The notes under the pieces are model-generated. The model was not told the DNA's origin. It did no database searches and saw only the letters and a program-made list of their open reading frames with translations. Source: Candidatus Woesearchaeota archaeon (GTDB lineage Archaea; Nanobdellota; Nanobdellia; Woesearchaeales; WAPY01). From it: a DNA stretch of 64,000 nt. Positions 1 to 64,000 of the stretch are shown here, one piece after another. The position numbers were made by a program, and so were the translations under genes. Position 1 is the first letter of the stretch. The number at the start of each line of letters is the position of its first letter. Where the stretch lies: the NCBI GenBank assembly GCA_049700835.1, contig JBNAUL010000002.1, positions 334,275 through 398,274 on the forward strand. The letters run 5' to 3'.

Positions 1-409
1 CGAGGACTCAATAACAATCGCTGTTCTGACATATGCACTCTCAAAAATACTAGAGAGAGGAATTGAAAACCGTTACTGGTTTGAAAAGAAACTTGAGTTT
101 GCGAAAATCCAACTCATAAAGCAAAACATAGAGTTTTACAGGAAAATGATAAAGGAAATCTTCTCCCAGATAGCAAGAATTGACTCAAAACTCAAGATTT
201 ATGTTCAGGAGGTTATTGAAAAGGCAAAGATAAAGAAAGGAGCAAAGCTCTACTATCACGGAATATCAATGGCAAGGACAGCTTCTGTGCTTGGAATAAC
301 CCAGTGGGAACTCATGAACTACATAGGAAAGCTTGAAGAGCCGAGAACAGCTACTGCAAACATAAAGGGAAGAATATCATTTGCAAGGAAACTGTTCAAG
401 CAAAAATAG
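1..409 (+). CDS. 5'-truncated conserved hypothetical protein with C-terminal UPF0175-like HTH (candidate antitoxin)
   Basis: Frame is open from position 2 (EDSITIAVLTYALSKILE...) into the 146..409 ORF; C-terminal KLYYHGISMARTASVLGITQWELMNYIG resembles the UPF0175/COG2886 HTH; lies directly upstream of a PIN gene. Confidence 0.6.
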   Translation, partial: EDSITIAVLTYALSKILERGIENRYWFEKKLEFAKIQLIKQNIEFYRKMIKEIFSQIARIDSKLKIYVQEVIEKAKIKKGAKLYYHGISMARTASVLGITQWELMNYIGKLEEPRTATANIKGRISFARKLFKQK

Positions 410-512
410 CAAGCGGAATTAAAGCATTATTAAAACATTAAGAGGTTTAAAGCGAGGTTAATATTATTAAGAGCATAGAGCATTGAACAAAATCCAATGA
501 TTAAAATTTTCA

Positions 513-1232
513 ATGATTAAAATGTCAAGAACAATAATATTTGATTCAGGTCCTATAATAAGCTTAACTCTAAATAACCTGCTTTGGGTCTTGGAAGAAC
601 TGAAAAAGGAATACAATGGAACATTTATAATACCTGAAAGCGTTAAAATAGAATTGATAGACAAGCCGTTTATGACTAAAAAATACAAGTTTGAAGCATT
701 GCAGGTGATGAAGGAAATCTACAATGGAACCCTTAACATTGTAAAGAGTAGCATAATAAAAAACAGGACACAAGAAATTCTAAACATTGCAAACACTACA
801 TTCAAAGCCCACAACTCTTTTGTTCAAATAGTGCAGGAAGGGGAGATAGAAGCAATCTCTGCATACAAGCATTTAAACGCAGAAGCGATTGTTATTGACG
901 AGAGAACAACGAGAATGCTCATAGAGGAACCGCATGCTTTGAAAAAACTTATGGAATCAAGGCTTCACACAAACATAGAAGTAAACAAGGAAAATTTCAT
1001 CAAACTAAAGAACATTTTTTCAGGCATAAATGTCATAAGGTCGACAGAGATAGCAACAATTGCTTATGAAAAGAAAATTCTAAATACGCTAATAGTTCCT
1101 AACGAAGAAAAGGTTTACAAGAACTTGAAGATTGAACTTTTAGAGTCAATACTTTGGGGTTTGAAACTTAGCGGATGCTCTATAAGCGAGCATGAGATAA
1201 ACGGCATTCTCAGAATGGAGTCAAGAATTTAA
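513..1232 (+). CDS. PIN-domain protein (DUF3368/COG2405-like)
   Basis: IIFDSGPII, IPESVKIEL, GEIEAI and IVIDERTTR supply the acidic PIN active-site residues. Confidence 0.7.
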   Translation: MIKMSRTIIFDSGPIISLTLNNLLWVLEELKKEYNGTFIIPESVKIELIDKPFMTKKYKFEALQVMKEIYNGTLNIVKSSIIKNRTQEILNIANTTFKAHNSFVQIVQEGEIEAISAYKHLNAEAIVIDERTTRMLIEEPHALKKLMESRLHTNIEVNKENFIKLKNIFSGINVIRSTEIATIAYEKKILNTLIVPNEEKVYKNLKIELLESILWGLKLSGCSISEHEINGILRMESRI

Positions 1233-1259
1233 GTTTTTGAATTTGAGTTTTTACAACCA

Positions 1260-2222
1260 TTAAAGTTTCCTTATTTTTGCAACAAAGAATCCATCTGTGT
1301 TGTTGTCCTGAGGCCATATTCTCAGGCAATCTTGTATCCTGTCATCAAAGTACTCTCCTTCAAAGTTTAAGATAGGATTTGAACTCTTGGCTTCCAATCT
1401 AATCTTTTCAATCTCCGCGTTTTCATGCCTTTTCAGGAGATGGTTTATTACTGCTTCGTCTTCTTCTGGTTCCATGGTGCAAGTAGAATAAACCAAAACC
1501 CCTTCTTTATCAAGAATTTCAAATGAGTGTTCAATGAGTTTTTTTTGAAGGTTTGACAATCTCTTTATCATGTTAACATTGTAAATCTCAACTGTTGATG
1601 GTGATTTTCTTATTGTCCCTGTTCCAGAACAAGGAGCGTCCAATAAAATTTTTGAAAAGTTCTCTCTTATTGAAAGCCCGTCCTGATTTGTTATTACAAC
1701 ATTAAGAGCTCCTACTCTCTGAACATTTATTCCAAGAGCCTTTATTCTTGAGTAATCAGGATCGTTTGCAACGATCACTCCTCTGTTGCGCATGAGTTCT
1801 GCCAGCAGAGTTGTTTTTGAGCCAGGAGCAGCAGCAACATCCAAAACCTTATCCTCTTCTGAAGGATTTAACACTAAAGGAGGAATCATTGAAGCCGCTT
1901 CCTGAACATAGATGTAACCCAAGAGGTGCTCTAGAGTATTTCCAATGTCTCTTCTTTCTCCTACATAAAAATAACCGCGCTCATACCATGGAATCCTCTC
2001 GAGCTTAAAATTCCTTTTCATTCTGTTCAAAATCTCGTTTGTTCTGTTCTCTGGAACTTTCAGAGAGTTAATCCTGAAAGATTCCCTTTGGAATGAAAAT
2101 GAAAACTTCAAGAATGCTTCGTAGTCCTCCCCGAGCAAATTCCTATACCTCTTCTCAAAATCTGGCTTTATCTTTTGCCTAAGTTCAGAAGCCCAAGGCA
2201 TTTCCTTGATTTCTTCTTGCAT
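1260..2222 (-). CDS. NOL1/NOP2/Sun (RsmB/RsmF family) RNA m5C methyltransferase
   Basis: YVQEAASM, VLDVAAAPGSKT, ILLDAPCSGTG, LVYSTCT, DGFFVAK motifs. Confidence 0.95.
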   Translation of the reverse strand: MQEEIKEMPWASELRQKIKPDFEKRYRNLLGEDYEAFLKFSFSFQRESFRINSLKVPENRTNEILNRMKRNFKLERIPWYERGYFYVGERRDIGNTLEHLLGYIYVQEAASMIPPLVLNPSEEDKVLDVAAAPGSKTTLLAELMRNRGVIVANDPDYSRIKALGINVQRVGALNVVITNQDGLSIRENFSKILLDAPCSGTGTIRKSPSTVEIYNVNMIKRLSNLQKKLIEHSFEILDKEGVLVYSTCTMEPEEDEAVINHLLKRHENAEIEKIRLEAKSSNPILNFEGEYFDDRIQDCLRIWPQDNNTDGFFVAKIRKL

Positions 2223-2336
2223 AAATTTTTGTATTTGTTAATCAGTATAAAAAATTTTTGAAACAAAGATATTTTAATCATTATAAAATAATAACAAACA
2301 GAAAGATTTATAATTTCTGCCAGAAACCACAACTTT

Positions 2337-3389
2337 ATGGTTGTCTATAGGGAGGGGCTTACAAGGATAATTGAAGAGGAATTGTTTGAAAATCCTGAAA
2401 CAGCAGAGAACTACAAGGAAAGGATAATGGAGTTCAGGAAAAGGGGCTATAGAGCAGTTTACGATGTTGCGATTTTTTTAAAGGAGATTGTTGAGAAAAA
2501 ATACGATAAGTCAAAGGTTTCCCCCACCATAAATTCAAACATAATTTCAAAAATAATTTTCAACGATAGCAGAGAGCACCACACAAAGAACATCTTAAAG
2601 ATTATTGAGAGAGAATACGGAAGCATGCTTGATTTTCTTGAAAAGGAAAACTTCCTTGAATACAACTTTGATTTTTACGATAACTTGAAAAGACAAGGGC
2701 TGAAATATTCGATAAGTGATGTCAGAAGGCAGATAATAGTTCCTGAAAAACTTAAAAATATTGATTATTTTCTGTTAGGGGCTGTTGCTGGAGATGGAAG
2801 GCTTGACAAGATTGGAGAAGAAATTTGCCTTGTAATCCTGCAAGGCGAGAAATCTGACTACGACTTTTACGCTAAAGTTCTGAGAAAAATCATTTCAGAA
2901 AGATTTAACATAAGCGCTGAATTGATGAATTTTGAAAAGCACGGAGTAAGAATCGATTTATCTTCAAGAATAATCTACAGTTGGGTTGAAAAGTTCTTGA
3001 ACTTTCCAAAGAATAAAAAGAACCTTGAATTCAAAATAAATGCTGACGAAGATTGCAAAATTGCTTTTTTGTCAGGATTGATTGAAACAACAGCAAAGAT
3101 TGAGAGGACAGGGCTTGTTTTGGAGCACAGGCACAAGAAACTGATACTCTCAACAGGAAATCTTCTAAGTTCCATGAAAATAGATTATTGCTATGGAGAA
3201 AGAATTTTAGATACTCACAAGCCCTACAACATAATAATTCCAAAAAACCAAGTTTTAAGCATTTCAAAGAAAATAATGAAACAAGAATTCTTCAAAAAAT
3301 ACAATTATTCTGAGCGCTATGCTGAGAACTCTTTATGTTTTCTAAATGAAAAGTTCCTTGGCAAGCTGAAAGAATACAAATTCAGATGA
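2337..3389 (+). CDS. Free-standing protein with two LAGLIDADG-like motifs, second degenerate
   Basis: YFLLGAVAGDGRL and IAFLSGLIETTAKI about 100 aa apart; no intein or intron context. Confidence 0.65.
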   Translation: MVVYREGLTRIIEEELFENPETAENYKERIMEFRKRGYRAVYDVAIFLKEIVEKKYDKSKVSPTINSNIISKIIFNDSREHHTKNILKIIEREYGSMLDFLEKENFLEYNFDFYDNLKRQGLKYSISDVRRQIIVPEKLKNIDYFLLGAVAGDGRLDKIGEEICLVILQGEKSDYDFYAKVLRKIISERFNISAELMNFEKHGVRIDLSSRIIYSWVEKFLNFPKNKKNLEFKINADEDCKIAFLSGLIETTAKIERTGLVLEHRHKKLILSTGNLLSSMKIDYCYGERILDTHKPYNIIIPKNQVLSISKKIMKQEFFKKYNYSERYAENSLCFLNEKFLGKLKEYKFR

Positions 3390-3441
3390 GAAACAAAGAT
3401 GAAAAATGAAAATTGCAAAAATTAAGATCAACCAAAAATTT

Positions 3442-5316
3442 TTACACTAACCTCTTCATCATGTAATAATGGAATTTCTTATAACCAAGCTTCCTGTAAT
3501 AATCCCTGACCCCAATTCCTGAAATTACCAAAATTTTCTTGATTGAAAATTCTTCCTCTGCAATCCTTTCTGCTTCCCTTACAAGTTCCCTTCCGAAACC
3601 CCTATGCTGAAGCTGATTTTCCAAAGATGACTTTTGTCCTATTGGAACTGCTGTTCCATAGACATGAACCTCCCTTATTCCTGCTGTTTTTGCGTCAATA
3701 AATTTCAGGAAAGGTTTGTAAGGAATTCTTAACCTTAAAAAGCCAATCAACAAATCATTCTTAACATCCTCAAAACTCAAAAACACTTCTGTAGAGTTGC
3801 TTGCTTCGTAGTCAAACCTTTTGAGTTTTATGCTGTCAAAATCTATCTTCTTTGCTCTCGGCTCTCTACACCTGATGCACCTGCACTTTTTGTTCATTGC
3901 TCTCATCTTAGAATCAACATACTGCCTGAAATTCGTTATTGAAACTCCTGCATCGGTAAACTTTGTTGGAATATCCCTTTGAATTCTCATAATCCTGCAA
4001 TACTCTGGAATAAATTCCTTGATTTTGATGACCAAATCGCAGGCCTCTTCTGTTGACAACGGCTTGAAGTAACCTTTCTTCCAAGAATCATAGAGTTCTG
4101 TTCCTTTCAAAACCATGGTCGGATAAATCTTCAAAGCATCAGGTTTGAACCTTTGATCCTCAAAAAGCGTTTTGAACATCTCAACATCCGTCTCCTTACT
4201 TGAACCAGGAAGTCCAAGCATCATGTGGTAGCCAACCTTTAAGAAGGAATCCTTCAATATTTGGGTTGCTCTTTCAACATCCTCTACAGAATGGCCTCTT
4301 TTTATCTTTTTCAGAACAGAATCGTACAGTGTTTGAACCCCAAGCTCAACCCTTGTGGTTCCTAATCTAAGCATCTGCTTAACATTCAATTCAAGAGAAT
4401 AATCCGGCCTTGTTTCTATGCAAAATGCAACGCACTTTATCCTTGAACTCTCATTCCTCTTCTTCTCGTTCTCCAAACTTTTCTTGCTCTTGTTTTTCAG
4501 TTCAAGAACCTTGTTCTTTATCCTTTCCGTTCTTTCAGGATTTTTGACATCTGCTGGCAATTCAAAAAATTCTTTGAACCTTTCAAAATCAAAACCCGTG
4601 CTACCATAGAATAGTTTTGAGAAATCATTCATTGCCTTAAAAGCGTTTCTGACAAAATCTTCCTGATACTCCAAGAAAAAACTTGGAAATGTTCCTCCCA
4701 TGATTATAAGCTCAACCTTTTCAGGATTATGTCCTGTAATAATGTATTGCTCCAACCTGTTAAAAACCTGAATATAAGCATCGTAATCAGCCCTCGAAGC
4801 CCTTAGAGCAGCAGGTTCTCTTCCTGTGTAACTCTGAGGAACATCTCCAAAGAAAGAATTTAAGCCGCCAGGGCAATAAACGCACTTTCCGTGAGGGCAG
4901 TTGATTGGTTTTGTCATGATTGCTATAGGAGTAACCCCTGAGATGCTCCTGAAAGGTTTTGTTGTTAAAACTTTTTTTAGAGCATTGAGTTCTTCAGAAT
5001 TAGCATAACATAGTATTCTGATGTTTGTAAGCATGCTCTTCAATTTGAATGATTTTGAAACCTCCTTCTTCAAACTGTCTATGTTCTCTCTCTTTTCAAT
5101 TCCTTTTTCAATAAGCTCCTTTATTATGAACCTTGCAGCGCTTCTCTCTTTGTTATTTCCACCCCTATCTTTATTATTTTCAACCTCTTCTGATTTTTTT
5201 ATTTCTGTATCTTTGCTTTTCTTTGTTTCAGAAATTTTTTTTGATCTCTTGGCAATTTTGTCTGCCTCTTGCATTGGATCCATAAAAACTCCTCTTAATT
5301 TTTCTGCTTTTGCCAT
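3442..5316 (-). CDS. elp3: tRNA uridine(34) acetyltransferase Elp3 (radical SAM + GNAT)
   Basis: CPHGKCVYCPGG, QSYTGREPA, ETRPD, RVELGVQT, RIQRDIP, CRCIRCRE, QHRGFG, ISGIGVRDYYRKLGY; K-rich N-terminal extension, true start uncertain. Confidence 0.95.
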   Translation of the reverse strand: MAKAEKLRGVFMDPMQEADKIAKRSKKISETKKSKDTEIKKSEEVENNKDRGGNNKERSAARFIIKELIEKGIEKRENIDSLKKEVSKSFKLKSMLTNIRILCYANSEELNALKKVLTTKPFRSISGVTPIAIMTKPINCPHGKCVYCPGGLNSFFGDVPQSYTGREPAALRASRADYDAYIQVFNRLEQYIITGHNPEKVELIIMGGTFPSFFLEYQEDFVRNAFKAMNDFSKLFYGSTGFDFERFKEFFELPADVKNPERTERIKNKVLELKNKSKKSLENEKKRNESSRIKCVAFCIETRPDYSLELNVKQMLRLGTTRVELGVQTLYDSVLKKIKRGHSVEDVERATQILKDSFLKVGYHMMLGLPGSSKETDVEMFKTLFEDQRFKPDALKIYPTMVLKGTELYDSWKKGYFKPLSTEEACDLVIKIKEFIPEYCRIMRIQRDIPTKFTDAGVSITNFRQYVDSKMRAMNKKCRCIRCREPRAKKIDFDSIKLKRFDYEASNSTEVFLSFEDVKNDLLIGFLRLRIPYKPFLKFIDAKTAGIREVHVYGTAVPIGQKSSLENQLQHRGFGRELVREAERIAEEEFSIKKILVISGIGVRDYYRKLGYKKFHYYMMKRLV

Positions 5317-5488
5317 TGTTTCTTATTTTTGCGTTTCTTATTTCTGTATTTCTTTTTGTATGTTTTAATTATCTGTTCTGATCGTGCGCTGATCATGCGC
5401 TTATGGTTTTAATTTTTGATTTGATAGAAAACACAGCATTGAATATAAAACTTTTGAAAAAAAACAAAAAAGAGAAAAAGTTCTGCTC

Positions 5489-6514
5489 TTAAACAATAAC
5501 CTTCTTACCAGGAATTCTTGGAAACAGTTGCACTTCCTCAATGCGTCTTTTGCCTGTTAAGAATCTTATCAGTCTCTCAAAACCAAAACCTGCTCCTGCG
5601 CTTGGAACAAGGAGGCCTTTTCTTGAAAGTTCAAGATAATGCTTAAATTGTTCCAAGAGCTCTCTTCTCCCTGAAAGTTTTTTCAGCAATTTCTTGTACT
5701 CATACTCTCTTTCTCCGCCACTCAATCCCTCTCCAAATCCCTCTGGGTAAATTAAATCGTAGTTCAGGTAGTGCCCTTCTGCTTTCTGGTCTTCTTTGTC
5801 GTAAAACTCTCTCCTGTGGCAGGTAACCCAAAATGGCTCTTTGGATTCATTAGAAGATATTTCTTCCCAATCCCTTCCAAATTTCTCCTCTAATTCGTGC
5901 GTAGTAAAAACCTTAAAAGGGGTTTTAGGAATTCTTAGTTCCCTGCCAAGAGTTTTGAGCTCTTCTTTGCATTCTTTCTTAACCCTTTTAATCACTCTCA
6001 CCAAAAATTCTTCAATCAATCTGAAAACATCCTGCATCTTTCCATCTGCAATCTCAAAATCAACTTGAGAGAATTCAAAACAATGCCTTCCTGTTAATGC
6101 CTTTTTTTCATCTTCTATCCTGATGTTTGGAGAGATTATGAAAATCCTTTTTGCCCCTGAGATTAAGGATATTTGCTTGTGCAGTATCATGCTCTGCATT
6201 AATTTAAACTTTTGCCCATAGCACTCAACTTCGATTACATTTTTTACCGAAGCATTTGGATCAGGAGCCAACGGATCTGTTATCGGAGACAATATCAAAG
6301 GCATCAACTGCACAAATCCCTTTTCCGTAAAAAAATTTGTTATTTCTTTCAAAACAATTGTTTGCATTTTTAGAATTTGCTTTGAGTATTTCAAGTGATT
6401 CAAAACCATGTTAATCTCAGATTCTGCTTCTGCTTCATATATCTCATGATTTTGCGTTTTGCTTTTTATTTTGCTCTTTAATTCAATTTTATCAATTGTT
6501 TTAAGTTCGCTCAT
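5489..6514 (-). CDS. asnA: Archaeal asparagine synthetase A (AsnRS/AspRS catalytic-core paralogue lacking the anticodon domain)
   Basis: LSPITDPL, SMILHKQ, SPNIRIE, RHCFEFSQVDFE, NYDLIYPEGFGEGLSGGERE, SAGAGFGFERL; start placed at ATG 6514 after GAGGT (ORF track starts at 6565). Confidence 0.85.
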   Translation of the reverse strand: MSELKTIDKIELKSKIKSKTQNHEIYEAEAESEINMVLNHLKYSKQILKMQTIVLKEITNFFTEKGFVQLMPLILSPITDPLAPDPNASVKNVIEVECYGQKFKLMQSMILHKQISLISGAKRIFIISPNIRIEDEKKALTGRHCFEFSQVDFEIADGKMQDVFRLIEEFLVRVIKRVKKECKEELKTLGRELRIPKTPFKVFTTHELEEKFGRDWEEISSNESKEPFWVTCHRREFYDKEDQKAEGHYLNYDLIYPEGFGEGLSGGEREYEYKKLLKKLSGRRELLEQFKHYLELSRKGLLVPSAGAGFGFERLIRFLTGKRRIEEVQLFPRIPGKKVIV

Positions 6515-6579
6515 GCTGAAAACCTCTGCAAGGCAAAGGTGTGTGTGCTTGTTTTTATTAAACATTTCTATTTAAAAAA

Positions 6580-6592
6580 TGAATATTATTCA
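6580..6592. promoter_or_regulatory. 13-bp palindrome TGAAT-ATT-ATTCA, candidate Lrp/AsnC operator between asnA and the regulator
   Basis: Perfect 5+3+5 inverted repeat beside the minus-strand TATA-like TTTTTAAATA (6569-6578). Confidence 0.55.
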
Positions 6593-6645
6593 ATTTTAAT
6601 CGTTTTACAGAAAGATTTTTAAAACAATGTTCATTATTTTATTTC

Positions 6646-7125
6646 ATGATAAAAACAAAAAACGATAAAATAAAACTGGATTCCAAATTTAGGGAAATTA
6701 TAATTCTCTTGCAGCAGAACTGCAGGTTAAGCATAAGAGAGATTGCCAAAAAACTCTTCATGAAGCCGACTTCTGTCTACAACAGAATAAAAAAATTGGA
6801 AGAAAACGGTTTTATAAAGGGGTACTCTGCAATAATATCAAGAGATAAAATGGGCTACAGCGTTCTTGGCATTGTGCTCATCTCTTACAAGAAAGGAGAA
6901 CTCTCACAAAAAGTTTTAGCAGAAAAGCTATCAAAATTCCCTCAAGTGCAGGATGTTTTCATTGTTTCAGGTGAGTGGGATATTATCTTAAAGGTAATAG
7001 AAAAGGATGTTAATAGTTTAGGAGAATTTATAACTGAAAAACTAAGAAAAATACCTGAGATTGACAAAACTGAGACAATGATTGTCCTGAATGAAATAAA
7101 GAGTTCTTTGACTGTTCCTGCATAA
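6646..7125 (+). CDS. Lrp/AsnC family transcriptional regulator
   Basis: LQQNCRLSIREIAKKL...VYNRIKKLEENGFIKGY HTH and VSGEWDIILKV RAM domain. Confidence 0.93.
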   Translation: MIKTKNDKIKLDSKFREIIILLQQNCRLSIREIAKKLFMKPTSVYNRIKKLEENGFIKGYSAIISRDKMGYSVLGIVLISYKKGELSQKVLAEKLSKFPQVQDVFIVSGEWDIILKVIEKDVNSLGEFITEKLRKIPEIDKTETMIVLNEIKSSLTVPA

Positions 7126-7178
7126 TAATCAATTATCAATGAAATAGAGCAGTTATTAAAATACTCTAAGCTGCCTCT

Positions 7179-7436
7179 TTAACTATAATTGAAAAGAGAA
7201 ATATCATAGTGGAGCAGTTCGTTGAAATAAGGATTGCTGTTTGAATAATTATTTAAACAAATATAACTATCACAGCAATTAAGCCCTGATTTATTCAAGT
7301 AATCACTTAAAAGTTTCTTTTCTATGTTAATTATGTTAAAATCATTGCTGTTTCCTTTTAATACTTTTTCATCAATACTTATATTTTTATCCTCATTAAA
7401 AAAGTCCTCTATGTTTATCATTTTTGAATTATTCAT
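7179..7436 (-). CDS. Small hypothetical protein
   Basis: ATG 7436 preceded by AGGTGG Shine-Dalgarno-like motif; no recognisable domain. Confidence 0.4.
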   Translation of the reverse strand: MNNSKMINIEDFFNEDKNISIDEKVLKGNSNDFNIINIEKKLLSDYLNKSGLNCCDSYICLNNYSNSNPYFNELLHYDISLFNYS

Positions 7437-8155
7437 AACAACCACCTGACTTATCTTAACTTAGCCTAAATCATTATTCTAATTTTTAGTTCTGATTAAT
7501 AAGTGATAAATGATTTTTAAATGTTTCTAAAAAATATTTAATAGTATTAAAAAAATAATTTTAATAGTTCTGCTTAAAAAGATTTTCTCTGCGCTCATTC
7601 ATAAAAAGAATTTTTTATCTAAGCTCTTATGCTCAATTTATGCTGAATTTATGATTGATTTATGCAAAATTTCATTATGTTTTTTGCTTTTTATCCTTTT
7701 TTCTTTTGTTTTTAATCCTCAAATCTATGCTTAAAATCAAATCCAAACCATAGTCCTTGCTTGAAAAGCGTTTTGTTATTGATTTTTTTATCATGCCTTT
7801 ATCAACATTCCTGTAATTGCTATTTTCTTTAATGCTGTTTTTTCCTGCAAAACTGCAAGAATATTTGCGCATCAAATCGCAAACAAAATAATCCAAGTCG
7901 TTAACAATCAAAAGTAACAAATTCTTTTTAATTGTTTTGCTATGCATGTCTTTAAAAAGATCTTTTGTCTTTTTAAGATTTCAATTTTGCAAAAAGTTGT
8001 TTTTCCGAATTTTTGAAAATATTTTCAAAGAACAAAATATTGCAGAGGAAGATTTGTGGCAAATCAAAAATCCTTTAATTAAATTTATTTGATTATTCTT
8101 TGATTAGAAAAAAATATTTTTCATTCATCTTTTAATTCACACGTTTATTAATTTT

Positions 8156-8914
8156 TCATAGTTTATTTTTATTTTTAACTTTTTGTAACCTTTTTTTCTT
8201 GTTTTTTGCTTCTTTATAATAATTGCAGCGCTCTCTTATTATGCAGATGCTGCATTTTGGATTTACAGGCCTGCATATTTCCTTGCCAAAAGGAACCAAA
8301 ACCTCATTTATCATGCTCCAGTATTCTTTTGCAAAGATTTTTTCAAGAGCCATTTCTGTTTCTAAAGGGGTTTTTGTTTTAACAAAACCAATCCTGTTTG
8401 AAATCCTGTGAACATGTGTGTCAACGCAAATTGATGGTTTTTTGTGAACAACAGACAAGTAAAGATTTGCTGTTTTCCTTCCAACTCCTGGAAGCATTAG
8501 CAGATTCTCAAGGTCCTTAGGAATTTTTCCATCAAATTCCTCATTTATTTTTCTGAAAAGTTTTTTTATGTTCTCTGCTTTCTTCTTGTAAAAACCAACA
8601 GGATAAATCAATCTTGAGATTTTCTGTGCTGAAAACTTTTGCAATTGTTCAACGCTGTAATTTTTAAAAATCCTCTCTGAAACCTTCTCTGTGAGTTCGT
8701 CCTTTGTCCTTGCGCTCAGAATTATTGAAATCAAAATCCTGAACTTTTCATCTTCAGAATTCAGAATCCTGTTTTTTCTTAAAGCATTTTCTCCTGCCCT
8801 GTCGATGTAAGCCCTGTTTCTTATTTGGGATTTTATTATTCTCAAAATCTTTTCTGCTCTTGTTTTTCTGTTCATGCCTTGTTTTCCTTTTTCATGCTTA
8901 AAATGATTTTTCAT
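8156..8914 (-). CDS. nth: Endonuclease III (HhH-GPD glycosylase with 4Fe-4S)
   Basis: LISIILSARTKD, LPGVGRKTAN, VDTHVHRISNRIG, CRPVNPKCSICIIRERC; start may be ATG 8875. Confidence 0.93.
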   Translation of the reverse strand: MKNHFKHEKGKQGMNRKTRAEKILRIIKSQIRNRAYIDRAGENALRKNRILNSEDEKFRILISIILSARTKDELTEKVSERIFKNYSVEQLQKFSAQKISRLIYPVGFYKKKAENIKKLFRKINEEFDGKIPKDLENLLMLPGVGRKTANLYLSVVHKKPSICVDTHVHRISNRIGFVKTKTPLETEMALEKIFAKEYWSMINEVLVPFGKEICRPVNPKCSICIIRERCNYYKEAKNKKKRLQKVKNKNKL

Positions 8915-8976
8915 TAAAGATTTTTATTTAAAATTTTCATTGAATTTTTTTAGGTGTCTCTGCTCATGTAAGCTGC

Positions 8977-9564
8977 TCATATCAAATTTATAAGGTATAT
9001 AAGCGCGACAGCAAGTATGGCAACAAGTATCACCTTTAAACCATTTATCAGGATGTTTTTCCTTGATATTCTTCCAAGATAACAACCAATCATAAACAAC
9101 AGCATTATTGCTATTGCCAAGGAAACATAGAATGCGTTTTTAACGCTGAAAAATGATTTCATAAAGAATGGAATTAGGATTATGAGAGAATTGAGCAGCG
9201 GGGAAAGGCCGTTGCTAAGCGCAGTTATGAGAGGAACTTCTTTTTTAGCTCCTTTGAAAAGCTTTCCTTCTAATTTCTTCAGCATAGCTCTTTCAATCTC
9301 ATTTATTTCCTTGTAGCTTTCTGCTTCTTCAGTAGTATAAGCCCCAAAAAAACCCGATACAAACATTGCAAGAGCACTTGCTATGCCAACGCTAATGACC
9401 AATTCCCTTGTAATCTCTTTTGAAAGATACGCTCCAACAAGAATTCCAATCATTACCAATATGCTGTCAAAACTATTAAGTATCCAATATCTTATGATTA
9501 TGTCCTGCGCATTCAGTATTAAAAGTTCTTCCCTTAACTTCTTTATTAGATTTATCATTTTCAA
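8977..9564 (-). CDS. VIT1/CCC1 family membrane transporter
   Basis: RYWILNSFDSIL...SGFFGAYTTEEAE pattern, about 5 TM helices, adjacent to DUF211. Confidence 0.8.
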   Translation of the reverse strand: MKMINLIKKLREELLILNAQDIIIRYWILNSFDSILVMIGILVGAYLSKEITRELVISVGIASALAMFVSGFFGAYTTEEAESYKEINEIERAMLKKLEGKLFKGAKKEVPLITALSNGLSPLLNSLIILIPFFMKSFFSVKNAFYVSLAIAIMLLFMIGCYLGRISRKNILINGLKVILVAILAVALIYLINLI

Positions 9565-9583
9565 GCATTAAGAAGATAAATTT

Positions 9584-9850
9584 TCAATCAATTTCTGTTG
9601 TAACCTCGTCTATAGAATGGATTGCTGCTCCCAAGTTCTCAACTGCTTGTCTTATCTCATCTATGTTCAAATCAAAACCTTGCAAAGTTAGCTTGATGGT
9701 TTCTGTTTCCCTGTCTGTTTCTCTTACTATAACATTTACAATCTTTACTTCTTTTATTGAATTTATTACTGTTGCGAATTCGATCAGCGAAGGGTTGTGT
9801 GGCTTTAAGACATCAATAACCAATTTTCTGACCTTTGGCTTCTCCTCCAT
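9584..9850 (-). CDS. DUF211 family protein
   Basis: RKLVIDVLKPHNPS...GAAIHSIDEV signature. Confidence 0.88.
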   Translation of the reverse strand: MEEKPKVRKLVIDVLKPHNPSLIEFATVINSIKEVKIVNVIVRETDRETETIKLTLQGFDLNIDEIRQAVENLGAAIHSIDEVTTEID

Positions 9851-9998
9851 AAAAAAACACCTCTAAAAGATTTCTTACCTTATTTTGTTTAAATAGTTTT
9901 CTATTTTAGGTTATCTTGATTAAACATTTAATAACAGCGCTGTTTTAAACTATTTTAAACGCTAAAATTTATAAATAAAATGATATTTAAAATAAAGC

Positions 9999-10406
9999 AT
10001 GATAATTGAAAGGAAAATAACCATTATAAAAGCAAGGAAAAAAGCTGATTTAAACATAAATGAAGAATTGTTGTGGATCGGCAATTCCCTAGGGCTTTTT
10101 CAGAAAAGGGACAAGGACAAATCATGCTATAGGATATTTTTGGAACTTATTAAAAACAAGAGAGGAGTGAGTTCTGATGAATTGGCTTACAAATTAGGGC
10201 TAACAAGAGCAACAATAATTCACCACTTAAAGAATCTTATGAAAGCAGGCATTGTTGTTGAGGAATCAAACAAATACTTTTTAAGGGTTGATACCCTCAA
10301 AGGAGTTGTTGAGGAATTGAAAAGGGACATCGAAAATATTTTAGATGATATTGAAAAGATAGCTTCCCATGTTGATGAAGTTCTTTCAAAAGAAAGAAAA
10401 TTATGA
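9999..10406 (+). CDS. Winged-helix (ArsR/TrmB-like) transcriptional regulator
   Basis: SSDELAYKLGLTRATIIHHLKNLMKAGIV HTH plus C-terminal coiled helix. Confidence 0.8.
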   Translation: MIIERKITIIKARKKADLNINEELLWIGNSLGLFQKRDKDKSCYRIFLELIKNKRGVSSDELAYKLGLTRATIIHHLKNLMKAGIVVEESNKYFLRVDTLKGVVEELKRDIENILDDIEKIASHVDEVLSKERKL

Positions 10407-10506
10407 ATTAAAAACTTTAAGAATTGAAATAACAAAAATAAAAGAATGAAAAATAAAACAAAAATTTTTAAAATCAATCCAAGCAATTATAAGTTCATTA
10501 AATGCA

Positions 10507-13500
10507 TTAAATGATTTCAAAGCTTCTGTACTTTACTCTCCTAAACTCGTCAGTGTATGCTGTTATTCTGACATCGTATGTTCCTGGTTTTGCATCGCAT
10601 GGGATATACAATGTCAAGTGCTTTGTCATTGTGTTGCCAACAGAGAGTTTGTCAATCCTTGTTGAATCTGAAACTCCAAGTTCTTGAATTGCAACTCTAA
10701 GCATCATGTTCTTCATGTCTTTTGTTCCAGAGTTTGTAAAACTGATGCTTATTGGCAGTTCCTCGCAGCTCTTAATATATTCAGGAATTCTTATTGCGCC
10801 AATGTAGAGTTCTTCCTCTGGAGTTTTCTTTACAATAATCTTTACTGTCTTTGAATCGCTAAGCAGTCCGTCGCTTGCTGTAACAACAGCATAATAAACT
10901 CCTGCATCCCCAATCTTTGTCTGCCATTCTCCGGTTGAATTTAAAGGCAATCCGAATGAAAATGCTATTGGATCATTATCAGGATCAGTTGCTTTTGGCA
11001 TTACTCTAACAAGTTCTCCCTCAATAACTTCGATGTCTTTTATTGGTTCTAATATTGGGGCATGATTTCCAGATTCTAAAACAGTTATTGTTATTGTCTC
11101 CTCATCTGTTAACAAACCATCACTAACAACAAAAGTAACATTATAAATTCCTGACTGCACAAAACTTGGAACCCAAGAAAAGGTTCTTGTCATTGAATTA
11201 AAGCTTGCCCCTAAAGGCAAGTTCAAAGCATAATAGCTCAATATATTTCCATCAACATCGCTCGCATTTATACTGAACTCTAATTTCTCTCCTTCTGCAA
11301 CTGCCTTGTTGCCTATTGGCTCTAATATTGGAGCATGATTTCCAAACTCAACAATAGTTATCTTTACTATCTGCTCATCGCTTAAAATTCCGTCTGTTGC
11401 TCCAAAGGTCACATAATAGGTTCCTGATTGAGTAAAGTCAGGAGTCCAACTAAACAACCCTGTCTCTGGATTTATTGTTGCTCCTGAAGGAATGTTTTTG
11501 GCATAATAAGTTAAAACATCTCCATCAACGTCTGTTGCTTGCAATTGTATTTCTAATAATGAACCCTCAATTCCTGTCTTGTTAGGAATAAAGCTTAACT
11601 CAGGAGCATGGTTGTCTGATTCTAAAATCCTTATTGTTATTTCCTTTGTTGTTGTTGTCTTGTAATCCGTTGCTTTAAACAATAAAATGTATGTTCCTGA
11701 TTGAGTAAAGTCAGGAGTCCAAGAAAATGTTCCAAAGCTTGAGTTTATGTTGTTAAATACTGCTCCTGATGGCAAATTCTCTGCCCACAATTCAATATTA
11801 GCGTCATCCAAGTCGTATGCTGAAACATTGAACTCTAACAACGAACCCTCAATTCCTGTCTTGTTCTGAGCAATGATTATTGGAGCTTGATTTCCTGCTT
11901 CCAAGACAGTTATGTTTATTGTTTCTTGAGCGCTTAGATAACCATCGCTGACAATGAATGTTACAGGATAAACCCCTGATTGAGTATAACTTGGAGTCCA
12001 TGAGAATGTTTTTGTTGCCAAATTAAAGTTTGCTCCGCTTGGAATTCCAATTATTGTATACATTAACTCGTCCATATCAGAGTCTGAAGCATTTATGCTG
12101 AATTGCAACAGTTGCCCTTCAATAACTTCTTTATTACCAATTGGTTCTAATATTGGGGCATGATTTCCAGATTCTAAAACAGTTATTGTTATTGTCTCCT
12201 CATCTGTTAACAAACCATCACTAACAACAAAAGTAACATTATAAATTCCTGACTGCACAAAACTTGGAACCCAAGAAAAGGTTCTTGTCATTGAATTAAA
12301 GCTTGCCCCTAAAGGCAAGTTCAAAGCATTGAAGTTCAAAGCATCTCCGTCAGAGTCTGAAGCATTTATGCTGAATTGCAAAAGCTCGCCTTCCATAACA
12401 CTCTTATTTCCTATTTGAGCTAAAACAGGAGCCCTGTTAGTATTATAAACAGTTATTGTTATTGTTTCATTATCCTGCAAACTACCGTCACTTGCAATAA
12501 ATATTACTTGATATATTCCTGCTTGTTCAAAATTAGGAGTCCATGAAAATACTTTAGTAGTTGGATTAAAGCTTGCTCCTGAAGGCAGATTCAAAGCACT
12601 GATTAAAACGCTATCATTGTCAGGGTCATAAGCAGAAACGCTGAACTCTAATAGATTTCCTTCCATAACGCTTTTATTTCCTATTGACTCTAAAACAGGA
12701 GCCCTGTTAGTATTATAAACAGTAATCATTATTGTCTCATTATCCTTTAAACTTCCATCGCTGGCAACGAATGTTACATAGTAAATTCCTGCTTGTTCAA
12801 AATTAGGAGTCCAAGAAAATATTCCTGTCATTGGATTAATGGTTGCTCCTGAAGGCAAATCCAAAGCAGAGTATGTTATTGAATCTCCATCAGGGTCTAT
12901 TGCATGAATATTAAACTGCAAGTTTGTGTTTTCATATGTTTCTTTGTTTCCAATAGGAGTTAAGTCAGGAGCCCTGTTTGTATTCTCAACATTGACAATA
13001 AAACTTTGATCAGCATAAGCCCCGTGATTGTCATAAACCCTTACTAAAACATTATGATTTCCTGATTGGTTAAAATCAGGAATCCAAGTTATCAGCCCTG
13101 TCAATGAATTAATGCTCATTCCAAACGGTTTAACTATCAATGTGTAGTTTAAAACATCTCCTAAATCAGGGTCTTCTGCATTAACATCATAAGCATAGCT
13201 GTAATTTTCTTTTGCAGTTGTTATTGGAGTTGATGTAATTCTCGGAGGTTGATTTATGTCAGTAATTGTTATTGTAAAGTTTTGAGTATCATAACCACCA
13301 TCACCATCACTTACCATAACGATGACATTTGCTGTTCCGAGCTTTGCATCAGAATCTTGAGGAGTCCAAACAATCAAACCTGTTGAGGAATTAATGCTCA
13401 TACCAGTAGGCGCTGTTATTAACGAGTATTGTAAAACATCATAAACATCTGGATCTATGGCATCAACATCATAACTATACAATGAAGCCTCAACAGCGCT

Positions 13501-16500
13501 AACAACAGGAGTTGAAGTTATAATCGGATTTTGATTTATGTCAGTAATTGTTATTGTAAAGTTTTGAGTTGTTGTTGCATAACCATCGTAAACTCCAACT
13601 ATAACATTCACTGTTCCTAATTTTGAATGAACATCTGTTGGTATCCAATTAATCAGACCTGTTGAGGAATTAATACTCATACCAGTAGGCGCTGTTATCA
13701 AGAGATAAGTCAAGTTATCCAAATCTTCATCATAAGCTTCAACATCATAACTATACAATGAAGCCTCAACAGCGCTAACAACAGGAGTTGAAGTTATTAT
13801 TGGAGCCCTGTTAGTGTTTAATACAATTATTCTTATTGTTTCATTATCTTCTAAACTTCCGTCGCTGACAACAAATGTTACATAATAAGTTCCTGATTGG
13901 TCAAAGTTTGGAATCCAAGAAAATACTCTTGTGACTGAATTGAATACTGCTCCTGCAGGCAAATCCAAAACAGAATAAGTCAATGCATCTCCATCAGCAT
14001 CATAAGCAGAAATAACAAATTCTAAAGTTGAGTTCTCTGCAACTGTTTTATTTCCTATTGGCTCTAAAACAGGAGCCCTATTAGTATTATAAACTGTTAC
14101 ATTAAAGCTCTCTTCATCATAAGCTCCCTGAACATCTGTTGCTCTAACAATGATTTCATAAATTCCTGATTGCTCATAATTTGGTGTCCAAGTTATTAAA
14201 CCTGTTAACGGGTTTATGGTCATTCCTTCTGGTTTTTGAGTTAAGGAATAGATTATGAAATCCTCATCAGGGTCTATTGCATATGCAATTATACTAACTG
14301 TTTGCCCTTCAAAAACTTCTTTATTGAACATAGGCATTAGATCAGGAGCTCTGTTAACATTCCTTACAATTATCCTTATTGTTCTATGGGTTTCATCAGT
14401 TCCATCGCTGACCCAAAAATCAACATTATAGGTTCCTGATTGGTCAAAATCAGGAGTCCAAGAAAACTTATGAGTTGCTGCATCAAAAGACGCTCCTGCA
14501 GGAACATTTGAAGCATAGTAAGTAATGTTATCATCATCAGGATCTATTGCATGAACAAAAAACTCTATTTTTTGGTTTTCATCCACATACATTGTTCCAT
14601 TCAATAAATCATCAAATACAGGAGCTCTGTTTCTGTTTAATACATTTATTGCTATTGTTTCCTCATCGCTTAATAAACCGTCGCTAACAAAAAATGTAAC
14701 ATGGTAAATTCCTGATTGGTCATAATCAGGAGTCCAAGAAAATCTTCTTGTTGTTGGATTAAACACAGCTCCAACAGGTAAGTCAAAAACAGAATAAGTC
14801 AATGCATCTCCATCAGCATCATAAGCAGAAATAACAAATTCTAAAAGTTCTCCTTCTCCTATGGTTTTATTTCCTATTTGAGCTAAAACAGGAGCCCTGT
14901 TAACATTATTAACAGTTACATTCCACTCCTTGCTGGCATTTGCTTTGGAATCTGTAACTAAAACCTTTACAGCATGAGTTCCTGCTGATTCGTAATTAGC
15001 ATTAAAAGTATAACTTGTTGTTGTTGATACCAAATAATTGTCAAGATACCAATTATAACTTAAACTGTCTCCATCAGGATCATAGGCAGAAACATTAAAG
15101 TATTGCGAATTGCCTTCATCTATTGTTGGGTTTGTTGATGGATAGTAAGAAGTTATTATTGGAACTCTATTAACATCATAAATTGTTATTGTAATGTTCT
15201 GCTTTCTTGTTGAATAACCATCGCTTGCTCTGAACTCAACAACATAAATTCCTGCTTGATTAAAATTAGGAGTCCAACTAAAAATGCCGAATGGAGAGAA
15301 AACTGCATTCAAAGGTAAATAGTTTGCAGAGTAGGTTATTGTATCATTCTCTGGATCTATTGCTGTAACATTAAAGCTCAATGTTGAGTTTTCATATTCA
15401 TTTTTATTGGTTAATCCTACAAAGTAAGGAGCTTGATTGCAACTTCCTAAAACGCAATAGGCATTTTCCCCGCAAATGCTTCCTGGATTTTCATCTATGA
15501 ACCTATCACAATTATCATCAATTCCATTGCAAACCTCAGGAGCTCCTGGATGAACATTCGGGTTTGTGTCGTTACAGTCAACCAAATTGTTGTAACCATC
15601 TCCATCCTCGTCCTTAACCTCAACCAATGTCTTAAAATTGTTCATGCTTGAATTGCTGCAGAAATTGTAAGTATTGCATGAGCTTACAATAAAATAGTAT
15701 GTTGAGTTTGAATCAAGCCCTGTTAATTTTATGCTATGAAGCTGCGTTAAACTCTCATCCTTAACAAAACTTCCTAAAGAGGTTGTTTTTCCATAATAGA
15801 CCATTGAGTTTGAACTATCGTCTGTGTTCCAATTTATTATTGCTGAGTTATGAGTTATGTTTGTAACATTTATGTTTGTTATCATTGGAGGAGTGTCATC
15901 AATCAAGCAATTAATATCAACGCTTCCAATTCCAAAGCCGCCATTCCCTCCTGTTTGAAAAACCCCAACAGCATACTCGTTGCAATTTTCGACGCTAACC
16001 TTGAATGTTGCTCCTGTTGAAAATCCAATCTGATCTTCTGTGTTGTAATAACCATTTCCCTTCAAGAAAGGAGGAACTTTGCTGTCATCAACTTGCCCTG
16101 AATAGTTGTAACCAGAATTTGGACCTGAGATTACTATAACATAATACTTTGTTCCTGCAGGAGCAGGATTTCCATTGAATGTTATCTTTCCTCTCACATA
16201 GTTTGGATTATAATCATCAACTATTGTTCCATTTGATTCGTAGTTCTGCTGCGTTGTAAAATTAAATAATGAGGAATTTGCGCAATTGTTGCTGTTGTCG
16301 CATGACTCAACCCTAAAGTAGTATTGCGTATTGTTTTCAAGATTTGAAATCAACAAGGAATGAGATGTTACTAAGTTTGCATTGTAAACATCATTTTCCA
16401 ATGTTGTTTTTCCATAGTAAACTCTTGATGTTGAGGGCTCATCTGTCTGCCATGTTATTAAGGCAGTGCTGTTAGTTGTTGTTGACAAAACATTGGAAAT

Positions 16501-17067
16501 TATTGGAGCTTGGGTGTCTTCAAAACTCATGTTCAAAATTATATCCACGCTCATATCTCCGCTCAAAATTACTTCTTTTACGCCATATTTATCAGAAGTC
16601 CATGCTTTTATTATTATTAAATCTCCATCATTTGCATTCAATGAAGCTTCATAGTGTCCTGTGTTTGTAAATAGGGGCGGAGTTCCTGATGTTACTGTTT
16701 CAACAATAATTCCCTTCATAGTATCATTAATTAAAACATTTGTTCCAGCAGGGGCTTGGCTTCCGTTCATCAAGTACACAATTCCTGAGATTAGATGAGG
16801 CACTGGCGGAGTTTCTGCCCTTGCAAATGTGCTAAAGCTTATTACTGCAAAAACAAGCATTAACAAAAAAATTCCTTTTGAATTCATATTTTTCATATTC
16901 TTCTCATTAGACATGCTCATCCCTCTGATTTCTTTTTTCTTGATTTCTTTTTTCTTTTTTGTTTCGCAAACATTAGTACCATCAAACTTAGCAACCTTCT
17001 TTCCATTGATTTTGTTTTTTCCTGTTTTCATGAACATCACCTGTTTTGTATTGATTTTCATTGACAT
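10507..17067 (-). CDS. Giant secreted surface protein: two FN3-like domains, Cys/Asp metal-binding motif, 17 cadherin/He_PIG-like Ig repeats, C-terminal CARDB-like domain
   Basis: Signal peptide KGIFLLMLVFAVISFSTFARA (likely start about 16920); ITWQTDE/IINWNTDD FN3; DEDGDGY..DCND...PGAPEVCNGIDDNCD; 17 repeats opening N[RQH]xP with A-x-D-x-D-x-D and FSWTP. Confidence 0.85.
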   Translation of the reverse strand: MSMKINTKQVMFMKTGKNKINGKKVAKFDGTNVCETKKKKEIKKKEIRGMSMSNEKNMKNMNSKGIFLLMLVFAVISFSTFARAETPPVPHLISGIVYLMNGSQAPAGTNVLINDTMKGIIVETVTSGTPPLFTNTGHYEASLNANDGDLIIIKAWTSDKYGVKEVILSGDMSVDIILNMSFEDTQAPIISNVLSTTTNSTALITWQTDEPSTSRVYYGKTTLENDVYNANLVTSHSLLISNLENNTQYYFRVESCDNSNNCANSSLFNFTTQQNYESNGTIVDDYNPNYVRGKITFNGNPAPAGTKYYVIVISGPNSGYNYSGQVDDSKVPPFLKGNGYYNTEDQIGFSTGATFKVSVENCNEYAVGVFQTGGNGGFGIGSVDINCLIDDTPPMITNINVTNITHNSAIINWNTDDSSNSMVYYGKTTSLGSFVKDESLTQLHSIKLTGLDSNSTYYFIVSSCNTYNFCSNSSMNNFKTLVEVKDEDGDGYNNLVDCNDTNPNVHPGAPEVCNGIDDNCDRFIDENPGSICGENAYCVLGSCNQAPYFVGLTNKNEYENSTLSFNVTAIDPENDTITYSANYLPLNAVFSPFGIFSWTPNFNQAGIYVVEFRASDGYSTRKQNITITIYDVNRVPIITSYYPSTNPTIDEGNSQYFNVSAYDPDGDSLSYNWYLDNYLVSTTTSYTFNANYESAGTHAVKVLVTDSKANASKEWNVTVNNVNRAPVLAQIGNKTIGEGELLEFVISAYDADGDALTYSVFDLPVGAVFNPTTRRFSWTPDYDQSGIYHVTFFVSDGLLSDEETIAINVLNRNRAPVFDDLLNGTMYVDENQKIEFFVHAIDPDDDNITYYASNVPAGASFDAATHKFSWTPDFDQSGTYNVDFWVSDGTDETHRTIRIIVRNVNRAPDLMPMFNKEVFEGQTVSIIAYAIDPDEDFIIYSLTQKPEGMTINPLTGLITWTPNYEQSGIYEIIVRATDVQGAYDEESFNVTVYNTNRAPVLEPIGNKTVAENSTLEFVISAYDADGDALTYSVLDLPAGAVFNSVTRVFSWIPNFDQSGTYYVTFVVSDGSLEDNETIRIIVLNTNRAPIITSTPVVSAVEASLYSYDVEAYDEDLDNLTYLLITAPTGMSINSSTGLINWIPTDVHSKLGTVNVIVGVYDGYATTTQNFTITITDINQNPIITSTPVVSAVEASLYSYDVDAIDPDVYDVLQYSLITAPTGMSINSSTGLIVWTPQDSDAKLGTANVIVMVSDGDGGYDTQNFTITITDINQPPRITSTPITTAKENYSYAYDVNAEDPDLGDVLNYTLIVKPFGMSINSLTGLITWIPDFNQSGNHNVLVRVYDNHGAYADQSFIVNVENTNRAPDLTPIGNKETYENTNLQFNIHAIDPDGDSITYSALDLPSGATINPMTGIFSWTPNFEQAGIYYVTFVASDGSLKDNETIMITVYNTNRAPVLESIGNKSVMEGNLLEFSVSAYDPDNDSVLISALNLPSGASFNPTTKVFSWTPNFEQAGIYQVIFIASDGSLQDNETITITVYNTNRAPVLAQIGNKSVMEGELLQFSINASDSDGDALNFNALNLPLGASFNSMTRTFSWVPSFVQSGIYNVTFVVSDGLLTDEETITITVLESGNHAPILEPIGNKEVIEGQLLQFSINASDSDMDELMYTIIGIPSGANFNLATKTFSWTPSYTQSGVYPVTFIVSDGYLSAQETINITVLEAGNQAPIIIAQNKTGIEGSLLEFNVSAYDLDDANIELWAENLPSGAVFNNINSSFGTFSWTPDFTQSGTYILLFKATDYKTTTTKEITIRILESDNHAPELSFIPNKTGIEGSLLEIQLQATDVDGDVLTYYAKNIPSGATINPETGLFSWTPDFTQSGTYYVTFGATDGILSDEQIVKITIVEFGNHAPILEPIGNKAVAEGEKLEFSINASDVDGNILSYYALNLPLGASFNSMTRTFSWVPSFVQSGIYNVTFVVSDGLLTDEETITITVLESGNHAPILEPIKDIEVIEGELVRVMPKATDPDNDPIAFSFGLPLNSTGEWQTKIGDAGVYYAVVTASDGLLSDSKTVKIIVKKTPEEELYIGAIRIPEYIKSCEELPISISFTNSGTKDMKNMMLRVAIQELGVSDSTRIDKLSVGNTMTKHLTLYIPCDAKPGTYDVRITAYTDEFRRVKYRSFEII
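11042..12329. repeat. Exact 190-bp direct repeat inside the giant surface gene (11042-11231 = 12140-12329)
   Basis: Base-by-base identity read from the sequence. Confidence 0.9.
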
Positions 17068-17082
17068 TGATTTTTATTGATT

Positions 17083-19305
17083 TTATATCGTGTTGTTTAT
17101 TGTAAGATTTGATTTGTTAGCATAAGCCCAATAGCCCCTTCCTGGCTCCAAAACATTAAAGTTGGGATTAGAACTTGAATACCAACCCCAATTATTATAA
17201 TGAACAGTAACCTCAAAATTCTGACTGCTAGCATTAAACCTGTACAACCTCAAAATGCTGTTCTTAGGAACAACAGGCAAAGGATCTCCAACAACAGATT
17301 CCTCTCCCAAACTTGGTTTTAACAACGAGTACCATCCAATCAGGTTCCAGCCGTTTTCCAAACTTATTTTAATTGTTTCTGGTTTGCTTCCAACAAGCAT
17401 TAATTTGCAATTCTGCGAATTGCAGGTTTGATTAGCATAAGCCCAATAGCCCCTTCCTGGCTCCAAAACATTAAAGTTGGGATTAGAACTTGAATACCAA
17501 CCCCAATTATTATAATGAACAGTAACCTCAAAATTCTGACTGCTAGCATTAAACCTGTACAACCTCAAAATGCTGTTCTTAGGAACAACAGGCAAAGGAT
17601 CTCCAACAACAGATTCTTGTCCAAGGGTCTTGTATGTAAGATTGAACGGCATTGATATCAAATTCCATCCTGCTTTTAATTCAACATCAATCTTTCCAAC
17701 AACAAAGTTGTTGCTGTCAGTTCTTCCAATATCGTCAACACACTTTACTGCATAGAATTTTTGTCTTGAGTTGTTTGCCAAATAGTCAGTATAATTAGTT
17801 TGGGTTGTTGTTATGTTTGGGGCTGAAAAGTTGAATGTTGCGTTGTTTGAGTAATAAACATTAAAGTTCTCAGGATTTCCAGAATAATTCCACTTTAACA
17901 ATATTCCATTCTCAGAATAAAATGCTTTTAAGTCAGTAATCTCACAACTCAGATTGTTTTGATTTTCAGAGCCGATTGTCGGCTGCATCTGCAGGAAATC
18001 AAAATTGTCCTTATCAGTGTCATAGCCGTCAATTCTCCTTCCAACAGAAAAGCCAGGGGTTGGATTAGGAGCATTGTTTGAGGTGTTTCCGTCATTGTAG
18101 TTCCCAAAACTTACATTATCAACGAGTGTTCCTGCTAAGTTCTTCAATGAGATGAAATCATCCTGGGATAATGAACTGAAATTAATAAAGTAGATGTGAG
18201 ATTTTGGAGGGATTGCTCCAAATATTTTTGCATTTGCTGTTTTTGTTGACAAGCTCCAATTGCTTATGTTCACTTCATAATCAGTTGGATTATAGAGTTC
18301 AATCCACTGGTCAAGGAAATTTATTATTCCGTCATGGTTCCAGTCATAGTTTGGGTTTGTTAGAAATTCATTTATAACAACATTCTTAACATCATTTATC
18401 AAAAAGGAATAGTTCTTTTCATCCTTAAGACCAAGTGTGTTGTTTACTAAAATTCTGAGAGTGTGATTTCCGCTCTGCTGATAATGCGAGATAAAGTTGT
18501 AAGCATTTGACTCTGAAACCAAGGAATTATCCATAAAAACTTTTATTGAATCAATCGCTATTCCGTTGTCATTTATTGAAAATGTAAGATTAAATGCAGA
18601 ACCCTCATTTATCTGCGTTGGAAAATTCACATTATTGATCTCAGGAGATTGAGCATTGAATGAAAACTCAACATACGGAGATGTGCTTTGGATTTCCCTT
18701 GAACTGACAATAGCATACTTGTTCCAAACATCCTCCTCTGCTGATTTCAGCATCAGTGAGAATGTTCTTTGAGGCAGGGTTTGAACTGCAAGCTGAGTTA
18801 TATCAAAGGAATACCATCCTGATTCGTTCAAAACAGCAGATGCGTTTACAAGATTGTTGTAGAGAGGAGCAGTGTTCCATGTAACAACTGATTCATTCCA
18901 TGAGTTTGAACAGTTATATACCTGAACATTTGTTACGCTGTTCCCTCCAATCTTGTAGACATAGAGTTTTGCGCTTACGATGTTTGATGAGTTTATGAGC
19001 GCAGGAATCTCAAACTTCAGATAGGAGCGCTCTATCCTTATGTTTGAATAATCTCCTTCAACACCAAACCTCAATTGATAATAGTCATTGAAGTTCGTTG
19101 TTGGATAGTAACTGCTGACATAAACATCTTCCTTTGGAACAGAACTTACTGTTGCTGTTGTAAGCCCAAAAATACCTTTTGAGTTCATGCTGATTAAAAA
19201 TATAAATATTATTATAGCTGCAAATACCAATTTCAACACTGATTTAAGATCTGATTTTAATCCTGATTTCAATCCAAAATTCCAAATCTCATTTTTAATT
19301 TTCAT
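17083..19305 (-). CDS. Secreted protein: DNRLRE-like, PKD-like, lamin-tail, FN3 domains and a duplicated GWNLI...PGRGYW C-terminal module
   Basis: EDVYVSSYYPTTNF..RSYLKF; VVINEFLTNP..QWIELYNPT lamin-tail; ATG 19305 after GGGGGT. Confidence 0.8.
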   Translation of the reverse strand: MKIKNEIWNFGLKSGLKSDLKSVLKLVFAAIIIFIFLISMNSKGIFGLTTATVSSVPKEDVYVSSYYPTTNFNDYYQLRFGVEGDYSNIRIERSYLKFEIPALINSSNIVSAKLYVYKIGGNSVTNVQVYNCSNSWNESVVTWNTAPLYNNLVNASAVLNESGWYSFDITQLAVQTLPQRTFSLMLKSAEEDVWNKYAIVSSREIQSTSPYVEFSFNAQSPEINNVNFPTQINEGSAFNLTFSINDNGIAIDSIKVFMDNSLVSESNAYNFISHYQQSGNHTLRILVNNTLGLKDEKNYSFLINDVKNVVINEFLTNPNYDWNHDGIINFLDQWIELYNPTDYEVNISNWSLSTKTANAKIFGAIPPKSHIYFINFSSLSQDDFISLKNLAGTLVDNVSFGNYNDGNTSNNAPNPTPGFSVGRRIDGYDTDKDNFDFLQMQPTIGSENQNNLSCEITDLKAFYSENGILLKWNYSGNPENFNVYYSNNATFNFSAPNITTTQTNYTDYLANNSRQKFYAVKCVDDIGRTDSNNFVVGKIDVELKAGWNLISMPFNLTYKTLGQESVVGDPLPVVPKNSILRLYRFNASSQNFEVTVHYNNWGWYSSSNPNFNVLEPGRGYWAYANQTCNSQNCKLMLVGSKPETIKISLENGWNLIGWYSLLKPSLGEESVVGDPLPVVPKNSILRLYRFNASSQNFEVTVHYNNWGWYSSSNPNFNVLEPGRGYWAYANKSNLTINNTI
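17117..17616. repeat. Exact 185-bp direct repeat (17117-17301 = 17432-17616)
   Basis: Base-by-base identity; encodes ESVVGDPLPVVPKNSILRLYRF...PGRGYWAYAN twice. Confidence 0.9.
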
Positions 19306-19411
19306 AAATACCCCCAATCCTTTTCCAATGATTTCCTTGCTTTTTCTATTCGCTATGTTCTAATCTTTGGTTTTTAAACAATGCAAGCAATAATAGTCTC
19401 ATAACATCCTC

Positions 19412-21763
19412 TCAAGGTTCTGGATCATAATTCCAATTGCATGCTTTGTTTGTCTTGAACCAATAACCAATTCCTGGATTGATTTTTTTAAGATTATCAT
19501 AACTCCACCAATAATGCGGAGGATTTTGAGGATAGTATGTTGCAATCATATAGCTCCCATCTTGCTTTCTTTTCATAACTTCCAAAACGCTGTAGTCAGC
19601 AGGCGTTTGAACTATGATGTCCCATAAGTTATAATCGTAGAGAGATGTCAAACCAACCAAATTCATTCCTGAGTTTAATAGTTTATTTTGCGTTTGGGTT
19701 GCAACTGCTCCTGTTATCGTGAAATTAACATTGTATTTTGACTTGAACCAATATCCAGTCCCATTTTCCATGGAGTAAAAATCTGTTGAACTCCACCAGT
19801 AGTTTGGAGGATTCTCAATGTAAAAAGTTGCTATGTCATACTCTCCTAAATTTTTTCTCCTCATAACCTCTGATATTGGATTATAACTCGGGCTCTGATG
19901 CATAATCTTGAATATTGAATTGTTGAAAGGGATTAAAGGTAATGAAACAAGATTCATCCCCTGATTTAATTCAAGATCAAACTTTCCAAATCTGAATGTG
20001 TTGTTATCTTCGTTTCCAGAGGAATCAACGCTCCTCACAATGTAAAATCTCCTTCTGACAAAACCTGCTGTCGTATCTGTATAGTTTAATGCTATTACAG
20101 ATGCATTTGGGTGCAAGAAATCAAAACTGCTTAACTCTGCATAAGGATTATCGCTTATGTAAATATTATAGTAACTTGGTTTTTCTCCTGATGGTTCATC
20201 CCACAAAATTATTATAGAATTTCCATCTAACCACTCTGCTCTAAGGTTCAATGGCATATTTGGAGGAGTGTTGTCTGATTTCCCAACAGTAAAGTTCTTT
20301 GTTGAGGTTGTTGCATTGTTGTTTGCTTTATCCTTGACAAAAATATAGTACTCAACAAAATCATTTGAATTAAAACTTCCAATGTTGACATTCCATGAAG
20401 GGCTCATTGTTGCTGAATTCCAAGCTCCATAATTTACTCTGTAATACGCCTTGACTTCTTCAAAGTTTAACTCGTTAATTTCTGCATTGATTGAAACCAA
20501 ATCTAGTTCTGTTGGGTTTTGCGGAGAATGATAAAAATCAACTACGATTGGCATCGTAGTATCAATGAAGAAATTCACAACCTTACTTTTTGCATTTCCA
20601 AACTCGTCCATGCAATAAACGATTAAATTGTTGCTTCCTTCAATTCCACTAATCATTGTGCTCCAATAAGTCCCATTTCCAGGAATGCTTTGGTTTGCAG
20701 CTCTGTTCAATGAATAAGAGCAGGCATAGGCAAAATCTGAATTCACAATCAGCTGAACCTGAGAAGATGGATAATATTTTTGCTCCTCAGGTGATAAAAC
20801 TGAGAGGTTTGGGGCTATTGTATCAACTGAAAAACTTACGCTTACAGAAGCGCTGTTGTTTTCATAATCATAACATTCTATTGTTAAATAATGCGGACCC
20901 TCGCTCACAGCAACATAGTAAGGAGCTGTTATCATCTGTTTTGATGATGAATCCAAAGAATAGTAGCAGGTTGCGGGTTCTGAAAGCGTGAAATTTATCA
21001 AGATGTTATTTGTAGTGTAGGTTTTGCTCACAGGGCTTAACAATGTTATTACAGGAGGAATTTCATCCCTCACAAGCCACAACAAACTCCTCTTGAACAA
21101 TTCCCTTGAATTATTTGTCCAGTATTCTGTTTCTGGAATTCCAAAGAAAACTCCTTTTGCGTTTGAATAATAACCGTCTCTTAATCTTGTTCCAGGAACA
21201 GCAGTTATTATTATGCCGTCGTTGTCATTGTTTAATGTTGATGTTATAACTGATAGATATCCTGATTTGTCAAATCTTGAAAGATAGTATGCTGGTATTC
21301 CAACTGTTGAGGATCCATAGCAACATTTTGTGTAAATCTGTATGGGGCTTGTGAAGTTCTTGACAATGTAGTGTGAAAAGTTTATTATGTTAGTGGTTAG
21401 TGGGTAGTTGGAAACTATGACTGATGACTTTTTGCTCCAGTGCCATGCATCAAGATGATACGAATTCAAGATTAGAGTTGATATGTTGTTTACAGGTATC
21501 TTTGCATAGTTAGTAAAGTATGTATCAGCAACTATTATTGCATCATACTTTGAAAAGTTTGCAGTCGGAATTTGAGAGTCAATTATTATATCATAATTAA
21601 AGCCCAATTCGTTCAATACATTGATGTGTTCTGTTTTCACAGCAGATTCGTATACAACAACATATCCTATATTAACTGCATGCGCTGAATTTATAAAAAA
21701 CAGGGTAAGGCAAAATAAGATAAAAAACTTGTTTGAATTAAAAATTCCTTTTTTATTTTTCAT
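19412..21763 (-). CDS. Secreted Ig-like/FN3 protein with duplicated GMNLV...GYWFK C-terminal module
   Basis: Signal peptide; DEIPPVITLLSP and DTIAPNLSVLSP Ig repeats; FN3 IILWDEP; C-terminus paralogous to that of 17083..19305. Confidence 0.8.
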   Translation of the reverse strand: MKNKKGIFNSNKFFILFCLTLFFINSAHAVNIGYVVVYESAVKTEHINVLNELGFNYDIIIDSQIPTANFSKYDAIIVADTYFTNYAKIPVNNISTLILNSYHLDAWHWSKKSSVIVSNYPLTTNIINFSHYIVKNFTSPIQIYTKCCYGSSTVGIPAYYLSRFDKSGYLSVITSTLNNDNDGIIITAVPGTRLRDGYYSNAKGVFFGIPETEYWTNNSRELFKRSLLWLVRDEIPPVITLLSPVSKTYTTNNILINFTLSEPATCYYSLDSSSKQMITAPYYVAVSEGPHYLTIECYDYENNSASVSVSFSVDTIAPNLSVLSPEEQKYYPSSQVQLIVNSDFAYACSYSLNRAANQSIPGNGTYWSTMISGIEGSNNLIVYCMDEFGNAKSKVVNFFIDTTMPIVVDFYHSPQNPTELDLVSINAEINELNFEEVKAYYRVNYGAWNSATMSPSWNVNIGSFNSNDFVEYYIFVKDKANNNATTSTKNFTVGKSDNTPPNMPLNLRAEWLDGNSIIILWDEPSGEKPSYYNIYISDNPYAELSSFDFLHPNASVIALNYTDTTAGFVRRRFYIVRSVDSSGNEDNNTFRFGKFDLELNQGMNLVSLPLIPFNNSIFKIMHQSPSYNPISEVMRRKNLGEYDIATFYIENPPNYWWSSTDFYSMENGTGYWFKSKYNVNFTITGAVATQTQNKLLNSGMNLVGLTSLYDYNLWDIIVQTPADYSVLEVMKRKQDGSYMIATYYPQNPPHYWWSYDNLKKINPGIGYWFKTNKACNWNYDPEP

Positions 21764-21776
21764 TTTTGCACCCCAC

Positions 21777-22487
21777 TCATTTGCTCCTCACTTTAAGGAA
21801 TAGAAAAACCCCTATTCCCACTATGATGATTATTATTAGGATGCCAACCAAAGGGTTTGTTCCTCTTGAAACAATCTCTGCTGTTGTATTAGGAGAAGCT
21901 CCTGTCTGGCCTGATGTTTGGCCTGACACTTGGCCTGACAAGTTATCAGTATTTGCTTGGTTTGGTTTCTCATTCTGGTTCTCTGCAGGGGTTTCAGTTT
22001 TTGTAGGTGAAGAAGTTGGCTTTGGCTTTGCACCCTTTGCGCCAATTGTTCCTGTGTAGTTCTCTCCGTAAGCAATAACCACTATTCCTGCTGCCAGCCC
22101 GACCTGTTCCTCGCTTGTGGAATTCAAAGGTTTTCCCCTGAACGAAACGAGTAGTTTTCCGTCGTGAAGCCCAACGCTCGTGACTGTAAGCTTAAAACTC
22201 ACATCCCTTGATTCGTTTGGCATCAACTTGAATCTTGTTTCGCTCAGCTCTGCATTCAAACTGTTCAAAACATCGTCTGGCTGCACTTCAACAAGGGTCT
22301 CGTAATCGTTGTTGTTTGTTATTCTTATTGAATTCTCCAAGAAACCTGGGTTTTCCTTTGTGACATTAACTCTTAAAACCATTCTTGGATTGGCGATTGA
22401 TGCTGTAATCGCATTAGTTGTCAATGCGCTAATTAAAGCAAAAAAGAGCGCTGTAAAGATAAATGTCCTGAAATCTGTTTTTTTCAT
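21777..22487 (-). CDS. Membrane-anchored secreted protein with P/T/Q-rich linker and C-terminal TM helix
   Basis: N-terminal signal peptide, Ig-like domain, KPKPTSSPTKTETP linker, 12-bp repeats at 21907-21940 (SGQV SGQT SGQT), LVGILIIIIIVGIGVFLFL then KVRSK. Confidence 0.75.
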   Translation of the reverse strand: MKKTDFRTFIFTALFFALISALTTNAITASIANPRMVLRVNVTKENPGFLENSIRITNNNDYETLVEVQPDDVLNSLNAELSETRFKLMPNESRDVSFKLTVTSVGLHDGKLLVSFRGKPLNSTSEEQVGLAAGIVVIAYGENYTGTIGAKGAKPKPTSSPTKTETPAENQNEKPNQANTDNLSGQVSGQTSGQTGASPNTTAEIVSRGTNPLVGILIIIIIVGIGVFLFLKVRSK

Positions 22488-22950
22488 TTTATATCCCCCT
22501 TAAACGAAATTTTTTACGATTCTATTCCAATTTTTTGCATTCCTGTTTTTGGATTTTGAGCTTCATGCATTTTTTATCGTGCAACATCATTAATTTAATC
22601 TTTATCATTGATGCATTATCAATCAGCGATGCAGCATCTTTCTGCGATTTTAGTATTCATTATGCTGCATTTACTTTCATATTTGCTGCATTTACTTTCA
22701 TATTCGCTTTTCATTCTCAAGTTTTCATTTTCAAGCATTCACATACGTATCTGGAAAAATTAAAATTACTTAAAAGTAACTTCTTTATATTATCACTTTT
22801 GAATAGATAAAACCAAACAATATTTAAATATTGTTGTGATGAAGTTTAGAAATTTTTTTAAATAAAAATGCTAAATTTTGTAACAACCAATAAGTTACAT
22901 ATTGATATTTGTTAACAATAGGTGGTGAAAATTGCAAATTTTTGGAAATG

Positions 22951-25401
22951 CTATTTCAGAAAGCTTCCGAGTTTGCTCTGAGATTTTTCCTCTAAGAATT
23001 CATCTGCATTGTAGCCAAGAACCTCAAATATCTTTTCAACGCTTGGAATGACTTGGTTTTTTATATAATAATTGGAGTCATAAGAACCCTCAGGGCATTC
23101 CTCAGGAATCACCACTCTTGAACTTATCTTACCTTCTCCTGAGACAACTATATAACTAATTATTGAGCCTGGTTTTACAACCTTTCCCTTCTCCTTCATT
23201 TTCTTAGCAATTGCAACATGAGGACCTATTGAAGCGTAATCCGCAGCACGTTTCTGAATTTGGGTGTGGATGACAAGCATTTCATTCTTTATTTTTTTCT
23301 TTCTCAAATCTTCAATTACGCTCTTTACATAACTTGCTGCCTTTTGCACATCGTTGTCTCTTAAAATCATCTCAAGTACTTTGCTTTGAACCTCCTTACC
23401 TATGCTGCTCCAGTTCCTTCTCACTATTTCAAAACCTATAACCTTAAGATTGTTTTTCTCGTCAAGAAGAGCGTATTTCTTCTTGGCTCCGTATTGCGAG
23501 AGTTTGGCAGAAACAAAGATTCCCTTCGGATAAAAACCCTGAAATTCCAGTTCCATGAGTTTTGGAAGCTCCAAATTAACTTTTGAAGCAAAGAGCTCTG
23601 CTTCTTCCATTGTTTTTGAGCCCAAACTTATGAATATTGAGTCAGTATCTGAATATATTACCTTGAAATCGTTTTTCTCAGCAGCTTTTATAACGCTCTG
23701 AATGTAGTGCCTGCCGTAAGCTGTTATGCTCTCAGCACACTCCAAACAATACCATCTTGCCATAAAGAACCCGAGATATCCATACATGGAATTTGCTATT
23801 GTCTTCAAAACTTGCGAGCGTGCTTTCAGTATTCTTATTGAGATTTCCTTTTTCAGAAATTCTTCATTTTTGTTATTTTCCGTGTTATCTTGCTTAATCT
23901 CTTTCAAACTTGTTTTAATCAACTCATTTATGGTAATCCTTCGCTTTATGATTTCCTCTATGACTGATGAGATAAAACCCTTTCTGTGTCTGCAGAACCA
24001 ATATCCTGTCTCCGGAACCTTGTTTTCAATGCAACAGTCGCAGTTTAGCGTGTCTGGAGAAATGTTGTGAGAGCTTATTATGCTCGGATACAAACTCCTA
24101 AAATCAAATATAACTATGTTGCTGTAAATGCCTGGTTCTGGCTTGAATACAAATGCGCCTTTATAGCTCTTTCTTTTTCTGATAAAAATCTCTTCTGAGT
24201 TCGGCTTGTTTGGTATGACTTGATTGAAATCAGGAGCCCTTCTCATCAGGTATGCCTCAACTATTTGAGAATAACTCATCCGCGTAATCTCAAATGGAGT
24301 TAAACCCACGAGTTTCACCAACTCAAGGATGTTCTGAAGCAAGCTGTTGAAAATCATGAACACGAGTTCTGAATCCCTAAGATTGTAAATTGAGTATTCC
24401 TCTAAATTTGAATTTTTGTCCCATGCTTCTGTAAGATTTTCTATTTTAATATCGCTCTTTTCCTCTCCGAGGAGTTCTTTTGCGACTGAATTTAGATCAT
24501 AACTCTCAATCTGCATTGTCCTACTGACATAGTTCCTTATGAATTTGAACAGGTCGATGTGCTGAATTCCTTTTATCTTGCAAGAGGTTGCCGCTGCTCT
24601 CTTTACTTTGAGTTCAGAATAATCAATTCCAATGTTCAGTTTTATATTGTTGATATTGGCTCTCTCCTTTATATAGGGAAGGTCAAAATTGTCAGAGGAG
24701 TATCCAACCAAAAAATCCGGCTGCAACTCTTCTAAGATTTCCTTGAACCTTTCAATGAGCTTTGCCTCGCTCTCAACGAACTCTATGAAGTCCTGTTTTG
24801 TCTCAAACTCCTTCCATGTTATTACCTTCTTGAATCCTTTGCTATAAAAGCTTATCATTAGAATGGGATTTTTGCTTGGTGACATATCAGCTCCGTAGGT
24901 TTCTATGTCAAAAGCAAGGATTTTTGGGTTTGAAATAAGTTCAGTGGATGTTTGGTTTATGTTTAAGATTTTATAGACAGGAACTCTTGCTCTCTCGTTC
25001 AGGATTTCTGCCTCGCACTCGTACAATGTCAATGGGATTATTTTCTTTTCAATCACGTATTTTCTTACAAAGGATATGTCGTATTCGTAGCACTTAATGC
25101 CCAAATCCGTTAGGGCGTTCTTTACCTGTTTTAAATGCTTATGCGATCTTAACTCAACCTTTATGAAATCAGCGCTCTCCTTTATCAGGTTCTTCTTCTC
25201 GACATTTGCCCTTAAAACCCTTATCCCGTTGAAATCCATATTCATTATTTCTGAACTCGTGATTTTTCCTGAGACATAGAAATAAGGAAAGGATGAATTG
25301 TCTGTAAGCAGAATTTTGTTTCCCTCAGCAGTTTTTCCAACTATTAGTATTTCATTGTCGTTTCTAAGCGCAAAATCCAATGGGTAAAATTCAAGCTTCA
25401 T
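22951..25401 (-). CDS. polB: Family B DNA polymerase, no intein
   Basis: Exo motifs FDIET and FDLPY; DFRSLYPS, KTIANSMYGY, YSDTDS, KKKYA; C-terminal PIP box QSKLGSF. Confidence 0.97.
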   Translation of the reverse strand: MKLEFYPLDFALRNDNEILIVGKTAEGNKILLTDNSSFPYFYVSGKITSSEIMNMDFNGIRVLRANVEKKNLIKESADFIKVELRSHKHLKQVKNALTDLGIKCYEYDISFVRKYVIEKKIIPLTLYECEAEILNERARVPVYKILNINQTSTELISNPKILAFDIETYGADMSPSKNPILMISFYSKGFKKVITWKEFETKQDFIEFVESEAKLIERFKEILEELQPDFLVGYSSDNFDLPYIKERANINNIKLNIGIDYSELKVKRAAATSCKIKGIQHIDLFKFIRNYVSRTMQIESYDLNSVAKELLGEEKSDIKIENLTEAWDKNSNLEEYSIYNLRDSELVFMIFNSLLQNILELVKLVGLTPFEITRMSYSQIVEAYLMRRAPDFNQVIPNKPNSEEIFIRKRKSYKGAFVFKPEPGIYSNIVIFDFRSLYPSIISSHNISPDTLNCDCCIENKVPETGYWFCRHRKGFISSVIEEIIKRRITINELIKTSLKEIKQDNTENNKNEEFLKKEISIRILKARSQVLKTIANSMYGYLGFFMARWYCLECAESITAYGRHYIQSVIKAAEKNDFKVIYSDTDSIFISLGSKTMEEAELFASKVNLELPKLMELEFQGFYPKGIFVSAKLSQYGAKKKYALLDEKNNLKVIGFEIVRRNWSSIGKEVQSKVLEMILRDNDVQKAASYVKSVIEDLRKKKIKNEMLVIHTQIQKRAADYASIGPHVAIAKKMKEKGKVVKPGSIISYIVVSGEGKISSRVVIPEECPEGSYDSNYYIKNQVIPSVEKIFEVLGYNADEFLEEKSQSKLGSFLK

Positions 25402-25539
25402 TATGCAATGGTAATTCTTTTTTTATTATAAATCTTATTAAAAAAAGAGAAAAATTTTAATATTTGACAATACTAATGGCAAATTTAGTTTTAATTATTT
25501 TAAAGTAAATATTTTAAAACAAAAAGCTGGGGGGTCTAA

Positions 25540-26982
25540 ATGGACATAACATCCTATGTTAAGGATAATCTGCAGGAAGAACTTTCAAAGAACAAAGAAT
25601 ATCTTGAAATAGTTTTTATGGAAATGGTTAACTATACTAAGGAATTCCTTCAAATTAAAGAAAAAAAACTAATAGAAGGCGAATTAACGCTGGAAGAAAG
25701 AATTCTTAACAAAAATCCAAATGAAAAATCTGAAAAAAATGAGCTTTTAAACATTATTTCCATTATAAGATTTGAAACAAAAAAAATTGAAGAAATAACT
25801 TTTAATAACATGAATAAATTTTATAATGACAACAAAGAAGCGTTTATCTATCATGACATAAAGGAAATTGATCAAAAACAGATGATTTTTGATGAGTTTA
25901 AAAACATAATAGACGAATATTATATTCCAAATTTAATAATACTAAAAGGATACACTGGCTATGACAAATTTCTAAATTTTGATTTTTCAAAAATAAATTG
26001 GTTCGTTGAGCTCTTTAGGGAAACATTATGGAATCGTGAAGAAACAAAAACAAAATATACTGGAAAGCCTAATCAGCTAGTTGAATTTACCGAAAAGGAC
26101 TATCTTAAAGATTTATGTGAATTTTTTGTTAAGATGATCGAAATAGATTTAAAAAAGAAATTTGAAAATTTTTTTAAAAGCAAATTTGAAAATCCTCAGT
26201 TGAGAGAAAAAATCGTTGATGAATTTATACATTATAATAATATAACAACTGAAGACATCAAACAGCATCTTGAAGGAGAATTAAGTAAACAAAAGCTTCT
26301 TGAGGCTGACGACGAATGTTTAGTTGAAATGTTTAGTGATTCTATGCTAAAAGATTTAAAAATAAATAAATGTGGTCAAGAAAGAGAAATTAAAAATAAG
26401 GAAATTAAGTTAGAAGAAATTTCAGAAAATTTATTCAATAAGCTAAAAGAAGAATACCTGTCAATATTTCTAAGCTTTCTAAGCAGAGAAACAAAACAAA
26501 AAACAGAAAAAAATCAAAACAAAAAAGAGGAAGAAAACAAAAAAGAAGAGGAATACTTCAGAATATTCAAGGAACACAAACTAGAAATTTGTGAACAACA
26601 ACTCGCAAAATTAAAGAATTTCATCACAAACTACCTCGCAGCATGCTTTAAGGAAAACAAGTTGCTAAATTCTAACCAAATGCAAAACTTAGCAGAAGAA
26701 ATAACTTCTTACTTGCAACAAAAAACAATAGAAAGATATAAAACAGCATTGTACCAAACAATAAAACAAGATGAAAAAGAGATGCGAAATGTGCTTTATT
26801 ATGTAATCAGAAAACAAGAAATATTAGAAAAAATCAATCGATTAAAATACAAAGCAATAATTATAGCAAACAATGAAATGAAAGACCATGACTACAAAAA
26901 AATGATAGAACAAAACAAAACAATCCCTCTATACCAACTCTCAATAGACTTCATAAATACAGTGCTAGCAGATGCGCAATAA
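25540..26982 (+). CDS. Hypothetical K/E-rich helical protein
   Basis: 480-aa ORF with GGGGGGT upstream; AT-rich; no motif recognised. Confidence 0.7.
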   Translation: MDITSYVKDNLQEELSKNKEYLEIVFMEMVNYTKEFLQIKEKKLIEGELTLEERILNKNPNEKSEKNELLNIISIIRFETKKIEEITFNNMNKFYNDNKEAFIYHDIKEIDQKQMIFDEFKNIIDEYYIPNLIILKGYTGYDKFLNFDFSKINWFVELFRETLWNREETKTKYTGKPNQLVEFTEKDYLKDLCEFFVKMIEIDLKKKFENFFKSKFENPQLREKIVDEFIHYNNITTEDIKQHLEGELSKQKLLEADDECLVEMFSDSMLKDLKINKCGQEREIKNKEIKLEEISENLFNKLKEEYLSIFLSFLSRETKQKTEKNQNKKEEENKKEEEYFRIFKEHKLEICEQQLAKLKNFITNYLAACFKENKLLNSNQMQNLAEEITSYLQQKTIERYKTALYQTIKQDEKEMRNVLYYVIRKQEILEKINRLKYKAIIIANNEMKDHDYKKMIEQNKTIPLYQLSIDFINTVLADAQ

Positions 26983-27015
26983 AATAAAAAAGAAAAAATC
27001 AAAATTTTACTTAAA

Positions 27016-27735
27016 TTAAACTTTTTTGTAAAACCTGTTAAGTTCCGGCTTCTTTCTTTCCAACCTTTGTTTTTCCATACTTATTTTATCGATTATGTCC
27101 CCTGTAATTGCGTTAAATAAATATCCGTGAAGTTCTTCCTTTGACAGATTATCAACTTCTTGAGAATCAACTATCCTGTCTTTAAATAAGTTAGGATAAT
27201 CTTCTTTTAGTTTAGTTAAATAATTTGTGAAATAATCCCTTGCTTTTTTTTCATTATTTTTATTTTCTAACATTGTCATTAAATCAAGAGAGTGAGTTTT
27301 AAGCATAACATTAAAAAAATTGTTAGCAACTTCTCTTGAAAATTGAGTAATAAAATCAGTGGTTAAACCTCCTGCATCTGACAATGCTTTCTTTATACTA
27401 ATAAAATCAAGTCTAAACTCAGTTAATATGTTATTAATACCTGGATTTTTGAGCATATTTTTTGCAGGGTCTATTTCAAAATCGCTTTCCTTGAAAGTAT
27501 TAGGCAAGTAATAATTAAGAACTAAATAACCGACTTTTTGGTAAATCTTTCCTGCAATAGATGTGAGATCACCTGTTTTTGGGATTTGATCGGATTCTAA
27601 TATTTTTTTAACTTCTTGTTCTAAAGTAATATATGGTTTTAAACTCGCCATAATTCTATTTTCTAAATCTTTATCAAATTCTAATTTCTTAGTATCTTCT
27701 TTTGGAACACCATTTTTATTATTTTGTTCAGCCAT
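27016..27735 (-). CDS. Hypothetical protein
   Basis: ATG 27735 after AGGTGA; no motif recognised. Confidence 0.7.
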   Translation of the reverse strand: MAEQNNKNGVPKEDTKKLEFDKDLENRIMASLKPYITLEQEVKKILESDQIPKTGDLTSIAGKIYQKVGYLVLNYYLPNTFKESDFEIDPAKNMLKNPGINNILTEFRLDFISIKKALSDAGGLTTDFITQFSREVANNFFNVMLKTHSLDLMTMLENKNNEKKARDYFTNYLTKLKEDYPNLFKDRIVDSQEVDNLSKEELHGYLFNAITGDIIDKISMEKQRLERKKPELNRFYKKV

Positions 27736-27867
27736 CTTGATCACCTTTTGGTATTGTTTTTATTGTTTTTATAAATATATTTTATTAATGTGCTCTCTTA
27801 AATTTAGATTGTCTTTTCTTTTTTGATTATTTAAATCTTTTGCTTGTCTTTTTTTGTTTTAATTTTT

Positions 27868-28860
27868 TTATTGTTTTTGTTTATTTTTTAATAGTAAATT
27901 ATATATTTCTATCTCATTATTAGGCAGCTTTGGTTCTTCTTTAGAGAGCCCGAGCTCGTAAAGGACTGATTGTTTATAGTACCTTAAGTTATCATCAAGT
28001 TCTGCTTCATTCTCAAATGTTATTTCCTGCTCAAACGCTATTTTAAGTTTAGGTTTTTCTTTTAACCAAAATTCTAAAGTTATTGCTGCTTTGCCCTCTC
28101 CTGAAATTGGTGTTTCAATTATTTTGTATTTCGCATTTAAAATTTTAGAGAACTCTTCAATTTCAGGGATTTTGCCTTTGTAATAATCTTTGCAATAATT
28201 TTTTATCCATTTGACAAATGTTTCAAAGTCGTGTGTTTCCATCAAAATATTATTTCTTGTTCTTGTTGCAAAATCAAGATAATTCTCTTTTTCCTTTTCC
28301 TTTAAAATTGAATAATCCTTGTAAAGCTTTTTTATTCTTGAATAAAGGTCATTTGCTAATTCTTCTTTAGTTTTATTGTTTTGTTTTTCCTTTGGCCCGT
28401 TAACAATCTTGTAAAAATCATAATTTGCGATTACTCTGATATAGCATTCCCTAAATTCTTTTGTGATATCAAGACCTGTTTTATTTATTATTTTTTCCAA
28501 ACTCTTTTCAGCATATTTCCTTGCTAAATTCTTTATTTGCTCCTTGGCTTCATTGATATTTTTATCATAACAAAAATCATAAATTTTCTCAAAAAAATCG
28601 ATTGTTTCCTTTGGGTTGGTTAATGACAGGAAAAATCCTAAAATCAAACCAGAGTCCTTGGTTTCATAGTATGATTTATCAGGGAAAACTTCCAGAAGTT
28701 TCTCTAATGTTTCCCTTTTGTAATTTTTAATCATGTTTTCTGAGAATCCAAAGTTCTGTTTAGAATAAAATGAGATTAAGTAAGAAAGTTCTCCAAGAAG
28801 TGCATTAATGCTCTTTTCAGGGGTTCCATTGATCTTACCTTGGTTTTTGTTTTCCTCCAT
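27868..28860 (-). CDS. Hypothetical protein
   Basis: 330-aa ORF; TATA-like TTTATATA about 25 nt upstream suggests a leaderless gene. Confidence 0.7.
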   Translation of the reverse strand: MEENKNQGKINGTPEKSINALLGELSYLISFYSKQNFGFSENMIKNYKRETLEKLLEVFPDKSYYETKDSGLILGFFLSLTNPKETIDFFEKIYDFCYDKNINEAKEQIKNLARKYAEKSLEKIINKTGLDITKEFRECYIRVIANYDFYKIVNGPKEKQNNKTKEELANDLYSRIKKLYKDYSILKEKEKENYLDFATRTRNNILMETHDFETFVKWIKNYCKDYYKGKIPEIEEFSKILNAKYKIIETPISGEGKAAITLEFWLKEKPKLKIAFEQEITFENEAELDDNLRYYKQSVLYELGLSKEEPKLPNNEIEIYNLLLKNKQKQ

Positions 28861-28939
28861 GCTTAAAAGAGAGCAAGCAGAAGTATATAAATCTTTCTAT
28901 TTTTATAACTTAGAAGTGACAACCTAACTTAAATTTTTT

Positions 28940-29326
28940 TTATTTTTTCCTTTCAATTAAAACTGCGTTTATAGTGCCGTGTTGTCCTGGCCTTGAGGTT
29001 ATCATTGCTTTGCCAATCTCTGTGTCAATTATTGTTCCTTTTGTCATGATATTCCTTCTTGCATAATGCTTGTTAGCAGGGGTCTCCAAAACAGTTCTTA
29101 TCCTTGCCTTTTGGTATTTCTTGTTTTCATCTAAAACATTTGCGTATTCTGCACTAAGCATTCTAAGTTTCAGATTTCCTCCTCTTGTTCTTACATGCTT
29201 TATCTTTTCTGGGCCCACCTTTGTAAATGCAGGTTCTCTTCCTAAATCAAGCTTTCTCTTCTTTCTTAATTGTTTGTAAGTTCCGCCTGTTAACTTCTTT
29301 CTTGGTCTGAATTGAGACAAAGCCAT
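28940..29326 (-). CDS. rps8e: 30S ribosomal protein S8e
   Basis: [42 protein letters not shown]. Confidence 0.96.
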
Positions 29327-29335
29327 TTTTCCACC

Positions 29336-29506
29336 TTATTTGCCTGGTTTTTTCCAATTGTATTTTCTCAGCTTTGAAGATTTGCCGTAACCGCAATGAC
29401 TGCAAACCCTTTTCTTAACATGATAAGAAATGTGCCCGCATCTCCTGCACCTGATGTGGAGCTTTTTCTTGCCTTTCTTTCCCATCGATGGAGTTCCTTT
29501 TGTCAT
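29336..29506 (-). CDS. rpl37e: 50S ribosomal protein L37e (not in the ORF track)
   Basis: Own translation: [56 protein letters not shown], 56 aa, C2-C2 zinc ribbon. Confidence 0.96.
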
Positions 29507-29528
29507 AAGCGCTCACCAGAACAATGTT

Positions 29529-29756
29529 TTATTGCGGAGCGATTATTGTTATCGTGTCACCTCTAACAAAAACAACCCCTAACTTTCTTTTTAGTTGACC
29601 GTCAACATACTCCTCTGCATCCTCTATTACCATGTTTATGTGTATGTCAAATGCTTTTAATTTTCCAATGTACTGCTTTCCATTCTTTAATTCAACAATG
29701 ATTCTCTTGTCTCGAGCTTTATTTAAAGCGTCCAATGGTCTTGGTGGTTCTGCCAT
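29529..29756 (-). CDS. Sm-like archaeal protein (SmAP/LSm)
   Basis: RPLDAL, GKLKAFDIHINMV, VFVRGDTI; classical linkage to L37e. Confidence 0.95.
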   Translation of the reverse strand: MAEPPRPLDALNKARDKRIIVELKNGKQYIGKLKAFDIHINMVIEDAEEYVDGQLKRKLGVVFVRGDTITIIAPQ

Positions 29757-29923
29757 TTTTAATACCCCCTGTTTTTGAAATGCTCAAATTTATTCTAAGC
29801 TATTCTACGTTTATTTAAAAAGTTTTCCGTTTGAACATTGCGTTTAGTATTTAAATCTTGCGTTGTTGAACATCAAATAAAAAATCAACGCATTTTTAGT
29901 TTGCATTTATATTTGCATTTATT

Positions 29924-30283
29924 TTACCATCTGCCCTTCATCTGCATTTCAAGGTTTGATATTCTTTGGTTCAAATTTTCAATAGCTGCCTTTAAAGTGT
30001 CAAGTTTTGCTGAGATAATCTCAAGATTTTTTTCTATGATTTCCTCTCTTGAACCTTGGACAACTGGCTGAATCTGCTGATAAGAAGGATATTGCTGAGG
30101 ATATTGCTGCTGCGGAAAATTCCTGTTGAAGCTCTGCTGAAAATCTTGCTGCGGCTCAAAAGAAGGGCTCATCGCATGCTCCTCAACCCCTGTTTTAAAC
30201 CCAAGGGCTTCTTTGTCAAGCTTTTCCAATCCCAAGTCATCCTCTTTTTTCTTCCAAAATGCAAGTTTGCTGAAAAATCCCAT
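29924..30283 (-). CDS. Hypothetical protein: amphipathic N-terminus, Q/P-rich linker, C-terminal coiled coil
   Basis: MGFFSKLAFWKKKE; QQYP repeats; LEIISAKLDTLKAAIENLNQRISNLE heptads. Confidence 0.75.
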   Translation of the reverse strand: MGFFSKLAFWKKKEDDLGLEKLDKEALGFKTGVEEHAMSPSFEPQQDFQQSFNRNFPQQQYPQQYPSYQQIQPVVQGSREEIIEKNLEIISAKLDTLKAAIENLNQRISNLEMQMKGRW

Positions 30284-30391
30284 CCCGCACCTCTTTTTTA
30301 AGCAATGAAAATCAAATCGTTTTTGCTGCAGTTATGCTATTCTTTTCTTATTATGCTATTTTTATAAAACTTTCTAATTTTTTTCATAAAA

Positions 30392-32884
30392 TTATTTTTC
30401 CCTTTTAACATAGAATATTCTAATTATTGAATTCATAAATTCCCTAAAAAAATTCCTGCGTTCTTCCAAAGATTTTATGCTTTCATTTTTGCTTTCTTGC
30501 CCTAAAATTTCTTTTGCTGTTTTATTCTGCTTTACCTTTTCAGAAAACGCTTGTTGTTCTGAAATGTTTGATGTTTTGTTTTTGTCAATGCTTAAATTTA
30601 AGAAGCAACTGTTTGAATATGCTGTGTATTCCTTTCCAAGGATATTATAAGATAATGCTGTTTTCCCAAGAGAAAGATATCCCTTAGCATAATCTTCAAT
30701 TGCAGGACTAAGTTCATATGCCATCAATTTTTCGCTCCCTGGCTCTAAAGAGAAGGATAAATTTCCAAGCTCGTTTATCCTTATTTCTGCTCTCTTGTTT
30801 CCTATGTTTCTAACTCTTAAACTTAAAAATGCCTTTGAACCGTTTAAGAAACAGCTCTTGTTAGCAATCACTGCTGGTTCTGAAATGTAATTAGGATTGA
30901 CTGAAATCTTGAGCTGCGTGGAGTTCTGCTCAAAAAGATTTCCATATTCGTCCTCAAATATTATTTTTAAAGGACCAAAAATGAGTGTTCCGTTGGTTTT
31001 TGGCCTTATAATTGTTTTTAGACTTGCTTGCTCTTCAGGATTGAGTTTTTTTATAAAAAATTTTGTTCTTTCAAAATCATAATTTTCTTGTTCTGGCATT
31101 AGAACAAGAATGTTGTATATTGGTTCCCTGAACGAATTTGCTATTTGAAGCTCATAGTATAAAAGGTTTCCTTCATAATCTCCTGAAGGCAAGTTTTGGG
31201 AAAGCGAAATCTTTATGCTTCTTGGTACAACCTCTAATTTTGATGTCTTTGAAATCATTCTTATTTCGTCAGAATAATTATAGGTTGCTGTTGTCTGTAT
31301 GTAGTACTCTTTGCTCTCATTCAGTTTGGGCGCTTTTATTCTGTAAGAATAAGCATTTACCGTTTCTCCTGCATAAGCAAGTATCGTCTTCTTTATGCTC
31401 TGATTTGATTTCAAGAGTTCATTAGGGCAATTGTCTTCCAATGTTATTGTAAGGTTTTCCTTTCGGTTGTTTTTCACGCTTACCTCAAAGAAAGTTTCCT
31501 CATAACTTTCAATCCTGTTCTTGTAGGAATGCGTTATTGTTATTTCCTTAACTGGTTCAACAACTATGTCCTTGGCAAACTCCTGCTTTAAGAAATCTCC
31601 GTATTCTGTAAAGTACGCAGAGTTTATAGTGAGTTTGTATGCCTTTCTTGAATTTTCCTTTGGAGTTGTTATTGTCTTGTTTATTATTAGAACTCTCTGC
31701 ATTGGGCCTATCTCGCTAATGCTTAGATTTTCTCTTCCTATCAAATCATTGTATATTAAGATGCTTATGTTTTTCAGCGTTATCTTTGTTGAAGGGTTTT
31801 GCATGTATGCCTTTATTGAAACTTCTTCATCGCTCTCAAAAATAAGCGAATTTGAAAAAAATATAGAAGGCTCTATGCTTTTAATAACCAGATTTTTTGT
31901 TGAGCGAACTTCTTCAAAACTGTTCTTTGCAACAAGAATTATCTGAGAACTACCAAATCGCTTTCCCTTGACATTTATAAAGAAGCTCTTGGTTGAATTC
32001 TGAGGTATTGAAGAGTTTATTTTGCAGAGATTGTATGTTTGGCATGAAATATTGGAACTTTCTATTTCCAAACCATTTGGAATTATGAGTTCTATTTCTG
32101 CTCTTGTTTCGTTTATGAAATTTGTTATATTTATGTCTATTCTTGTTTCCTCTCCAACTAATATCTCTGTTCTGTTAAGATAAAAACTTGTATTCACCGA
32201 AGGTCTTGCAACTATTGTCTGCAACGACGAATATGAAACTTCCTTATTTCCATAAACTTCGTATTCAAGCTTTGATCTTGTATTGTATGTTGAGCCCTTC
32301 AGGGCTATAATCTCGTAACTGTATTCTGCTACCTGATTTCCAGACAAAATTCCGCTCTCATGGAACTCTGAGCTTCCGTTGACTAAGAACAGCCCTTCTG
32401 GAAGTTCATCAGAATATTTAAAAGGGACGCTGAAGTTAGCGGTGTTGTTTATTGTAACATTTACAATAATTCTCTCGCCAACATGGAGCTGAGTTCTGTT
32501 GAGCGTTCTTGAAAATGAGAGAACAGTTGTGTTGTAGTAAGTCCTTATGTATGCTTTCAGTTTTCCGCTAACATCTGTGACATTCAAAACGCAGATGCTT
32601 ATCTCATCTATATTATCGCATGAGTTGTTCCTTATTGTCATGAATGTTGAATCCTTTTTCACAAGAAGATTTTTTTCAGTACTTATGTACATAGTAAAAA
32701 CCTTGTTGTTTATCTTAATATCTTCTCCTGATGCAATCCAAGAGTAGGTTGTGGCTGCAAGGCACTCCTTGGAGAGAAATAATTGCAAATAAAGGAATAA
32801 CAAGAACAGCAATGCTGAAAGCGCAATTATAATTTTTGTTCTCCTGTTTTTTAAATGCTCTTTTAAATGTTCTATTGTGCTCAT
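30392..32884 (-). CDS. Secreted multi-Ig-fold (DUF11/BatD-like) glycoprotein
   Basis: N-terminal hydrophobic segment, repeated beta-rich domains (VGERIIVNVTINN, VGEETRIDINITN), many NxS/T sequons. Confidence 0.65.
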   Translation of the reverse strand: MSTIEHLKEHLKNRRTKIIIALSALLFLLFLYLQLFLSKECLAATTYSWIASGEDIKINNKVFTMYISTEKNLLVKKDSTFMTIRNNSCDNIDEISICVLNVTDVSGKLKAYIRTYYNTTVLSFSRTLNRTQLHVGERIIVNVTINNTANFSVPFKYSDELPEGLFLVNGSSEFHESGILSGNQVAEYSYEIIALKGSTYNTRSKLEYEVYGNKEVSYSSLQTIVARPSVNTSFYLNRTEILVGEETRIDINITNFINETRAEIELIIPNGLEIESSNISCQTYNLCKINSSIPQNSTKSFFINVKGKRFGSSQIILVAKNSFEEVRSTKNLVIKSIEPSIFFSNSLIFESDEEVSIKAYMQNPSTKITLKNISILIYNDLIGRENLSISEIGPMQRVLIINKTITTPKENSRKAYKLTINSAYFTEYGDFLKQEFAKDIVVEPVKEITITHSYKNRIESYEETFFEVSVKNNRKENLTITLEDNCPNELLKSNQSIKKTILAYAGETVNAYSYRIKAPKLNESKEYYIQTTATYNYSDEIRMISKTSKLEVVPRSIKISLSQNLPSGDYEGNLLYYELQIANSFREPIYNILVLMPEQENYDFERTKFFIKKLNPEEQASLKTIIRPKTNGTLIFGPLKIIFEDEYGNLFEQNSTQLKISVNPNYISEPAVIANKSCFLNGSKAFLSLRVRNIGNKRAEIRINELGNLSFSLEPGSEKLMAYELSPAIEDYAKGYLSLGKTALSYNILGKEYTAYSNSCFLNLSIDKNKTSNISEQQAFSEKVKQNKTAKEILGQESKNESIKSLEERRNFFREFMNSIIRIFYVKREK

Positions 32885-32955
32885 CTTTTTATGCCCTTTT
32901 TATACTCTTTATTCTATGTTTTTCAAATCTTTTCTGGCTTTTGCTTATCCATCCT

Positions 32956-33762
32956 TCACGAGCTCTGCTTGTTCTTTTGTTCTTTGTTTGTTTCATTGAT
33001 TGATGCTTCAATTTTTTTGAAGACAGAGTTTATCATTTTCTCAGGAATTATTGAAGTAAGATAAAATAGAGGCGTTCTTGGATAAACAATAACATTCTTT
33101 TTCTTGTACTCCTTTATCAGATATGAGAAATCCTTTTCAAGTGCAGATGTAACTGTTAAACCAAAAATTTTTGCTTTAAATTCCTCTTCTGTGTTATTGG
33201 ATAAGATCTCTCTTTCAATGAGAGTTCTTTGTCCTTCGCTAATTCTACCTTTCTTCACAAGTATAGAAGAGAATGCTGTTATCGGCTTTTGGCTTTTCAG
33301 GATGCTTAAGACCTCTTCGTTGCTCAACTCAAAATCTTCTATTGTTATTTTCTCTCCTGCATTCTTTATTGCATCCTCGTTAAAAACAAAGAATCTTATA
33401 GCGGTTGTTGAGTTGCCTGCTGCAAAACTTGAAAGCATTTTTTTATAATTCTTTTCGTTATAGTATCTTTGCAGTTCTGAAAGTTTTTCATTGCTCATTG
33501 CATTGAATTCCTCTTTTGAAAAGACTGTTGTAAAACCTGACTGAAATTTATTGTCTGAAACAAATAAGAACATTATTCTCTGCGACGGAAGGGTTCTTAC
33601 GCTTGAAACATCGTTGTAAACCAAGAGCATAAAGATAAGGAATGCTGCAATGATGAAAAGCAGAGAAACGAGAATTGCTTTAAATAGAGTTTTCACAAAC
33701 TTAAAAATCAGAAATATCAGCAATAGTATCAAAATTATACCTGTTAAAAAGCTTATGTCCAT
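32956..33762 (-). CDS. Hypothetical membrane protein (two N-terminal TM helices)
   Basis: Hydrophobic residues about 5-50; GAGGTGA upstream. Confidence 0.75.
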   Translation of the reverse strand: MDISFLTGIILILLLIFLIFKFVKTLFKAILVSLLFIIAAFLIFMLLVYNDVSSVRTLPSQRIMFLFVSDNKFQSGFTTVFSKEEFNAMSNEKLSELQRYYNEKNYKKMLSSFAAGNSTTAIRFFVFNEDAIKNAGEKITIEDFELSNEEVLSILKSQKPITAFSSILVKKGRISEGQRTLIEREILSNNTEEEFKAKIFGLTVTSALEKDFSYLIKEYKKKNVIVYPRTPLFYLTSIIPEKMINSVFKKIEASINETNKEQKNKQSS

Positions 33763-34271
33763 AAAATCACCTCTTTTAAGTTCCTTGAAATTTGTTCTTA
33801 ATTCGTTCTTTAATGATTTGTTCTTTAAAATTATTTCTCTAAAATTATTTTTATTATTTAAATATTTGCAGCATCAGCATTGCAGCATTTGGCAAAATGC
33901 ATTTTTAATTCTGATTTTTATTCAGATTAATCTAAAAATTTTTTTGTGTTTTTAAATCTTTGGCAAGTAGATTGTTTTGCGCTGATTTCATTGCAATTGT
34001 TCTAAGAATTTATTCTAATGATTTTTAATTTTCTTTCTTTTTTTGTTTTTCTAATAATGTTACTTTCTCCTAACTCCCTGTGCATTATTTTTATTTTTTG
34101 TTAGAAAAACTTATTCTGTTTGAATTTTGTTCTTGCTCTGCATTCTTGCTTAGCGCTTATTAACTTTTGTTCTTTAACGGTTCTTTAACTGCTTTCAGCA
34201 ACTTCTCTTTGCATTTTTAGGCGTTTCCTATGCATTCTCTGCATTTCTTTTTGCAATTAGTACTTTGTTGC

Positions 34272-36194
34272 TTATCCCTTTCTATTCTGAGGAGCAAAAT
34301 GCTTTTGAATTCTGTTCTTTCCCTTTATCTCTTTAAGGATGTGCTGTTTTTCCTTCCAATCAAGAACCTCTTCAAGAACTTCTATTATGTTTGTGACAGG
34401 AATAATTCTTATTGAAGATAACTTGTTTTTGTCAATGATTATGTCCTTAAGGTTTGTTTTTGGAACAATTATGTTTTTAATTCCTGCATTTATTGCTGCA
34501 TCTACTTTTGTTGAAACCCCTCCAACAGGCAGAACTTCTCCTCTAACTGATAATGAGCCGGTCATTGCATAGTCCTGTTTTATCGGGATTTGCTTTAGAG
34601 CGCTTATTATTGAGGTTGCAACAGCTATGCTCGCTGAATCCCCTTCCACACCCTCATAGGTTTGCAGGAACTGAACATAAATATCGTATTTTCCCTTTAT
34701 GTCCTCTCCAAAATACTTTTTGATTATTGCAGAAACATTTTTAACTGCTTCTTGTGCAATCTTGCCAAGCTTTCCGGTTGCTATTATCTCAGGATTTTTT
34801 CCTCCAGGAGTTACCTCTGATTCTATTGGCAGCACAATTCCTGAATAAGAGTCCTCTGTTCCTATAACTGCAAGCCCATTAACCCTGCCAATCAATTTTC
34901 CAGAGGTCATTATTACTTCATACTCTTTTTTTCTTTCAATGTATCTGTCTGCAATCTGCTTTTCAAGAGTTCTTGCAATTATCTTTGCTTTCAAAACATG
35001 ATTTTTCATGACAAGCCCTGATTTTTCTTCAATAGCAATGTCTCCTGCAGCCCTTATCAATCCCCCAAGTTCCCTCAATCTCAGAGTAAGGTAACCCTTT
35101 CTGTTAGCCATTCTTCTTGCTTCCTCAATTATTACTTCAACTGCTTCTTTGGAAAAATGAGGTATCCTGTTGTCCTTTTGCACTTCCTGCGCAACGAACC
35201 TAACCAATTTATCCCTGTTTTCATCGTTATCTTTCATGTGCTCTTCCATGTAAACCTCGTAACCATAACCCCTTATTCTTGATCGTAATGCAGGGTGCAT
35301 TCTCTTCACGGTTTCCAAGTTTCCAGCTGCTATCAGTATGAACTCGCATGGAACTGGCTCTGTTCTGACCATTGCTCCTGCTGACCTCTCGCTCTGTCCT
35401 GTTATAGCATACTTTCCCTCTTGCAGAGAGGTCAATAATTCCTGTTGAGTTGATGGTTCAAGCGTTGCTATTTCATCAATAAACAAAACTCCTCTGTGCG
35501 CTTTGTGAATCATTCCAGCAACTACTCTCTCGTGAGCAGGAGTTCCTAATCCTCCGCTTTGGTAAGGATCATGCAGCACATCTCCGAGCAAAGCTCCTGC
35601 ATGGGCTCCTGTTGCATCGTAAAAAGGCGCCTGTTTTCTTCCATAGTTATCAACTATGAGTTTTGGAGGAAGTTTTATCTTTGCGGAGTTTCTTGCTGCT
35701 AAATTTAGGAATATAACAAAACTTACTAAGAACAGCATCCCTCCAAGAAATAGAGAGGAAAACATTATTGAAGCAACTACTGCTGACTCTGAACTTTTAT
35801 AATAGTTGTAAGCCCACCAAGGAGCAAACATTGCCAAAAGCAGAAGGATAAACATTATTAAATTTTGGTTCTTAAAGGAAGTTGAATTTTCGAGCTTTGC
35901 TCTCATTACAATTTCCCTTCCTTCGCCAGCAGGAACAACCCTTATTAAAGGTTGGTTTTCGTCGTTGGGATTAGGATATGATAGAATATCAACAAGTTTT
36001 TCTCTTGGAAGCAGTTCTGCCAAAGCCATTCCGAGCATTGACTTTCCTGTTCCTGGCTCTCCTATGAGCAAAACATGCCTTCTCTGCTTTGCTGCTTTTT
36101 TTATTATCTCAACTGCTCTTTCTTGGCCTATCACCTGTTCTATGAGTTTTTGAGGAACTTTTATCTCTGCTGTTGTTTTGAATTTCATCATCAA
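34272..36194 (-). CDS. lonB: Archaeal membrane-bound ATP-dependent protease LonB
   Basis: [14 protein letters not shown], two TM helices inserted in the AAA+ domain, LFIDEI, EGDSAS catalytic Ser, PVGGVSTK catalytic Lys. Confidence 0.96.
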
Positions 36195-36773
36195 CTATTG
36201 TGCTTTGCCCTCTATTTAAATATTTTACTTTGTTTTATTATTACATTAGAGTACGGATAAGATAAGTGCAGATAAAAATAAAGTAAAGCGAAACAAAATT
36301 ATAAAACAAGGCAAGCGCTGAAAGTCTGCATTAGTTGATTGAAATATTTTTCAAATGTTTTTAATCCATTCTTCTTTTTTCTCTTTTATTATATTTTTGT
36401 ATTGAAAATGAAAAAGAAAAAACAGCGAAAATTTCGCATTGTTAAGCTGTGATTAAGCTTGATTAAATTATGCTAACAATTTTTTTTAAAATCTTAATTG
36501 CCTAATCTTAGAATTATGCTTAAATTTATGCTAAATCTTTTGCAAGGTTCTGCATTCTGCAATGTTCTGTAAGAATTTAGCACTCAAATCAATTTCTTCA
36601 AATCAATCCCTATTTAATTCTTGGTTCAAATGCTGTTTTGCATGCTTTTTTTAAATACTCTTATTAAATTCAAATTTATCCGTGTTTGCTCTTGTGCTCT
36701 TGTTTTTTTATTAGCTCTTCTTTGTAATTATCTTTGTAATATCTTTGTTCTTATTCTATCATTGTTTTGTTAT

Positions 36774-37337
36774 TCAGCTTTTCTTATTTTTTTTCTTTTT
36801 GTATGACAAAAAGCACTCCCTGCACATGAATACCCCATCAACTTGTTTTAACTCGTCTTTTAGTTCTCCACAGACCTGACAAATTCCGGATGACTGTGAG
36901 AAAACAGGTTTTCTGTCTGCTTCTCTTATGCTCATCTTCTCAGAAATAATTTCAAAGAGTTGCGGCTGTATTTTTAGGATATCTTTCAAGGTTAGGAGCC
37001 CTAACAGCTTCTTTCCGCTTATTACTGGCAGGTGCCTTATTCCTTTTTTCCTCATCAAAATCAAGGCATCGTAGATATCCTTTTCAGGGGTTATTGTTAT
37101 TACTTTTTTAACCATAAAATACTTGACTGGCTTTTTTATGTCTTTGCCGAGCGCAACAATCTTTCTTGTGATATCCTGCTCAGTTATTATTCCCTTTAAA
37201 ATCCCGTTCTCAGACACTGGAATTCCGCCGACATGTTCCTTTCTCATCAACTGCGCGCATTCCTGAACTGTTGTGTCTGGTGTTATAGTGATTGGAGATT
37301 GAGTCATAGCATCGCAAACTTTGCAACCTGTTTTCAT
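36774..37337 (-). CDS. CBS-domain pair protein with C-terminal zinc ribbon
   Basis: GGIPV..GIITEQDI and IRHLPV..GLLTLKDI; CQVC...CREC. Confidence 0.9.
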   Translation of the reverse strand: MKTGCKVCDAMTQSPITITPDTTVQECAQLMRKEHVGGIPVSENGILKGIITEQDITRKIVALGKDIKKPVKYFMVKKVITITPEKDIYDALILMRKKGIRHLPVISGKKLLGLLTLKDILKIQPQLFEIISEKMSIREADRKPVFSQSSGICQVCGELKDELKQVDGVFMCRECFLSYKKKKNKKS

Positions 37338-37843
37338 TTCACCACCCTTTTTTGCGTTTTATCTCTAAGAATCATTAATATCAAATCATTAATAAATTTA
37401 TCTAAACAAAAGTATATAAATTATTTTTTATGAAAACATTTCAAAAAACAATTCTATTCAGTGAGAAAAAAAGTATATTAATATTCAAAAAATAATATTC
37501 AAAAAACAATTTTGCATTGGAGCATGTTCTTGATTTTATCCTGCGTTGTTGATTAATATATTGATTATTGATTATAATATTAATTATACTATTAATTCTT
37601 TCCTGAATTGGGCTTGTGTCTTAAACGCTGTTCTAAATGCTGTCTTGAATTATGATATGCTGTCTTATGCTATCTTAATTTTCAAATTCTTTCAAAATCG
37701 CTATATCAAAAAATCGCTAAATTAAATCTTGATTTTTATCTTTCTATGCTTTGAAATTTTAGCGCGAATTAGGAAAATTCCATATTTTTCCTGATATGAA
37801 TCTTAGTTGCATTAAACATTGCATTTTTTAATAGGTAATGATT

Positions 37844-39778
37844 CTAATAATTGATAATGAACTCTATATCCTCGCCTAAAATTCTCTTTATATTCTCAAC
37901 CAAATCTGTTGTCAGAACAGCATTTCCTGGTTTTTCAGCATCGATGAACTTTTCAAACTCCTCCTGAGATATCTCAACGAAATCTGATACTTTTTTCTCT
38001 CCTAATATTTCTGCTTTATAGCATTTGTCCTTTTCCTTTATGTCAGAAACAAGATAGATGTTTTTCTCCATGAAAACAAGCTCTCCTAATTTTGAACCGT
38101 GCTTTACCCTTACCTTTGAACTCTCAAGCTCCCTGAACTTCTTTCTCTGTATGTACTCAAGCAAAAACTTTGTAAGCTCTCCTGCGTCCTTTAGGAATTT
38201 TTTAACATCGATCTTTGAAAGCTTCTGTTCCTCGTAGTCCTTCTTATTCTTTTCAATCATCTTTAGCTTCCTGAAGAAATTTTCAGGAATCTTTCCTGTG
38301 TCCACCAATTTTTCCTTGAAGCACTGCATTAAGTTGTTTTCCTCGCAACTCATAACTCCTTCTTCCTTCAAGCAGTCCCTTACAACGCTTGTAACAGTGT
38401 CGCAAACCTTTAGGAAGTTCTCCTCTTCTTTTGTCTTTTCTATCTGAGAGAACAATCTCTTTATTCTCTTGAGATATTTATCTGCATTTTCCAAGAGTTG
38501 GTCTATTTCTTTTCCTGAAACGCTCTTCTTTATGTTGTGCTCAACATCCTTTCTTAGTTTTATGTTCTCTTCAAGAATATCAACGAATTTGTCCTCAAGC
38601 AGTTTTTCCTTTTTAACGAAGATTTCCCTCATGAGTTCAGGGGTTTCCTTAGGGTCAGGAGGTGGAACTCCATATAACATAAGGGCTGCCTGCGACGGGG
38701 TCAAAATTGCGTAATAGATGTCTTCTATTCCTATGTCCTTAAGTTTGAACTCAACATTCTTGAGCATGTGCTCTCCTGTTGACATGAACATGTCTATTGC
38801 TTCCCTGCTTGGCTTTATCCTTCCCATTTTTAGCAGCTGCTTCCAAGGAACAAACAAACCCCTGTCATACAAAGGAATTCCATCTCTCAGCAAGGTGAAT
38901 ATTATAGGATTTGCTTCTCTCAAAGAATCCCAAAAATCAGTCAGTATGTAAACTTGGATGTTCAGTTTGTTCTTTATTCCTGTAATTTCTCCTGCTTCTA
39001 TTCCCATTCCAATTATTATTGCTCTAAGTTTGTCTTTCAATTCTGCCCTGCTCATCCTTTTTACATCTGTATCATCAATAACAATCCAAACATCAATGTC
39101 TGACTCCTTTGTTGCCCTTCCCTTGACTATAGAACCAGCCAAAACATAACTAACGATATATCTCTCAAACTTTTTTATAACCATTGTTTTGTGAATTTCA
39201 GAAATCTTTATAGCAGAAAGCATTCCTTTCTCATATACTGGAACTGAAAGCGCAAGCCTCTTCAAGATTTCATATCTTGCATCAAGGCAAAACTGCCAAA
39301 GTTCTGATAGCAGCAGGATTTCTGTTTTTAGCTGAGCATTAACCTCTTTTGCAAAAGAATCAATTATTGCTGAAATCTTTGATTTCAGCTCTTCCTTGCT
39401 CATCTTGGTTGAGTCAGAATCGTCAATCATGACAAGAAGATTAAAGTTCAAACCCTGTTTTGCTCCTGATGCTTCTGAAGCTTCTTCAGGATTTTTTTCA
39501 TCTACGCTGCTTTCATCTTTCTTATTCTCGCTTTCAGCAGGAACAAGGGCTATTCCAATAACATAGTCCTCAAACTTTTCAAGAATTCTTTTCTTTAACC
39601 TTTCAACGCTCTCTGTAAGTTCCTTTAATTTGTTTTTTATTTCTTCAGGAAGATTTTCCATTAATTTGTTCAAATTGTTTAAATCCTGATTTGTTATCTC
39701 TTTTTCCTCATTAGAATTCTTGCCTGTATCTTTAATCTCTTCCTTTTTTTTATTGCCAACTGCCTCTTTTTTTGCCAT
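37844..39778 (-). CDS. Nucleotidyltransferase (MNT) - HEPN fusion with internally duplicated domains
   Basis: AGSIVKGRATKESDIDVWIVIDD polymerase-beta motif; degenerate upstream copy LLVMIDDSDSTKMSKEELK; HEPN-like YYAILTPSQAALM...RKDVEH; ATG 39778 after AGGTG. Confidence 0.75.
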   Translation of the reverse strand: MAKKEAVGNKKKEEIKDTGKNSNEEKEITNQDLNNLNKLMENLPEEIKNKLKELTESVERLKKRILEKFEDYVIGIALVPAESENKKDESSVDEKNPEEASEASGAKQGLNFNLLVMIDDSDSTKMSKEELKSKISAIIDSFAKEVNAQLKTEILLLSELWQFCLDARYEILKRLALSVPVYEKGMLSAIKISEIHKTMVIKKFERYIVSYVLAGSIVKGRATKESDIDVWIVIDDTDVKRMSRAELKDKLRAIIIGMGIEAGEITGIKNKLNIQVYILTDFWDSLREANPIIFTLLRDGIPLYDRGLFVPWKQLLKMGRIKPSREAIDMFMSTGEHMLKNVEFKLKDIGIEDIYYAILTPSQAALMLYGVPPPDPKETPELMREIFVKKEKLLEDKFVDILEENIKLRKDVEHNIKKSVSGKEIDQLLENADKYLKRIKRLFSQIEKTKEEENFLKVCDTVTSVVRDCLKEEGVMSCEENNLMQCFKEKLVDTGKIPENFFRKLKMIEKNKKDYEEQKLSKIDVKKFLKDAGELTKFLLEYIQRKKFRELESSKVRVKHGSKLGELVFMEKNIYLVSDIKEKDKCYKAEILGEKKVSDFVEISQEEFEKFIDAEKPGNAVLTTDLVENIKRILGEDIEFIINY

Positions 39779-39940
39779 AAGAACACCTTGATTTTTTATG
39801 AAATTGTTAATAAGCAACAGGTATTTAAATATTGTTATTTAGAATGCATTATTAATGCATTATTAATTATTATTTAAGATAACTTTGCTCAGGAGATTAA
39901 ATTCTGCGTTTAATTTTCTATTCTGGACAATGCTTGAAAA

Positions 39941-40024
39941 TGCGGGGGCTGGGATTCGAACCCAGGTAGGCACTAAGCCACATGGTCCTAAGCCATGCCC
40001 CTTTGACCTCTCGGGAACCCCCGC
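39941..40024 (-). tRNA. trnL: tRNA-Leu(TAG), no intron, CCA not encoded
   Basis: Minus strand GCGGGGGTTCCCGAGAGGTCAAAGGGG-CATGG-CTTAGGA-CCATG-TGGCTTAGTGCCTAC-CTGGG-TTCGAAT-CCCAG-CCCCCGC-A; long variable arm. Confidence 0.95.
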
Positions 40025-40089
40025 AAAATTTCAAAGACAAAAATAAAAAATTAAAAAAGTTTATATTCAAATGTGAATTTTTTATTTTT

Positions 40090-40836
40090 ATGAAAAGTAA
40101 ATTAATGCTTGTCTATAAAAAACTTTTGAATAAGTACGGTGAGCAGGGATGGTGGCCAATATTAAAGCAGAATTCATTCGAATACAGAACTTTTTTCAAA
40201 CATGAAAAAAAGAGTATTAATCAAAAGTTTGAAATTTGCATCGGAGCAATATTAACGCAGAACACTGCATGGAAGAATGTTGAAAAGGCGTTTGTGAACT
40301 TGAGCAGAGCAAATATTTTTTCTCCGCAAAAAATACTCTCAACTCCTGAGAAAAAACTTGCTGAGCTCATAAGGCCTGCGGGTTATTACAATGTGAAAAC
40401 AAGAAAGTTGAAAGAGATAAGCAGGTTTTTCTTGGAGCATAAAGATGATTTTGAGAATGAGAGCTTGAGCAGGGAGGAATTGCTTAGGGTTTGGGGCGTT
40501 GGAAAGGAGAGTGCTGATTACATAATGCTGTATGCGCTGAACAAGCCATTCTTTGTTGTTGATGCCTACACCATAAGAATATTTTCAAGGTTAGGGTTCT
40601 TTGATGAGAAAAGCAACTATGATTTTGTTCAAGAATTCTTTCAAAAAAACTTGGCAAAGGATTACAAGATTTACAATGAATACCACGCATTGATAGTTGA
40701 GCATGCAAAGAATTGCTGCAGGAAAAAACCTGTTTGCGAAGATTGCGTTCTAAGAAAAGAATGCAAATACTATCAAGACAAAAGGGATAAAAATGCAAGC
40801 AAAGAACAAAGCAAGAAAATTAAAGAGCGCAAATAA
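40090..40836 (+). CDS. Endonuclease III-like HhH-GPD protein (second paralogue)
   Basis: YGEQGWWP, FEICIGAILTQNTAWKNVEKA, GVGKESAD, FVVDAYT.RI, CRKKPVCEDCVLRKEC; start moved to 40090 because the ORF-track extension overlaps the tRNA. Confidence 0.9.
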   Translation: MKSKLMLVYKKLLNKYGEQGWWPILKQNSFEYRTFFKHEKKSINQKFEICIGAILTQNTAWKNVEKAFVNLSRANIFSPQKILSTPEKKLAELIRPAGYYNVKTRKLKEISRFFLEHKDDFENESLSREELLRVWGVGKESADYIMLYALNKPFFVVDAYTIRIFSRLGFFDEKSNYDFVQEFFQKNLAKDYKIYNEYHALIVEHAKNCCRKKPVCEDCVLRKECKYYQDKRDKNASKEQSKKIKERK

Positions 40837-40850
40837 AAAAACAAAAAAAA

Positions 40851-40950
40851 NNNNNNNNNNNNNNNNNNNNNNNNNNNNNNNNNNNNNNNNNNNNNNNNNN
40901 NNNNNNNNNNNNNNNNNNNNNNNNNNNNNNNNNNNNNNNNNNNNNNNNNN
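40851..40950. other. Assembly gap (100 N)
   Basis: Run of N flanked by poly-A. Confidence 1.
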
Positions 40951-41057
40951 AAAAAAAATGTTATGGAAAATATGCTAATTCTGTTTCGCGATTAAAGAAT
41001 AGCAATACAGCACAGCATAGAAAATTTTTTAAACAAAACCTTAAATGCTTTCTCTTC

Positions 41058-41708
41058 ATGTTAAAATACGATTTGCATGTTCATACTAAATATTCAAAAT
41101 GCAGCGGTTTGAAACTAAGCACGCTGTTAAAAACAGCAAAGAAAAATGGGTTAAACGGCATAGCAATAACAGACCATAACACAATAAGAGGAGCACTTGC
41201 TCTGAAAAAACTCAACAAGGACAGGAACTTTGAGGTTATTATTGGCGAGGAAATAATGACAAACAATGGAGAACTACTAGCTTATTATTTGAAAGAGGAG
41301 ATAAGACCAGGAGATGTCTTTGAAGTTATTGATAAGATAAAGGAGCAGAATGGCTTGATATCTGTTGCGCACCCATATTCTGTTTACAGGCAAAGAATCG
41401 GCTCTTTCATATTTAAACTAAAAGGAAAGATTGACGCTGTTGAGGTTTTTAATGGGAGAGCAATACTTCCTTATGAGAATAGGCTGGCGCAGAATGCTGC
41501 AAAATTGCTGAATGTTGGGCAGACAGCAGGTTCTGATGCTCATTCAAGAATTGAAATTGGAAAAGCATACACCTTTTTTGATGAAAAATATAATTTGATT
41601 GAAGCAGTTAAAAAGAAAAAAACCAATTTTAAAGGAGTAATTTGGTATGCTTTCCCAGGCGGAATCTCAAGCGGGATTTTCAAGTTAAAAAACTTTTTAA
41701 GAATCTAA
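41058..41708 (+). CDS. PHP-family metal-dependent phosphoesterase
   Basis: DLHVHT, AITDHN, IGEEI, AHP, VEVFNGR, GSDAH. Confidence 0.92.
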   Translation: MLKYDLHVHTKYSKCSGLKLSTLLKTAKKNGLNGIAITDHNTIRGALALKKLNKDRNFEVIIGEEIMTNNGELLAYYLKEEIRPGDVFEVIDKIKEQNGLISVAHPYSVYRQRIGSFIFKLKGKIDAVEVFNGRAILPYENRLAQNAAKLLNVGQTAGSDAHSRIEIGKAYTFFDEKYNLIEAVKKKKTNFKGVIWYAFPGGISSGIFKLKNFLRI

Positions 41709-41957
41709 AATTTTAAAAATCTAAAATAACATGAATAACACATATAGTATATATAGAAATATATAGAATATAGGATATAGAATATAGAATTAAAATATAA
41801 AAATTAAAGTTATGAAATAAATAACAGACAATCATAAAAAAATATGAACAAGATAACAAAAAGAAAGGTTTTCAAAGAAAAGAGATTTGAAAACAAAGTA
41901 GTTTAGCAAATAGTGAATAAAATGTATATCAATATACTTTATAATTATAAAAAACAG

Positions 41958-41972
41958 AAAAATTTATAAATG
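41958..41972 (+). promoter_or_regulatory. BRE/TATA-like promoter of the S-layer gene
   Basis: GAAAAATTTATAAAT about 90 nt upstream of the ATG; GGAGGT Shine-Dalgarno before the start. Confidence 0.5.
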
Positions 41973-42061
41973 AGAAGATATTTCTATCTGATATAGCTGT
42001 GGAATTCTAAGTAAAGATAGCTTAAAAAATAAAAAAAATAAAAAAGAAGGAGGTCTATAAA

Positions 42062-44413
42062 ATGAATAGACTTGTAAAAAAGATTGTAGCTTTTGGAGCT
42101 GGAACTTTTATGCTCGGAGCTACAGTAATGGGAGCATTGGCTGCAGCAAACCTAAACCAATACCCAGCGCCATTTGTGCAGAATGGAAAGTTCAATGGGC
42201 TGATAGTGGTTGGCAGCACAGCAAAAGCAGATGATGTAATTGGAGCAACAGACATTGGGATGAGTTTACAAGCAGCGAATGTAATTGAGAAACCAATAGA
42301 GGGAACAACTCAGACAGTTGTTGAGGGCGGAATAAAAATAGAAACATCTTCAAACAAGTTAAACTATGACGAAACATTGACATCTACTGGCAAGACAGTC
42401 ATAACAGAGACAGATATTCCAGACTTGCTGAAAACAACAACATTGGTTGACAGAAGTGGGAACTCCTATAATGTAAAAACACAGATAGGAGTCATCGGAG
42501 CAAAGGTAAAATTTGGAAAATCGCTTCCAGAGACAGATGAACCCTTGCTGTATGTTGATGTAGCTACAGGAACTCCAACATACACCTTGCAGATACAATT
42601 CCCAACAGCAGTCAACCTGACAAATGCGTATGGAAAGACAATAACATTGTTTGGAAAGGAATACACATTAAGCGACCAAACATCAGAGCTTACGAGCACA
42701 AAGGTAACGCTCTATGGCTCTTCTGTTGATCAGACATTCAACGCAGGAGAAACATCAACAGTGACTGTTGGAGATAAAGAGGTGTCAATACAGGTTATTG
42801 GAGTAAACACACAATCATCAACAGCAACAGCAACAATAAAGGTCAATGATGAAACAGCAACAGTTGAAAAGGGATATACCTATACAATTGGTGGAGAAAG
42901 ATTGTATGTAAAGGATATCTTTGCATACACCCAGCCAGTTGGAGGCGGAGGAGTAAGATTGTTCTTGGGAAGTGAAAAGATAATCTTAGAAAATGGGCAA
43001 CAAGTTGCCAAGGGAGTTTCAGGAACAAACTACATTGATGGAACATCAGTATCAATAAGCTCTTCAGGAGATAAGATTTCAACAATAACAATAACAGTAA
43101 CTCCATACAACCTATATCCGCAGGTAAAGGTTATAAAGAATGGAGAAGATATGGTTGACCCTGTGTTTGGAGCATTCAAGTGGGCATTCACAGGAGGAAG
43201 CGCTGCTTTGGATGACGCTGGAAAGACAAAGGTGAGGGTTTGGTCAAGCGCTGAGGACAGGATGTCAATAGAGTTCACAAGCAAAGCAGGAATAAAGTAT
43301 TCAACGCAATTTGTTTATGGATATAACACAAACCAGACATCATTAAGGATTGGAGATTACACACTCTACACATCAGGAAATAATGTAAGCAAGAATAATT
43401 ACTTCATCCTTGGAAGCGGAGAATACCAGCACATCTTTAGATTAACAGCATTCAGAAACAGTTCATCTGCGCAGAGCATTGTAGTGCAAGACATTGGTTC
43501 TGGAACAAACAACGAGTGGGGCTTTGATTCAAACTATCATGGAACAATGGTCTATGATGGAAACACCTACTACTTTACTGCTCATCCAACAGGAACATCT
43601 GACGGGTATATCTTATTGACAGAAAGCAATTACAGCACACCATACAACTTCACAAATAGATTGTACACAATAAACGACAATTTAATAACAATAACAAATG
43701 AATCAGTAACTGTAGAAGAAAAAACAAATTACAGCGGAGGAACACCAAGTGCTTACGGTGTTATAACAATACCAATAACTTATACATCAGGCGCTTCTGG
43801 AAATGACATAAAGATTTCAATAACACCATCATACAGCGCAACAGCTGGCAGTGCATGGAGTGGAGTAATACAGGTTGGAACCACAGGATACAATTATGAA
43901 GCATTAACTCCTTATGGAACATTCATGAAATACACTGGCGGAGATACTCCATCAGTAGAATTGTATGTTCCAAAGGAAGAAGTGACCTATAATGTATACT
44001 TGGCTCCATTAACAGCAACAGCAGTAACAACAGGCACAGGAACAACTTACAAAGAAGTGCAACCAATAAAGCCAGATGTAACTGTGTTGGATAAAGAGGT
44101 TTCAAACTACCAAGCGCAGAACTTGATAGTTGTTGGAGGACCTTGTGTCAACTCAATTGCAGCAACATTGATGCCATACACAACAGACTGCTGGGAGGGC
44201 TTTACGCCTGGAAAGGCAATAATAAAGCTCTTTGAGCATTCAAACGGAAATGTGGCATTGTTGGTTGCTGGTTATTCAGCAGACGACACAAGGAGAGCTT
44301 CAAAAGTCCTTGCAAACTATAAGGACTATGCTTCAAAGCTCAAGGGAACAGAAGTTGTTGTCAGCGGAATAGACCTGACAAACATCAATGTAGAAGCTCC
44401 AACAACCCAGTAA
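42062..44413 (+). CDS. Major S-layer protein
   Basis: Signal peptide, NLNQYPAPFV..LIVVGSTAKADDVIGA N-domain, NLIVVGGPCVNSIAA..ALLVAGYSADDT C-domain; strong SD; T-rich tract downstream. Confidence 0.88.
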   Translation: MNRLVKKIVAFGAGTFMLGATVMGALAAANLNQYPAPFVQNGKFNGLIVVGSTAKADDVIGATDIGMSLQAANVIEKPIEGTTQTVVEGGIKIETSSNKLNYDETLTSTGKTVITETDIPDLLKTTTLVDRSGNSYNVKTQIGVIGAKVKFGKSLPETDEPLLYVDVATGTPTYTLQIQFPTAVNLTNAYGKTITLFGKEYTLSDQTSELTSTKVTLYGSSVDQTFNAGETSTVTVGDKEVSIQVIGVNTQSSTATATIKVNDETATVEKGYTYTIGGERLYVKDIFAYTQPVGGGGVRLFLGSEKIILENGQQVAKGVSGTNYIDGTSVSISSSGDKISTITITVTPYNLYPQVKVIKNGEDMVDPVFGAFKWAFTGGSAALDDAGKTKVRVWSSAEDRMSIEFTSKAGIKYSTQFVYGYNTNQTSLRIGDYTLYTSGNNVSKNNYFILGSGEYQHIFRLTAFRNSSSAQSIVVQDIGSGTNNEWGFDSNYHGTMVYDGNTYYFTAHPTGTSDGYILLTESNYSTPYNFTNRLYTINDNLITITNESVTVEEKTNYSGGTPSAYGVITIPITYTSGASGNDIKISITPSYSATAGSAWSGVIQVGTTGYNYEALTPYGTFMKYTGGDTPSVELYVPKEEVTYNVYLAPLTATAVTTGTGTTYKEVQPIKPDVTVLDKEVSNYQAQNLIVVGGPCVNSIAATLMPYTTDCWEGFTPGKAIIKLFEHSNGNVALLVAGYSADDTRRASKVLANYKDYASKLKGTEVVVSGIDLTNINVEAPTTQ

Positions 44414-44440
44414 GTTTAAGTGCTTGAAACAACAAAAAAA

Positions 44441-44470
44441 ATTTTTTATTTTTTTTATTTTTATTTTTTT
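44441..44470 (+). terminator. Oligo-T archaeal terminator after the S-layer gene
   Basis: ATTTTTTATTTTTTTTATTTTTATTTTTTT shortly after the stop codon. Confidence 0.5.
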
Positions 44471-44546
44471 AGAATAAAATTTTGAACAGCAAAAAGAAGT
44501 TTTCTAATTTAAAACAAATTCATCAAATTAAAAATTTGGATTAAAA

Positions 44547-44646
44547 NNNNNNNNNNNNNNNNNNNNNNNNNNNNNNNNNNNNNNNNNNNNNNNNNNNNNN
44601 NNNNNNNNNNNNNNNNNNNNNNNNNNNNNNNNNNNNNNNNNNNNNN
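44547..44646. other. Assembly gap (100 N)
   Basis: Run of N. Confidence 1.
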
Positions 44647-44817
44647 AATAACTTTAAATAAAAAATGATTGCTAAGATTTGGATTTTTAGATGTTATTCA
44701 TTTTATTTTGTAAAAATCAATGAAAGCAAAAGAGGGAAAAGTTTAAATAATAGAAATGTTTTTATGTTTTAATAACAAAAAAGAAATTCATTATATTAAT
44801 TTTTGAGAGGGAAAAGC

Positions 44818-45090
44818 ATGCTAAGAATGAAAAGAATAAGCGAAACATACAACATGAGAGTTTTCACAGAGGATGGGGATTACTTTGGGGATGTTGAGGA
44901 AGCCCTGCTCGGAGAGAACAAAGTGAGCGGGTGGCGAATAAGAGCCACAAGGGGTTCTTACCTGAGCAAGATTGTTGGGAATGCAAAAGGAGTAATAGTT
45001 CCTCATCAGCTTGTAAAAAACATTGGAGACATAATGCTCATAAGCAGGCAGGCGGTTCCAAACTACAAGGGTTCTGAAGAGGAAGAATAA
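44818..45090 (+). CDS. PRC-barrel domain protein
   Basis: ISETYNMRVFTEDGDYFGDVEE...IVPHQLVKNIGDIMLI; ATG 44818 after GAGGG. Confidence 0.85.
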   Translation: MLRMKRISETYNMRVFTEDGDYFGDVEEALLGENKVSGWRIRATRGSYLSKIVGNAKGVIVPHQLVKNIGDIMLISRQAVPNYKGSEEEE

Positions 45091-45388
45091 AAATTACTGT
45101 TGCTGAGAAGAATACAATATTTAATACAATCCTTAAGTTAATAACGAGCAGAACAAACATTATAATTAAAAAAATAAAGCAACCAGTAAGTTATAGAAGA
45201 GTAAAAGAGAAAGTACAAGAAGAAAAAGTACAAGAGGACAGCAGTAAATTTGCTGGATTTTAAATCTTTCTTTTATGATTTTTGTTTTATGTTTTGTTTT
45301 TGCTGTTTTCTTTTACTTTGTTTCAAACAAAAATAATTTTAACTTTATGATAGTAAATAATTTATACTAGTACTAATTATTCTGTTTT

Positions 45389-46567
45389 ATGGCAAAGATT
45401 AATGAATATTTTAAGGATTTTAATGCTAAAAAATGGTTTGACCTAAACAAGGGTTTAAGCGCAAAGGACATAAAGAAAAATGGTTCTGAAACAGAAATAA
45501 TAGGAATAGAAGAACTAATGGACTTCTTAATTGAATTAAAGGAAGGAAGCGCTGAGTATGCTGTCCTTGATAAGAGGCAGGCACTTTTTCCAATGAAATA
45601 TTACATTGATTACGATTTTCCTTCTGAAGCGTTCATAACATTAGCAAACACGATAAACATTCCTTATTTTACAAGAAAAGAAAGAGTAGAACAGGGAAGC
45701 CCTCAAAAACTTTTCATTGAGAAATACTTTGATTATTGTCTAAGTGCTGAAGAGAAGATAAAAAGTTCTGCTCATTATTCTTTTGACACAGAACATTTTA
45801 ATGATTATTTTTGCACAAGGGGTTTTAAGTACATGAAATCAACAAGCACTCATGCTATAATATCTGAAAACCACATTTTAAGGGGTTGGCTGTTGTTCAG
45901 CATTCTGACAAAACTCTCAGAGAAAGGACTTTACTGCATGGAATATTCAAGCGCAGGAGGAAATTTTTACATGCGAGTTCCATCAACATCAACCAGGAGC
46001 AAAGATTTAGACGAAATACTTAATGGAAAGGAAAGAAAGGATGTTGTGACAATGAACTATGCCACAGAAGAAAAGGGCTTGAAGGGTTTAGAGGAATGGC
46101 ATTTGCTGCACGCAAAGGTTGAGGACAAAGGAGAGATTTACCGCGGAAAAAGAACAAGATACAAGATTCCAGAGGAATTTTTAGATCACAGGATAATTGC
46201 AACAATGATTTCAAGGCAGTTCGTTTATAAAATATTAAATAAGGAAGAAAATTTGAAACCAGAAGATTTCAACATAAGGGATTATGCTGAAAAACCAAAG
46301 GAACTTAAAAAAGTGATTTACAACATTATTCCAATGCCTGATAGAGAAGCAATAGCCCTTTATTCAAAAATAATTAACAGGGTTGTTGTCAAGGGAAGGG
46401 AAAATCCAAAGCTGAGCATAAGGGAAATTGAGAGTTTGTTCTCTGCTGCAAACAAAAATATATTCCTAAAAAACAAAAACATTTATTTGCAAAACAATTC
46501 ATATGAGAATCTTGTTTTACATAGGGATATGATTTTAGAAGAGTTTTTAAAGTGGGTTCTTGAATAA
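45389..46567 (+). CDS. Hypothetical protein
   Basis: 392-aa ORF, TATA-like TTTATA about 25 nt upstream, no motif recognised. Confidence 0.7.
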   Translation: MAKINEYFKDFNAKKWFDLNKGLSAKDIKKNGSETEIIGIEELMDFLIELKEGSAEYAVLDKRQALFPMKYYIDYDFPSEAFITLANTINIPYFTRKERVEQGSPQKLFIEKYFDYCLSAEEKIKSSAHYSFDTEHFNDYFCTRGFKYMKSTSTHAIISENHILRGWLLFSILTKLSEKGLYCMEYSSAGGNFYMRVPSTSTRSKDLDEILNGKERKDVVTMNYATEEKGLKGLEEWHLLHAKVEDKGEIYRGKRTRYKIPEEFLDHRIIATMISRQFVYKILNKEENLKPEDFNIRDYAEKPKELKKVIYNIIPMPDREAIALYSKIINRVVVKGRENPKLSIREIESLFSAANKNIFLKNKNIYLQNNSYENLVLHRDMILEEFLKWVLE

Positions 46568-46936
46568 TTTTAAATAATCTTGAACAACCTTAAATAATGT
46601 TAAATAATTAAATAAAGTTTGCAGGATTTTGTAAGATTAAAAAGAGAGCAAGATTAAAACCTAAATTATCATTAAGAAGTTAAGGATCAATATTATTAAT
46701 TAGGATAAGATTAATTATAAGATTAATTAAATTAAAATCTTCTTAAATCGGCTTTTTAACATCTGCCTTTTCAGCCTTGATTAAAGCATTGATTAAGATT
46801 ATTTTATTTTTTATTATGTGTTTTTGATTTTATTTTAATTTTTTGAATTTTAACAATGCACAAATTAATTTATCTTGCAAAAAGAAATTCTTATTTTATT
46901 TCTTGCTTAACTAAATCAAGAATTTCTCAATCAATC

Positions 46937-47242
46937 TTAATCGATCATTTCTATTTCGATATTCAAACCGTCTGGAACAGGAACTCTCATCACCAATCTC
47001 AAAGTTCTCTCATCTGCTTCCAAATCAATCAATCTCTTATGGATCCTCATTTCATACCTTTCATAGGTCTCTGAACCGTCTCCGCAAGGCGATTTTCTTG
47101 TAATCACTTTCAGTTTCTTTGTTGGCAAGGGAATAGGGCCCCTGATTTCAACTCCTGTTTTTTCTACTATTGACTTTATGTAGTCACATGTTTGGTTTAT
47201 CTTTTCAATATCCGTACTCGCTAACTTTATTCTTGCCTTCAT
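46937..47242 (-). CDS. rps10: 30S ribosomal protein S10 (uS10)
   Basis: KARIKLAS, GPIPLPTK, RKSPCGDG, YEMRIHKRLID. Confidence 0.97.
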   Translation of the reverse strand: MKARIKLASTDIEKINQTCDYIKSIVEKTGVEIRGPIPLPTKKLKVITRKSPCGDGSETYERYEMRIHKRLIDLEADERTLRLVMRVPVPDGLNIEIEMID

Positions 47243-47422
47243 AAAAACCACTCTTTTTGCTTATATTCTTGCTGTGTTTCAGCGCCTTTTATTGTTTTTA
47301 GCGTCATTGCCTCTTAAATCATGATAACCAAGGATTATCATGAATCCATTTCTTTTATTTTATTATTTTATTGAAATAAAAAATAAAAAGTTATAAAAAG
47401 TTAAAAAACAAAAAATATGAGC

Positions 47423-48715
47423 TTAAAGCTCTTTTTTAACTATGTCAATGCACATTCCAGCAGCAACTGTTGTTCCTGAATCCCTGACTGCAAACCTTGC
47501 CAATTGAGGAATATCCTTTTGTTTTTCAATGACCAGTGGAGTCATTGGTTTTATCCTCACAATGGCTGCGTCTCCATTCTTCAGGAAATCAGGTTTTTCC
47601 TGAATTGTTTCTCCTGTTGCAGGATTTATCTTTTTAATTAACTCAATAAACTGGCATGCAACTTGCGCTGTGTGAATATGGAACACAGGCGTGTAGCCAG
47701 TGGTTATAACTGTTGGATGATTCAAAACAATTATCTGCGCTGTGAATTCTGTAGCAACTGTTGGTATGTTGTCAAGGTGTCCAATGACATCTCCTCTTGC
47801 AATGTCCTTCTTTCCAAAACCCCTGACGTTAAAACCAATGTTGTCTCCTGGTTCTGCCTGCTGCATCTGTTCATGATGCATCTCTATGCTCTTAACCTCT
47901 CCTGTTATTCCCTTTCCTTCCCTTGCAGGAACAGCGATTACCTTATCTCCAACCTTTAAAACTCCTGTTTCAACTCTGCCAACAGGAACAACTCCAATAC
48001 CTGTGATGTTATAAACATCTTGTATCGGCAACCTCAATGGAAGATTTATTGGTTTTTCAGGAGGAGTAAGCATGTCCAATGCTTCTAACAATGTTGGGCC
48101 CTTGTACCACGGCATGTTTGAACTCTTGTTCACAATGTTGTCTCCTGGATAGGCTGCTATTGCCAAGAATAATGTTTTTTCAGGGTTATAACCAACTGTT
48201 TTCAAGAGTTTTGAAACCTCATCCTTGACTTCGTTAAATCTCTTTTCATCATACTTTGCCATGTCCATCTTGTTTATTGCAACTATAATCTGCTGAACTC
48301 CGAGGGTTCTTGCTAAGAAAACATGCTCCTTTGTTTGAGCTTGAACACCATCGCCAGGGTTTGCTGAAACAACCAGAACAGCAGCGTCTGCCTGAGAAGC
48401 ACCTGTAATCATATTCTTAATGAAGTCCCTGTGTCCTGGAGCGTCAATTATTGTAAAATAATACTTTGGAGTTTCAAACTTTTTGTGAGAAAGGTCTATT
48501 GTAACTCCTCTTTCACGCTCCTCTTTCAAGTTGTCCATAATAAATGCAAACTCAAAACCTGCCTTTCCAAGTTCCTGAGCTTTTTCCTTTAACTTTCTCA
48601 GCGTTTGCTCATCTATGTTTTTTGAGTCAAACAGCAATCTTCCCACGGTGGTTGATTTTCCATGGTCTACATGTCCTATAAAGACAATGTTTATGTGCTC
48701 TTTTCCTTTTGCCAT
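47423..48715 (-). CDS. tuf: Translation elongation factor 1-alpha
   Basis: [42 protein letters not shown]. Confidence 0.98.
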
Positions 48716-49021
48716 TTTAAGACCTCCTTGTTCTTATTATTCTTGTTTTGTTGTTCTTTTTGCATCTCTTATATTTGTTTTAATCGCGAACAATGCAATT
48801 TAATTGATCGCCTATTTTTCAATCTTTTGTTTTTTGTTTTTGATTTTTTTCTTTTTATTTTCTTTTTTTTTGGCTTTCTCTTTTCTTAATCAAGGTTTTT
48901 GTTTTTATATATAAAATTTGTGGTTTAACGCATTAAGCAAGGTTTTTAAACAACAATTAAAAGCGCTAAATTTTTTGCATAATGCTTAAACTGCTTGCAT
49001 TGTTCTTATTGTTCTCTTTGT

Positions 49022-51226
49022 TTAAGCATTGCTGTCCTTGACAGCAATTCCGTATTCCCCAACCTTCAAACCTTTTCTCGTTCTTATCTTATTTATAACC
49101 TGCTCTGCCAATTCATAAGGCAGTTTCTCAAATGTTTGATCAACTAAAAACTGAACTCCTCTGCCAGACGTTGCTGACCTCACATCGTTGCTTAAGCCCA
49201 ATGATTCTGCAACAGGTAGTTTTGCTCTTATAATTATCTCTGAACCTTGGTGCTGCATGTCAAGGAGCTGCCCTCTCCTTGCACTTATTAATTTTGAGAG
49301 TTCTCCCATATACTCTTCAGGGGCTTCAAACTGCATTGTCTGTATCGGTTCTAAAAGCAATGGTTTAGCGTTCATCATTGCAATCCTTATTCCATCCCTT
49401 ACAGCAGGGTAGATTTGAGCAGGGCCCCTGTGGATTGCATCCTCGTGAAGTTTTGCGTCGGAGAGATAAACCTTTATTCCTGTACACGGTTCTCTTGCAA
49501 TAGGGCCTGCTGACATTACGTCCTCAAACATGTCCATTATCATCTCAATAACCTCTCCAATATGGACAATCCCCCTTGTAAGATCAATCAATAAGTTTCC
49601 GTTGAATATATCCTTTACTTTCCTTGCAATTTGAGAGTCTAAACCGTATTTTTCAAGAGACGCCCAAACCTCTTCATTTTTTTTCTTTAACCTCATTTCA
49701 GGTATCTTGCCTTCCTTTATTGCCTGCCAAATCTCCTTTTCCAATGGTTCAACATAAAAGTAGAGTTTGTTGTGCTTGTTAGGGGATTTTCCCTCAACCT
49801 CAGGGGATTTTTGCGAAACTGTTTCTCTGTAAACAACAATCGGGTTGCTTGTCTTTACATCAACTCCTTTTTCAGTTCTTATCCTGTTCTCAATGATTTC
49901 TAAATGCAGCTCTCCCATTCCGCTTATAAGATGCTCTCCTGTTTCTTCATTAATTTCAATCTTTACTCCAGGATCTTCCTTGTTAACCTGCCTCAAAACA
50001 TCAATCAGTTTTGGAAGGTCTGATGCCTTTTTTGCTTCTATTGCCTTTGTAACAACTGGTTCAAAGATGTGCTTTATCTCCTCAAATGGCTCTATTTCAG
50101 AGGTTGAAATTGTTTCTCCTACTCTTACATCCCTTAAACCCACAACTCCTACTATGTTGCCTGCAAGCGCTTCCTCTACAATCTCTCTCTTTGGCCCGTT
50201 GTAGATTGAAATCTGCTGAATTCTGACTTTTTTCTTTGCCATGCTCATATAAACTTCTTGGCCTGTTTTCATCGTGCCTGAGAATATTCTTCCTGCGGCA
50301 ACCTCTCCTGCGTGCTTGTCAATCACGATTTTTGTGACAACAAAAGCAAGTTCTCCATTAGGATTACATGAGAGCAATGACTTGCCGACTTCTGAGTTCA
50401 AGTCACCATGCCATATTTTTGGTATTCTGTACTTTTGTGCTTCTATTGGATTTGGATGGTGCCTTATAACCATGTTGAGTATAACCTTATGCAAAGGAGC
50501 CCTCTTTGAGAGTTCCTTATACGCCTCTGGATCTGATGATGAATAAGCTTCAATGATGTCTTTGAATGTTATTCCTGTCTTTTTCATGTAAGGAAAAGAA
50601 ACAGCCCATTTGTGGAACGCGCTTCCGAAAGCAACACTTCCTTCTTCAACATTCAACTGCCACTTATCCTTGAATTCGTCCTCTGCTATGTTCCTTATGA
50701 GCTTGTTTACATCGTTTATTATTCTTACAAATCTTTCCTGCATCTGTTCAGGAGTTAGTTTAAGTTCTTTTATCAACCTGTCAACCTTGTTTATGAATAA
50801 AACTGGCTTTACCCTTTCCCTCAATGCCTGCTTAAGGACTGTTTCTGTTTGCGGCATAACTCCTTCAACAGCGCAAACAAGGACAATTGTTCCATCAATA
50901 GCCCTCATCGCCCTTGTTACATCTCCCCCAAAATCTACATGCCCAGGAGTATCTATGAGGTTTATCAAGTACTCGTCGTTTTCAAATTCATGCACCATTG
51001 AACAATTGGCAGCGTCAATCGTTATTCCCCTTTGAATTTCATCCTCATGAAAATCAAGAACCAATTGCTTTCCTGCAAGTTCTTGGGATATCATTCCTGC
51101 TCCTGCTATCAAATTGTCAGAGAATGTTGTCTTCCCGTGGTCAATGTGAGCAGAAGTGCAAATATTTCTGATGTTTTCTGGTTTTTTCATAATCCTCAAA
51201 ACCTTGTCAACCATCTTTTCAGCCAT
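49022..51226 (-). CDS. fusA: Translation elongation factor 2
   Basis: AHIDHGKTT, DTPGHVDFGGDV, NKVD, GMGELHLE, KSPNKHN, diphthamide loop HEDAIHRG. Confidence 0.98.
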   Translation of the reverse strand: MAEKMVDKVLRIMKKPENIRNICTSAHIDHGKTTFSDNLIAGAGMISQELAGKQLVLDFHEDEIQRGITIDAANCSMVHEFENDEYLINLIDTPGHVDFGGDVTRAMRAIDGTIVLVCAVEGVMPQTETVLKQALRERVKPVLFINKVDRLIKELKLTPEQMQERFVRIINDVNKLIRNIAEDEFKDKWQLNVEEGSVAFGSAFHKWAVSFPYMKKTGITFKDIIEAYSSSDPEAYKELSKRAPLHKVILNMVIRHHPNPIEAQKYRIPKIWHGDLNSEVGKSLLSCNPNGELAFVVTKIVIDKHAGEVAAGRIFSGTMKTGQEVYMSMAKKKVRIQQISIYNGPKREIVEEALAGNIVGVVGLRDVRVGETISTSEIEPFEEIKHIFEPVVTKAIEAKKASDLPKLIDVLRQVNKEDPGVKIEINEETGEHLISGMGELHLEIIENRIRTEKGVDVKTSNPIVVYRETVSQKSPEVEGKSPNKHNKLYFYVEPLEKEIWQAIKEGKIPEMRLKKKNEEVWASLEKYGLDSQIARKVKDIFNGNLLIDLTRGIVHIGEVIEMIMDMFEDVMSAGPIAREPCTGIKVYLSDAKLHEDAIHRGPAQIYPAVRDGIRIAMMNAKPLLLEPIQTMQFEAPEEYMGELSKLISARRGQLLDMQHQGSEIIIRAKLPVAESLGLSNDVRSATSGRGVQFLVDQTFEKLPYELAEQVINKIRTRKGLKVGEYGIAVKDSNA

Positions 51227-51291
51227 AAAATCACCTTGTTATCTTCTTATTCTTATTTTAGCATGTCCTCATATCTTATTTTAGCATGATT

Positions 51292-51771
51292 TCAAAAAGT
51301 GTGCTGCTCGTGAACTGTTCTGTATTTGAACAATTCTGTTTCTGAAAACCAAAGTTTTATTTCCTTTTCAGCAGATTCTTTGCTGTCTGAAGCATGAATC
51401 AGGTTTTTGACTGCCTTTTTGTTTGCATCAGCGTATTCTGCAGAGTGCATCGCATAGTCTCCTCTTATTGTTCCTGCAGGCGCTTTTCTCGGTTCTGTAG
51501 GCCCAACTATCTTTCTTACTATCTCAACAGCATGAATTCCTTCAAGCACTATCGCAATCACAGGACTTTCTGTAATCATTTGCTCCAAAAAAATGTAAAA
51601 TGGTTTTTGAAGGTGCTCTCTGTAATGATTCTTTGCAAAATCCTTGTTCACCAAAAGCATCTTCATGCCAACAATCTTCAATCCTGTTTTTTCAAATCTT
51701 GATATTATTTCTCCAACAATCTGCCTTTGCACAGCATCTGGCTTTAAAATGACTAAGGTTCTTTCAATCAT
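51292..51771 (-). CDS. ndk: Nucleoside diphosphate kinase
   Basis: ERTLVILKPDAVQR, GTIRGD, NLIHASDS catalytic His. Confidence 0.96.
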   Translation of the reverse strand: MIERTLVILKPDAVQRQIVGEIISRFEKTGLKIVGMKMLLVNKDFAKNHYREHLQKPFYIFLEQMITESPVIAIVLEGIHAVEIVRKIVGPTEPRKAPAGTIRGDYAMHSAEYADANKKAVKNLIHASDSKESAEKEIKLWFSETELFKYRTVHEQHTF

Positions 51772-51995
51772 TTTTCCCACCAATATTTTTTTATGGTTTT
51801 GTTAAGCGCAATTTAAGCGCATTTAATTCCAACCCATTGAATCTCAATCATTTAAATCATTTCGATCATTAAATTCTGATTTTCATGATTGATTATCATA
51901 ATTTATAATTCATAATTTCCATTTTTTCATTCGTTATTTGTTATTTCTGCAGCAGAGCATAGAGCATGTGCGAAATCTTTTAAAATTGTTAATTT

Positions 51996-52244
51996 TTATT
52001 CTTGCTTTCTGTTGTTTAACTTTTCTTTTTTCCCTTCTTTTGAAACCAAGTTCTCTTTTTTCTCTTTTGCTCTCTGCTTTGCAAATTCCTGAGTCCACTT
52101 TAGTTCTGAGGGTTTTCTGCCGAGTTTCAGGTAATTCTTAAAACACTTGCTTGAGCACAGATGGATGAGAGCACCTGTCTTTTTTACAAATGTCATTCCG
52201 CTTCCTTCCTTTATAGTTCTACCGCAAAAATTGCATTTTGTCAT
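51996..52244 (-). CDS. rpl24e: 50S ribosomal protein L24e
   Basis: CNFCG..I..G.G..FV..G...LCSSKC...LKWT. Confidence 0.96.
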   Translation of the reverse strand: MTKCNFCGRTIKEGSGMTFVKKTGALIHLCSSKCFKNYLKLGRKPSELKWTQEFAKQRAKEKKENLVSKEGKKEKLNNRKQE

Positions 52245-52254
52245 TCTAAACCAC

Positions 52255-52506
52255 CTAACCCTTTCTCTTGTGCATCAAGTCCTTTGCTTCAATTTCTGTT
52301 TCCCTCAACATCAATATGTCTCCTGTCTTTACAGGACCCATTACATTTCTCCTCAGCAATTTATTGGCGTCAGGACCCTCAAGTATTCTGCATCTGACTT
52401 GCGTTACCTCGCCGCTCATCCCTGTTCTTCCAAGGATTTCCTCTACTCTTGCAGCCCAAGCAGGAGTAAAAACCGCATTTTCAACGCCTTTATCCTTTTT
52501 TGTCAT
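52255..52506 (-). CDS. rps28e: 30S ribosomal protein S28e
   Basis: [41 protein letters not shown]. Confidence 0.96.
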
Positions 52507-52573
52507 TTTAACGAACACCTGGTTGTATAATTTTAAAATTTTGCATTTTGTGCTTGTACTTATCTGCTGTTCT

Positions 52574-52957
52574 TTATTGTTGCTCTTCCTTGGCTTTCTC
52601 CTCGGACTTTTCCTCTCCGCTTTCGCGCAACAACAATTTTCTTGAAAGCTCTTCTATCTGTTTTTTAGCATCCCCTTCCTTAATTATTGCAACGCTTGCA
52701 GTTCCAACAGACAAACCTGCTGCCACCCCAAGTTCTTCCTTGCTAGGAACTTCTATTAAAGGGATGTTCTTTTCCTTTGCAAGCAAAGGCAAGTGCATCA
52801 CAATCTCCTTCGGAGAGACATCCTTCGCTATCACTACCAATTTTGCTTCTCCTTTTTCAACAGCTTTTGTAACCTCGTTCGTTCCTTTTCTTATCTTGCC
52901 TGTTGTTCTCGCTATCTCAATGCATTCCAAAGCTTTATCAATTAGTTCTTCTACCAT
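52574..52957 (-). CDS. rpl7ae: 50S ribosomal protein L7Ae
   Basis: [39 protein letters not shown] 52957 after AGGTGA. Confidence 0.97.
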
Positions 52958-53002
52958 TTTAATCACCTTTTCCAGAGCTTACAAGAGCTAGAAACAAAAC
53001 CT

Positions 53003-53025
53003 CTTTCGAGCTTCGCTCTCATAAG
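53003..53025 (-). promoter_or_regulatory. Candidate kink-turn-like element in the rpl7ae 5' leader
   Basis: CUU-AU-GA-GAGC-GAA-GCUC-GA-AAG downstream of TATA TTTATAAA (53058-53065). Confidence 0.4.
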
Positions 53026-53114
53026 TCACAGGTTTGATTCTGTGGCAATCTCTATTGTTTATAAATCTTTCTCTTTTTTGGTTCTGTTAATTTATTGTTG
53101 ATGACATAAACATT

Positions 53115-53298
53115 GCAATCTTATTTTAATCATTCCTTGCACAGATTAACAGTTTGAAATTTAGTTGACTTTTGTATATTTCCCAAAACCATTTATAATT
53201 TCAATACGCTTTATCACAGTATCATTAATATGCCATTAACTAGCGATTGGAATTAAGTTATCTACAAATTCCTTAGCTAGAGCAGAATATTCCATAAC
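53115..53298 (-). mobile_element. Decayed IS6-family (DDE) transposase fragment
   Basis: Frame-stitched translation VMEYSALAKEFVDNLIPIAS*WHINDTVIK/NYKWFWEI/STKF..CKE*LK*DC follows the IS6 pattern W..KYS....VD.L.P....WH.DE..IK...W.W..D..TRF....S.ER. Confidence 0.5.
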
Positions 53299-53390
53299 AT
53301 ATGCGATTTAACGAAGTCGTGCGTAGCAGGATTTGAGTGTAGCAGGTGTAACCGAACAAAACCGTTAAAAACCGTTAAATCGCTATTCAT
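53292..53390 (-). repeat. attC-like imperfect inverted repeat
   Basis: Perfect 11-bp inverted repeat GCGATTTAACG (53303-53313) / CGTTAAATCGC (53373-53383); on the minus strand it is followed by ATAT-GTTATGG. Confidence 0.5.
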
Positions 53391-53522
53391 TTCTCCGAAC
53401 TTAGTGAGAATTGAGTTTTAGTGAAACTTTGCGAAGCCAAAAAACTTAAAGTTCAGAAAGAGCAAATGCTATCGAGCGAACAAAATGAGCAATCAGGCAG
53501 AAAAGTCGAGGGCAAAATTAAA

Positions 53523-54456
53523 TTATTTTAGTTCATAAACATTATCCAGCAAATCAGGTTTTGGAATATCAGAAAGTTCTCCCTTTCCACCTTTTTTTAG
53601 CCATTTAATATGCCACAAATATAATAATCCAACTGACATTTGTTCTAAATATATTCCTAATGTCCAGATAATTCCCTCATAGATTATTACACCAGTCCAG
53701 AATAAAGATGAAAAAGCAAAGATGAAAAAGCAACACCTGATTTATCTATATAAAAGATAATTATCAATGGAACAGACATAAAAAGAGATGTAATTCCTGT
53801 TGAGGTATATGTAGTGAGGAATTGCATAGGATGTCTTTTGATCACTTCAAGAGACCTCTTAAATGCTGAGAAAGGACCCTTATTTTCCCATGCTATTGCA
53901 GGCAAGGTTAAGAAAATATACATTCTTACCAATTTTTCAAACATCCTCAGACCTAACTTTAACCATGAGAATGGTCCGGAATTAGCACCGCCCAAAGTTA
54001 AAGCTGCGTCTCTTGCAGAAGGTTCTGGTCTTGAACTTTTACTATCTTTCTCTTTGCTTGTTAAAACACTTATTATTAACATAACAAACCATATTATCGC
54101 CTAAATAAGTGCAACAATAATGACTTTTAGTAAATCAACAACAAGTGATTCTTTAAGAGCTTTGAAAAAAGATATTTTCTCTCCAGACTCAATCTGTTGC
54201 ATAAATTCAAGCATCATGATATTTGCAATACAAATTATCATCGTGATTAGGAAAATTACTCCAAAGATTATCAACAAACTTAAACCTAAATCATTTGGAA
54301 AAGTAAAATAATATCTCAGATACAGAATTAAACTTGCGATTAATGCCCAAGCAAAAAAGATTGGAATTAAGAAGATTGGTTTCTTAAACAAGAATCTAAA
54401 TGAGTCAACAAATAATTTCCATCCTTCGCCAATACTTTTAAAATCTATATATTCAT
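53523..54456 (-). pseudogene. Inactivated polytopic membrane protein gene (three lesions)
   Basis: Extra AT after ATG 54456; in-frame TAG at 54101-54103 in ALI*AIIW; 14-bp tandem duplication 53704-53731. Repairing all three gives one ORF ending ...KPDLLDNVYELK* at 53523. Confidence 0.8.
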
Positions 54457-54694
54457 TCTATTCTTAAAGCATCTATATAAATATTTCGAATTTGAGTTGT
54501 TCTATAAATAATAATTTATCCTTTCTGAATACTCAATAGAGACAACGGGCTTCATCTCACAGATAAATCTATTGGTATTCGCCTATGATTTTATAAAAAC
54601 CAAATTCAACTGAACATTATATTTCAACTGAATATTTTATTCTGAAAATTAATTCTGAAAAGATTTTTATAGTATAAGGTTTTAGTATTAGAGC

Positions 54695-55384
54695 ATGAAA
54701 AACCCGATTGCCTTTTCAAAGAAAGAAGGGTTTAAAATTCCAAAACACATAGGAGTAGCGTTTGAAGAGGTTTCAGAGACAAAAGAGGACTGCGAGTTAA
54801 AAAAAGAACTTGTCATAAAGATGCTCAATCAGCAGCAGTTGTTAAAGATACCTATGCTTAGCATTCTTCTACTTTCTCAGGAAGCACTCTCAAATGAAAA
54901 AACATTTGAAGAAGAACTAAGAAACCTTGAAGAACTTCTTGAAACTATTCTAAAAAAGGCGCAGGAGCAAAAGATAAGAATAAGCGTCTTTGGGAATTGG
55001 CACAGGCTTCCTGATTCAACCTCAGAGCTGATAAAGATGGTAGTTAAGGAAACAATGGAATACAACGATTTCTTCCTAAATCTTTGCATAAACTACGATT
55101 CAAAGGAGGAAATAGTTGATTCATTTAAATTAATTATGAAGAGAATAATGAGCGGAAGGCTCAGTATCGATATGCTCGACAAGAGTACAATAAAGGAAAA
55201 CCTCTATTCTTCACACATCATAGAACCTGAACTCATAATAAAAACAGGATTGCCTAAGATACCAAATTTCTTCGTGTGGGATTTTGTCGGGGCAATTTTA
55301 TACTTTACAAAGACGCATTGGAGAAATTTTAGAAAGAAGGATTTTTTGAGCGCAATAAAATTCTACAATGCTTACAAAAAATAA
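54695..55384 (+). CDS. UppS/cis-prenyltransferase family protein with degenerate catalytic motifs
   Basis: IPKHIGV, IRISVFGNW..LP, FLNLCINYDSKEEIVD, PELIIKTG, NFFVWD, LYFT..HW..F; lacks DGNRR and the C-terminal RxG. Confidence 0.8.
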   Translation: MKNPIAFSKKEGFKIPKHIGVAFEEVSETKEDCELKKELVIKMLNQQQLLKIPMLSILLLSQEALSNEKTFEEELRNLEELLETILKKAQEQKIRISVFGNWHRLPDSTSELIKMVVKETMEYNDFFLNLCINYDSKEEIVDSFKLIMKRIMSGRLSIDMLDKSTIKENLYSSHIIEPELIIKTGLPKIPNFFVWDFVGAILYFTKTHWRNFRKKDFLSAIKFYNAYKK

Positions 55385-55544
55385 AAAAACTTTTTATTCC
55401 TTTTGGTGTAGCAAAAAAACATTTTAAACTCCTGCATCATATGCAAGTATAATTTAAATAATAGTAGAAAACATAGAAAATAAAAAAGAAAATAAGAACA
55501 ATCAAAAATAATCAAAAAAAACAATCAAAAAGGCAAGAACAGTA

Positions 55545-56015
55545 ATGCAAAAGATGAGAAATCTCTTTGAAGTGGACTTTGAAGTGTTATTTGTTGAAAA
55601 GAAGAAAAAGAAGAAAAGGGCTCAGATAAGCATGGAATTTTTGATAATAATGGGCTTTGCAATGGCTACAACAATTCCACTGCTCTTAACATACTATGAG
55701 TATTCAAGGAACGCCAACATTAGAATAAAAACAGAACAAGTATACAAAATTGCAAGGGAAATCGCTGATAGTGCAGAATCTGTCTATTACATAGGTGCTC
55801 CTTCAAAGACAACGATGAGGGTTTATATCCCTGAAGGCGTTGACAGCATTGAAATAAACCAAAGAAAAATTGTTTTCAAAGTCAAATTCTATGGAAACAT
55901 AAGTGAGATTTCATATTCTTCAAATGTCAATCTCTCAGGAACAATTAGCAGCCATCAGGGCATACATAACATAGAAATAGAGGCAAAAGAGGACTATGTT
56001 GAGATAACAGGATAA
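55545..56015 (+). CDS. Class III signal peptide (pilin-like) protein
   Basis: KKRA|QISMEFLIIMGFAM (QxSxE type); start uncertain. Confidence 0.8.
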   Translation: MQKMRNLFEVDFEVLFVEKKKKKKRAQISMEFLIIMGFAMATTIPLLLTYYEYSRNANIRIKTEQVYKIAREIADSAESVYYIGAPSKTTMRVYIPEGVDSIEINQRKIVFKVKFYGNISEISYSSNVNLSGTISSHQGIHNIEIEAKEDYVEITG

Positions 56016-56184
56016 AGCAAATAAAGAAATCAAAATAAAAAATCCAAGAAACAATTATGATTGTAATTGTTGTTAAAAAAACATGATTTAAAAAATGAGT
56101 AAGATAAGAAAAATATATGATTGGAATAAGACAAGAGTGCAATGCAAGCAGTTCAAGCATGATGCAAAAGGGTGTTGATAAAAA

Positions 56185-56589
56185 ATGAAGAACTTTAAAT
56201 CAAACCAAAAATCGCAGGTTGCATTTGAGTTCATAATGCTAATAGGAATAGTATTTTTATTCTTTGGAATAACGATCTATGCAATAATGGAGTTGTCAGA
56301 AACAGCAAGGTACAGGGCTGAATCAGAGTGTTTGAAGGACTTGGGCTTAAAGTTGAAGCAGGAAATACTCTTAGCATCAAATGCACAGGATGGGTATAGC
56401 AGAACATTTGAAATCCCTGATAAAATATACGGAAACGATTACAACATAAGCGTTGATGGAAGCTTCTTGGTTCTAAAAACAAAAAACAGGGAATACTACA
56501 CTAGAATTGAAAACTTCACAGGATTTTTTAACATAACGAGCAACAGAATAAGAAAGGAAAACGGGCTTGTTTACCTGAATGTTGATTAG
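56185..56589 (+). CDS. Class III signal peptide (pilin-like) protein
   Basis: QKS|QVAFEFIMLIGIVFLFF. Confidence 0.78.
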   Translation: MKNFKSNQKSQVAFEFIMLIGIVFLFFGITIYAIMELSETARYRAESECLKDLGLKLKQEILLASNAQDGYSRTFEIPDKIYGNDYNISVDGSFLVLKTKNREYYTRIENFTGFFNITSNRIRKENGLVYLNVD

Positions 56590-56641
56590 CAATCTCAACT
56601 TAAAATTTATCAACCTATGGTTATAATATGATTTTGAGAAA

Positions 56642-57151
56642 ATGAAATCAATGATAAAAAAAAGAGGAAAAAAGAATGGGCAAGTCTTTCTGTTAGACAT
56701 CATCGTGGGAATTCTATTCTTCACGACTGCATTGATCTTTTACTTTAAGTATGCTCAAAACATAAGTTCCCAAAATCAGGAATACGAACTGATGATGCTT
56801 GATTCAAATTACATTTCAAGCACTCTCATGAGCGAAGGTTATCCTTTGAACTGGGAGGAACTTCCAACAGAAAATATCTCCTACGGATTTTCTCCTGGGA
56901 TAACCAACAGGAGATATTTTTTAAACCAAACAAAATTGAATGCGTTAAAAGCTTTGGCAGAAAGCAACTATTCGTTTGTAAAAAAGAGTTTTGAAACTCC
57001 GTATGATTTCTACATAATTTTGGAAACAAAGGATTTAAACACAACATTTGGCAGGAATTATTCTGCAGCAAAAACCCTGGTAAGAACAACAAGATTTTTG
57101 TTTTATAATGGTTCAATCATAAAAATGCATCTCTATGTTTTTTATCAATAA
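56642..57151 (+). CDS. Pilin-like protein
   Basis: KKNG|QVFLLDIIVGILFF. Confidence 0.72.
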   Translation: MKSMIKKRGKKNGQVFLLDIIVGILFFTTALIFYFKYAQNISSQNQEYELMMLDSNYISSTLMSEGYPLNWEELPTENISYGFSPGITNRRYFLNQTKLNALKALAESNYSFVKKSFETPYDFYIILETKDLNTTFGRNYSAAKTLVRTTRFLFYNGSIIKMHLYVFYQ

Positions 57152-57205
57152 ATTAGCAAATAAAAAAGAAAAAATAAACAAGAAACAAGAAAATAAAAAA
57201 CAAAA

Positions 57206-60022
57206 ATGAAAATCAAAAAAATTAAAATCAATTGCCCTGAAAATAAGAGTGCTGCGCAAAAATGTTTTGTTAAAACAGGATGCTCTGAAAGGGCGCTCTT
57301 CTTCAGCATCGATGGACTTGTAGCACTGTTGATAATACTCTTTGGGCTCTTGCTTATATCCCAATCGTATTTCTATGAAAAACCGAGAATGAGTTTGGAA
57401 TACGCTTCTTCTGATTTGATCGGAATTCTCTCAGAAGCAAAAATAAGCGAGATAAACAATTCTTATGCTAATGAACTGATAAGCAACGGAACGATAAAAG
57501 AATACGAACTAAACAATTCTGTACTTGAAGTCATAGGAAAACTTTGGGTAAGCAATAAAAGAGAGGAAGCAAAGAATCTCTTTCGAAACATAACATTTGG
57601 TTTAATACCTAATGATTTTGGTTTTGGAATTTACCTTAATAACAACCCAATTTATGAGAGGAACTCAACATCAAATAAAGAGGTAATTGCCTATTCAAGG
57701 ATGATTTCAGGGATAGAAGAAGAAAAGCCTGTTGAGGGCTACACTGCAAAGGCGTTCATAAATTCAATAGAGGGCTCTTATTCTTATTCCTATGCCTTTT
57801 TTGGAGGGCTTGTAGGACAGGGAAACATCACAAAGTACATAATGATGCCGAGCAGTTTCAATGTAAGTTATGCTTACATGCAACTTGATGTCGGAAACAA
57901 TTTTACTCTCTACATAAACGGCAACTACTCGGGGCACTATGTTGAGGGCTGCTCTGGAGGAGGATTCATGAGGGCTTATACCTGCGTGATAAATGAGAGT
58001 TACTATTCAAATTTTATTCCTGGTTTGAATGAATTAAGGTTTGCATTTGATAGTCAGAATAACTCTTACATCGCAGGCGGTTTGTTCTCAGTAAAGTATT
58101 TCACGCAAGAAACTAATTTTTCAGAATCAACATACAATGCTGAAACAAACACGAGCACAAGAACAGAATACCTTCCAGGAGTAAGTTCTATTATAAATGT
58201 TTATTCCTCATTCTATGTACCTGGAAATTTAACATCATTGGAATTTTTCCTAAATTTTTCAACAGATTATCCAATATTCATGAAAATAGGAAACTTAACT
58301 GTTTATGATGGAATGATAAACAATGCAACAGGAGATTTAGCAGTAAACTTAACAGACGATATTCTCTATGCTTTAAATTATTCTTTCATCAGCGAAAAAA
58401 CAGTTCCTTACAGAATAGGGCACTATGAATTCAACGAATCAAACATAACTGGGCAAGGACACAATGCAGATGTTGTCTTGATAACAGACCTTTCAGGAAG
58501 CATGAGGTGGAGGATTGGGGACTGGTTAGAAATTCCTGGAAATGCAAGAACTTGCGACAATCCTGATCTATATCATAAAAACGACACAAGGAGGGTTTCT
58601 GTTGCTAAATGCTTGGATATTGAATTCGTTAATGTAATAATGAATTTTTCAGGCAACAGATTATGGCTTGTTGATTTCAACGATGCTGCAAATTACTATT
58701 ACAGCACGAGCAAGGATTTATTAATAAATAGAATAAAAAATTATCCAAATAATCCCACAGGAGGAACGTGCATCTGCTGCGCAATAAACCTTGCATATGA
58801 AATACTGAACAATTACAGCGGGCCCTCAAGGACAAAATTTGTTGTTGTTATGAGTGATGGAATTCCAAATTATTGCTGCGGAAGATACTGGCAAGGTTGG
58901 TTTTGGAGGTGCAATACGACAGGAACCTCAACAACAGGTCTCTATATACCGTATGGTTGCGATGGGAGTTCTGATGATTGCGAATCAAATGATTGCAATA
59001 GCGCAATAAACAGTTCAATAAATGCTGCTGCAAGAGTGCACAATAATTTAAACGCTACATTGTATTCAATCGCTTTTGGCCCAATGTTGAATTGCTCAGC
59101 TGCAAATCAGACGCTCTTTGAAATCGCAAGAGTTGGAAACGGAAGTTACTATGGAAGTAAAAATGCAAGCGAGCTTTTGGAAATATATAGGGATATTGCA
59201 AATCAGATAAACAACAAATCAATAACATTTGAATATCAAAAGGTAAATGCTGTAGGAGTTCATTCGCAACTGCATCCAAATTCTTACATAAAGATGTCAT
59301 ATAACCCTAAAACCCCTCCAATAAGTTACGGAACAATGCCTTTAACTATAGAGAGCAACAATTTTGGAAACTTCATTTCCCAAGGAAATTTTTACATGCC
59401 TCCAAACACAAGCGTTTCAGAAGCCAAGGCAATCTCATTTTCATCTTATTATTGGACAGACAACCTCACAATAAACAACAGACAGGCATTCAGACTTAGC
59501 GAATTCAACAGCAACTATCTGCTGCTTGGAGACCCATTCATAGTTTATATTCCATTACCTGAAATCATCGAGGGCAACAATTCTGTTATAGTTAGTACAG
59601 GATACTCTCCAACGAACAATACAGGAGGTTCTCCTGACAACAAGGTAATCTATACTCTGCTAACCAGGAATTTTGTCAGTTACTCTGCAACAGAAAAGAA
59701 TGCTGACGGCTGCACATGGATAATCTATTTTGAAGATGAAAGCAATGCAACGCTTAAAACACCTGTAAATTACAGTGGAGAAGATTATTGCATTTACAAT
59801 GCAACAGCATCAGGAACAAACTGCATCTACAATTCAAGTTATCAAACAGATGACGCAATAGAAAAGGCGTTTTGCGAACTGCTCTCTTTGCTTGACCCTG
59901 ACAAAGACGGAAAATTAAATATCAAGATATCGCAATCAAGCTTTAACTTCGAGATTGTTGTTATATCAAAGGTTCCTTCGCTTTGGGGGCCTGCAATTTT
60001 AAGGATTGCTGTTTGGAAGTAA
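57206..60022 (+). CDS. Large pilin-like VWA-domain protein (candidate pilus adhesin)
   Basis: RA|LFFSIDGLVALLII; MIDAS DVVLITDLSGSM...GGT...VVMSDG with Cys-rich inserts. Confidence 0.8.
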   Translation: MKIKKIKINCPENKSAAQKCFVKTGCSERALFFSIDGLVALLIILFGLLLISQSYFYEKPRMSLEYASSDLIGILSEAKISEINNSYANELISNGTIKEYELNNSVLEVIGKLWVSNKREEAKNLFRNITFGLIPNDFGFGIYLNNNPIYERNSTSNKEVIAYSRMISGIEEEKPVEGYTAKAFINSIEGSYSYSYAFFGGLVGQGNITKYIMMPSSFNVSYAYMQLDVGNNFTLYINGNYSGHYVEGCSGGGFMRAYTCVINESYYSNFIPGLNELRFAFDSQNNSYIAGGLFSVKYFTQETNFSESTYNAETNTSTRTEYLPGVSSIINVYSSFYVPGNLTSLEFFLNFSTDYPIFMKIGNLTVYDGMINNATGDLAVNLTDDILYALNYSFISEKTVPYRIGHYEFNESNITGQGHNADVVLITDLSGSMRWRIGDWLEIPGNARTCDNPDLYHKNDTRRVSVAKCLDIEFVNVIMNFSGNRLWLVDFNDAANYYYSTSKDLLINRIKNYPNNPTGGTCICCAINLAYEILNNYSGPSRTKFVVVMSDGIPNYCCGRYWQGWFWRCNTTGTSTTGLYIPYGCDGSSDDCESNDCNSAINSSINAAARVHNNLNATLYSIAFGPMLNCSAANQTLFEIARVGNGSYYGSKNASELLEIYRDIANQINNKSITFEYQKVNAVGVHSQLHPNSYIKMSYNPKTPPISYGTMPLTIESNNFGNFISQGNFYMPPNTSVSEAKAISFSSYYWTDNLTINNRQAFRLSEFNSNYLLLGDPFIVYIPLPEIIEGNNSVIVSTGYSPTNNTGGSPDNKVIYTLLTRNFVSYSATEKNADGCTWIIYFEDESNATLKTPVNYSGEDYCIYNATASGTNCIYNSSYQTDDAIEKAFCELLSLLDPDKDGKLNIKISQSSFNFEIVVISKVPSLWGPAILRIAVWK

Positions 60023-60078
60023 AGCAAAAAATAAAAAGACATCAAAAATGGAATGCAATAAAAGAAAAACGCAATAAA

Positions 60079-61062
60079 ATGATTTGCAAAAAAATGAACG
60101 CCATAGACAACAAAAAGGGAATCTTTTTTACAATAATTGCAATTTCCTTGTTGGCAATAATACTTCTCTCAATTTCATACACATACTCCTACAAGAATAG
60201 AAAGCAGATGGAAGCAATTGGCTCAAGGATAAGGAGCATGGACAATTTTGTAAGCGATTTGGACAAGGACTTGGAAAGAGGAATTTACATATCAGGCTTT
60301 AGAACAATATTGGGAATGCAATCTGTCATAGAAGAAAAAGGAAGCTTTTTGGAGAGCAGCAAGCAGAGTTTTAAAGAGATTTTTATGAACGGAAGCATAA
60401 ACCAAACTCCTGTGAGCATAATGAACGACAGTTACTTTTCCAACTGGATTGAAAAGATAGAAGATAGGGCTTCTGAATTAAACATAGGCGCAAACATAGT
60501 TGTAAATGATGTAATCGTAAATCAAACAGAACCATGGTTCGTAGATGTCAGCGTTAACATGAGCATTGAATTAAATGATTCAAACAGATTGGCTTCGTGG
60601 AATAAAACTATTTTTAAGACAGTCAAAATAAGCATAATCGGTTTTGAAGACCCTCTCTATTTCATAAACAGTTACGGAAAGATAAGCAACATAATCAACA
60701 AGACGCCTTATGAAAATTTCGTGATCAGCAACAACACTACAAACCTTCTGCTGCATTTGAACAGATCATACTATGTTGCTTCAAATAAAGCTCCTAATTT
60801 TTTGATGAGGTTTGAGAACAACCTTTCAAGTTCTGAACAAGGAATTGAAAGTTTGGTCAATCTTCAGGAGTTTGCCAACTTAGGACTGCAGATAAAGGAG
60901 AGGAGCGTTGTTGATTACATCTATTTTGGCAACAGGACAACATTTAATCTTTGCGTAAACAACACTCTTGCAGAACCAGACCTTCCGAGCTGGTTTAGAC
61001 TTGACACTGATGACAACCATGTTGAAAAATACCAAATAGTAGAAATCAACTCAAGCTGCTGA
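60079..61062 (+). CDS. Pilin-like protein
   Basis: KKG|IFFTIIAISLLAIIL; start moved from 59983, which overlaps the upstream gene. Confidence 0.72.
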   Translation: MICKKMNAIDNKKGIFFTIIAISLLAIILLSISYTYSYKNRKQMEAIGSRIRSMDNFVSDLDKDLERGIYISGFRTILGMQSVIEEKGSFLESSKQSFKEIFMNGSINQTPVSIMNDSYFSNWIEKIEDRASELNIGANIVVNDVIVNQTEPWFVDVSVNMSIELNDSNRLASWNKTIFKTVKISIIGFEDPLYFINSYGKISNIINKTPYENFVISNNTTNLLLHLNRSYYVASNKAPNFLMRFENNLSSSEQGIESLVNLQEFANLGLQIKERSVVDYIYFGNRTTFNLCVNNTLAEPDLPSWFRLDTDDNHVEKYQIVEINSSC

Positions 61063-61182
61063 AAATTTTAAAATAAAAAAATCATAATTCAATGAGAAAG
61101 TTTTTAAACCAGCAAATTTTTAAACTATGCTGTAAACTATGCTGAATAAAAACTGAGTAACGCTCAAACTGAGTGGTGAAAA

Positions 61183-62367
61183 ATGGCTTTGATAGAAACA
61201 GAAGTGGATAAGCTTTTGGAATTGCTGAAAGAAAGAAAGAAAGTATCAATTTCAGAGGCAGCAAAAAAGTTGGGTTTAGACAATAAAACGATTGAGGAAT
61301 GGGCTGATTTTTTGGAAGAGGAAGGAGTGATAAAAATAGAATATACCCTTACAACTCCTGTATTGGTGCTAAAAGAAATAAATGAGGACCAGATAAAAAA
61401 TAAGGAAAAGGAACTTAACCTCAAGAAGAGCATATTGCTTGGAAAATCAGAAAACCTTGCTAAAAACATAGAGAAGAACGAGCAGTACTTCAAAGAATTG
61501 AAAGCAGAATTCGACAAAATCAAGAAGTATTTGGGAAAGGATGCTGACAATATTCAAAAGGAACTCAAGGAGATAGAGGAATACAACAATTTAAAAAAGA
61601 GGAGTTATGAAGAAATAAACAAGCAAAAGAAAGAATACGAAAAGAAGATTGAAGAGTTGCAAGATTACATTTTAAAAGAGCAAAAGAAATATTTGAGTGT
61701 ATTTGAAAATGTAAAAAAAGAAGAGTTAAAGATTGATGCAGAGAGAACAAAGATAAAGGAACTTGAAGAAAAGGACAAAGAACTGAATGAAAAGCTAAAT
61801 GAAATACAAAAGTACATAGAAGAGACAAGGAAAAAATTGAACGAGGAAAAGCGGAATTTCTCAGAGGAAGAAAATTATCTTAATGCGCTGAAAAAGAGCG
61901 CAGAAGAAGTGCAACAAAAATTAGAAGTTGAAAAGAAAAAATTCTCAGAATTAATTGAGAAGAGCAAAAAGGAAGGGGTTGAAATACTCAAAAAAGAGCA
62001 GGAGAGGATTGATGCTCTTGCAGAAAAGATAAAGAAGCTTGATTTGAAAGCAGAAGCAAGCGTAAAAATCTCAGATGAACTCAAGAATTTTCTCAACAGA
62101 AAATCAGAAATAGAAAAACTCCTGAACGAAATGAGAGATGAGCAGAATTCCCTTAAAAAGGAAACCCAAGAATTTTTGAAAAAACTCAAGGTCTTAAAGG
62201 TTCTGTCAAAAAAACCAAGGGAGAATGAAATAAAGGAAATGGAAGAAAATTATTCAAAACTTGAAGAGAAGAGAGGAAAAATAGAAGAGCTCTACAACAA
62301 GATTTCCTCTCTGCTAAAAAGCGTATCCAGCACATCCAAAAACCAGAATAAAGAAAAAAATAGATAG
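61183..62367 (+). CDS. N-terminal winged-helix plus long coiled-coil protein
   Basis: VDKLLELLKERKKVSISEAAKKLG...IEEWADFLEEEGVIKIEY followed by about 320 aa of E/K heptads. Confidence 0.75.
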   Translation: MALIETEVDKLLELLKERKKVSISEAAKKLGLDNKTIEEWADFLEEEGVIKIEYTLTTPVLVLKEINEDQIKNKEKELNLKKSILLGKSENLAKNIEKNEQYFKELKAEFDKIKKYLGKDADNIQKELKEIEEYNNLKKRSYEEINKQKKEYEKKIEELQDYILKEQKKYLSVFENVKKEELKIDAERTKIKELEEKDKELNEKLNEIQKYIEETRKKLNEEKRNFSEEENYLNALKKSAEEVQQKLEVEKKKFSELIEKSKKEGVEILKKEQERIDALAEKIKKLDLKAEASVKISDELKNFLNRKSEIEKLLNEMRDEQNSLKKETQEFLKKLKVLKVLSKKPRENEIKEMEENYSKLEEKRGKIEELYNKISSLLKSVSSTSKNQNKEKNR

Positions 62368-62666
62368 AGAAGGAAAAAGAAATAAAAAAATAAGCAATAA
62401 ATCATAAAAGTAAGCAATAATAAAGGTAAGTGCAATAAATCTTAGTGAAATCTTGCTGAAATCGTGCTGTTGCATGATGAATTAAAGAAAATAAAAGCTA
62501 TAAAGAAATATAAATAATTTAAGGATAGAACATTGAGGGTAAATAATGCAAAGAGAACAAAAGAAAATAAAAATAAATTAATTATAATTTTATGGAATAA
62601 TTTAAAGTAAAAAGGTAAAGTAAAAAGGCAAAAAGGATTAAAATAAAATGGTTTAAAGGTGATTTT

Positions 62667-64000
62667 ATGGAAAAAGAGGTGGTGATTGACAGTTATTCCT
62701 TTCTTTCAAACAACATTCCTGTGAAAATATCAATAAAGAGAGAGAAAAATTCTTTCGTACCAATATACCATGTTGAACTCTCAACTATTTCAAATACGAC
62801 AAAGATAATACTTGAAAAGATAAGGGAAGAACTTATACAAAAGATAGATTTAGGAGTTGTGGACATAACAGACACAAAAAAAGAAAATTTGATGGAAGAG
62901 AAGTTCAAGGAAATGATAATTCTGTTGGTTAAAAAGCATTTTCCAGAAGCGGAAGAAAACATACAGAACCATCTTATAGCATACCTAATTCAAAGGAGCC
63001 TTGGTTTTGGAGATTTGGAAATCCTTATGGCTGACAAGTTGTTGGAAGAGATAGTTGTCAACAGCGCAGAAGAACCTGTATGGGTTTATCACAAAAAATA
63101 CGGTTGGTTGAAAACTAACATTGCAATAACAAAAGAAGAAGAGATAAGGCACTATGCAACAATGATGGCGCGCAGAGTTGGCAGGCAGATAACTGTGCTT
63201 TCTCCTTTGCTTGACGCCAATCTTAAAAGTGGGGATAGGGTAAACTGCACGCTTGAGCCAATATCTGCAAACGGCAACACAATAACCCTGAGAAAATTCG
63301 CTTCAGAACCTTGGACAATAACAAAGTTTTTGGAATCCAAAACAATATCAGAGGACTCAGCAGCATTGATATGGCTTGCAGTTCAATACGAACTTTCAAT
63401 ACTTATTGCAGGAGGAACAGCATCTGGAAAAACCTCAACGCTAAACGCAATAGCAAACTTCTTCCCACCAAACCAAAGAGTAATAAGCATTGAAGACACA
63501 AGAGAAATCGTGCTGCCAAAATTCCTGCACTGGGTTCCGATGGTTACAAGGCAGCCGAATACAGAAGGAAAAGGAGAGATAACCATGCTTGACCTGCTTG
63601 TCAACTCTTTGAGAATGAGGCCTGACAGGATAATAGTTGGAGAGGTTAGAAGGCAGAGGGAAGCTGAAATACTTTTTGAAGCAATACACACGGGACACAG
63701 CGTTTATGCAACAGTCCACGCAAACAATGTCCAAGAAACAATTACCAGATTGACAAGCCCTCCAATAAACATTCCAAAATCAATGATTCCTGCAATATCA
63801 ATGATAATGGTTCAGTACAGAAACAGGAGAACAGGAATAAGGAGAACATTCCAAATAGCAGAGATACTTCCTGACGCAACTCCAAACATTCTCATGCAGT
63901 TTGACATAAAAAAGGACGAGATGAATAAGATAAACAAATCAATATCCTTAATGGACACCCTGCAGCTTTACACAGGATATTCAAGAACAGAAATTGAAAA
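62667..64000 (+). CDS. Type II/IV secretion (CpaF/TadA/FlaI-like) ATPase, 3'-truncated (not in the ORF track)
   Basis: ATG 62667 after AGGTGA; own translation gives LEEIVVNS, TITLRKF, GGTASGKTSTLNA, ISIEDTRE, LRMRPDRIIVGEVR, HTGHSVYATVHA. Confidence 0.93.
   Translation, partial: MEKEVVIDSYSFLSNNIPVKISIKREKNSFVPIYHVELSTISNTTKIILEKIREELIQKIDLGVVDITDTKKENLMEEKFKEMIILLVKKHFPEAEENIQNHLIAYLIQRSLGFGDLEILMADKLLEEIVVNSAEEPVWVYHKKYGWLKTNIAITKEEEIRHYATMMARRVGRQITVLSPLLDANLKSGDRVNCTLEPISANGNTITLRKFASEPWTITKFLESKTISEDSAALIWLAVQYELSILIAGGTASGKTSTLNAIANFFPPNQRVISIEDTREIVLPKFLHWVPMVTRQPNTEGKGEITMLDLLVNSLRMRPDRIIVGEVRRQREAEILFEAIHTGHSVYATVHANNVQETITRLTSPPINIPKSMIPAISMIMVQYRNRRTGIRRTFQIAEILPDATPNILMQFDIKKDEMNKINKSISLMDTLQLYTGYSRTEIE

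Follow-up and report, generated by a model that had tools for sequence, protein, structure and literature searches.

Between rpl7ae and uppS, an archaeal chromosome carries a membrane-protein gene followed by a hairpin whose ends recall those of integron cassettes. This raises the question of whether gene and hairpin form a mobile cassette and, if so, what system could have placed it there. The locus lies within a stretch of 64,000 nt (hereafter the window) from Candidatus Woesearchaeota archaeon (WAPY01; assembly GCA_049700835.1, contig JBNAUL010000002.1, positions 334,275-398,274 of the forward strand). An earlier note on this DNA had read it as a solitary, self-promoted integron-like cassette with an attC-like site, inserted at a secondary site. 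As set out below, that reading was upheld in kind, by a repeat family, by arrays of its copies and by a tyrosine recombinase in relatives, but not as a classical IntI/attC integron, since the recombinase lacks the IntI insert.

The putative cassette gene and its hairpin

The minus-strand gene has a putative BRE/TATA-like promoter motif, GAAATATTTATATA, which lies 17 nt before the ATG at 54456-54454 when read directly (the earlier note gave about 20 nt) and resembles the promoter words, rich in A/T, that precede rpl7ae and uppS; the gene ends where claimed, with a TAA stop at 53525-53523. It is, however, a pseudogene and not the intact gene that had been supposed. The ATG opens a frame of only three codons, the long frame lacks an ATG, a conserved tryptophan codon of both intact homologues has become a stop (TGG to TAG), and a 14-nt tandem duplication shifts the frame, after which the translation aligns with the C-terminus of the homologues. 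All three lesioned stretches recur with zero differences in contigs of the independent run X2 (records 9, 10 and 12), record 10 covering the TAG and record 9 the duplication; the low-depth holes of X2, which has no contig over 53159-53698 and 53852-54022, carry no weight. Intact homologues, of 303-309 aa and at 62% identity, were found in only two of the 150 other genomes of the order (G017 and G067), neither with an element beside the gene, and no Pfam family reached its cut-off with the window protein.

Behind the stop codon a non-coding tail runs on the minus strand to about 53295, ending AAT-AGCGATTTAACG ... CTTCGTTAAATCGC-ATA-TGTT. As described in the earlier note, it is some 225 bp long and richer in G+C than the neighbouring spacers (34-41% against 22-28%), and it contains a perfect 11-bp inverted repeat (Table 1). 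Its unusual length had been put down to an attC-associated leader; part of it is a second hairpin of the element and part is sequence private to the cassette. In the private part, 53452-53467 could pair with 54514-54529 as a weak inverted repeat (I12); this repeat did not score above the non-cognate range or above chance and is listed as a candidate only. The outer left box had rightly been noted to deviate from AAC: it reads AATA where the family has AACA. The outer stem is absent from the predicted fold of this copy, as is the usual CA(AT) 4 nt beyond TGTTA from its sequence.

Taken by itself the hairpin is unremarkable. When the 1.7-kb region was simulated 2000 times under a Markov-1 model, 294 runs (15%) contained a perfect 11-bp inverted repeat whose loop was at most 100 nt, and the single-sequence DNA fold gave a z of -1.35, with 20 of 200 shuffles as good. 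Because chance repeats are this frequent and the fold this ordinary, the hairpin is proven only by its related copies and not by the window copy alone. Single-sequence folds of the two sibling copies were not decisive (z -2.83 for copy B, +0.85 for copy A), and inverted-repeat counts over the whole window were spoiled by runs of N. A tRNA scan returned one tRNA, distant from the element.

Beyond the outer GTT the earlier note had seen the start of an unrelated transposase remnant. No such remnant was found: none of the nine stop-free frames of 53079-53300 matched Pfam at E<=10, and tblastn and blastn of this interval against the genome itself returned nothing apart from A/T words resembling promoters and a single 23-nt match. 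The variable region is edged on the rpl7ae side by a 26-nt word at which homology with G003, of the same genus, turns patchy. In G003 the rpl7ae-uppS junction holds a different gene and no element; this is the one usable comparison, because G002 does not keep the junction, and on it the insertion in the window appears to be lineage-specific. The window copy also sits away from the single primary-type site of its genome (such sites are described below), which supports its placement at a secondary site, as first proposed. Runs X1 and X2 showed no recombination joints over the window.

Table 1. Features of the cassette locus, with positions counted from the first letter of the window.
Feature	Position	Strand	Basis
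26-nt TGTTA-containing word, rpl7ae-side edge of the variable region	53080..53105	+	Near-identical word upstream of copy B, contig 1
Spacer of unknown origin, called a transposase remnant in the earlier note	53106..53288	.	No Pfam match, single copy, no ORF of 40 aa or more
Recombination-site-like element, 5' hairpin and large core hairpin	53289..53448	-	Covariance model R1, 138.2 bits
Outer right box TGTTA, at or adjoining the putative crossover region	53295..53299	-	Family consensus
Right arm of 11-bp inner stem, CGTTAAATCGC	53303..53313	-	Direct reading, family covariation
Conserved unpaired core motifs	53313..53337	-	CTCAAAT (family CCCAAAT) at 53337-53331; ACTTC at 53317-53313
10-nt tandem duplication (TTTAACGGTT twice) within the element	53360..53379	-	Absent from four other aligned copies
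Left arm of 11-bp inner stem, GCGATTTAACG	53373..53383	-	Direct reading
Outer left box, AATA for the near-invariant family AACA	53384..53387	-	Helix 2, C-G in 25/26 copies
Cassette-private 3' spacer between stop codon and modelled element	53449..53520	-	Alignable with the G001 copy
Pseudogene, polytopic membrane protein, no curated family	53523..54457	-	Frame analysis, homologues, Pfam
14-nt tandem duplication, frameshift, copies 100% identical	53704..53731	.	Repeat family D5
In-frame TAG at the conserved Trp of both intact homologues	54101..54103	-	Homologue comparison
Putative BRE/TATA-like promoter motif of the cassette gene	54474..54487	-	Direct reading
Candidate left private inverted-repeat arm of the cassette	54514..54529	-	13/16 complementary to 53452-53467

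A family of structured elements

The further copies that the earlier note hoped for exist. Three are present in the genome itself (R1 scores of 117.6-138.2 bits), two of them (B and A) on contig 1, about 450 nt apart around a SET gene. In a sample of 151 genomes of the order, 70 (46%) had a match to model R1 at E<=0.01; in a second sample of 151, drawn from the phylum, 61 did so at E<=1e-4, and 10 of these belong to other orders of the class. The model's more than 150 matches in other genomes show covariation. The earlier note had agreed to give up its reading if the element proved single-copy; this test fails to refute it, because the copies are multiple, lie 3' of unrelated ORFs and, in relatives, are arrayed near a tyrosine recombinase. 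It had also expected conservation to stop at the GTT, and this did not hold, the family being conserved for 8-9 nt beyond, as TGTTA-nnnn-CA(AT).

The elements are 130-200 nt in size and share one layout: a variable 5' hairpin, the AACA outer box, an 11-bp covarying stem, a variable hairpin and an unpaired CCCAAAT, followed by a small hairpin, an unpaired ACTTC, the return arm of the stem, a bulge of 2-3 nt and TGTTA-nnnn-CA. In an alignment of 26 copies, which was fitted to the model and thereby favours structure, 91.7% of cells were paired, compared with 69.0% in shuffles (none of 500 as high) and 31-49% with slid partners, and 25 of the 30 pairs vary on both sides. The same stems came from an independent RNAalifold run on five MAFFT-aligned copies. 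The outer boxes AACA and TGTT are invariant in 25-26 of the 26 copies, whilst the 11-bp inner stem (helix 3) varies, with 95.4% of cells paired and 10 of 11 pairs covarying. The ATTTAAC/GTTAAAT arms, which had been taken for the core boxes RYYYAAC/GTTRRRY, are therefore the variable inner stem, and the invariant boxes lie outside them.

Arrays, primary site and recombinase in relatives

Relatives carry the element in arrays, all copies on one strand and with 1-3 ORFs between neighbours. By a hand count over five arrays, 14 of these ORFs share the strand of the elements and 17 do not; cassette genes thus lie on either strand and therefore need their own promoters. Diverse and mostly accessory genes make up the cargo, toxin-antitoxin-like ones among them. 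G000 and G077, which are of different families, each have a SET-domain gene between elements, arranged alike, and the two proteins are 54% identical. Cassettes also have private inverted repeats at their start and end; in 25 of 28 cases these scored no lower than the 95th percentile of a set of 756 non-cognate pairs.

A gene with a PF00589 domain stands within 8 kb of the first element, upstream of it on the same contig and on the opposite strand. By-eye comparison of place tables gave this linkage in at least 21 genomes among the matches listed, which is a lower bound, and G143 is one more; no pair of element and PF00589 gene within 10 kb on one contig had another arrangement among the matches listed. 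The divergent recombinase gene is preceded, at a distance of 52-152 nt, by a short primary site, TAAT-nnn-TGTTA-nnnn-CAAT. This site was present at 15 of 21 array-linked recombinase genes and at none of 16 other xerA-like genes, and consists of a 9-11-bp inverted repeat with a loop of 8-13 nt and then TGTTA-nnnn-CAAT. A reading of this site as a dif-type site of 11-6-11 was dropped, the arms not being convincingly palindromic across loci. Between G011 and G143, two genomes of the same genus, homology spans the recombinase gene and the primary site and ends right after TGTTA-nnnn-CAAT, which marks the boundary between platform and cassettes.

The linked recombinases (252-288 aa) are distinct. 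In the tree 18 of 20 fell into one clade with 100/100 support, apart from 15 other proteins; the two remaining, from G138 and G140, lie outside the clade and have no primary site. Against NF040815, the XerA equivalog with a cut-off of 220, five proteins from the main clade without array linkage scored 258-282 bits and four array-linked ones 197-222 bits, three of the four below the cut-off. Where both genes were fetched (eight genomes), a true XerA accompanied the array-linked recombinase in six, and in the other two the partner belongs to a third clade.

In the family of the window genome no such recombinase was found. A profile search of the genome gave no PF00589 match, extending to the whole genome the earlier remark that the window holds no integrase, although a scaffold gap on contig 1 (179701-179800), only 143 nt away from the single primary-type site, leaves some doubt about this absence; nor was a tyrosine recombinase found in any of the six genomes of the family (this one and five others). 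Because of this the window cassette is probably an immobile relic, and activity in its own genome cannot be claimed. No recombination product, whether a circle, an empty site with an exact joint or a read-level junction, was seen.

Alternative explanations

The elements might instead be a family of structured RNAs (3'-UTRs, terminators or small RNA genes), with the linkage to a recombinase incidental. The element is structured and G+C-rich in an A+T-rich genome, it stands directly 3' of a same-strand gene in the window, in G001 and at copy B, and its 5' hairpin (helix 1) is rich in G-U pairs. Helices 3 and 5, on the other hand, are 95-99% paired and almost free of G-U (2 of about 286 cells in helix 3), and stem covariation almost without G-U points to a structure at the level of DNA. 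Rfam had no family for 53289-53520 at E<=10, and five weak, unrelated matches were all that it returned between 52000 and 56000. Adjoining ORFs lie on either strand, and an RNA would leave unexplained both the arrays beside a dedicated recombinase with a miniature version of the site and the private inverted repeats around cassettes. We consider this explanation improbable.

Movement by a transposase, the elements being non-autonomous transposons such as MITEs or palindromic elements derived from IS200/IS605, seems to us more improbable still. Hairpin ends are typical of single-strand transposons, and the contig-1 block of copy B, SET gene and copy A is bounded by inverted 12-mers (GGTTCTGTTAAC) and flanked by a direct 8-mer (CAACACGC), an arrangement that resembles terminal inverted repeats and a target duplication; a palindromic secondary site split by insertion would explain the inverted 12-mer equally well. 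Against transposition, no TnpB (PF07282) or Y1 (PF01797) transposase domain was found in the genome, in searches whose controls matched. The copies within a genome diverge strongly in sequence and keep their structure, unlike recent MITE bursts, and elsewhere they form ordered same-strand arrays adjoining one recombinase clade.

A classical integron cassette, with an attC recombined by an IntI-type integrase, has in its favour a hairpin whose outer boxes read AAC...GTT and whose inner boxes are related, as well as the divergent tyrosine recombinase adjoining the arrays of relatives. On the integron-integrase model TIGR02249, however, the array-linked recombinases reached 183-204 bits against a cut-off of 265 and aligned in two pieces (positions about 1-185 and 235-315), and their best solved relative is the XerA of P. 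abyssi (4a8e, one stretch) and not IntI4 (2a3v, two stretches). By sequence they thus lack the IntI-specific insert and are unlike the integrases of the IntI clade, with their additional domain around patch III; in the tree they form a clade of their own apart from true XerA. The earlier note had proposed a search for an IntI-type recombinase; none turned up in this genome, and the tyrosine recombinases of relatives are of this other type. Integron cassettes are co-oriented and mostly promoterless, whereas the ORFs here are split between strands and the window cassette has its own TATA-like motif. The elements, at 130-200 nt, have conserved unpaired motifs of a kind that, to our knowledge, is not found in attC. 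Integrons of this type are known from bacteria and archaea, and in the available portions of the archaeal survey (Ghaly et al., 2022; PMC9668308) a few genomes of the phylum are listed with 2-6 attC and no IntI, but integrons overall occur there in 75 of 6718 archaeal genomes (about 1%), against the 46% of sampled genomes with the present family. Such a cassette is accordingly a very remote prospect. Lastly, a functionless chance hairpin in a decaying intergenic region, to which the 15% of simulated regions and the fold score might have pointed, is already refuted by the family evidence, namely the R1 scores of the three own copies and the covarying matches elsewhere.

Comparison with known systems

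Among established sites, the Vibrio cholerae repeats are attC sites of more than 100 nt, species-typical, which mark cassette ends in large sedentary arrays, and in these respects they are like the element described here; they differ in depending on IntI and in having the canonical attC box layout. As far as is known, attC differs from the element in length, in the extra hairpin, in the paired 'spacer' and in the conserved loop motifs. The sites here, of 130-200 nt, have an extra 5' hairpin and the invariant unpaired CCCAAAT and ACTTC, and their conservation runs 8-9 nt past the GTT; cassettes often hold two or three genes, on either strand and in need of their own promoters, and end in private inverted repeats; and the recombinase, a XerA paralogue, has no IntI-specific domain.

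Several features are shared with integrons, as these are characterised in the available portions of PMC9668308: the tyrosine recombinase gene is transcribed away from the array, a short primary site adjoins it, each cassette ends in an imperfect palindrome whose structure and not sequence is kept, the outer boxes read AAC...GTT, the cargo is diverse and mostly accessory, and orphan sites occur outside arrays. This platform of divergent recombinase, same-strand array and primary site is found in relatives and not in the window genome. The same source defines a CALIN by at least two attC sites within 4 kb and no integrase, a spacing which the window, with one copy, does not have and which the contig-1 locus around the SET gene would. 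Its data files, as far as available, do not contain the CCCAAAT motif.

Two further systems come close through the recombinase. The pdif modules and IMEX have plain 28-bp dif-like duplex sites served by the housekeeping XerC/D, whereas the sites here are long hairpins and the recombinase a dedicated paralogue. What is shared is a gene module flanked by Xer-family sites, with genes in either orientation; pdif modules of this kind occur on Acinetobacter plasmids (10.1101/2024.04.09.588662). With archaeal XerA/dif the likeness lies in a recombinase closest to XerA both by sequence and by solved structure and, as reported for the dif of Sulfolobales, in a single recombinase with a site adjoining its own gene; dif itself is one 28-bp site in which a 6-bp spacer separates 11-bp arms (Cortez et al., 2010; PMC2958812). 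The present system has many long structured sites in arrays in place of a single 28-bp site of 11-6-11, and its recombinase, mostly below the XerA cut-off, belongs to a separate clade that coexists with true XerA.

A proposed gene-capture system and its decay

The explanation that we prefer, at a probability of roughly 80%, is an integron-like system of gene capture, found in this class of small archaea, of which the locus holds one orphaned cassette in decay. Each cassette comprises one to three genes on either strand, with their own promoters, and has at its end a structured DNA site roughly 130-200 nt long; in relatives, arrays start at the short primary site beside the divergent, dedicated recombinase, a paralogue of archaeal XerA. 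The family of repeats and its covariation, the arrays and their link to a separate recombinase clade, the border between platform and cassettes, and the decay are all observed; from them we infer recombination itself, a folded single-strand substrate and the direction of events. The recombinase would exchange strands at or just 3' of TGTTA, between the folded (or cruciform) element and either the primary site or a secondary site containing TGTTA, and circular cassettes would be inserted and excised as they are by integrons. One cassette may have been placed in this way at a secondary spot between rpl7ae and uppS and, with no recombinase found in the genomes of the family, both its gene and its site would have been left to erode.

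Less firmly, we lean towards regarding the system as a second kind of integron: a gene-capture platform that pairs a dedicated paralogue of XerA with long folded sites in DNA, present in roughly 40-46% of the genomes sampled from the order and the phylum, which would also drop cassettes at secondary TGTTA sites of the core genome, as between rpl7ae and uppS, the cassettes outlasting the loss of the recombinase and then decaying. No published description of XerA-type cassette arrays was found in the literature searched. If the recombination is real, the capture of gene cassettes is not tied to the IntI lineage, and a Xer-type recombinase would have been co-opted for this task, together with a folded site of another design. 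Such a pair of recombinase and site would be new material for mechanistic work on recombination of structured DNA, and annotators would gain a model for cassette ends that integron finders may miss. The system would moreover be common in archaea that rank, as a group, among the poorest in genes and the most dependent on hosts, giving a concrete route for the turnover of their accessory genes, and to this the window would add the end of the story, namely how an orphan cassette looks after its recombinase has been lost.

The probable cassette in the window

The tail of about 225 nt that follows the TAA on the minus strand was confirmed to be richer in G+C (34–41%) than the flanking spacers (22–28%) and to end in the inverted repeat that the earlier note had described. 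The promoter word before the ATG and the end of the gene at 53523 were likewise confirmed, the spacing being 17 nt. However, the intact, self-promoted gene claimed for this place is refuted: the frame of the ATG meets a stop after three codons, the long membrane-protein frame is without an ATG and is broken by an in-frame TAG, and a 14-nt tandem duplication shifts it, the shifted frame downstream matching the C-terminus of the homologues. All three lesioned stretches are unchanged in contigs of X2, an independent sequencing run from another study (records 9, 10, 12), and are therefore not assembly errors; the membrane-protein gene of this cassette is dead. Among 150 further genomes from the order, only two were found to encode homologues of the protein (62% identity, 303–309 aa), and these reach the cut-off of no Pfam family.

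Coordinates of the cassette features in the window
Feature	Position	Strand	Remarks
BRE/TATA-like word	54487–54474	minus	17 nt upstream of ATG 54456–54454; sequence read directly
Long membrane-protein frame	down to TAA 53525–53523	minus	sequence read directly
In-frame TAG	54103–54101	minus	Trp at the matching position in both intact homologues
14-nt tandem duplication, frameshifting	53704–53731		repeat analysis of the window
Inverted-repeat arms	53383–53373 and 53313–53303	minus	then ATA, and TGTT at 53299–53296

In the same-genus genome G003 the rpl7ae–uppS junction lacks the element and carries a gene for a trypsin-like peptidase, and homology with the source genome is limited there to rpl7ae, uppS and their promoters. 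The rpl7ae 5′ leader (52967–53045, minus strand), nearly identical in that genome, contains a hairpin-like stretch (AAACCTGTGAC...GAAAGAGGTTT) and may be an L7Ae-binding autoregulatory element. A low-scoring Rfam hit of C/D-box type (SCARNA18, 20 bits, E 0.54; 53092–53162, plus strand), which has a UGAUGA box, lies in the unexplained spacer adjoining the L7Ae gene, and the spacer upstream of uppS holds an 18-nt tandem repeat (54605–54640, plus strand) of two copies 89% alike.

A family of hairpin-forming elements

Taken alone, the window hairpin is not significant, whether its fold is set against shuffles or the repeat against simulated inverted repeats. Searches by BLAST and nhmmer found two further copies on contig 1 of the source genome, around a SET-domain gene upstream of porG, and there are more in two other genera of its family, one directly 3′ of an unrelated 140-aa ORF; the cassette idea thus survived the test that the earlier note had set for itself, that of a single copy or of copies not lying 3′ of diverse ORFs. 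A MAFFT alignment of five copies, which yielded a consensus structure that showed compensatory substitutions, served to build the covariance model R1. Of 151 genomes sampled in the order, 70 have R1 matches (E ≤ 0.01; the tally takes in one unpublished genome, G136, otherwise left unused), as have 61 of 151 high-quality genomes drawn from across the phylum (E ≤ 1e-4), ten of these 61 being in other orders of the class.

Covariation was assessed in 26 copies from five arrays, in an alignment which was fitted to R1 and so is biased toward the structure, whilst the MAFFT-based fold of five copies agrees with it: 91.7% of the paired cells were complementary, as against 69.0% in shuffles (0/500 as high) and 31–49% with slid partners, and both-sided changes were seen in 25 of 30 pairs. 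In 25–26 of the 26 copies the outer AACA/TGTT pairs do not vary; in the 11-bp stem, pairing reaches 95.4%, 10 of the 11 pairs covary and G-U is nearly nil. This near absence of wobble pairs argues for constraint at the level of the DNA.

The consensus runs TAACA, stem, variable hairpin, CCCAAAT, small hairpin, ACTTC, stem, a bulge of 2–3 nt and TGTTA-nnnn-CA; the arms resembling RYYYAAC/GTTRRRY, previously read as core boxes, thus correspond to the inner, variable stem, and it is the outer AACA/TGTT boxes that are invariant. Neither a junction exactly at the GTT, beyond which the consensus extends, nor a transposase remnant behind it was borne out. The outer AAT of the window copy, a caveat in the earlier note, is a mutated form of the invariant AAC and, together with a 10-nt internal duplication and the loss of CA(AT) after TGTTA, shows that the element is eroding. 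On contig 1, copy A no longer has its right arm and fails to fold, and copy B appears intact.

Arrays and the boundaries of cassettes

The R1 matches are clustered on one strand with one to three ORFs in between, six copies lying on contig 2 of G070 and five on contig 2 of G011. By manual count, 14 array ORFs share the strand of the elements and 17 are opposite. A Pfam family was matched by 19 of 30, the varied cargo comprising an AbiEii-like ATPase, a MazE-like antitoxin, a nucleotidyltransferase, SurE and LemA proteins, TrmB regulators, dehydrogenases, a prenyltransferase and a SET domain. One cassette of the G011 array (L041:8265–8951) encodes an undecaprenyl-diphosphate-synthase-family protein, the family to which the core gene uppS, adjoining the window cassette, also belongs.

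Between G011 and G143, of one genus, homology takes in the primary site as well as the recombinase gene and ends right after TGTTA-nnnn-CAAT, and the cassettes beside the site are unrelated. For 28 cassettes, the stretch of 60 nt following an element's GTT was compared with 120 nt around the beginning of the next element; in 25 of them an inverted repeat reached at least the 95th percentile of 756 non-cognate pairs (median 13.75 vs 7.0), its start often falling 8 nt past the GTT. In a circular cassette these start and end arms would lengthen the element's hairpin at its base. A SET cassette in G077 shares the layout of the SET-domain cassette on contig 1 of the source genome, the proteins being 54% identical and the gene antisense to the elements in both; the clamp arms differ with complementarity kept.

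A 26-nt word (GGTTCTGTTAAY TTATTGTTGAT) is common to the edge of the variable region in the window (53080–53105, plus strand) and to sequence upstream of copy B, the contig 1 word and border matches lying near 363484 (minus) and 362581 (plus). The two-element block there has inverted GGTTCTGTTAAC words at its borders and direct CAACACGC flanking each, and an exact 11-mer occurs five times in the source genome, three of them at these borders. The border words may represent a palindromic secondary site that was split, or ends like those of a transposon.

The linked recombinase and its primary site

In at least 21 genomes, counted by eye from position tables, a tyrosine recombinase gene is found on the same contig as the first element, at most 8 kb upstream of it and on the opposite strand; G143 is one additional genome with this linkage. 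The unpublished G136 and G116 enter the underlying tally of recombinase matches. Among the matches listed, no other arrangement of recombinase and elements was found within 10 kb, and many other recombinase genes lie 0.3–2 kb from a contig end, as expected if element repeats break assemblies. For four array-linked recombinases the best match was the XerA equivalog (197–222 bits, cut-off 220), integron-integrase models being matched in two pieces only and without the IntI-specific insert; the closest solved structure to that of G011 is P. abyssi XerA.

A short primary site, 52–152 nt upstream of the recombinase start and reading toward the array, usually consists of a 9–11-bp inverted repeat with an 8–13-nt loop, then TAAT-nnn-TGTTA-nnnn-CAAT, and is in effect a miniature of the element's 3′ half. 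It was found at 15 of 21 array-linked genes but at none of 16 further xerA-like genes. A maximum-likelihood tree was made of 35 proteins, a pseudogene and a 204-aa fragment being excluded; it unites 18 of 20 array-linked proteins in a single clade (100/100), from which the 15 others are all separate. The exceptions, G138 and G140, are without a primary site and belong to a third clade. Against the XerA equivalog, five proteins of the main non-array clade scored 258–282 bits, and the two tested third-clade members 207 and 232. Array-type recombinase and main XerA clade member occur together in six of the eight genomes from which both genes were taken; in G044 and G066 the partner belongs to the third clade. 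In the genomes sampled, the array-linked enzyme is a paralogue distinct from XerA.

In the one-contig genome G089 the array-linked recombinase gene has a TAA stop (L061; contig 1, 217280–217750), and at a distance of 35 kb there is a second XerA, which is intact; this is another platform in decay.

Comparison with integrons

The reading of the locus as an integron-like cassette at a secondary site holds for a gene with a hairpin recombination site in an integron-like system, and fails for the integron family proper, from which both the array-linked integrase of the relatives and the orientation of the cassettes set it apart. The integron stands as a working analogy, and we infer recombination by the element system from its anatomy. 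No description of such arrays was found in the literature searched, including Ghaly et al. (2022) and Cortez et al. (2010), figures and PDF supplements aside.

The source genome and its family

The primary-site pattern has one match in the source genome (contig 1, 179558, minus strand), and the window copy, which lies elsewhere, is thus at a secondary place. The sequence downstream is alignable with that after an R1 element in the family member G005, and no R1-type cassette follows, only degenerate element-like stretches undetected by R1. In G003 the primary site is degenerate, with no recombinase gene adjoining. An archaeal RNase P RNA (RF00373, 120 bits; contig 1, 176315–176612; L070:316–613, minus strand) lies about 3 kb from the source-genome site.

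In all six family genomes (84–100% complete), the source genome included, the search for a tyrosine recombinase at E ≤ 0.001 was negative. A caveat for the source genome is that one of its 18 scaffold gaps of 100 N starts 143 nt from the primary-type site, at the gene's expected place. Two of these gaps lie in the window (about 40851–40950 and 44547–44646) and inflated its whole-window repeat count. With not one tyrosine recombinase domain of whatever kind detected, the six genomes seem to be without XerA itself.
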